Below, piece by piece: positions 1 to 33,401 of a stretch of 33,401 bases of DNA. The DNA comes from a virus (Duplodnaviria > Caudoviricetes). The stretch is taken from positions 1 to 33,401 of the IMG/VR virus record IMGVR_UViG_3300038316_000268; one strand, given 5' to 3'. The position numbers and the translations under genes were made by a program. The first letter of the stretch is position 1, and every line of letters begins with the position of its first letter. The notes under the pieces are model-generated. The model was not told the origin of the DNA. It saw nothing but the letters and a program-made list of their open reading frames with translations, and ran no database searches.

Positions 1-1
1 T

Positions 2-550
2 ATTAAGGCTAACATCGCCCGCTAATTGAACTATTTCGTCTTCAACCTGCTTCAATGTTTTGTCGCTACCTCCTTTATCTACCTTGCTACTTAATGCCTC
101 TGCATTTGTATAGGTAGCAGCTTCTGTTATTATTGTTGTAGTTGAACCGTCAGATTTTGAAAAAGTGGGAACTGGATAAGACACGCCGGATCCGTCGGTT
201 AATAAACGAAGAACTGGGCGCGTACCGTCATAGGCAACGGTAGTTACTTGTTTGCTGTCTTTTCCATCAATACCATCTAGGCCATCTTGACCTTTAACAG
301 ACCCTATATCAACATAATCAAGTACTGATTCAGACCAAACATATAGGTTTTCACCAACTAAATAATTATTGCCGGAAATTCCAGGGCGTGGAAGTAGATC
401 AACAGAAGTAAATAAATCTTTTATGGGCATCCCAGCAAGTATAGAGAGATCCTTAAGTTTCTCAAAATTCCTATTTAATGCACCACGAACCTCCGCACCG
501 GTTCCGCTCTGTCCGTCCCAAGGTTGTATTTGTTCTAATTCTAAAGCCAT
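2..550 (-). CDS. Putative tail fibre/baseplate protein, N-terminal 183 aa (truncated by window edge; not in ORF track)
   Basis: Hand translation from ATG at 550 gives MALELEQIQPWDGQSGTGAEVRGALNRNFEKL...VKGQDGLDGIDGKD..., open to the window edge. It has a short Gly-X-Y stretch and follows the tail genes. Confidence 0.75.
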   Translation of the reverse strand, partial: MALELEQIQPWDGQSGTGAEVRGALNRNFEKLKDLSILAGMPIKDLFTSVDLLPRPGISGNNYLVGENLYVWSESVLDYVDIGSVKGQDGLDGIDGKDSKQVTTVAYDGTRPVLRLLTDGSGVSYPVPTFSKSDGSTTTIITEAATYTNAEALSSKVDKGGSDKTLKQVEDEIVQLAGDVSLN

Positions 551-562
551 ATTTTTAAGTAT

Positions 563-2431
563 TTAGTTATTTAATGATCTTACTTTGAAAAATTCACCCT
601 CAAAAACGTCACCCATACCATTGGAGTCAATTGTTTTTTCAAACTGGTAAGCGATATAATATTCTCCGTGAATAAGAAAAATGTTGGTGATATCTAATTT
701 TTTCATGGGTCTAAAAAAACGGAATCTATATTTCTTCGTCGTATCAATATCCGGTTCCTTCAGGTATATTTCATCATTCAGGTATTGTAACGACAAAGGA
801 TTCAACCCTTCGGGCACTGTCGCCAGCAACGTATGATAGTTATCACCTTCGGGATGAACACCCGATATCGACCGTGTAAACGGTTCGGGCATTCCGTCAA
901 AGGTTTGCGATATTGAAAGCCCGCGCAATACAGTTTGTTTATTCCCTGCATACAAAGCGATCTGCATGACGTTTGATGTGGTTGTTTCTTTCGAAACCAG
1001 CGAAGGATCCTGAACAGCTTGTTCAACAGTAAACTCTACTTTATTATCGTTCAAGAAAACTTCATTGTAAATTGTATTTCTCACTACGGGAACCATTACA
1101 TAAATATAACTGTCCATATTATTGCTCGTCCGGGTGCGGATATAAAATTTCTTCAACTGCATTTCGGCAGGAATAATATCAAGGAACTCATCTATATCAC
1201 GGTTTACACTTCTGTTTATGAGTGCTGGATAATCATTCACTATGAGTGGATTTCCATCTTTTTTTATGAATAAAAGGTGAAAGCTTATCGCTTCGGAATC
1301 GGCATAGTAAAACTTAGAATCTACCCCGGTACTTTTTATGGCCGTTAAAATATTTTGTAGTGAGGCCCCGCTTACACCTACAGAACTGAATGACGTGCGA
1401 ACGATATCATTTATTTTAGCATACTTGTATAAATCCGTATCCGGCAAATTATAATCGATATTTCTCTCCCTGTTCATCACGGGGTCCATGGTTTCTGGTT
1501 CGCCCGTAAAGTCGTCTAAAACTTCCAGTTCAGTGATAATAGGATTTTCATAATTCGTATGATTGTAAACTACATTTACAACTCGGGTAACATCGTTAAA
1601 AATAAATCGGCAGTTTTGCCATATCTGAATTTGCTCAATAAAATACCTCACCGTCCAGTCAGGAAGCATATCGGCAAATTTCAACGAAGTGGAATTATTA
1701 ACGATATAGCAATATTTATAAACCGGATGATTCGCAATATCATTGACGCCTAAAGTAAAGCCAAGCGCTTCGATAACCTTTTTAATGATGGCAGATAAAT
1801 ACGGTTGTGGTCGATAATCTTCCATAGCAAGAGTTAGATTGCCTATTCCGAACATCCCCGATGTATTCACCGGATTTCCATCTAATCCATACGTCAATTT
1901 TAAATTTGTTCCATCCAACACATACGTGTATCGGTTAATAAGATCACCGTAAGACAATTCAAAAAAGAACGGGATTGTCAGTTCGGCATCATAAGCCATC
2001 AGTAGTTGAAAATCAACTTCCGGATAAGTTTTGTCTAAATTGGCAACGATGTTCTGTTTATCAATAGCCGCTGTTCCCAGGTTTAACTCTCTCAGTTTGC
2101 GTTTTTCATCGATAGCATGTGAAAATATACTGTTTTTAAAAAGTAATTGCAGTTTTACCGATTCATCCGAGAACTCCAGAATAACGCATCTACCGTATTT
2201 TACCGACACATCAATGTGCAACCTGCACGGAAGGCTTGAAGCAACATCCATAGTTGAATTAGCACGCTGAAGATAGCCGAATATATATGCGTTTGATGGC
2301 TCCAATAACGAGACATCCACATCAAGCGATGTTTCGCCGATGGGATTTACAAACGGGTTTCCCTCAATAACTTCAGTTGTGAAATTTTCGGGAAGTGTCA
2401 CTTGCTCGTCATTTACCCAAAGTTCAGTCAT
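563..2431 (-). CDS. Putative tail tip/baseplate hub structural protein (622 aa)
   Basis: Long ORF between tail genes and the fibre-like gene. The N-terminus (LWVNDEQVTLP...NPF) resembles Bacteroidota phage tail proteins. Function is positional inference. Confidence 0.6.
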   Translation of the reverse strand: MTELWVNDEQVTLPENFTTEVIEGNPFVNPIGETSLDVDVSLLEPSNAYIFGYLQRANSTMDVASSLPCRLHIDVSVKYGRCVILEFSDESVKLQLLFKNSIFSHAIDEKRKLRELNLGTAAIDKQNIVANLDKTYPEVDFQLLMAYDAELTIPFFFELSYGDLINRYTYVLDGTNLKLTYGLDGNPVNTSGMFGIGNLTLAMEDYRPQPYLSAIIKKVIEALGFTLGVNDIANHPVYKYCYIVNNSTSLKFADMLPDWTVRYFIEQIQIWQNCRFIFNDVTRVVNVVYNHTNYENPIITELEVLDDFTGEPETMDPVMNRERNIDYNLPDTDLYKYAKINDIVRTSFSSVGVSGASLQNILTAIKSTGVDSKFYYADSEAISFHLLFIKKDGNPLIVNDYPALINRSVNRDIDEFLDIIPAEMQLKKFYIRTRTSNNMDSYIYVMVPVVRNTIYNEVFLNDNKVEFTVEQAVQDPSLVSKETTTSNVMQIALYAGNKQTVLRGLSISQTFDGMPEPFTRSISGVHPEGDNYHTLLATVPEGLNPLSLQYLNDEIYLKEPDIDTTKKYRFRFFRPMKKLDITNIFLIHGEYYIAYQFEKTIDSNGMGDVFEGEFFKVRSLNN

Positions 2432-2910
2432 AAATTAAAATCCTTGATGTCAAAACTCACGCTTAATCCGTTCCAGCCACCAAACTCCTGAAATTCGAAT
2501 TCAGTATGGAAAGCTTTTGCCAATTCAGTATCTTCGTTACAGAAATCTCTACCCATCAGCCTGTTCATCAAACGCATTTTTAATAGTGAAGTAAGTCGCT
2601 GCATTGCGTTATAATGATCCAGCTCCTGTTCATCCGTGAATTGTCCGGGATCAATTTTCTCGATCACATAAAACAACATTTTGTTGTCCTCGCTGTAATT
2701 GTCGCTATCCATGATCACTGAATCGATTGATGGCATTTTAAATGCCAGAGAAACACCAGGCTTATCACCCAGTTTTTTCACCAAGTGCTTTTCGGTAGGC
2801 GATACAATTACCCTTTGGATACTGAATCGTTTCGAGTCTGCAGATAATTCGGCATTCACTTCTGTAGCCACTTCACTGAAAAGAATTTTAAGAGATTTAA
2901 TTTCTATCAT
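2428..2910 (-). CDS. Phage structural protein, possible tail terminator/completion protein (160 aa)
   Basis: Overlaps both neighbours. Size and C-terminal GWNGLSVSF strand fit tail-completion proteins (inference). Confidence 0.5.
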   Translation of the reverse strand: MIEIKSLKILFSEVATEVNAELSADSKRFSIQRVIVSPTEKHLVKKLGDKPGVSLAFKMPSIDSVIMDSDNYSEDNKMLFYVIEKIDPGQFTDEQELDHYNAMQRLTSLLKMRLMNRLMGRDFCNEDTELAKAFHTEFEFQEFGGWNGLSVSFDIKDFNL

Positions 2911-3742
2911 TTTTCTTAAGCCGGTCGACGGCGTTTTTATCGTGCAACAGTTTCAATAATATTGGAAACAACATAGTGTCATCCGTTTTATCAGCATTTC
3001 CAAAAGTTCCCGTATCTGCCAATGTGAATACAATACTCATTAGCCCGATGTTAGTAACAGGCTTTGTGTCTTCGTCTATAGCAGATCGCTCAAACAGTGA
3101 TTCAAATGAAACGGTATTACCGTCCATAATAAACTCACCCCCTTCAATCAAGTATCGATTAAAGTTCGCAAACCAGACGTAAATGCCCCATTTCAGGTAT
3201 TCAGGTACTTTTTTCATGTTTTCAGCGTAGTGTTGCACCTGGTGTTTATTAAATTTCTCCCGGTAATTGCCGTCAAACCCCGGATTGCACCATCCTTTTG
3301 TCGGCTTACGGTACAGAACGCCGCAAAGAGCGTCGAGATAAAAGTTTTCGCGTTCTGTGGTGTACTTGTTCATTAGATCAACGGCAAGCCTGTATTCGCC
3401 AAATGTAAGATCATTACCGTGTGGTTGCGGGCCTTTGTATCCATCAATATCCGGAATCAGATTTTCTGTTGTCTCAAATGCAAATTGATAATTTCCGTCA
3501 ACATCCCTGACGAAGATCCATTCCAATTTTTCTGCAACTTCGGTAACCAACTTAAAATATTGAGTCCTTTTATCGAGTGTGAAGAACTGCTTTTCACCCA
3601 GTAACCGGTCGGCAAATTTCTTAAGCACATCGTTAATGGTAATCTTATCTGGCTCCGAATTGTAAACCAACTTTAACAGGTATTCGAAATCGTTTTGTTT
3701 AATTTCTTCCCAGTACTCAGGTATGTTTATGAATTTACCCAC
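2897..3742 (-). CDS. Hypothetical phage protein, possible tail assembly chaperone (281 aa, GTG start)
   Basis: Long ORF in the late operon, predicted helical and acidic. Start codon uncertain. Confidence 0.5.
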   Translation of the reverse strand: MGKFINIPEYWEEIKQNDFEYLLKLVYNSEPDKITINDVLKKFADRLLGEKQFFTLDKRTQYFKLVTEVAEKLEWIFVRDVDGNYQFAFETTENLIPDIDGYKGPQPHGNDLTFGEYRLAVDLMNKYTTERENFYLDALCGVLYRKPTKGWCNPGFDGNYREKFNKHQVQHYAENMKKVPEYLKWGIYVWFANFNRYLIEGGEFIMDGNTVSFESLFERSAIDEDTKPVTNIGLMSIVFTLADTGTFGNADKTDDTMLFPILLKLLHDKNAVDRLKKNDRN

Positions 3743-3745
3743 TTA

Positions 3746-4264
3746 TCAGCGTTTGAATCGTTTATACATAATAAATCCAACAGTTAACAGCAAACAGCCA
3801 ATAACCAACATAATCCAAAACATTTCAAAGCCTTGTACGGGACGTGTGTCAGTTATGGATTTATCGGTAACGGATCGTTCAATTACCGAATCTTTATTGC
3901 TTACCGTAATCGTCTCCAATCCATTTACGGAAACAACAGATCCCTGTCCTCGATAAGTCCGTCCAGTCCCGGTTTGCGACGATATACTTTCTCTGACAAT
4001 CGTTCGTACTCGTCCAATGCTGTCGAGATGAATTGTTTCGCGATCTGTTGTTTCCTGTACGCTGATCGTTTCATCCATATTTGTCTCAGTCTTGATAACC
4101 GTACTTGATGTGTCTGTTTTCGCTGCGTATGTATTCGAAGTTGCCTGCTTGCTTTCTGATTCAACAATATTTCTCTTTGTCTTACAGCCGCCAAGTATAA
4201 TAGCGAAACAAAAGCAGCCAATAACAAGCACAAATACATTTTTATTCTTGTATCCATTCTTCAT
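3746..4264 (-). CDS. Lipoprotein with C-terminal TM helix; candidate unimolecular spanin
   Basis: Basic N-terminus, hydrophobic stretch and lipobox-like ILGG-C; Thr/Ser-rich middle; C-terminal TM (MFWIMLVIGCLLLTVGFIMY) then KRFKR. Lies directly after the putative endolysin. Confidence 0.7.
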   Translation of the reverse strand: MKNGYKNKNVFVLVIGCFCFAIILGGCKTKRNIVESESKQATSNTYAAKTDTSSTVIKTETNMDETISVQETTDRETIHLDSIGRVRTIVRESISSQTGTGRTYRGQGSVVSVNGLETITVSNKDSVIERSVTDKSITDTRPVQGFEMFWIMLVIGCLLLTVGFIMYKRFKR

Positions 4265-4656
4265 ATGATTTCTATTTCAGTTTTTTTACCACTTAATAAT
4301 TTTACCAAATATTCTTCGTAATGTGTTGAATTCATAACCATTCCTTTTACTTTGTTTTCGCCAACCAGAATGCACCCGGAAGTGTTACCCGGGGTATTGC
4401 CCCGATGAATACGGATACCGGTGAAGTAGGGAACTCCAAGCAGCAATGGCAGATTACGTTTGAATTTGGGAGAATAGGTAATACGCACTTCATACTTTCC
4501 GCCAGGAATAGCAGTTTCATGCATTACTTTTTTTTCTATAGGCAGATCTCTCACCTTGTCTTCCAAGGTGTCACAAAAATATTTTCCATCTACATAGAGT
4601 TTACCGATGGTGTATTTTTCGCCTTTGAAAATACGGACTAACAACAGTTTAATCAT
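4261..4656 (-). CDS. DUF5675-like L,D-peptidase-fold protein, putative endolysin
   Basis: Motifs TIGKLY, CDTLE, TAIPxGxY and IRIHRGN...TSGCILVG (His/Cys as in YkuD-like enzymes). Lies between holin-like and spanin-like genes. Confidence 0.8.
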   Translation of the reverse strand: MIKLLLVRIFKGEKYTIGKLYVDGKYFCDTLEDKVRDLPIEKKVMHETAIPGGKYEVRITYSPKFKRNLPLLLGVPYFTGIRIHRGNTPGNTSGCILVGENKVKGMVMNSTHYEEYLVKLLSGKKTEIEII

Positions 4657-5276
4657 TTTGTCAACAAATTATTTTTGAATTCAATAAAAATAGTATCGTA
4701 AGCAGCTCTTATATTTGTTCGTGTGCGACTTTTGTTTTTATCATAAATTTCAGGGAAAGCAGTGTCAGTAATTATATCAATCCAAGTTATGTCTGTATAA
4801 TAATCTACAGAGTGCCCACTATATGTGAAATTGGAAAAATAAAGCCTTCTGTCGTTGTGTAAGTTTGAAATGAACATCCGTAATTTACGGCGAGTTGCCG
4901 TCTCATTCTCAATGTGATTTTCAGACTGAATTCGCTCAATGATCTGAATTACATTTTCAATACTCAATTTGAAGTTATTCTCGGCTATGGCGTATAAAGC
5001 GGTTAATGTACTCAATCGAGCATTTTCAGACACCGGTTGCAAATAATCTTCGAGTCGTTTCAATGTCATGGAGAGCGCTGAGTTGTTTAGCTGATTTTGC
5101 TTTTCCATGTTCTTCGTCATTCGACGATGGGAAACAAAAAAGTAGATAATCATAATTGTGCATAAAATAATTGCGAATGCTGTAATTACAACTAAAGCAC
5201 CGTAATTGGCTATGCTTTCTGCGGTTCGAAGCGCACTTTCAGCTGTTTTTGTGGCCGGGTCAATAATATCGTTCAT
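4653..5276 (-). CDS. Single-TM membrane protein, putative holin
   Basis: One hydrophobic helix (YGALVVITAFAIILCTIMIIYFFV) and a large soluble C-terminal domain. First gene of the lysis cassette. Confidence 0.55.
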   Translation of the reverse strand: MNDIIDPATKTAESALRTAESIANYGALVVITAFAIILCTIMIIYFFVSHRRMTKNMEKQNQLNNSALSMTLKRLEDYLQPVSENARLSTLTALYAIAENNFKLSIENVIQIIERIQSENHIENETATRRKLRMFISNLHNDRRLYFSNFTYSGHSVDYYTDITWIDIITDTAFPEIYDKNKSRTRTNIRAAYDTIFIEFKNNLLTK

Positions 5277-5295
5277 AGTTCGATAATTTTTCCAC

Positions 5296-5331
5296 CAAAA
5301 TTACCCGCTCGGATTTGGAAAAAAAAGGACA
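5296..5331 (-). promoter_or_regulatory. Putative late promoter for lysis/tail-tip operon
   Basis: Minus strand TGTCC-N23-TAATTTTG, matching the Bacteroidota -7 consensus TAnnTTTG. Lies 20 nt upstream of the ATG at 5276. Confidence 0.75.
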
Positions 5332-5333
5332 AC

Positions 5334-5360
5334 AAAAAAACGCCCTAAAGTCGGGCGTTT
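5334..5360 (-). terminator. Intrinsic terminator at end of tape measure gene
   Basis: AAACGCCC-7 nt-GGGCGTTT hairpin followed by a T-run on the minus strand. Confidence 0.7.
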
Positions 5361-8300
5361 CTCATGATCTTATCATACATTTCGTTTCGTTTTCGTGATC
5401 CTCGCGGCCCACTAATTACAGTAAAGGATTCAATTGGTTCATCCAGTTTTTCAGTAAAACGATCAACACTAGCCGTTAAACGATTTAATATTACGTTTAC
5501 CTGATCATCAGCCTTCCGATATGAACCAGGCGACACAGCTCTTAACTGATCCGAAACACCCAAGCGTGCACGTTCCAAAATTTGTGTAGTATTCAACATA
5601 CGGATACTACCGTCTTTTTGGGCTACATCGAAAACATCCAGAAACTTTTTCACGTGTGGATTTCTAACGGCTTCGGCAGTATTTACGAACTCGTTCTTGT
5701 GAACAACACCAGCTTCATCCCGGTCATCCCCTTTATCGGTATATCCACCATCGTAATACCCCTCTTTGGCAGCATCCCTTTGTTGTTTTGCAACGGCAAT
5801 CTGACTTGCGCCAAAGGCAAGGGCGGCTGCAGCTGCAATTCCACCGAGGACAGGCCCGACTACCGGAATACCCGCCATGGCTTTAAAAGCCTCCATGGCA
5901 GCTACTGCGGTGCTGGCAATAACGTTTGCGACGGTAATGATAAACTGTTTATCGGCATATTTGGCGCGAATGGCGTGAAGCTTCTTTTCTTTCTCCTCTT
6001 CTAATTGCTGAACCCGCTGACTGTTATTTCCGGCCGCCTTTATCATTTTATCGTACTTCCGCTCCACGGCCATTTCTTCGGCCTTGTTGAAATTAAGAGC
6101 AGCGTTAACTATATTTCCGGCAGTTTCGGCAATACGCGAAGCCGCAACGCCGTGTTTTTCAAGAAAATCAGTTAACCACTCAATATTCAAATCAAAAAGC
6201 TTTTGAAAAAGATCGGTATGTTCGTCGGAAATATCGTTCAATAATGCCCTTCTGCGATCTTCTAAGTCTTTTTTCCGCTGATCATCTTCTTTTTTACGGG
6301 TTTCATCGGCATCTTTACGAATAGCTTCCAGTTCTTTTTCATTTTCTTTTGCAGCGTCCTGTTCAAATTTGTAACGGCGGTTAACTTCACCGATAAGCAT
6401 ATCGGTAATGGCAATATCAATATTTGTTGAATCAAGACCAAATTGTTCATACAGATTTTTTCGTTTTACTAGTAGATCATGTTCCAGCGAAAACGAATCT
6501 TGATTATATTGTTCTTCGGTAATTTTCTTATCCAGCAATTTCTGTTTCAGCAACAACAATTCTTTCTGATTGAGTGCTTTCAGTTCATCTTCACGTTTCT
6601 TAACCGGATCATCTTCCATCTCCGTAACGGATGTCACTCCAAGAGTTTTATCAAGTTTTCCGCTGTCTGTATTGACTATCTTTTTAGAAACCTCAAGTTC
6701 TTTTTCTTTCTCAGCTACTAATTCACGCTGTTTTTCAATACGCTGAGTAAGCAAATTAAATTGAGCCTGATCGGAAAATCCGGCACTTGTTCCCCAGGAG
6801 GGAATATTGCCATCCTTCAATACACCCGATGGAATTGATTTATTATACAAAGCTGCCTGTTGTGCTTCTAACTCGCCAAGTATTTTTTTTTCACGCTCAA
6901 GCTGCATAGATTTAGAAAACCATGAATCATCATTGATTTGTTTATTGGAATTCAACGTCTGACCGAGTTTAGAGTATGTTTCAATCTGTTGATCAATAGC
7001 TTTAATTTCTTGTTGAATCTGAAATATTTTTCTATCGGCTAAGTTTTTTATTTCGCTGCCACCTTTTGACTTTCTTTCCTGTTGTTCAAGAATTTCAGTC
7101 TCTTTCTCTAACCGTTTAGTGAATAGATCGCCCACTTTATCGGCAACCGCTTTTTGTTTAGCATTTTCTTTAATTGCCTGCGTATACTTGTCAACAGCAA
7201 TGCGAGCAGCATCTGTATTAATATTTTCTAATCTCAAATTTCCCAAATATTCCGGAGATATTTCATTTAAACGGTTAATGGCTTTGATGCGCTCGTTTTT
7301 TGAAATGCTTTCGTTTCTTGCAACGCCCAGCAACATTTCAACTTCACCACGTTCACGTCCTACACTTTCAGCTATTTTTTTATTTATCTCTACCATAGCC
7401 GAAGCCTGATCTGTGAACTTTTTGTTACGGGTAGTCAATTCATAAACAAGAATGCCGATGGCTGTAAGTCCGGCAATAACGGCTCCCCATGGATTTAAAC
7501 TAAGTGTTGCCCAAAGAGCTTTTATACTACGTGTGAATTGGCCAACGTTGCGACTTCCGGCAACATATTGTAAATTTAGCGCAATCATTGAAGCCGTTTC
7601 CCGGATACTGGCAATGGTAAGTTTTATTTTCTCTACCAACGCAAGTTTTGTCCATACGGTTTGTGCTTTTAAACCAATGTTGTAAGCCAATATCAAAGCA
7701 GTCAGTTTGAAAACTATGCCGCCGTATTTATCTAACCAGTTAAAAACTTCAGGCAACACTTTAATTAAATATGTCATTATGCTGGTACTTTTCAGCAATG
7801 CGGGATTTAAACGTTCTCCCAATTCAAGGCGGGCCTCTTTAAATTCTTTTCTGGCCTTTTCCAAACGGGCCATCATGTTCTCATTCTTCACGTTATACTC
7901 CTGGGTGATCGATGTGCCTTCGGCAAAAGCATCATTTGATATCCGTTGCGCTTCATCCACTTTTTCTATATTGGTCGCAAGCGCGGACAGAACACCAACA
8001 GCCCTGGCACCATCCATTCCCATTTCTTGAAATATAGGAACAAGCTGTTTAAATCCACCTTTTTCACTAAGTGAACGTAACACCATTTTAATAGCTGTAT
8101 TCGCATCGGTAGCAAGAATATCAGAAAATTTCTTTACTTCGATACCTGCTATACGGGCATATTTTGCAGGATCACCCATCATAGACATAATGAATTTCTG
8201 CAAAGCTGTTGCCGACATTTCAACAGCCTGTCCTGATTGATCGAGTGCAGAAGCGTAACCCAAAATATTTTGAAGTGAAATACCGGCTTGAGAAGCTACA

Positions 8301-9196
8301 CCACCCAAACGTTGTGTGAAATTAACCAGATAGGCTTCACTTGCCGTACTGCTTTGTCCTAATTCGTTAATGGCTGATCCAACAGACAACATCTGTCCTT
8401 TAAGGTCCATTCTTTCCATTTCTTTGGTGGAAAGTTTAAAGACATCAATTATTTTCCCAATGTTCCGTATAGCTTCTTCGCCCAGATCTTCACCCAGAGC
8501 TACATTAATCTGGTTTCCTGCTTCCACGAAATCAAGCACGTCTTTCTTGCTACTCTTACCCAGCTTTCCGGCATCACGTGCCAACAGGTTTAATTGTTCC
8601 CGACTGGTCCGTGTATCCATCTTCTTGAATTCCTCGTTCAGATTTGTAATCTGGTCACGTGTCATTCCGGTCGTTTTCATGGCATCGGCATAATAGTCGT
8701 CCATTTGTGCAATCTCTTCAGCTATTTTACGGAAACTCATAACAGTTCCGGTGATGGTGGCGACAAAGCCTGCAACAATTGGCAAATATTTATTAAAACC
8801 ATTAGCGAACTTACTTAAAGCGCTTTCTGTTTGCCTAGCATTCCCCCTTAATTCACGTAGTCGATTGTTAACATCATCGAGTTGTTTTCTATATTGCTTG
8901 TAAAGAGGGCTGTCTCCTGGTAATTGATTTAAAATGGCATTTAAATCTTTTTGTCGGTTACGAAGTTCCTTCATTGATAAACCAGTCAATCCTATTTGAT
9001 TGGTCAATTTATCGTATTCAGTCCGAAGCGCTTTCACACGTGCCTCATGAGCCGAAGTATCGGCCCCTGTTTTTTGCATTTTTGTAATTTCACGGTTTAA
9101 TTGGCGGACTTCTTCGTCAATTTCACGCATGCGTTTACGGGCCTGATCGTTCCCGATAACAATTTCCAGTTGTACCCTGTCAATTTTCAAACTCAT
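5345..9196 (-). CDS. Tail tape measure protein (1283 aa)
   Basis: Long Ala/Leu/Lys/Glu-rich coiled-coil protein with a TP901-type minor-tail core (LARDAGKLG, AVEMSATAL), hydrophobic segments and a C-terminal GGYT...AGVVHKNEFV motif. Confidence 0.93.
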   Translation of the reverse strand: MSLKIDRVQLEIVIGNDQARKRMREIDEEVRQLNREITKMQKTGADTSAHEARVKALRTEYDKLTNQIGLTGLSMKELRNRQKDLNAILNQLPGDSPLYKQYRKQLDDVNNRLRELRGNARQTESALSKFANGFNKYLPIVAGFVATITGTVMSFRKIAEEIAQMDDYYADAMKTTGMTRDQITNLNEEFKKMDTRTSREQLNLLARDAGKLGKSSKKDVLDFVEAGNQINVALGEDLGEEAIRNIGKIIDVFKLSTKEMERMDLKGQMLSVGSAINELGQSSTASEAYLVNFTQRLGGVASQAGISLQNILGYASALDQSGQAVEMSATALQKFIMSMMGDPAKYARIAGIEVKKFSDILATDANTAIKMVLRSLSEKGGFKQLVPIFQEMGMDGARAVGVLSALATNIEKVDEAQRISNDAFAEGTSITQEYNVKNENMMARLEKARKEFKEARLELGERLNPALLKSTSIMTYLIKVLPEVFNWLDKYGGIVFKLTALILAYNIGLKAQTVWTKLALVEKIKLTIASIRETASMIALNLQYVAGSRNVGQFTRSIKALWATLSLNPWGAVIAGLTAIGILVYELTTRNKKFTDQASAMVEINKKIAESVGRERGEVEMLLGVARNESISKNERIKAINRLNEISPEYLGNLRLENINTDAARIAVDKYTQAIKENAKQKAVADKVGDLFTKRLEKETEILEQQERKSKGGSEIKNLADRKIFQIQQEIKAIDQQIETYSKLGQTLNSNKQINDDSWFSKSMQLEREKKILGELEAQQAALYNKSIPSGVLKDGNIPSWGTSAGFSDQAQFNLLTQRIEKQRELVAEKEKELEVSKKIVNTDSGKLDKTLGVTSVTEMEDDPVKKREDELKALNQKELLLLKQKLLDKKITEEQYNQDSFSLEHDLLVKRKNLYEQFGLDSTNIDIAITDMLIGEVNRRYKFEQDAAKENEKELEAIRKDADETRKKEDDQRKKDLEDRRRALLNDISDEHTDLFQKLFDLNIEWLTDFLEKHGVAASRIAETAGNIVNAALNFNKAEEMAVERKYDKMIKAAGNNSQRVQQLEEEKEKKLHAIRAKYADKQFIITVANVIASTAVAAMEAFKAMAGIPVVGPVLGGIAAAAALAFGASQIAVAKQQRDAAKEGYYDGGYTDKGDDRDEAGVVHKNEFVNTAEAVRNPHVKKFLDVFDVAQKDGSIRMLNTTQILERARLGVSDQLRAVSPGSYRKADDQVNVILNRLTASVDRFTEKLDEPIESFTVISGPRGSRKRNEMYDKIMRNARL

Positions 9197-9639
9197 ATTT
9201 TCAAATCTATACGGTTGGTAATAATTTTTTTCAGGCGTGCAATTTCCTGATCAGAGAATTCATTCATCAAAACACCGATCAAACGGTTAAGACTTCCGTA
9301 AACATTCCTGCTATACCAATCAGTGTCCTTTGATTTTCTTTGCATGGTATTTTCTTTTATTCCCCAAATATCTCGATTAGTGTTCACATCCATTTTACTC
9401 TTACGTTTGTGTTTTCTGATCTCGATAAACCTTCCGTAATCAAAAAAAGATAAACGTAAACCACGTTTTGTGCCTTTTTTAAAAGTTTCATAATTCAGCA
9501 CATCATGGAGGTCACCTTCATAAATTATGTTTTTTTCTTCAAGTGTATCCTGAAGTAAATCAGCAAGAAACTCTCCGTGTAGACTCAACACTTCTTCCTG
9601 AAATAAAAACTCAATATCTTCTCTCGTCGGATCAACCAT
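9193..9639 (-). CDS. Putative neck/tail-completion protein (148 aa)
   Basis: Basic protein with GDLHDVL and YGRFIE motifs, coupled by ATGA overlap to the tape measure gene. Function inferred. Confidence 0.5.
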   Translation of the reverse strand: MVDPTREDIEFLFQEEVLSLHGEFLADLLQDTLEEKNIIYEGDLHDVLNYETFKKGTKRGLRLSFFDYGRFIEIRKHKRKSKMDVNTNRDIWGIKENTMQRKSKDTDWYSRNVYGSLNRLIGVLMNEFSDQEIARLKKIITNRIDLKI

Positions 9640-9650
9640 ACTTAATTTCT

Positions 9651-10805
9651 TTATTCCTGATTATCATTCCATTGACCACTATCCATCCATACTCCACCGT
9701 CATTCCACACGCCTCTCGAAAGGATCCACTCCATAAATCGCATATAATCCCATGTATCATTTTCTTCGGCAAACCGAAAGGTAAATTTTAGCGATGTATT
9801 TATACCGTGAATGCGGTTAATACTGTTCTTAGCTTCGGTAACAAAAATCTTTCGCGGCGTGCCGTTCACATACAGGTACACATCAGAACTCATAAACATA
9901 TCGCGCCAGATATCGTATTCATCCCGAAGGAATATTTTCCCGCTGCTTGCCTCAAATGTTTCATTTTCCTTTTGATTCCATTTGCGTGAAATGCGGTTTA
10001 CTTTTCCTTCATCGAAACTGGGATCGATATGGCGAACAATTTCACCCCGTATCTGCAACGTTTCTGCCGCGCCGAAAGCGTTCATAAAAACAAGCTGTTG
10101 CAACGTTAGGTAGTTGCTCCGATCAATCATGTATTCCACGTTTTGCGTATCGGTTCCCACCCGGTAAAAAAGACAATCATCTGCCGGAATATCCGGAAAA
10201 AACGTTTTTATCCTGGTAAACGAAGCATCGAAAGTATAAAAACCAGTAACACCGGAAATAAGCGTAACATAATCAGTACTTGCCACAGATTCTCCCGAAC
10301 GGTAATACATTTTTACTCCCACGGTTTTAGTTGCATCCACGAAATACCGGGTAAGAAACTCGTTGGCGCCAACCGTGGTAACTTTCTTCAGGTACTGCGT
10401 ATTCAGATAAAGATTTCCTTTAAATTCTTCTGCCGGTATATCGGACTTAATCCTGCAATAAATAATTTCGCTTGTTTTCTCTTCACCATTCACAGTAAAG
10501 GTAAAGACATCGCTCAGCTGGTTGTTTTGTCCCTGAATGATCAAGTTTATATTTTTTCGCTGCAAATACATCGACAAAATCTCGCGTAAACCTTTAATAT
10601 CTGCATGCCAAAACTCATTAGTTACATAATGCTCCTGCAGGATGATTCCCGATTCTGTCGTGCTCACGGAAAAATCAACTGATCCGCTTATATCCACAAC
10701 AGATAAATCTGGAAACATGCTGCTTAAACTTACAGTTGGAAGCCCCTGCAACCACGGCCTGAATTTATAAATAGGATCAATTATATTTGGAGGTATTACT
10801 GGCAT
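9651..10805 (-). CDS. Putative tail structural protein (384 aa)
   Basis: Beta-rich ORF with FMNAFGAAE motif and a Trp-repeat C-terminus, in the morphogenesis operon. Confidence 0.55.
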   Translation of the reverse strand: MPVIPPNIIDPIYKFRPWLQGLPTVSLSSMFPDLSVVDISGSVDFSVSTTESGIILQEHYVTNEFWHADIKGLREILSMYLQRKNINLIIQGQNNQLSDVFTFTVNGEEKTSEIIYCRIKSDIPAEEFKGNLYLNTQYLKKVTTVGANEFLTRYFVDATKTVGVKMYYRSGESVASTDYVTLISGVTGFYTFDASFTRIKTFFPDIPADDCLFYRVGTDTQNVEYMIDRSNYLTLQQLVFMNAFGAAETLQIRGEIVRHIDPSFDEGKVNRISRKWNQKENETFEASSGKIFLRDEYDIWRDMFMSSDVYLYVNGTPRKIFVTEAKNSINRIHGINTSLKFTFRFAEENDTWDYMRFMEWILSRGVWNDGGVWMDSGQWNDNQE

Positions 10806-10832
10806 CTCTATTATTTTTTAGTAGATATCTGT

Positions 10833-11798
10833 TTAAACTTTCATGTACTTATTTGCCGGATCATTATTAGGCAGTAAAGGGAAAAGAACATTCCCTGCCG
10901 ATCGCTCGTTTTTAAATTCGGCAACAGCTGCAAGTCCCTGTTTTTCTAGGTCACGTGCAAAAGCAAATATTTCTTCCATGGTTGCCGGGTTTGATGCGTT
11001 CATCGTTTGTCGATCGGCCTTGTAATTTCTTACAACCCCAAACGGAATAAGCCCCAACGGCATTCGCCTCAGTGCAATGCTCATGGTAAGCAGCGGAATA
11101 GCTGGAAGGATCCATTCTTTCAGCTCAATTTCATCTTCAGTCAATTCCGGTTCGGTTACTTTCCCGATATACTTTTCATATAATTCTTTCCCCATTGCCG
11201 GGCGAATGTATTTGCGTTCCACTTCCCTCACAAAGGGAGAAATCATCACAAAAAAACGGCTACTTCGCTCAATGGGATAATACCGGTCAAAAACGGCTGC
11301 ATTATTTATCAGTTGTTTAGCCATTTCCTTTTTGGTATCCGTATTTATCCATTCCGCTATTTCATTGGCATCCATCCAGTCGATAAGCCGGTCAATACTC
11401 CGATAATAGTTTTCAAGCTGCACTTCATCATCGCGTTCAAGCTGCCATTGCCAGGGAAGTTTTTCGCTTTCGGGATCTATCTTGAATTTGCGTCCGCTGC
11501 CTTCATGGCTCAGATCGTTTTTCCGGTACATCATAAATGTGGCATAAATAGCAATGGGAAGTTGAATGCGGATCAACAATTCTTCTTCCACTTCTATTTG
11601 TTGTTCTGTAAGGCCCTCATTTTTGTTTTTGTAATACGATTCAGCTCGTCCATATACACCAGGTCCGATAATCTTTACCAGCTCTTCTTCGCTCAGGATT
11701 ATGTCTTGTTCCACCTTGGTAAAATCGTTATTGGCATAATAATTTCCTGTAAGCTTTCGTAATTCTTCGTTACCTCTGTTGTCTTTGTTGAATAGCAT
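10833..11798 (-). CDS. DUF6712-like protein, probable head-tail adaptor (321 aa)
   Basis: Directly follows the portal. Helical, with two similar halves (ELVKIIG..VY / YIRPAMG.ELY). Family name is from recall. Confidence 0.6.
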   Translation of the reverse strand: MLFNKDNRGNEELRKLTGNYYANNDFTKVEQDIILSEEELVKIIGPGVYGRAESYYKNKNEGLTEQQIEVEEELLIRIQLPIAIYATFMMYRKNDLSHEGSGRKFKIDPESEKLPWQWQLERDDEVQLENYYRSIDRLIDWMDANEIAEWINTDTKKEMAKQLINNAAVFDRYYPIERSSRFFVMISPFVREVERKYIRPAMGKELYEKYIGKVTEPELTEDEIELKEWILPAIPLLTMSIALRRMPLGLIPFGVVRNYKADRQTMNASNPATMEEIFAFARDLEKQGLAAVAEFKNERSAGNVLFPLLPNNDPANKYMKV

Positions 11799-11809
11799 AG
11801 TTATAAGTT

Positions 11810-13165
11810 TTAAATGTTATTCGTCATGCGGTTACCGGCACTCACGTTATTTTCCTTGTTTACTGCCTGGCGATAAAGGCCCATGGCTAATTTTTTATTA
11901 GGAAAATTAAGTTGTAAAGCCCTGTTTATCGGTTCAAAAACAATATCTTCAGCTATTTGCGTATCTGCCGCGTAAAATATTTTCAGTGCATAAATCATTT
12001 GGCTGCCGCTATCACCTTTCCCGTCAATAATAATATTCGATAACGCCGGGTTCAGCCCAAATCCAGAGGTAGTAGAACTGTCCGCCAATCTTGAAATCTT
12101 TGTTTGTGCATCCACAAATTTGTCGATGTTCATTTCAATGGGTTCAATCTTCCACTCACAGCGCTCTCCACTTTCCGGATCCGTGAAATCAATGCTTTCA
12201 AAGAATTTACCCGTGTTCTTTTTCCCACTCAATACTTTGGCGATAGTTTCAGTTAACTCATCACGTAATTTTCCTAATTGAACGGCTATAAAAGCTTCAT
12301 CCGCTTCAGGATTCATTTGAATAAGGATATTACGTTTTTCTTCCCAATATTCGGCAGGTTCATGAACGTGATAAGCAGCAGCAATCATGTTTTCAGTAAG
12401 GTATGCAATAATATCAGGCAAATCATTAGCCCGCTTAACCCACGGGATAGTCCCCAAAAATGACGGCACGCTATACATGCGGTGGGCAAAACTTCGTAAT
12501 GAGTGGTAATCGATAGAAACGCCGTGTTTACCTGGATTCGTCAGATCATAACGGGGATATTTGTACGCATCGCGCGGTTGGTTAGCTTCAAAATCGGCCA
12601 TAACTATATTCACCACATCTTCCAGGCTTTTAAACTTTCCCGGATATTCAAGTCGACAATCCGTGTTATGCAGGCAAACCATTCGCTTAACAACGGGGTG
12701 TTGGCCCAAACGGCGGCCTTTTTCAAGAATATATTTCACGAAAAAACCACTCATGTGGTTGTATTCAATAAGCGATTCACGAACAAAACGCCGATAATCC
12801 CATGTATCAAGCCATGCCTGTATTTCCGCATCTTCCGTCCACTCCTTTGTAATTTCGTTATTTTCCAGCTTTAACTGGTACAAATATGGCCCTTGCCCGT
12901 ACTGCAGACCTGTTTTTCGTTGCAGAATGCCTGGGCCAAGATTGTTTTTTTCCAGTAAGTCCCGGATTTGAACCGGTAAATTATTATCGAAACCGAAAGG
13001 AATAATTTTCACGTCACCCAACACAATTGGATCTCGCTCCCAATCACCTGCCAGTTTTGCCATTTCCGGGTAAAATATGTCGCTGTCAAGTCCTGTAAGT
13101 GCATATGTTCCGGCGTTTACCTTTGCAAAACTCACTCCGCTGAAATGCTTTATTTTGTCACTCAT
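11810..13165 (-). CDS. Portal protein (451 aa)
   Basis: IIPFGFDNNLP N-terminal motif, YSVPSFLG, LSGKKNTGK, GFGLNPALSNI. Size and context fit a Bacteroidota phage portal. Confidence 0.8.
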   Translation of the reverse strand: MSDKIKHFSGVSFAKVNAGTYALTGLDSDIFYPEMAKLAGDWERDPIVLGDVKIIPFGFDNNLPVQIRDLLEKNNLGPGILQRKTGLQYGQGPYLYQLKLENNEITKEWTEDAEIQAWLDTWDYRRFVRESLIEYNHMSGFFVKYILEKGRRLGQHPVVKRMVCLHNTDCRLEYPGKFKSLEDVVNIVMADFEANQPRDAYKYPRYDLTNPGKHGVSIDYHSLRSFAHRMYSVPSFLGTIPWVKRANDLPDIIAYLTENMIAAAYHVHEPAEYWEEKRNILIQMNPEADEAFIAVQLGKLRDELTETIAKVLSGKKNTGKFFESIDFTDPESGERCEWKIEPIEMNIDKFVDAQTKISRLADSSTTSGFGLNPALSNIIIDGKGDSGSQMIYALKIFYAADTQIAEDIVFEPINRALQLNFPNKKLAMGLYRQAVNKENNVSAGNRMTNNI

Positions 13166-13193
13166 ATTGTTAATAATTAGTCAGTGGTAATTG

Positions 13194-13466
13194 TTAATTC
13201 AATTCTAATTTCTCGCCTTCAAATTCCATCAAAAGAGGTTGATAGCACTGTTTTGTCTCGTTCGTGTCCAAATCAACAAATTGAAGCATGTAATCCTTGT
13301 ACACGTGTTTGTTGTCAGGATCCTGGGGCGCAAGCCTTGCTTTGCGCACTTCGCTTATCCCGTGACTTGTACCACGCATTGTGCTGAAAGTCATAAAAGA
13401 AAACGAAAAGCTTTTCCCATCCTTGCTTCGTTTTCTCATTTCGGCAATAGCATCATAAACATCCAT
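13194..13466 (-). CDS. Conserved phage hypothetical protein upstream of portal (90 aa)
   Basis: ATG at 13466 (MDVYDAIAEM) is preferred over TTG at 13481, which lies inside the predicted -7 box. Confidence 0.75.
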   Translation of the reverse strand: MDVYDAIAEMRKRSKDGKSFSFSFMTFSTMRGTSHGISEVRKARLAPQDPDNKHVYKDYMLQFVDLDTNETKQCYQPLLMEFEGEKLELN

Positions 13467-13478
13467 ATTTTTTTTATT

Positions 13479-13514
13479 CAAAAATACCCGCTTACGTTTT
13501 CAGAAAAAAGGACA
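13479..13514 (-). promoter_or_regulatory. Putative late promoter for portal/tail operon
   Basis: Minus strand TGTCC-N23-TATTTTTG. Confidence 0.75.
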
Positions 13515-13517
13515 AAC

Positions 13518-13537
13518 AAAAAAAGCCCTGATAGGGC
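13518..13537 (-). terminator. Short intrinsic terminator just upstream of late promoter
   Basis: GCCCT-3 nt-AGGGC followed by T7 on the minus strand. Confidence 0.5.
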
Positions 13538-13548
13538 GTAGTTTTCAT

Positions 13549-13580
13549 AAAAAAACGGTATGATGCAAATCATACCGTTT
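13549..13580 (-). terminator. Intrinsic terminator closing the accessory island
   Basis: Perfect 12-bp stem AAACGGTATGAT-GCAA-ATCATACCGTTT with a T-run on the minus strand. Confidence 0.75.
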
Positions 13581-13638
13581 GATATAAGTTGAATTTTAAA
13601 TAAATATCTCTCTTCAAGAAGAAAGTAATTACATTACA

Positions 13639-13968
13639 TTACATTACTTTCTTTTTCAATTTTTTCAATTCATGTATTCGATAATAAACAAATGCTGGGT
13701 GAACATCATTTTTTTTATTTTTTAATGAGATCAGCAAGTTTTGATTTTTCTTCACTTTCTTTCCATGATATGCATTTTGAATATCGCAATAGAAAACAAG
13801 ATTCTTGCAAAACGTCAATTGCATTTCACCTTTATATTTACTCCAAAGATTATCCAGCATCGCAACATGATAATTCACCGTATCAACAATCATGTATTTC
13901 TGTTCAATCAGCAGATCAATATTCTCAACTGTCTTTTGAGCAACTGTCTTTTCCTGTTCCGTAATCAT
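13639..13968 (-). CDS. Hypothetical basic protein (109 aa), moron-like
   Basis: AT-rich ORF with its own -7 box and a downstream terminator. Confidence 0.65.
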   Translation of the reverse strand: MITEQEKTVAQKTVENIDLLIEQKYMIVDTVNYHVAMLDNLWSKYKGEMQLTFCKNLVFYCDIQNAYHGKKVKKNQNLLISLKNKKNDVHPAFVYYRIHELKKLKKKVM

Positions 13969-13984
13969 AATTTATTGCTTTTAG

Positions 13985-13992
13985 CAAAGTTA
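13985..13992 (-). promoter_or_regulatory. Bacteroidota -7 promoter box
   Basis: TAACTTTG on the minus strand, 17 nt upstream of the ATG at 13968. Confidence 0.6.
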
Positions 13993-14030
13993 GTAATTAT
14001 TTATAAAAAGCTGGAAAAACCATCTTTTTA

Positions 14031-14246
14031 TCATCCATTCATCACAATCACGTGTCGGTTAATATAATCCTCTTCCGATATCTCTTCATCAATCATTGCT
14101 TCTGCATCTTCCGCGTTGTAATGGTACGACTTCCCCAAATCCCTGATCATTTCCGGCTGAATTCCTACCGTGTCGTCCAACTCAAGCGCCACTTGCAATG
14201 CCTTTTTCAGCGATGGCGCATCAATGAGGTAAAGCATCGTTATCAT
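14031..14246 (-). CDS. Hypothetical acidic protein (71 aa)
   Basis: ATGA overlap with the upstream gene. Last gene of a four-gene coupled operon. Confidence 0.65.
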   Translation of the reverse strand: MITMLYLIDAPSLKKALQVALELDDTVGIQPEMIRDLGKSYHYNAEDAEAMIDEEISEEDYINRHVIVMNG

Positions 14247-14530
14247 TGCTTTCCTCCTTTCTTCGGAATAGTTATTTCACACTCACTCATTCTTGTAAAT
14301 TGATCTTTTATGTTGTATAACAGTGTTTTCGATACAAAGCAGTTAATATCTTTGTTGTCTTCTTCATCGTAAAGAATAAGCATTCTGATAGCATCTTCAA
14401 TAGTCAAAGCAATTTGAATATAACTGTCATCAAACAAATCTTTCAATTTAAAAATGGGCTCAATATTTTCCAATTTTCCTGAATAAGGATTGACTACCAT
14501 GATTGGATCGTAGAACTCTTTTGCTTTCAT
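14243..14530 (-). CDS. Hypothetical protein (95 aa)
   Basis: ATGA overlaps on both sides. Confidence 0.7.
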   Translation of the reverse strand: MKAKEFYDPIMVVNPYSGKLENIEPIFKLKDLFDDSYIQIALTIEDAIRMLILYDEEDNKDINCFVSKTLLYNIKDQFTRMSECEITIPKKGGKQ

Positions 14531-14763
14531 ACCGCACTCCTTTCCCCGGGAACTGTTGGCAATTCACCCATTTCTACTTTTGCAATAATACCGTTTCCCC
14601 AAAAAGTAAGGTAAACCCGTTCATTCACCGTTTGCATCTCGCAACTCACGTCCTGTCCTTCAAACAACAAGGAAAAGGCATTACCCATTGTTTCTGCCAC
14701 ATAGCCGCAACTCTTCACTGTGCGCCGTGGTACTTCAAAATTTAAAGCTTTTTTCATACTCAT
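14527..14763 (-). CDS. Hypothetical protein (78 aa)
   Basis: ATGA overlaps on both sides. Confidence 0.65.
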   Translation of the reverse strand: MSMKKALNFEVPRRTVKSCGYVAETMGNAFSLLFEGQDVSCEMQTVNERVYLTFWGNGIIAKVEMGELPTVPGERSAV

Positions 14764-14945
14764 ATTCTTTTACATATTTTTTCCAATAATTCTCGTTCTT
14801 CATTCGACAGCATCATCACAAAATCATCGTTGCTGTACCAGTTCCCGTCTTCATCTTTTCTATCGGGTGTGAAACACCTGTCGTTTACTGTATTCACGAT
14901 ATCGCTGATGAGCGATAATTCGGCATGTGATAAATTGATCTGCAT
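14760..14945 (-). CDS. Hypothetical protein (61 aa, MQINLSHAEL...)
   Basis: ATG at 14945 follows an A-rich leader and lies downstream of the -7 box at 14977-14984. The longer TTG start would run through the promoter/operator region. Confidence 0.65.
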   Translation of the reverse strand: MQINLSHAELSLISDIVNTVNDRCFTPDRKDEDGNWYSNDDFVMMLSNEERELLEKICKRI

Positions 14946-14976
14946 AATTTTTTCCTTTAATTGTAAGTTTATGATA

Positions 14977-15087
14977 CAAATGTAACATATAGTATCACAA
15001 AACAATATCAATACGTGATATTTAACATTACTTTAACCTTTATTAAGTGATATTTAATGTTACATATATGCTGATTTAGTAACTTTG
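14977..15087. promoter_or_regulatory. Divergent promoter pair with three 17-bp operators
   Basis: -7 boxes TACATTTG (minus, 14977-14984) and TAACTTTG (plus, 15080-15087). Operators GTGATA-N5-YRTTAC at 14982-14998 (inverted), 15015-15031 and 15047-15063. Confidence 0.75.
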
Positions 15088-15106
15088 TCAAAAGAAAAAA
15101 ATAATT

Positions 15107-15382
15107 ATGTTGATTATAAAAGATATAATAAAGCAAAAAGGCTATACCATTGAAGACATAGCAAATAAAATGGAAATAAAAAGAGAAAGTCTTTCAAGAG
15201 CAATCAACGGCAATCCAACTCTCGAAACGCTCAAAAAAATAGCCGATGCGTTGGAGGTTTCCGTCCCGGAACTGTTTGCACCGGAAAACTCAACAGATTT
15301 CACGGCTTTTATTGATAACAAAGGCGAGCTGAAGCGTTTTAATTCGATAGAAGATTTAAAAAAATATTTAGAAACATCATAA
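15107..15382 (+). CDS. XRE-family HTH transcriptional regulator (91 aa)
   Basis: IKDIIKQKGYTIEDIANKMEIKRESLSRAINGNPTLETLKKIADALEVSVPELF is a canonical Cro/C1 HTH. It is the only convincing plus-strand gene. Confidence 0.93.
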   Translation: MLIIKDIIKQKGYTIEDIANKMEIKRESLSRAINGNPTLETLKKIADALEVSVPELFAPENSTDFTAFIDNKGELKRFNSIEDLKKYLETS

Positions 15383-15414
15383 CAAAACCCCGAATCACTT
15401 CGGGGTTTTGTTTT
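15381..15414. terminator. Bidirectional intrinsic terminator
   Basis: Perfect 14-bp stem AACAAAACCCCGAA-TCAC-TTCGGGGTTTTGTT between convergent genes. Confidence 0.9.
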
Positions 15415-15949
15415 ATTTATCAAAAAAATAAGCTTTTATAGTTACCTCAGTTACATCATCAAATTTTATAGAATCAAATTCAGTAAACGACAATAATACA
15501 ATTGCCTTATATTTATATTTTTGCAAATAAGGAAGTATTTCGTATGCAACATCATCCGGCACAAAACCGATGTGATATTTTTCGGCAATAATCTTTATGG
15601 CATAATCACTGTGTCGGTTATTTTTATCATGTTTCAATTTCACCTCTTTACCACCATATAAATATTTTGCTTCTTGTTGAGCCTCATACGTTCTATAAAA
15701 TATACCTGCAACATCAAATTCAAAAGAAGTAGAATTACTGTATTCAGCATCAAATTCATTTCGTGTTTCGGTCAGTTCATTGTATGCTTTTTTTCTTCTG
15801 TCAGCTTTCTCCTGCATCAGCTTTGCATACGCCTCTTCTTGTAATTTAGATTCTTCTTCTTTTTTCTTTTCTAGTTTTTTTGTCGAATTTCCTGAAAAAA
15901 TAATGGCAATTACCATTAATAAAAGAATAGTTACAATTATCCAAATCAT
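15413..15949 (-). CDS. Membrane-anchored HIRAN-domain protein (178 aa)
   Basis: N-terminal TM (MIWIIVTILLLMVIAIIFSG), coiled-coil linker and HIRAN signature FDVAGIFYR...VKLKHDKNNRHSDYAIKI...IGFVP. Start moved to ATG at 15949. Confidence 0.8.
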   Translation of the reverse strand: MIWIIVTILLLMVIAIIFSGNSTKKLEKKKEEESKLQEEAYAKLMQEKADRRKKAYNELTETRNEFDAEYSNSTSFEFDVAGIFYRTYEAQQEAKYLYGGKEVKLKHDKNNRHSDYAIKIIAEKYHIGFVPDDVAYEILPYLQKYKYKAIVLLSFTEFDSIKFDDVTEVTIKAYFFDK

Positions 15950-15959
15950 GATATCAATA

Positions 15960-16343
15960 TTATGGTTCAACCAACTTTGTGTTTTTTTTAATTTTAAGCA
16001 ACCAGTGATAAACATTCTCATTTCCTTCCGTTATAACAAAGGCTTGAACAAACTCCCAACCCAGAGATCCCATAAAGTTCATGGCATCTACCATCGAGTT
16101 GAAAGAAACTGCCTTACCGTTTTCATCCTTAAGCAAACGATTATTCTTCCAAAAACTGTTAGCTTGTCCAAAATCAATTTCAACAATAATTTTTGTACTT
16201 AGAAATTTTCTGGTGCCAAGTAGTTCACAATACGTATATTCTACTTGTTCAATTTGCTCAGAAGTTTGAGGTACTTGATTTTCTTGAGCTATTACTCCAG
16301 AAAACAACAATAAACCGATTACAATAGATAAAATTTTTCTCAT
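15960..16343 (-). CDS. Secreted/periplasmic hypothetical protein (127 aa)
   Basis: Signal peptide MRKILSIVIGLLLFSGVIA-Q (Gln at +1, typical of Bacteroidota). Motifs IDFGQ and FNSMVDAMNFMGSLGWEFVQ. Start is at 16343 or 16349. Confidence 0.8.
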   Translation of the reverse strand: MRKILSIVIGLLLFSGVIAQENQVPQTSEQIEQVEYTYCELLGTRKFLSTKIIVEIDFGQANSFWKNNRLLKDENGKAVSFNSMVDAMNFMGSLGWEFVQAFVITEGNENVYHWLLKIKKNTKLVEP

Positions 16344-16443
16344 GATCATAAAATTTAAAATTGTGAATAAATGTGACTGCAATATATAAAAATAAAATAG
16401 AAGAACACCTTTTTGCCCCAGTATAATCAAAATGGTGTTCAAT

Positions 16444-16469
16444 AAAAACCGCCCCGTTTTTCGGGGCGG
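16444..16469 (-). terminator. Intrinsic terminator after hicB
   Basis: CCGCCCCG-5 nt-CGGGGCGG followed by TTTTTATT on the minus strand. Confidence 0.85.
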
Positions 16470-16508
16470 CATGCAGTAGATTGCAAGAAAAAGGTGTTGA
16501 ATCAGTTC

Positions 16509-16904
16509 TTAAAGCTCTACTGCCAATAATTCGCGTCCTAACTGGTGTAATCCCTGCTCAATCTTTTTGCGTTGCGCCGGTCGCGGTTTCTTCAGTCCCG
16601 TAGAGTATTGGTGTATCAACTTTTGATTTATTCCGGTAATCCGTTCGATGGCAGGATTGGATAATATGCCTTTATAATATTGCAAAAGGCTTTCCGCATC
16701 AAACTTATACACTAACTCATAATCACCTTTCAATGCGGCTGGTATTTGAGAATCATCAAATGTTTTAATAGTTTCTATAGCATCCAATATGGATTGTTTA
16801 CACTCCTGAACAGTGTCTCCAGCGCCGTAAATTCCTTTTACATTTTGGGCGTATGCACCAAAAGAATCTGAACTTTTTTCAATTATGATTTGTATTGTCT
16901 TCAT
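16509..16904 (-). CDS. hicB: HicB-family antitoxin with C-terminal HTH
   Basis: IQIIIEKSSDSFGAY...GAGDTVQECKQSILDAI partial RNase H fold and a C-terminal HTH (ITGINQKLIHQYSTGLKKPR). Directly follows hicA. Confidence 0.9.
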   Translation of the reverse strand: MKTIQIIIEKSSDSFGAYAQNVKGIYGAGDTVQECKQSILDAIETIKTFDDSQIPAALKGDYELVYKFDAESLLQYYKGILSNPAIERITGINQKLIHQYSTGLKKPRPAQRKKIEQGLHQLGRELLAVEL

Positions 16905-16929
16905 TTTATTATTTTGTTGTGGAAATAGG

Positions 16930-17109
16930 TTATATCCCCATTTCCTTTTTTAAACTTCTCTCTAAGCCTTTCGGTATCTCTTTTGTCCCATGATTGGGAA
17001 TAGATACCGTCTGTCCGTTTTTCTCCCAAATCTCATGGCTTCCTTTTCCCCGTCTGAGAAACCGCCATCCGTTTTTTCTTGCCTGCTTTAAAAAGTCGCT
17101 ATACTTCAT
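16930..17109 (-). CDS. hicA: HicA-family mRNA interferase toxin (59 aa; below ORF-track cutoff)
   Basis: Hand translation MKYSDFLKQARKNGWRFLRRGKGSHEIWEKNGQTVSIPNHGTKEIPKGLERSLKKEMGI shows the GW, GSH, PxH and GL hallmarks. Confidence 0.93.
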   Translation of the reverse strand: MKYSDFLKQARKNGWRFLRRGKGSHEIWEKNGQTVSIPNHGTKEIPKGLERSLKKEMGI

Positions 17110-17138
17110 TTTGTATATTCTTTACTGATTCAACAGTA

Positions 17139-17170
17139 CAAAGGTATATAAATATATACTGAATAGCAAA
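17139..17170 (-). promoter_or_regulatory. hicAB promoter with palindromic operator
   Basis: TTTG (17167-17170)-N20-TACCTTTG (17139-17146) is the canonical Bacteroidota -33/-7 promoter. Palindrome GTATATA-AA-TATATAC at 17144-17159. Confidence 0.8.
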
Positions 17171-17503
17171 GAAAATAAGAAATATTTTTATGTTATAAGC
17201 ATGAAAAAACCATAATAATTGACGATTTTATGAATGGAATAGCCGATTCTCGACCAATTTTTCACGTATTTTTTTTACAACATTTTGATATACAACAGAA
17301 AAACATGTAAAAACAGTGTTTTACTATGTTTTTACACGAAAGAGAGACCGCCCCGCTCTGCCCTTTACTTGCAATTACGACACTCCAAATGTCTGGGAAA
17401 TGTGATTTTATGTTAATTAATGCATAGAAATTAACATATTGGTAGATGAGAGAAAAGTTCCCACCTGGCACGCATCTTTTGTATAGGAAATCCTACCTAC
17501 AAA

Positions 17504-19207
17504 TTAATTCGATTTAGGGGATAGAGAAGTAGCTGTATTTGGCCTGTTAACCAATCTCATTAATGTTTTTCTGCAAAGCAGATACTTGAATGCATCCGTG
17601 AAGTTTGTAGATTCTTTCAATAAACGATTTGTTGGAAGACTGTCTGTTTTCTTTTCCTTCACAATCTCCGATGTTCCATTACGACGTTGTTTAACCTTCG
17701 TCTTAGTATTCTCCATTTGCGTTTTAAGGTATGGACAAGTATTCCGGTCAATTAAAAGTTTAGGCAGATCTTTGTTTCTTCCGGTCATTAATTCCATCAT
17801 GAAATTGTATTCGGCGTTGCTGCTGATATTTCCCTGGCCAATGGACATGAGCTGGACCGTCCAACCAGTACGTTTGCCTTCTGCGTCGATTTCGATGGCT
17901 TTTTTAAGTTGCGAAGCAACGTCTTGTTTTACTTTGCTATAGCTATTTGCTGCACGGTCATAATAAAGCTTCATGCGTTTATGACCATGAGGCTTAAAGT
18001 ATTTTAGAAACTGATCTGCCAACTGGCGGATGTAGTCCGGTGGTAAGGTGTACAGCTCCTTCATTATCCGGATGGTATTCATTTTGGTTTGTGAGAGCAA
18101 TAACCAAAGTGTATTACCGACATCAAGCCCGGCTTCAATAGCCATACGACTATCGAGGTACTTTAATTCCCTACAGTCAGTCTCGGATCCGAAGGGTAGG
18201 GTATCGATGTAGTCATAATTAATCCCATCATTATAGAAATGTTTTTCCGACAAAGCAGCGTAAAATCTTGCTGCGGCCGAAAGTTTCGGTATGATGGAAA
18301 GAATAGAAGCGTTAACGCCTTCCAAGCCTGCACTAAATTCGTCGTCAAACCATTCGTTTGAAAGTATATCAGCATTGACGAACGAACTAGCAATCCAAAA
18401 GAATGACGTTTGTTTGCGAAGCTTCTTCCAACGATCTTCCCAACGCTTCATGTTTCGTTCAGCCAATAATGTTTCTTTTTTGTTTCCGGAGTTCAAAGCA
18501 GAAACATATTCTTTCTTGACTTCATTAAAAATAAATCCGCAATTTAGTAAATCGAGGATCTTTTGCTTGTCGTTCTGTTTAGCCAGGTTAAAGATCCATG
18601 ATGATTCCCCGATATTATTTGGATCAGGCATATCAGTTGTAAATGATATGCTCCTGTAGAACGGAGATTCCCCAAACTTTGCCTTATAGCCACGAACGGC
18701 TTTCATAATATTGGCAATTGATTTTTCAGAAAAGTATTTAACTTCATCGCCGAATAAACCGACATAAGAATTACCCGCTCCGATGGCCGGACGGTCCAAA
18801 GAAATAAATGTGAAGTTGAATCCGGTAAAAAAAACCATAGTATGTTTCCAAGATGTAACTTTGTTGTACATCTTTTTTTCCCATTCATCGGGTGGACGCT
18901 TGTTAATCACATAGTGGATATCTTCCTCCCATCCTTTGAGTCTTAGGCCCTCAAGCATTGACGGAATTATATTCTTGTGAAGGTTGGTATACGTGTCTGA
19001 AACGAAGCCGAACGGTGCTCCAGGACAGTCATAAACGGCTTCCTGGATGCGCTCTACCTGAATATCCACTGTTTTAGAGGTCCCCCGTCCGGCAATGAGC
19101 GCCAGTATGCGCGGCATCATTATGGCAAGCATTTGGGCTAGCCAATTCGAATAGCGCACTTCTATCGTTTCATTACTCAGCTTTGGTTTTCTTTTCCTGC
19201 TCATCAA
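17504..19207 (-). CDS. terL: Terminase large subunit
   Basis: Walker A LIAGRGTSKT, Walker B GLFGDEVKY, coupling motif FTTD, RNase H acidic residues AGLDVG, YYDRA and NFTDAFKY. Confidence 0.9.
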   Translation of the reverse strand: MMSRKRKPKLSNETIEVRYSNWLAQMLAIMMPRILALIAGRGTSKTVDIQVERIQEAVYDCPGAPFGFVSDTYTNLHKNIIPSMLEGLRLKGWEEDIHYVINKRPPDEWEKKMYNKVTSWKHTMVFFTGFNFTFISLDRPAIGAGNSYVGLFGDEVKYFSEKSIANIMKAVRGYKAKFGESPFYRSISFTTDMPDPNNIGESSWIFNLAKQNDKQKILDLLNCGFIFNEVKKEYVSALNSGNKKETLLAERNMKRWEDRWKKLRKQTSFFWIASSFVNADILSNEWFDDEFSAGLEGVNASILSIIPKLSAAARFYAALSEKHFYNDGINYDYIDTLPFGSETDCRELKYLDSRMAIEAGLDVGNTLWLLLSQTKMNTIRIMKELYTLPPDYIRQLADQFLKYFKPHGHKRMKLYYDRAANSYSKVKQDVASQLKKAIEIDAEGKRTGWTVQLMSIGQGNISSNAEYNFMMELMTGRNKDLPKLLIDRNTCPYLKTQMENTKTKVKQRRNGTSEIVKEKKTDSLPTNRLLKESTNFTDAFKYLLCRKTLMRLVNRPNTATSLSPKSN

Positions 19208-19799
19208 ACAATTCTATAAAGTCAATATCTTCAATTTCAGCTTCCATACGAAGGCGTGTTTTTTCGCTATTAGGAATTTCCATATTATCAATTCGTGCGG
19301 CCAGTAAATCACGGTTGGCACGTTCCAGTTTAATATGTTTAGGCTCCAGCGTGTAAATCTTATTGGGTTTTTTGTAAAGTTCTTCAGGTACCTTTGGCGG
19401 CTCGGGAACATCGAGTTCTTTTGCTTTATACGCTTTCATTTTCAGGTCCCCGTACACTTCCATGTCCTTGGAATCTTTTGCAGTTAGCAATACAACCTGA
19501 GCAGCACTGTTGAATTCTTCGTAAAACAAGTTTCGTAACGCTTGTTTTTCGATTCCATCATCCGCATAAAACAAATTAATGGCTTCATCGAACATAAGCC
19601 TGGCACGACGGTAAGTTATGTTTAACGGCGGTTTTTGAATAAAGGAAATAGCATTTTCCTTGCCGTACTTCCTGCGAAGATTATTCAGCAAGTAAAGAGC
19701 ATCCAGGTATTCCTGTGCTGTTTTCGATAACTCTTCTTTACTTCCTCCCTGGATGTAGTCTTGCAGTTCATTGAAATACGACTTTTTAAAATCCGCCAT
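19173..19799 (-). CDS. Hypothetical protein upstream of terL, candidate terminase small subunit (208 aa)
   Basis: Overlaps the terL start and is helical. Function by position only. Confidence 0.5.
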   Translation of the reverse strand: MADFKKSYFNELQDYIQGGSKEELSKTAQEYLDALYLLNNLRRKYGKENAISFIQKPPLNITYRRARLMFDEAINLFYADDGIEKQALRNLFYEEFNSAAQVVLLTAKDSKDMEVYGDLKMKAYKAKELDVPEPPKVPEELYKKPNKIYTLEPKHIKLERANRDLLAARIDNMEIPNSEKTRLRMEAEIEDIDFIELFDEQEKKTKAE

Positions 19800-20139
19800 A
19801 GATTACTTCGTTTTTCATTTTTTCGAATTCAACCTGACGACGCAATTTATCGAGCCGTTGGGCCTGTGTAGCATTGTCTGCAGCATCTGTAACCATATCA
19901 ATGCCGTCTTTTGCCTGGTAAAATAGCACACCACGATCATAATGATATTTAAGTACACTTTCAATCTGCATGAAATAGTACATGAATTCGTGTTTGTTTA
20001 TGTTATAAAACATAGCCAATTTTTCAGGCGTATATCCGATAAAAGCAAGTTTTTCATATTCCTGCCAGTTAATTTTACTCATCCAGTCCGGTGCGTTTCT
20101 ATCGTCCCAAGTTGCCTGCTTTATGATTTCTGAACTCAT
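19786..20139 (-). CDS. Hypothetical protein with HTH-like segment (117 aa)
   Basis: EYEKLAFIGYTPEKLAMFYNI resembles an HTH. Alternative terS candidate. Confidence 0.5.
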   Translation of the reverse strand: MSSEIIKQATWDDRNAPDWMSKINWQEYEKLAFIGYTPEKLAMFYNINKHEFMYYFMQIESVLKYHYDRGVLFYQAKDGIDMVTDAADNATQAQRLDKLRRQVEFEKMKNEVIYGGF

Positions 20140-20671
20140 ATAATTTTTCAGATTTGTAAAATAAATATTGTTCTATTTGTGCGTTTTCCCCAAAGTTTCC
20201 GGAACCTTCCGAAACGAATTTACCGATATCGGTTGCCATGCAGGAAATTTTCCGGTGCGTCCAGGCATAAGTTATTAACCAGTTTCGTTCGGCAACCATT
20301 TGTTCAAGAAGCCTATGCGTGGATACGCTTCTGTATTTTATCGATTCTCCGATCTCAATATCCACGTTCGCCAGCAGCCCTTTGTCCTGAAACCGGCATA
20401 AGGCGTTAATGATGCGCGAGTTTATGGAATAAGTTGCAATAAACAAGTTATTTATCCTTCCGGCGTTATTAATCACGTACGGAATAAATGTAAAAGCGCT
20501 CACGCTTTTGCGGGTTTCAATAAAAAAGAACTCATTTTCTTCCGGTAATCGTCCGATAAGGTCCTTCAGATTGTTTAAGCGAATTGTTTCGATACGCTCA
20601 AAGCGTGCTGAGAAATGTTTCGCGTAACGTTTTTTGTTTTCGATATCATCGAGCCGGAAATATTTGTTCAT
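20099..20671 (-). CDS. Phospholipase D-superfamily (single HxK) nuclease-like protein (190 aa)
   Basis: LFIATYSI strand and HRKISCMATDIGKFVSEGSGNFGENAQIE, a variant HxK...GSxN...N.E motif. Confidence 0.75.
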   Translation of the reverse strand: MNKYFRLDDIENKKRYAKHFSARFERIETIRLNNLKDLIGRLPEENEFFFIETRKSVSAFTFIPYVINNAGRINNLFIATYSINSRIINALCRFQDKGLLANVDIEIGESIKYRSVSTHRLLEQMVAERNWLITYAWTHRKISCMATDIGKFVSEGSGNFGENAQIEQYLFYKSEKLYEFRNHKAGNLGR

Positions 20672-21339
20672 GAAAGCAATCGTTGCACTTCAGCCAGTTC
20701 GGCCTGTTTTTCTTTCAATCTGTTTTTTCGTTCATTCTCCAGGTGTGGTTTATCTTCTTTTTTCAATTCAGACTCAATTCTCCAGATGTTGTGATTAAGC
20801 GCAATTTCTTTTTTTACCAATTCGCGAACACTTAGTTGGCGAATACCTTCCATTTTTCGGTAATGAGCGAAAACGGGATGATTACCCAATACCCTTCCGT
20901 ATTTTTTGTAGTGGTCAAGCTCTGCATATATCATCCGGTTTTCGTGATAATTACTCATCAGTTGGTTGGCGGTTTCGGCGCATTCTTCGAGCGATGCCAC
21001 CGAGAAGAGTTTTTCATGAAGTTGCCGGTACTGGTAAAACGAAGAGAATTTATCGGTAACCAGCGCCTTTAATTCAATCGGGCAATTCGGAGCGTTCAAA
21101 AAAGGAAATTCGTCGCGGAAAGCGATTGTCTTTCGGTGCGAATCCTTTTTTGCCGTTTTTGGTTTAATGTTCAATCCGGACAAGTTGCTTAACCTGGCGA
21201 AGATCTTCGATCTGAATTTCGCGGGGTTTGTTTTAACAAGCCGCACGAAAATCAGATCAGAACAATACTTTTCCAGCAACATCACGCCTTCAAAAACGTC
21301 GGCTCCTGAATTGATCCACGATTGAATTTCTTCTTTCAT
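20668..21339 (-). CDS. Conserved phage hypothetical protein (223 aa)
   Basis: ATGA-coupled on both sides. FRDEFPFL...CPIELKALV motif and C-terminal coiled coil. Confidence 0.7.
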   Translation of the reverse strand: MKEEIQSWINSGADVFEGVMLLEKYCSDLIFVRLVKTNPAKFRSKIFARLSNLSGLNIKPKTAKKDSHRKTIAFRDEFPFLNAPNCPIELKALVTDKFSSFYQYRQLHEKLFSVASLEECAETANQLMSNYHENRMIYAELDHYKKYGRVLGNHPVFAHYRKMEGIRQLSVRELVKKEIALNHNIWRIESELKKEDKPHLENERKNRLKEKQAELAEVQRLLS

Positions 21340-22106
21340 TCTTTTGCGTCGGCAATTTCATTGAAAAAATCCAGAACGGCATCCAGCGATTTAGCCGAAA
21401 CGGCAAACCAACGCTTTCTTTGCAATTGCGCTTTCAGCACGTCGTGCGACGGCTTTTCGCTAACAACAGGAAGCGTGAAGCTGTCGTTTTGCCAATCTGT
21501 GAGAATTGGTTTGAATTGACTGAAAAAACGATTGAAATACACGCTTAAGAAATCTACTTCGTTAAAATCAACGCTCTGATTTTCTTCAATAAGCTGAACA
21601 ATTTTGCTTCTTTCCAAAACAACCGGCGTTTTCGTGCGGAAGTCTGTAACAGGTAGGTTGCTGTCTTTCAGCACGCGGATTGTTTTGTCATTCAGGCTTA
21701 CACGGGGTTGCGCTTTAAGCACTTCTAAATCTGCCATGGTGAATGGCGAAACGGAAATAATATTATCCAAAAGGATAATTTTTTCGGTTCCGTAGTCTGC
21801 AATCAGTTCAAGAAGCAAATCGAAAACTGATTTATCTTCGCTGGGGTATCTTACAACCAAAGCTTCAATGTCTTCATTGAAGTTTTCTACAAAGTTTTTA
21901 CTTGCCACTTCTGCAAATTTTGAATTGTGTGCAACGAGCATAATAATAGGCAAATGTTTTTTATATTCAGAAATAAAACCACTTGCAAGCGTATCATTCA
22001 ATTCAGGTGTTTCATTCACTTCAGGCGTTTCATTTATTTTCTGAATTACTTCCGGTTCAGAAATTTCCACGTTTTTAACTGTCTTTTTTGTTTCTTTTTT
22101 ACTCAT
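21336..22106 (-). CDS. Hypothetical protein, possibly degenerate glycosyltransferase/Stealth-like fold (256 aa)
   Basis: Low-complexity N-terminus (NETPE repeats), then an alpha/beta domain with KIILLDNII and DFRTKTPVVLER segments. Fold call is from recalled similarity. Confidence 0.45.
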   Translation of the reverse strand: MSKKETKKTVKNVEISEPEVIQKINETPEVNETPELNDTLASGFISEYKKHLPIIMLVAHNSKFAEVASKNFVENFNEDIEALVVRYPSEDKSVFDLLLELIADYGTEKIILLDNIISVSPFTMADLEVLKAQPRVSLNDKTIRVLKDSNLPVTDFRTKTPVVLERSKIVQLIEENQSVDFNEVDFLSVYFNRFFSQFKPILTDWQNDSFTLPVVSEKPSHDVLKAQLQRKRWFAVSAKSLDAVLDFFNEIADAKE

Positions 22107-22139
22107 GAGAAAATAATTTTATAAAATTAAATTGCGTTA

Positions 22140-22175
22140 CAAATTTGCAATTGCAAACCCGAAAATAAAAGGACA
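22140..22175 (-). promoter_or_regulatory. Putative late promoter for packaging operon
   Basis: Minus strand TGTCC-N23-CAAATTTG (one mismatch to TAnnTTTG), overlapped by the palindrome TTTGCAATTGCAAA. Confidence 0.7.
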
Positions 22176-22176
22176 T

Positions 22177-22203
22177 AAAAAAACCGCCACAATGGGCGGT
22201 TTT
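22177..22203 (-). terminator. Intrinsic terminator after capsid/tail-tube operon
   Basis: AAAACCGCC-6 nt-GGCGGTTTT with T7 on the minus strand. Confidence 0.85.
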
Positions 22204-22221
22204 CAGGAATATGAAAATAAC

Positions 22222-22788
22222 CTACACACCAGGATCAGCGGGAACTGTTAATTCAAGATATGTGTTTAAATCTGCGTTATCCGTGACCGGAATCAGATTC
22301 TTGGCAATGTGTCCCAAAGCCGGGCCAATCATTTGAGAAACAAGCTGAATGGTATGCTTGGAAGCTTCGGCATTGTCTTGTGTCGTATCTGACAGTACCA
22401 ATGGTGAACACGGAGTTCCGGCAATCCGGCATTTACCGGTACCGCAAGCAACAGTTATCGCTCCCAATTCTTCGTTTACAATGTTTTCTACCAGTTCATC
22501 CATTTCCAGTTCGTTACCAGGACTTTCGAAATCCACGTGATGCAGGAAGCCTTTGCTTCCGTCGTCACCGCTTGTTTCATGGTACGGGTGAATGGATTTA
22601 TTGGATGCGTAAACAGCAATAGGGGTTTTCCCTTCTTTCATCGCGAACGTAGTAACGTTCACACCTTTGTCGTCGCGCTCATAGCTCGCAACATCTTCCC
22701 AACGGAACAGGATCACGTAGAATTTCTTCGGTGTAGGTCTGCCTTGGTTAGGATTTTTTTTCGGTACAGAAACTAATGAATATGGCAT
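22222..22788 (-). CDS. Abundant virion protein, probable major tail tube protein (188 aa)
   Basis: Co-transcribed after the capsid gene and before a terminator. Beta-rich and acidic, with an IAGTPCSPL motif. Could instead be a head decoration protein. Confidence 0.5.
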   Translation of the reverse strand: MPYSLVSVPKKNPNQGRPTPKKFYVILFRWEDVASYERDDKGVNVTTFAMKEGKTPIAVYASNKSIHPYHETSGDDGSKGFLHHVDFESPGNELEMDELVENIVNEELGAITVACGTGKCRIAGTPCSPLVLSDTTQDNAEASKHTIQLVSQMIGPALGHIAKNLIPVTDNADLNTYLELTVPADPGV

Positions 22789-22827
22789 AGTTATAAATTT
22801 TTAGAGTGAATAAAATAGGTTTATGAA

Positions 22828-22856
22828 ACCGAAAGGGGTAAAACTCCTTCCGGTTA
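22828..22856 (-). other. Intergenic hairpin after capsid gene (mRNA stabiliser or partial terminator)
   Basis: Minus strand AACCGGAAGGAGT-TTT-ACCCCTTTCGGTT, with a weak T-tail. Confidence 0.5.
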
Positions 22857-22864
22857 TTCATTGT

Positions 22865-24289
22865 TTACGCACCGGGCTCAGCTTCAGGTGGCAAATAAGC
22901 AAAAATTGCTTCTTTCATCGCAAATCCGGTTCCTTTTCTGAATTCAATAAATACTTTCACATCGTAGTTCTGCACTTGCATGTAAACTTTTGCCTCGCGA
23001 TGATCTCGACTCATCAGGTGTTTGAAATTCACTTTCGGTGTTAGGAAGAAAGCTTTGCTTCCTATCATCCCTTCCATTGGCACAAAATAGAAGTTGGTGA
23101 AATCCACACGGTTTTCGTTTTTGTCCTCGTTTTTCGTGTTTGGATATTTCGTCTGGTAAGCACGATTGTACATGCGGATCAGGTCTGGATCGGCATGTAT
23201 AGCCATCCGTTTATTCCGATATTTGGGTGCAACTGCATCAACGGCCGATTCAACGGAAGCAACAATATTCTCAGCGGTCAGTGTAACACCATCAAGTAAC
23301 CAGGTAACGCTTGCATCAGCTGCGGCTTTCAAGTCTTTCAGGATAGTCAGGTATCCGTCCATGCTATCAACAACAGCGGTTTCAGGGGCTGCAGTTCCGT
23401 CACCGGCTGGAACGAATTCCTTGAAGTCACCAATAGCCATGGCAGTTTCCAAATCTTCTGAAAGTTTAGGAAGAATCAAACCGTCAACAATGTATTTAAC
23501 GATCGGCATTTTGTCCGGTGTTAAATTCTCATCATACAAATAACCGATGTATTGGTCAATGATATCGGCCGGCTTAATCGGCTGGTTAACTTTAAGAATG
23601 AAATTCTTGATTGTGATGGGTGAGAATTTTACTTTACCTGTCGGCGTCCAATATGGAACAAATTGTTGCAAAACAGAATCTATTTCGGCTTGCGATGCGC
23701 GCCATTCTGATTTATCGGTTACAACCGTGGTCATGTGGTCGGTACAAGTCAGATCGTTGGTGATCTTACGCAGGATCTCAAGTTTCTCAGAAGAAACATA
23801 CTTGCCAAATTCGGCCTGAAGTTCCGATGTGTCGATGGTTGTATCTGTTGAATACATGGCCGAAACATCGCCTTTGAAATAGGCATCAATCACGCGATTG
23901 TGCACTAAACTCATGTTGGGTTTGAATGCTGTTTTCACTCCTTGTCCTTGTAATTTTACGTGAACGGGGTTGTCTTTTTCTTCCTCTTTTGTAAGAATAT
24001 CAATTTTTCCCTGCAAATCGGCTTTATCTTTCAAAGCGGCATCAAAATCCGCTTTTATTTTTGTCAACTGGTTTTTCAACTCAGTCATTTCGGTTGATTT
24101 CCCGTCTACGGGACCGTCTTTTTCCGCTTCCGCCAAATCTTGTTCGAATTTAGTGACGAATTTGTCACCATATTCGTCCGTCAATTTAGCCTTCATATCA
24201 TCGGTGAGAAAGCTTTTACCTTCCTTGTTGACTGGAAGATGGCTCATTCCGAAGATCGAGAGTACAACTGCTAAAATTTGCTTGAACAT
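22865..24289 (-). CDS. Major capsid protein with N-terminal scaffold-like region (474 aa)
   Basis: Follows the S49 protease. About 150-aa charged coiled-coil N-terminus, then a capsid-like body (QQFVPYWTPTG, SMDGYL, DVKVFIEFRKGTGF). Confidence 0.8.
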   Translation of the reverse strand: MFKQILAVVLSIFGMSHLPVNKEGKSFLTDDMKAKLTDEYGDKFVTKFEQDLAEAEKDGPVDGKSTEMTELKNQLTKIKADFDAALKDKADLQGKIDILTKEEEKDNPVHVKLQGQGVKTAFKPNMSLVHNRVIDAYFKGDVSAMYSTDTTIDTSELQAEFGKYVSSEKLEILRKITNDLTCTDHMTTVVTDKSEWRASQAEIDSVLQQFVPYWTPTGKVKFSPITIKNFILKVNQPIKPADIIDQYIGYLYDENLTPDKMPIVKYIVDGLILPKLSEDLETAMAIGDFKEFVPAGDGTAAPETAVVDSMDGYLTILKDLKAAADASVTWLLDGVTLTAENIVASVESAVDAVAPKYRNKRMAIHADPDLIRMYNRAYQTKYPNTKNEDKNENRVDFTNFYFVPMEGMIGSKAFFLTPKVNFKHLMSRDHREAKVYMQVQNYDVKVFIEFRKGTGFAMKEAIFAYLPPEAEPGA

Positions 24290-24300
24290 ACTGTTAAATT

Positions 24301-25203
24301 TTAATGGTTAGTGTAATTATTGATTAATAGCTTTTTACGCAATTCCTGCGCGCGTTTCAACGTGTAGTTTAAATCGCCAATAGCGTTGATTATTTTGTTA
24401 TCCAGCGCGTCGGCGGCATAGAATGTTTTTCCGGAAAGAATTCCTTCGGTTTCGGTTTTCAGTCCCGGGATGTTTTCTTTGATGGTTTCCTGAAATTTAA
24501 GCGCGAGCGGATCCAGCATTTCAGTTTTTATCAAATCGTATTTTCCCTGCAAAGCGAGCTCTAATGGCTGATTTTTATGTTCGCTCAGGTTTGAATAAAC
24601 CCGGTGTTCGGTTATTCCCAGATTCTCGTTGCGTTTCTGATAGTCTTTAAAAGACATCATCACACCTACAGAGCCGAATTCTGCCGAAATTTCATTAGCT
24701 GCGTGAATTTCGTCGCAATACGAAGCAACGAATAATGCTGCAGATGCACATAAATCGCACGAAGCAAGTACCGGCTTGTTATTGACTTGTGCCAGCCTGA
24801 TAGCTTCAACCAACGGCGCAATGGCGTCAACCGAACCGCCGCCGGAATCGATATCGAGCACAATGCTTCCTATTTTTTTGTGCATAGCAGCTTCACGAAC
24901 GGCCGCTGCAATTTCGGTAGTTCCGTAACTGCAAAGCGTGCCATACTTAAGCATGGTGCCTTCAATAGAATAAATGGCGGTTGAATTTTCGGGGATATCT
25001 TCCGGGATGGAAGATGTAAGTTGTGAATCGTTACCCGTGGAAACGGAAAACGCAAGCGGTTTATTGTCCGATAAAATGGCGGTTTCACCTGCAAACTGGC
25101 GAGCCAAAATTTTGTCGATCAGCTCGCTTGTTTCAATGTCTAAGCGGTGATCAATAAACCATTTTCCCCGTAGAAGTGTGGTAATAAGATAATTCGATTT
25201 CAT
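24301..25203 (-). CDS. S49-family (SppA/ClpP-like) prohead protease (300 aa)
   Basis: IVLDIDSGGG, CASAALFVAS (catalytic Ser), GSVGV and SEHKN (Lys). Lies immediately upstream of the capsid gene. Confidence 0.92.
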   Translation of the reverse strand: MKSNYLITTLLRGKWFIDHRLDIETSELIDKILARQFAGETAILSDNKPLAFSVSTGNDSQLTSSIPEDIPENSTAIYSIEGTMLKYGTLCSYGTTEIAAAVREAAMHKKIGSIVLDIDSGGGSVDAIAPLVEAIRLAQVNNKPVLASCDLCASAALFVASYCDEIHAANEISAEFGSVGVMMSFKDYQKRNENLGITEHRVYSNLSEHKNQPLELALQGKYDLIKTEMLDPLALKFQETIKENIPGLKTETEGILSGKTFYAADALDNKIINAIGDLNYTLKRAQELRKKLLINNYTNH

Positions 25204-25240
25204 CGTAAACGCGTTTATTGTGCAAGTTTACGATGAAATC
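25196..25240. repeat. Perfect 15-bp inverted repeat covering protease ATG and -7 box
   Basis: GATTTCATCGTAAAC (25196-25210), 15-nt spacer, GTTTACGATGAAATC (25226-25240). Confidence 0.95.
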
Positions 25241-25257
25241 TGTGTGGCTAAAAGGAC
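25223..25257 (-). promoter_or_regulatory. Putative late promoter for protease-capsid operon
   Basis: Minus strand GTCC-N23-TAAACTTG. The GTCCTTTTAG overlaps the last codons and stop of the upstream gene. Confidence 0.7.
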
Positions 25258-25670
25258 GTTAGTTTTTTGGTTTTCTCAGCGGATAGATGTTTAGATACCA
25301 GCGTTAGCGAAGCGATAACGCCTGCCGATTCTTCCGATAAAATAACCGGATTGTCCCGGGTTCCCATGATCCGGCTTTCATCGTTGGAATAATCCAACCG
25401 GATGATAAGCTGTTTGCCTACCAACCTGGTGATCTCATTGTCCATATCTGTGTTTTTTCCTTTCAGTACAACAGAAAGTTCCTGTTCGATCATTTCACCG
25501 GCAAGCAGTTCGTTTTCTTTCAGTTCGGCGGTTTGCATCGGTAAATTTATCCACGATGCCAATACCTGGATGTTTTTATTCCCCGGAATATCGGTGATCG
25601 TACATTCGTTGTAAGGGCAATAATAAAATTTGCAAATATGTGCCCTTCTGTCGTTGTTTGTTCTGTTCAT
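25248..25670 (-). CDS. Hypothetical phage protein (140 aa)
   Basis: Beta-rich ORF. Its IMGTRDNPV motif resembles IAGTPCSPL of 22222..22788, suggesting a distant tube-like paralog (inference). Confidence 0.65.
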   Translation of the reverse strand: MNRTNNDRRAHICKFYYCPYNECTITDIPGNKNIQVLASWINLPMQTAELKENELLAGEMIEQELSVVLKGKNTDMDNEITRLVGKQLIIRLDYSNDESRIMGTRDNPVILSEESAGVIASLTLVSKHLSAEKTKKLTSF

Positions 25671-25736
25671 AACAAAAGTGAGTTTTTAAACTCCGTTAAG
25701 TGATTGATTTTTCACATATTGGAGATAATTTTTTAT

Positions 25737-26246
25737 TCAATAAATTATAGATGCTGAAATTTCGTCAGCGATGCTTTTTTTGAATCGCCACCGGTTACGG
25801 TAATCCAATTTTTTTATTCGATCGAACGTAAGCTTGTTATGTTTGATATTATAATAAGTCAGAATGGCTTCAATGATTTGTTTCTGCTTATAACCGTAAT
25901 CGTAACCTATAGAAAAAAAATCTCGTATACGTCGGTCAAACTCCGAGTCAAGATATGTTTGTATCTGAGTTTGACGCCAGGCAGGAATATATAGAAAATT
26001 ATTTTGAGTAATGTACTTTGTATCTCGTTGGATGGGAAGATAAAGTTTTATCGGGTTTTTAATTTCAGCGCGTGCATAATTCAGAGGTTTATCGCTCAGT
26101 GTCCACATTGAATTTATGTAGCGGCCTATCGCATGACGATCAGTAAGCAAGATGGATCCATCTTCATAAAATTCAAATTCGTGACGCAAGAAATCTTGCA
26201 ACACAGGATCTAAATCAATGATAATGTAAGGTTTATTTTCGCTCAT
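25737..26246 (-). CDS. Putative DNA-binding regulator, candidate late-gene activator (169 aa)
   Basis: Sits at the early/late junction. Basic HTH-like C-terminus (KQKQIIEAILTYYNI...TFDRIKKLDYRNR). Confidence 0.5.
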   Translation of the reverse strand: MSENKPYIIIDLDPVLQDFLRHEFEFYEDGSILLTDRHAIGRYINSMWTLSDKPLNYARAEIKNPIKLYLPIQRDTKYITQNNFLYIPAWRQTQIQTYLDSEFDRRIRDFFSIGYDYGYKQKQIIEAILTYYNIKHNKLTFDRIKKLDYRNRWRFKKSIADEISASIIY

Positions 26247-26249
26247 TAT

Positions 26250-26600
26250 TTAAAAAATTGAAAATGTATTAAAAATAATTTCAAAAGATAATTTTTTTCC
26301 CACTACACGCTACATTTGCATTAACATACTGAAAGATATGTATTTATGTTGTATTAAGCAAATTTTATAACAACTATTTGTAGTAACTTTGTAGTAACTT
26401 ATTAAAACAGGTTACTACATATGCAAATTAAATACTGATAAGCATTTGACACTTGTTTGTAGTAGGTAGCTACGTTTCTCGGAAGAAAAAATATTTATAT
26501 ACACAAAAAAAATATATAAGATAGTTAATATATTGATATATAAATAGTTATATATTTTCGTGTATGTCATGTACCCATATGCATCCATATCATACATGCA
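26250..26600. other. AT-rich non-coding region with TGTAG(TAAC) repeats; candidate replication origin
   Basis: TTTGTAGTAAC tandem at 26377-26398, inverted GTTACTACA at 26411-26419, TTTGTAGTAG at 26456-26465, CTACA at 26303 and 26310. Directly downstream of the VapE-like gene. Confidence 0.55.
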
Positions 26601-27857
26601 TTAAAAATTAAACTTTATAAAATATCTGTACTGGGGATAGATCTTGTTCGGTATACGCTTTGATTGGTTTCTGAATCCTGCTGCAGTCATTGCTGAACCC
26701 ATTTTGGTGGGGGTAATTTTCGCCGCGTCCGCTGAAATAATCTTTCGGTTCTTTCTCAAGTGATTAATAATATCACTGGCAGTGTACCAGCCGGCCTCCG
26801 GGTCGTCTTCGTCTTCGGGTTGGAGAATGTATAGGTTCACGTATTTGGCTTCGTCTGTCTGGACCTGGTAGCGTTCGTTATACTCCTGGAGTTCCTGAAT
26901 CTCTTCGTCACTGAATTCTGCATTATACTCAGTCTCTTCATACAGCAGTAACGCTTCGGCCCACATCTGATCTACTTTAACACGCTGAGAGTAGCGTTTA
27001 TCGATCTTGTCAACCTCTATGGTCCCATATCTGCTTGTCCCGTGGTTTAGCGTCAGAAATCCGCCCATTTCAGCTGTTCTGTTGGCCGTGAACATAGTGG
27101 CCGCTATGCGGGGCCTCTCGATTGGGAATTCATCGTTGCGCCGTTGGACCAGAATTTTGGGTGACCGGGTGTGTTTTTTGAATTCTTCAATGCGTGCCGT
27201 ACCTCGGTTTATTCCGACCATATCATCAAAACAAACAATTAAATAGCGTGTGAACAGATCTGACAACGAAAACTTGCTGTCATTCTCGGGCTGAACATAG
27301 TAGGACTCCAATTCTTCCGGAAGAAAAAAGCGGGTTAAGAATGTTTTTCCTATGTGTTCCTGCATTCCGATGAATCCAAGCGAAACGCTATTGGGGATGT
27401 TGTCTTTCCATTGCGCCACGGTAGCCACCATCCATTTTCGTATGAGCGTGTTCATGCGTTCCTGGTAGTACTCCGGTTCTCTGTCAAACACGCGCGGCGT
27501 AATATGTTCACACAGCTTGTCGATGTGGCTTTCGCCTTTGTACGTGCCACGGATGGCGTTGAAATAGTCTAACACCGGGTTTTCCTGCTCAAACCAGTTA
27601 GGTTCACGGAGAATGATGCGGAGATCTGTTCTGGAAATTGTTTTTCCAATACCTTTCAGGTACAGATATAATGTGTCTGCAGTTGGCGGAAACTTGTACC
27701 GGTTTTTATCACGACTTTCGATGCTAAACTTGGACGGATCCAACACGGAGGTTCGTACGATAAACGCCTGGTTAATGGTGTCTACAATGTCTTGAATGCG
27801 ATCGTCAATATACTCCAGTGTGTTTGACGCAATCTCAGGAAGTTTAATTTGGGTCAT
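26601..27857 (-). CDS. VapE/VirE-like P-loop ATPase (putative replicative helicase, 418 aa)
   Basis: NPVLDYF, RKWMVATVA, Walker A variant FIGMQEHIGKT, Walker B IVCFDD, RIAATMFTAN, QMWAEA. Confidence 0.85.
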   Translation of the reverse strand: MTQIKLPEIASNTLEYIDDRIQDIVDTINQAFIVRTSVLDPSKFSIESRDKNRYKFPPTADTLYLYLKGIGKTISRTDLRIILREPNWFEQENPVLDYFNAIRGTYKGESHIDKLCEHITPRVFDREPEYYQERMNTLIRKWMVATVAQWKDNIPNSVSLGFIGMQEHIGKTFLTRFFLPEELESYYVQPENDSKFSLSDLFTRYLIVCFDDMVGINRGTARIEEFKKHTRSPKILVQRRNDEFPIERPRIAATMFTANRTAEMGGFLTLNHGTSRYGTIEVDKIDKRYSQRVKVDQMWAEALLLYEETEYNAEFSDEEIQELQEYNERYQVQTDEAKYVNLYILQPEDEDDPEAGWYTASDIINHLRKNRKIISADAAKITPTKMGSAMTAAGFRNQSKRIPNKIYPQYRYFIKFNF

Positions 27858-27903
27858 ATTTTATTCAAAATAATGTTTTTATTACCACTCATAATTTTAA
27901 ATT

Positions 27904-27939
27904 AAAAATAACAGCCCGCGCATCGCTGCGGAAGCTGTT
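27904..27939 (-). terminator. GNRA-capped hairpin/terminator upstream of VapE-like gene
   Basis: Minus strand AACAGCTTCCGCA-GCGA-TGCGCGGGCTGTT followed by ATTTTT. Confidence 0.6.
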
Positions 27940-27974
27940 TGTTTTAGTATAACTTTCAATTTCAATGCGCGTTT

Positions 27975-28460
27975 TCAAAAGTCAACTAATTTAAATTCGT
28001 ATCGAGTCACAACAGGGTTATTTTCCCAAGTTCCCGGGCCGTTAATCCTATTAATTAACTCTTCAAAGGCACTTCTTGCGGTTAAATATGGTTGATTATC
28101 TCCAGGAGCATAAAATGCCTTCATCCATTTTAATTCATTGCCACACTTACCCTCTCTGACACCTTCTAAAATGCAATCTTCTTCAGATATCTCCTGTAAA
28201 TGTTCTCTGCGTTTATCAGTGATTTTTATAAAATACCTGGCATAATCGGCTTTCATAAACAGTTTGTTGCTCCATTTCTCCTTGTCTGGCTGCAAGCTGG
28301 AGAACTTATATTTTATCACGTTGTCTGGTTCTATCCTGTAGGGTTCTTTTAGAAAAAGCACTTCGCCAACATTGTACAGATCATTCATCCGGCGTGTTAC
28401 TATTTTCCTTCCGGAAGCAGTATCTTTAAAAAGCGGTTCTATAAAGCAAATTCCTCTCAT
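27975..28460 (-). CDS. ASCH/PUA-like domain phage protein (161 aa)
   Basis: GRKIVTRR, VGEVLFLKE, LFMKADYAR, EHLQEISEEDCILEG, WENNPVV motifs. Confidence 0.8.
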   Translation of the reverse strand: MRGICFIEPLFKDTASGRKIVTRRMNDLYNVGEVLFLKEPYRIEPDNVIKYKFSSLQPDKEKWSNKLFMKADYARYFIKITDKRREHLQEISEEDCILEGVREGKCGNELKWMKAFYAPGDNQPYLTARSAFEELINRINGPGTWENNPVVTRYEFKLVDF

Positions 28461-28465
28461 TTTAA

Positions 28466-28744
28466 TTAATCAATTCTTTTAAACATTAAATATCCGGTAT
28501 AATAATTAGTTGAGAACTTTAGAACATGTTTTTGGCTATCGCCCATATAGTAAGTAATTTTAGTCTCAACAATATTATTTTGTTCCAACGTGTCTAATTC
28601 TTCACGAATAAAGTATAGCGTTCTTATCATCTCGTTAAAATCAACTGTATGATTATCGAATGATTTCAGCATCTTATCCAGTTGATAGTTTTTATTTGTG
28701 CCCAATGGATCCCAATTATTCACGAAAGACACGAAGAATTTCAT
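28466..28744 (-). CDS. Hypothetical protein (92 aa)
   Basis: TAATG overlap with the upstream gene. Confidence 0.65.
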   Translation of the reverse strand: MKFFVSFVNNWDPLGTNKNYQLDKMLKSFDNHTVDFNEMIRTLYFIREELDTLEQNNIVETKITYYMGDSQKHVLKFSTNYYTGYLMFKRID

Positions 28745-29292
28745 TATTTGAAAAGGTTTTTCAAAGTGGGTAATTTTGAAAAATCGGGAACAACGTATTC
28801 ACGTTCTTCTTGCTTCAGTTGCTCAACTTCTTTTTCCTTCATCTTAATTTCCACGTCCTTACGTTCTCGGGCGTATTCAGCAAAACTGGTGATGATGCGT
28901 TGCGTGTCGATGCTTCCGTAGAATGTTCCGTAGCGGCTTTCGAGAATGAAATCGAAAATGAGCTTAAGATCGGCAAGCGTAATCCATCTGTGGCGGGTGA
29001 TGATGGTGTATGCCAACTGATCTGTTATAGCTGCCGGAATGCCTTTGTTTATGTTCAGAAAATCGTTCAGGAATAAGAGCCATCCGCGCATATAGGTTAA
29101 TGCCAATGTTTGGGTTCCGTCTGCAGAAAAAGTTTCTGAAAGGAGCTGTAACGTTACCGGTGTTTTGGTAAATACGTCGGCAATACGGTGCACGTCTTCG
29201 TAGTTAACCATTAGTTGCTGCGGGCCTTGTTCTTTCATGAAATCGGTAAAGTTGACGTAATTTTGTCGGAGTTGTTTTTTTAATTCTTCCAT
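28744..29292 (-). CDS. DUF6633-like phage replication-region protein (182 aa)
   Basis: WITLADLKLIFDFILESRYGTFYGSID motif. Family name is from recall; possibly a helicase loader. Confidence 0.6.
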   Translation of the reverse strand: MEELKKQLRQNYVNFTDFMKEQGPQQLMVNYEDVHRIADVFTKTPVTLQLLSETFSADGTQTLALTYMRGWLLFLNDFLNINKGIPAAITDQLAYTIITRHRWITLADLKLIFDFILESRYGTFYGSIDTQRIITSFAEYARERKDVEIKMKEKEVEQLKQEEREYVVPDFSKLPTLKNLFK

Positions 29293-29470
29293 CTGTGAAT
29301 AAGTTTAGTTGTACGTGAAATCCATAAGCGGATAGTTGCTTTTCTAAACCTGCATCTATATTCCTCCCACGGAGCATAGTTTTTATTAGCAGTTTTATTG
29401 TATAACCTTTCTTCCTGGCCCGGTAACAGAGATTATAACGGCGTTTAACGGGGTAGGGTATCTTGGGCAT
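29204..29470 (-). CDS. Basic hypothetical protein (probable start MPKIPY)
   Basis: RRYNLCYRARKKGY motif. The 3' end overlaps the next gene by 89 nt. Confidence 0.5.
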   Translation of the reverse strand: MPKIPYPVKRRYNLCYRARKKGYTIKLLIKTMLRGRNIDAGLEKQLSAYGFHVQLNLFTDGRIKKTTPTKLRQLYRFHERTRPAATNG

Positions 29471-29741
29471 ATAAAGCTGTTTTAATAGCTGACACAATGC
29501 TGTTATAGTTGAAACCTTTCTTTAATCGGATGAAAATAAAACCTTTTTCAATGTTAATTTCTTTCACTGTTATTTCATCGTTCAACCGTTCAAGATCATC
29601 GGCATTTGAAGCCTTCAAAGGCTTGGTGGTGAATACCTGATAATTTCCTTTTGCGTTTGGTTTTTTACCGATAGCTGTGAAACTATTTTCATCTTTTATG
29701 AAAACGTGAGTTTCTTTGTATTGAATCTTCAAATTTGTCAT
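29445..29741 (-). CDS. Hypothetical protein (98 aa)
   Basis: ATGA-coupled to the upstream gene. Confidence 0.65.
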   Translation of the reverse strand: MTNLKIQYKETHVFIKDENSFTAIGKKPNAKGNYQVFTTKPLKASNADDLERLNDEITVKEINIEKGFIFIRLKKGFNYNSIVSAIKTALYAQDTLPR

Positions 29742-29941
29742 AGCTTTAATTTTTCAATGTCCTCAAAAACGCCAATGTAAATTTCTTCTTCATGATCATG
29801 CATTAATTTCAGTATATCATCAATCGCCTCATTCCGGGCTTCTTTTTGGGCTAACTCGATTAACTCGTGAAGTTCAAATTCATTATCCCGCCATCTCATC
29901 AAATAATGTTCTGCTGATTTCATATGCTTTGTTTTAAACAT
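29738..29941 (-). CDS. Hypothetical protein (67 aa; may start at MKSAE)
   Basis: Short ORF in the early operon with AQKEARNEAID motif. Confidence 0.6.
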   Translation of the reverse strand: MFKTKHMKSAEHYLMRWRDNEFELHELIELAQKEARNEAIDDILKLMHDHEEEIYIGVFEDIEKLKL

Positions 29942-29953
29942 TCGTAAATTCTA

Positions 29954-30164
29954 TGTTAGCGGAAATGATTTTACCCACCCACATCTACAATAGTAGGTTT
30001 AATCGGTTCACCGCCAACCGAAGCGAATAGAGATAGTTTTTTCGTTGGTTTACCATCTTCAACCATCCAAGCAATTGAACCGCAACAAGGCGTTGAACCT
30101 GTCCAGTTTTTCAATTGAGTTTTACATACGTTGCATTCCACCCAAAAATCACTATCCGCTAACA
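29954..30164. repeat. Imperfect ~20-bp inverted repeats with integron-core-like GTTAGCG/CGCTAAC flanking a 211-bp segment
   Basis: TGTTAGCGGAAATGATTTT (29954-29972) versus the reverse complement of 30145-30164, TGTTAGCGGATAGTGATTTT. Confidence 0.8.
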
Positions 30165-30231
30165 CATTATTTGCGTCAGTGGGGGTTTCGTTTTTCATAT
30201 CTATTTGTATTGTTTTTTGTTCAGCTGTCAT
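29971..30231 (-). CDS. Small Zn-ribbon-like protein (CNVC...CC)
   Basis: ATG at 30231 follows GAAAGGATT; alternative start at 30198. The Cys cluster lies wholly within the inverted-repeat-bounded segment. Confidence 0.65.
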   Translation of the reverse strand: MTAEQKTIQIDMKNETPTDANNVLADSDFWVECNVCKTQLKNWTGSTPCCGSIAWMVEDGKPTKKLSLFASVGGEPIKPTIVDVGG

Positions 30232-30238
30232 AATCCTT

Positions 30239-30484
30239 TCACAATTCACGTTTCAAAAGAACATCACAATAGGCATCAGCATTAATCTTTTGCGTTGTTA
30301 TCTTTTGAATTTTAAACCCTGCTTCAAACAATTCATTTAGAGAATTATCAGACAAATAATCGCTTCTAAGTTCCACATACTCGCCAGGCATTGTTAAGCC
30401 TGAAATTTCTTTGCTTAGCCAATAACGCACCCAGGTGTGAGCGTTTGACTTCATAATGTTGAAGATGATTTGTTCTATATTCAT
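30239..30484 (-). CDS. Hypothetical protein (81 aa)
   Basis: ORF with A-rich leader downstream of the methyltransferase. Confidence 0.7.
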   Translation of the reverse strand: MNIEQIIFNIMKSNAHTWVRYWLSKEISGLTMPGEYVELRSDYLSDNSLNELFEAGFKIQKITTQKINADAYCDVLLKREL

Positions 30485-30518
30485 AATTTTAATAATTAAG
30501 TCACGTTTTAAATTGTTA

Positions 30519-32081
30519 TCAATTAAATGTCTCTATCCCTTTTTCAAGCAACCATTCCATCGCAGGTGGTGTTACCGCATTACCGAGTTGTCTCACTTTG
30601 TCTTTTCCCGAACCAAGAACTATGTAATCTTCATCAAATGCCATTGCCCGTTGGACTTCATGTGGTTGTATCATCCTGTATGTGCAATCTTCAAGTTTGA
30701 CATTTTCAGGATAACTTAAAACAAGGGCAACCCGGTCACGTGTTGACATGGTTCCGACAGGATCTCCCATCCCGGATGATTGCGCTTTCCCATAGTAATA
30801 GGAAAAGAATGCATTCACAGCCTCCGTTGATAATATGCCATGAGAGACTTTGGTTGTTAGTGTACTCATAGCCTGATCAATCTCTCTGGATTTGGATTTT
30901 CCTTTGTTTTCCACCATGAATGGAATGCCGACTATTCCGTGATGATTACCCCCAGCCAGTACCGTGGAGACGAATTCATTAAGTGATCTACTTTTCCCAT
31001 TCTTGTTTTGTTCATCGATCATTGCCGGCATGCCGACTACTCCGAAATTATTCTGCGTGGTCATCGTAAACTGAGCCGAAGAGAGCGGAACAATATCTCC
31101 TCCGTAACTTCCCTTTGTTACAAGTGCGGCAACCTGGCGGGTAGCTTGTGTAAACATTTTATCTTGAATACAGGATAATTGTTCCAGATTGCTGGAATGG
31201 TCTGTGTAGATTATAAAAGATGAATCCTTTTGTTTCTGAAGACCATACTTTATTCGTTCGATTGTGTTTGGAGATAGAGGTTTTGACCTGTCACCAATTC
31301 GGACAGAAGGGATGGACCAGTCTATGATATTAAACGCGGCATAGTAGTAAGGTTCGACAATAGCTCCACATTGGACACACCGGTAATCGTATTGCTGCTT
31401 GTATTTTCCGAATTTCTTCCGGGGATTCCTCCAGCTCTGAATAGATTCTACCTCCTTAGAGCAATGCGAACAAAAGCTCTTTGGGCGAAAATCCAAATCG
31501 GGTGCCGGGTTCCCTTTTTTCCAGAATACAACGTACATTCGGTCCCGGCTCTGCGGTGTTGGAAGAGCATGCATTGAATTAAGGTATACGCATTTGTGCG
31601 TGTATCCCAGATTATGCATCGCATGCAGCCAGGCATCCCACATGATCCAGACTCTTGCTTCCACAACATTTTCAACAATAATAAGATTATAGTTGTGAAC
31701 TTCGGCGAATCGCGGAACGTCCCACATGGTTGCCCTGGAACGAATGGCCGAAGGATCTATTGTCAGGTCTCCAAATAGATTTTTTGTTACCTGTAATTTA
31801 CGGCTGACTCCTTTCGCACCGGTATGATTTGTACATTCCGGTGATGCCAACATAACGTCGGTGCTCTGATAACGGCGTGGATCGGAAGCAGAGATATCAA
31901 CACAATCGTGATCCGTATCCGGGAAATTGGTATTGTGAGTTTCAACGGCAAGAGACCAATGATTCATAGCCAGTTTTATTTCCAATCCTCCGCCCATTTT
32001 CTGAGACAATCGACGTGCGCCCTGGGATGATCCTCCGGCACCGCAAAACTGATCTGTAAGTGTAATATAGCTATTTTTCAT
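30519..32081 (-). CDS. Orphan C5-cytosine DNA methyltransferase (520 aa)
   Basis: Motif I DQFCGAGG, IV variant SPECTNH, VI ENV, VIII PQSRDR, IX R...E..R, X GNAVTP. No adjacent restriction enzyme. Confidence 0.93.
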   Translation of the reverse strand: MKNSYITLTDQFCGAGGSSQGARRLSQKMGGGLEIKLAMNHWSLAVETHNTNFPDTDHDCVDISASDPRRYQSTDVMLASPECTNHTGAKGVSRKLQVTKNLFGDLTIDPSAIRSRATMWDVPRFAEVHNYNLIIVENVVEARVWIMWDAWLHAMHNLGYTHKCVYLNSMHALPTPQSRDRMYVVFWKKGNPAPDLDFRPKSFCSHCSKEVESIQSWRNPRKKFGKYKQQYDYRCVQCGAIVEPYYYAAFNIIDWSIPSVRIGDRSKPLSPNTIERIKYGLQKQKDSSFIIYTDHSSNLEQLSCIQDKMFTQATRQVAALVTKGSYGGDIVPLSSAQFTMTTQNNFGVVGMPAMIDEQNKNGKSRSLNEFVSTVLAGGNHHGIVGIPFMVENKGKSKSREIDQAMSTLTTKVSHGILSTEAVNAFFSYYYGKAQSSGMGDPVGTMSTRDRVALVLSYPENVKLEDCTYRMIQPHEVQRAMAFDEDYIVLGSGKDKVRQLGNAVTPPAMEWLLEKGIETFN

Positions 32082-32344
32082 TTTGCAAACCTCGGTAGAA
32101 ATCCCCTTGTCAATTTTCCGGTGTTTACATCAACACGACCTCTGATTCCGTTTACATCATGTGCAAAGTTTAAATCATCGGCTTCGAGTAGCCTTTTGAG
32201 ATCTAACTTACAATCGTTTAGATGAACGGCAGTAATATCCATCATCACCTCGATTTTGTCAATATTCAATCCCATTTCGATTGCTCTTTCGGCAATTTTG
32301 CCGATAAGCACGTCTTCTTCTTTAGTTGAATTCCAGTTAATCAT
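32078..32344 (-). CDS. DUF6874-like phage protein (88 aa)
   Basis: MDITAVH...LDLKRLLEADDLNFAHDVNGI...FLPRF motif. Family name is from recall. Confidence 0.7.
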   Translation of the reverse strand: MINWNSTKEEDVLIGKIAERAIEMGLNIDKIEVMMDITAVHLNDCKLDLKRLLEADDLNFAHDVNGIRGRVDVNTGKLTRGFLPRFAK

Positions 32345-32369
32345 AACTTTTAGTGTTTAATTTTTATTG

Positions 32370-32403
32370 AAAAAACAGCCGTGAACTTCACAGCGGACGG
32401 CTG
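32370..32403 (-). terminator. GNRA-capped hairpin/terminator in early operon
   Basis: Minus strand CAGCCGT-CCG-CT-GTGA-AG-TTC-ACGGCTG followed by T6. Confidence 0.7.
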
Positions 32404-32407
32404 CACG

Positions 32408-32515
32408 TTACTCAAAAATCACAGTTAATACCAGGATACCGATTATTATGCAGATCATTAAGGAAAATACTACCCCGGCATAGATTGTTACTTCAATCCA
32501 GTCATCACTAATCAT
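32408..32515 (-). CDS. Small single-TM peptide (35 aa; not in ORF track)
   Basis: MISDDWIEVTIYAGVVFSLMICIIIGILVLTVIFE. ATGA overlap with the upstream stop; ends just before the hairpin. Confidence 0.65.
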   Translation of the reverse strand: MISDDWIEVTIYAGVVFSLMICIIIGILVLTVIFE

Positions 32516-33006
32516 ATCGTATTCTTTTTTATGGTGAAATTGCTTTCAGTTTCTGCCTCATTGCCTGGTTTATCGTCCGAAAGCTGAAGAAGGATCGTAC
32601 TGTTTATATTCCTGTACCTGGAATTAATAAGTAAATCGATTATATCGAGTGCTGTTTTTTCATTTTTCGATGACAATCTGTATAACTTTGTCAATCTACG
32701 TTTTTCTTCAACTGGAATCAAAACAATGCCATAGACACCTAATAAAAATTCCTTATAATCGTTCCATGATTCCACAAATTCCGTGCTGTCGAAAGGAAGT
32801 TGAACTTCATCGGCTTCGGGATCCGGCACAAATACGGCAAATTCCTCCACCAGTTTACTCAGTGTTTTCACGTTCTTTTGAAACGTTTTCTTTATTTTCG
32901 ATACATCCGTGCTGTTACGTAAACCATTTATAACCGCAGCATCGGAATCAATCAATGTTTGTATCTGGTTTATCAGGTTGTCCCAATGTTGTTTCATACT
33001 TTTCAA
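32512..33006 (-). CDS. Hypothetical protein resembling phage replication-initiator C-terminal domains (164 aa)
   Basis: LPFDSTEFVESWNDYKEF...ALDIIDLLINSRYRNI helical pattern. Inference. Confidence 0.5.
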   Translation of the reverse strand: MKSMKQHWDNLINQIQTLIDSDAAVINGLRNSTDVSKIKKTFQKNVKTLSKLVEEFAVFVPDPEADEVQLPFDSTEFVESWNDYKEFLLGVYGIVLIPVEEKRRLTKLYRLSSKNEKTALDIIDLLINSRYRNINSTILLQLSDDKPGNEAETESNFTIKKNTI

Positions 33007-33256
33007 TAATTCTAGTTATTTCTCTGTCACGGACACTATACAATTCAGCTGCTTTATCAATCAGGTATCGGGTTTGTCGGAAGTTTCGGTTTACGCATTG
33101 CTGAATGTCGTAAATAGGATAATCACTCATGTAAGCGAAGAGAACAAAAGCTCTGCGGGCCGTCATCAACGGTTCCTTTTTGTTGAACGAGCGGATCTGT
33201 TCCTGTTCATCGGCAGTGAATAATCGATTAAAAAACTGATTGATCGGCATTCGCAT
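32948..33256 (-). CDS. DnaA C-terminal-like HTH protein (102 aa)
   Basis: NKKEPLMTARRAFVLFAYMSDYPIYDIQQCVNRNFRQTRYLI parallels the DnaA domain IV pattern (R..AR..AMY....S...IG....RDH.TV). Confidence 0.55.
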   Translation of the reverse strand: MRMPINQFFNRLFTADEQEQIRSFNKKEPLMTARRAFVLFAYMSDYPIYDIQQCVNRNFRQTRYLIDKAAELYSVRDREITRIIEKYETTLGQPDKPDTNID

Positions 33257-33258
33257 AA

Positions 33259-33399
33259 TTATGAGACTAATGGATATTCTTCTCTTCTTACCCGTTGTCG
33301 GCAGGTCCTTTCAGTTTCTACCCTGCACCGGCGCGCTCTCAAAAAATCATGTGTTTCCGTAATTTCACCATAAGTGAATAGGGCCAATAGAATTATAGC
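33259..33399 (-). CDS. 3' end of a gene truncated by the window edge
   Basis: Open frame ...AIILLALFTYGEITETHDFLRARRCRVETERTCRQRVRREEYPLVS-stop, ending 2 nt before the next ATG. Confidence 0.4.
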   Translation of the reverse strand, partial: AIILLALFTYGEITETHDFLRARRCRVETERTCRQRVRREEYPLVS

Positions 33400-33401
33400 A
33401 A

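Follow-up and report, generated by a model that had tools for sequence, protein, structure and literature searches.

The open reading frame at 30198-29971 (minus strand) of the window, by which we mean the whole 33.4-kb virus record analysed here (74% complete), encodes MKNETPTDANN-VLADS-DFWVECNVC...PCC... and is probably an eroded cassette of an integron-like phage system. Under this explanation, the GCTAAC at the 3' end of the cassette and the half-site behind it form the point where units are gained and lost, likely by means of a compact tyrosine recombinase that comes from elsewhere. Units are gained or lost at the AAC of the coding strand, and in related phages arrays of units lie 5' of a recombinase of ~266 aa and a conserved half-site, with their genes on the recombinase strand. 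The minus strand of the window also carries tail, terminase, protease, primase, and methyltransferase genes.

The first-pass annotation had reported that the segment is bounded by GTTAGCG and CGCTAAC, with about 20 bp of imperfect complementarity. Both ends are present on the minus strand, GTTAGCG starting at 30163 within the open reading frame (...ANNVLADS...) and CGCTAAC lying at 29961-29955, just past the TAA at 29973-29971, and when the two are aligned, 18 of 20 columns match and one gap is introduced. The repeat ranks third among the inverted repeats of the window (score 36), and 20 codon-block shuffles gave 0 to 4 hits each at a score of at least 34 (mean, 1.6). Taken alone, it is borderline against the shuffles, and because such a score arises by chance about 1.6 times per shuffled window, outside evidence was needed. 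A chance inverted repeat flanking an ordinary small gene would agree with these scores, but it is refuted, and its probability made negligible, by two observations: identity with unrelated contigs stops at the repeat, at 29955, and among 125 cassettes the own ends pair better than neighboring ends in 116 and worse in none (mean complementarity of 9.8 versus 2.2, with the window cassette scoring 11). Comparison with other contigs indicates that the inverted ends of the window are cassette ends.

As had also been noted, no full attC hairpin or integrase is visible. The flanks of the segment fold no better than shuffles (z of 0.15 and −0.06), and a hairpin scan found none at the window locus; a CALIN has at least two attC sites and no integrase, and the locus, with no complete hairpin, does not qualify, while the sister phage L113 has one hairpin. 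PF00589 is absent from the 74%-complete contig, and ~0.7 kb of further sequence beyond the window held no recombinase among plus-strand frames of at least 70 aa.

The window cassette was found at 95 to 98% identity in unrelated contigs. Six of them (L001, L002, L112, L114, L115, and L116) match it at 95 to 97%, and the identity stops at 29955 every time. In five of these copies (L001, L002, L112, L114, and L115), TAAC and the complement of the leader arm stand about 125 nt upstream of GTT, so the leader is the 3' arm of a ~127-nt attC-like hairpin with an ATG in its loop; the 5' arm of L116 is mismatched. The same five contigs carry the intact form of the cassette, and the intact leader hairpin folds at a z of −2.2. 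What survives in the window (all features on the minus strand) is the 3' part of the attC-like hairpin (30164..30206), that is, a shortened loop and the 3' arm, the 5' arm being lost. The start codon (ATG, 30198-30196) lies in the shortened loop, and the 3' arm (about 30185-30164) encodes the leader MKNETPTDANN, which is shorter than the leader of the intact copies. The 5' outer arm of the cassette (30145..30163) comprises the GTTA core and about 15 nt and is read in frame as V-L-A-D-S-D-F; the cargo (29971..30150) is a Cys-rich domain of 59 codons and a stop; and the 3' outer arm (29955..29970) ends in GCTAAC. Behind it lies a non-folding half-site (29936..29954), 5 nt and ATTTACGAATGTTT after TAAC, which is the likely insertion point. 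Since the 5' hairpin arm is lost, the window cassette is likely fixed in place.

Upstream of the cassette, an in-frame stub (30207..30231, minus strand) contains a second possible ATG at 30231 (MTAEQ...). It stands where the sister phage L006 has two more genes (L006 3269-3706), and in the window the start of the first of these is left in frame with the cassette open reading frame. Further variants around the stub were seen in runs X5, X8, and X10.

A 24-nt leader-arm motif recurs in 43 viral contigs; the 5' arm is retained in 34 of these. The integron-like character suggested by the first-pass annotation is borne out by the 30 domain families found behind this one motif and by the tyrosine recombinase that accompanies arrays in relatives. 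The VLAD/VSGS leaders that it mentioned on small phage proteins are also real, being present on 25 of 102 protein homologues as matched by a regular expression, and cassette leaders explain these shared N termini on unrelated small phage proteins. The hairpin of L116, at about 1400-1520, is chimeric, its 5' and 3' arms belonging to two site families and joined in the AT-rich loop.

The exact junction at which DNA is gained or lost is the downstream GCTAAC (29955), not the GTT within the open reading frame. The sister phage L113, with flanks 99.5 to 99.75% identical to the window on both sides, has 483 extra bp exactly at 29955, consisting of a hairpin, an open reading frame, and a new GCTAAC, after which the downstream sequence of the window resumes; run X14 shows the same form, and the two were counted once. 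In run X7, a 432-bp unit sits at the same core, in one contig with flanks of 183 and 260 nt and with the 8-nt core repeated. The alternative inserts that the first-pass annotation proposed to look for in relatives were found at the 3' GCTAAC (L113 and X7). Either event may have been an insertion or an excision. In run X10, the junction of the window has a depth of 861 against 1559 to 1686 in the flanks, and the core has loose ends to either side. Further cassette ends abut the half-site in X1, X9, and X10; the overlap of the loose ends in these three runs with the window is just ~30 nt, and other phages may be their source. Most of the compared runs are possible sources of the window. The junctions map to a core of 6 to 8 nt that holds AAC, a resolution coarser than the single bond, and the crossover falls within the 6-nt GCTAAC core, at A|C by analogy with attC. 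Contigs of eight runs contained no excised-circle joint, which is uninformative because contigs drop rare forms.

The 19 nt after the TAAC of the window are a recurring non-folding motif that is also present in other phages. Its copies stand behind a self-complementary cassette in 12 of 26 distinct cases, compared with 0 of 26 controls. The 3' end of the window cassette fits the end consensus found before the half-sites of recombinase loci, where T stands at −7 in all 39. The half-site of the window differs from the consensus beside the recombinase, which counts against the proposed explanation. Candidate half-site classes with a 3- or 6-nt spacing were rejected, since most were chance matches to coding sequence and just 1 of 35 had paired ends; the class with N5 and a non-T base gave 0 of 3.

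When 33 pairs of loci sharing the same unit were compared, 21 shared both flanks, 12 broke downstream only, and none broke upstream only. Given breakpoints of 12 versus 0, the leader normally travels with its domain, although 10 of the 12 informative pairs were selected by the leader and the others stand at 2 versus 0. Seven unrelated loci picked by the domain alone (at least 94% nucleotide identity) all diverge from the window directly after AAC; six retain the leader arm, and the break in the seventh falls within the arm by several bases rather than at GTT. The segment from GTT to AAC indeed has no start codon, as first described, but the mobile unit includes the leader. The proposal of an integron-cassette-like module holds in that the segment is a cassette of an integron-like phage system; the insertion of a startless domain at G/TT of the coding strand is not supported as its main route, as the exact junction is the 3' GCTAAC and the leader belongs to the hairpin of the cassette itself.

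We consider it unlikely that the startless GTT..AAC domain is itself the mobile element, with the recombinase also exchanging at G|TT of the coding strand and domains being swapped behind a resident leader. Several loci do have this appearance. The sister phage L006, which is 100% identical to the window over 30206-30151, shares the shortened leader unchanged, together with the first 13 nt from GTT, and continues with another domain; in L389, that domain follows a different leader, the core there being GTTG/CAAC. At the protein level, four homologues (P0003, P0005, P0007, and P0008; 92 to 93% domain identity) have other leaders joined at xLAD, and runs X5 and X8 contain a contig whose sequence between leader and half-site is different, its short side being just 26 nt. 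Against this stand the absence of upstream-only breaks among the 33 DNA pairs, the leader kept in six of the seven domain-picked loci with the seventh breaking inside the arm, and L006 itself, whose eroded 3' end and two further differing genes look like block replacement.

Leaders and domains are, in these comparisons, exchanged, and short-homology recombination explains the exchange equally well, since the block differences of L006 and the chimeric hairpin of L116 indicate that it would suffice. It could be argued that the repeats are relics which serve general phage recombination only as short homology linkers, and that the window phage is not acted upon by any site-specific enzyme. The window contig does lack a recombinase, chimeric hairpins such as that of L116 exist, and L006 resembles a block swap. 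We nevertheless regard this reading as very unlikely, because the L113 and X7 units share only 6 to 8 nt with their target and end exactly at the core, and because a site-specific process is required to explain the orientation, the strand bias, and the linkage to the recombinase.

The integron-like system that we favor was characterized further across the related phages. The hairpins have the layout TAAC-N6-arm...arm-N2/3-GTTA, and in 102 of 119 cases the spacer on the 5' side, which is the AAC arm, is longer by 3 to 4 bases. Among 222 distinct hairpins, 209 fold better as the coding strand, by a mean of 2.6 kcal/mol, and this strand has 199 G.T compared with 61 A.C positions. The hairpin with the window leader is an exception to this bias: in its intact form both strands fold equally (−17.6 versus −18.1 kcal/mol), which argues against the favored explanation. 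An in-frame ATG occurs in the 144 long hairpins in the xVL frame (48 cases, a count inflated by selection on the window leader), the VS frame (42 cases), or the third frame (5 cases), and in 4 of 76 short hairpins. A unit consists of a hairpin body, often with an ATG and a leader, and a domain with complementary ends. The window itself shows the leader arm, paired ends, and half-site of this system, the recombinase being found only in relatives.

The recombinase is a protein of 263 to 270 aa; in two of the five other array-bearing contigs it is encoded immediately 3' of the array and on the same strand as the cassette genes. The first 45 of 71 viral recombinase loci were analysed (L139-L183), the other 26 being mostly partial or distant matches; one of the 45 is the L110 contig again. 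These loci have 166 hairpins upstream of the recombinase and 12 downstream, with at least two upstream hairpins at 35 of the 45, and 91 of 104 units have their open reading frames on the same strand as the recombinase. Of the 45 loci, 44 have a conserved half-site no more than 125 nt from the start of the recombinase, versus 2 of 780 control windows, by a regular expression written after inspection of the data, a post hoc definition that weighs against our explanation, as does the leader selection of the breakpoint pairs. As in an attI, the half-site lies 5' of the recombinase and variable DNA precedes its TAAC; near-identical copies of the recombinase locus differ exactly 5' of TAAC, and AAC does not vary among all 39 distinct half-sites. 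Six of the loci (L141, L142, L144-L146, and L163) have no ATG where the other recombinases start, and an alternative start codon is possible there.

The recombinase has the domains Phage_int_SAM_4 and Phage_integrase, and all 17 aligned members are about 265 aa long. Against TIGR02249, the two linked recombinases score 150 and 162 bits, below the cut-off of 265. Residues 175-213 of the recombinase query span residues 174-260 of VchIntI4, being 48 residues shorter there, and the IntI-specific domain of ~35 aa is not present. In INPHARED, no close cultured member was found, the best matches to the recombinase (37%, and 41% over 75% of the query) being annotated as integrases, and the region of L113 with the two cassettes had no match at the DNA level. 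The genome relatives of the ~266-aa recombinase are mostly from Bacteroidota, which makes Bacteroidota the likely hosts of the window phage. A comparison of the predicted capsid-sized protein (22865-24289) with five genomes as a host search gave no match and is uninformative. In many genome loci the layout is the other way round: the hairpins lie downstream of the recombinase, and their asymmetry is of the opposite sign (−2 to −4 in 29 of 43 such hairpins). Loci of this kind (L322, L330, L332, L336, L337, L380, and L374) come from Bacteroidota, Ignavibacteria, and a Desulfitobacterium genome.

The window (74% complete), G006 (45% complete), and G007, a 100% complete phage with an array, yielded no recombinase, and together with the low number of array contigs that have one this counts against the favored explanation. 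Because G007 is complete and bears an array yet has no recombinase, supply of the enzyme in trans is plausible. In the mechanism that we propose, the coding strand would fold and be cleaved at A|C, with the ~266-aa recombinase as catalyst, and this enzyme would act in trans on the window half-site. Circular intermediates would form, and in the excised circle the two ends of the domain would pair as the outer arm of the site, seen in the linear form as the 20-bp complementarity. Translation would start at the ATG in the hairpin loop, and cassettes would be expressed from the phage's own operon. The half-site behind the window cassette likely still takes cassettes. A bolder form of this mechanism, an inverted phage integron in which a recombinase devoid of the IntI domain, which is regarded as indispensable for recombining hairpins, moves cassettes with N-terminus-encoding sites, also in trans at a half-site of recombinase-less phages, and can cleave both strands, leaders and domains thereby being reassorted as separate modules into new small proteins, seems to us rather unlikely.

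The likeness to integrons is considerable as far as the accessible parts of two accounts (Cury et al., 2016, PMC4889954; Nivina et al., 2016, PMC5027507) describe them. Integrons likewise are arrays in which imperfect hairpins separate units of one gene each and exchange takes place at an AAC/GTT core; one of the strands is stabler and richer in G.T (2.6 kcal/mol in the phage system compared with 2.12 reported for attC), and a half-site stands just 5' of an Xer-related tyrosine recombinase with Phage_int_SAM_4. In contrast with integrons, the phage recombinase is without the IntI insertion and reaches 150 to 162 bits against the cut-off of 265. Integron cassettes have the gene followed by attC, with the gene on the top strand, whereas in the phages the hairpin precedes its own gene, and the genes lie on the better-folding strand and read toward the recombinase. 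The start codon lies inside the long phage sites, and the cassette ends pair over about 12 to 20 nt instead of 7. The pattern of attC, whose extrahelical bases lie on the arm opposite AAC, is not followed either, the phage spacer being lopsided by 3 to 4 nt on the AAC arm. In its workings the system resembles an integron, but it does not belong to the IntI integrons, from which it departs in the IntI domain, the cassette polarity, and the position of the unpaired bases. No Rfam match was obtained for the window and four loci.

In the available part of their report, Qi et al. (2023; PMC9892861) describe attC clusters in phages as CALINs, including Polaribacter phage P12002L, whose sites are treated as ordinary attC sites without an integrase; P12002L_attC1 is, of six sites, the only one for which recombination by IntI1 was not verified there. 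This site has the 6/3 spacer of the phage hairpin family and lies on the coding strand, which holds five more such hairpins with a score of at least 11. In P12002L, a cultured phage (L397, 29900-39250, minus strand), at least six sites of the family surround a methyltransferase and small genes, with no related recombinase. Unlike the phage system presented here, the CALINs are not described in that part of the report with a cognate recombinase, half-site, gene inversion, or leader. P12002L_attC1 is the only published site of the hairpin family found in the searched literature, to judge from the available text of its source.

Recombination sites that give translation signals to cassette genes are described, in the part of PMC8876359 that is accessible, for ORF-11, ORF-17, and ORF-18 of attI1 and for short open reading frames of attC. 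Those are separate frames that act by translational coupling in class 1 integrons, in contrast to the phage site, which encodes the N terminus of the cargo itself. Delta-attI-type cassettes, as outlined in the accessible text of PMC12901181, have non-folding half-sites at their boundaries, a feature shared by L117, L118, and the 3' end of the window cassette; they are substrates of IntI1 in resistance integrons, and their likeness to the phage units is one of description only. The IntegronFinder 2.0 paper (PMC9024848), in the part available, names one complete integron in Bacteroidetes proper, in Salinibacter. No published description of the phage system was found in the literature outside subscription papers, bioRxiv supplements, and the Dryad file of Qi et al. 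(2023), and it seems to be undescribed in the literature searched.

The arrays, half-site, and exact junctions that accompany a recombinase devoid of the IntI domain make the origin of IntI from Xer-like enzymes testable. The locus is a natural before-and-after series, with one half-site and at least two different inserted units in near-identical genomes, and it sits in a phage with no recombinase in the sequenced 74%. The window cassette, being decayed, is a witness rather than the best model substrate, and the cultured P12002L is a ready experimental carrier.

The cargo has a CxxC...CC pattern, is zinc-ribbon-like, and has 102 protein homologues. It gave no match in Pfam, an E value of 0.004 against phrog_4127, and 0.88 to 0.89 against zinc-ribbon look-alikes of the Atlas, which is only a lead. 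The domain also occurs free-standing with its own ATG, in site-free copies (L003, L004, L122, and L125-L131). In L117 and L118, it lies between two similar non-folding half-sites, and the leader is replaced by another start.

Elsewhere in the window, a motif is repeated at 5287-5346 and 13470-13529 (60 nt at 75%) and at 22163-22188, with a 26-nt core in all three copies, which lie directly upstream of three minus-strand gene blocks; it is possibly a late-promoter element. RNA run X15 covers only small pieces of the window. An accessory island at 14031-17109, with portal-region genes on one side and terminase genes on the other, contains a HicA toxin and a likely antitoxin neighbor, an HTH regulator, several small open reading frames, and a HIRAN-domain protein with a hydrophobic N terminus.
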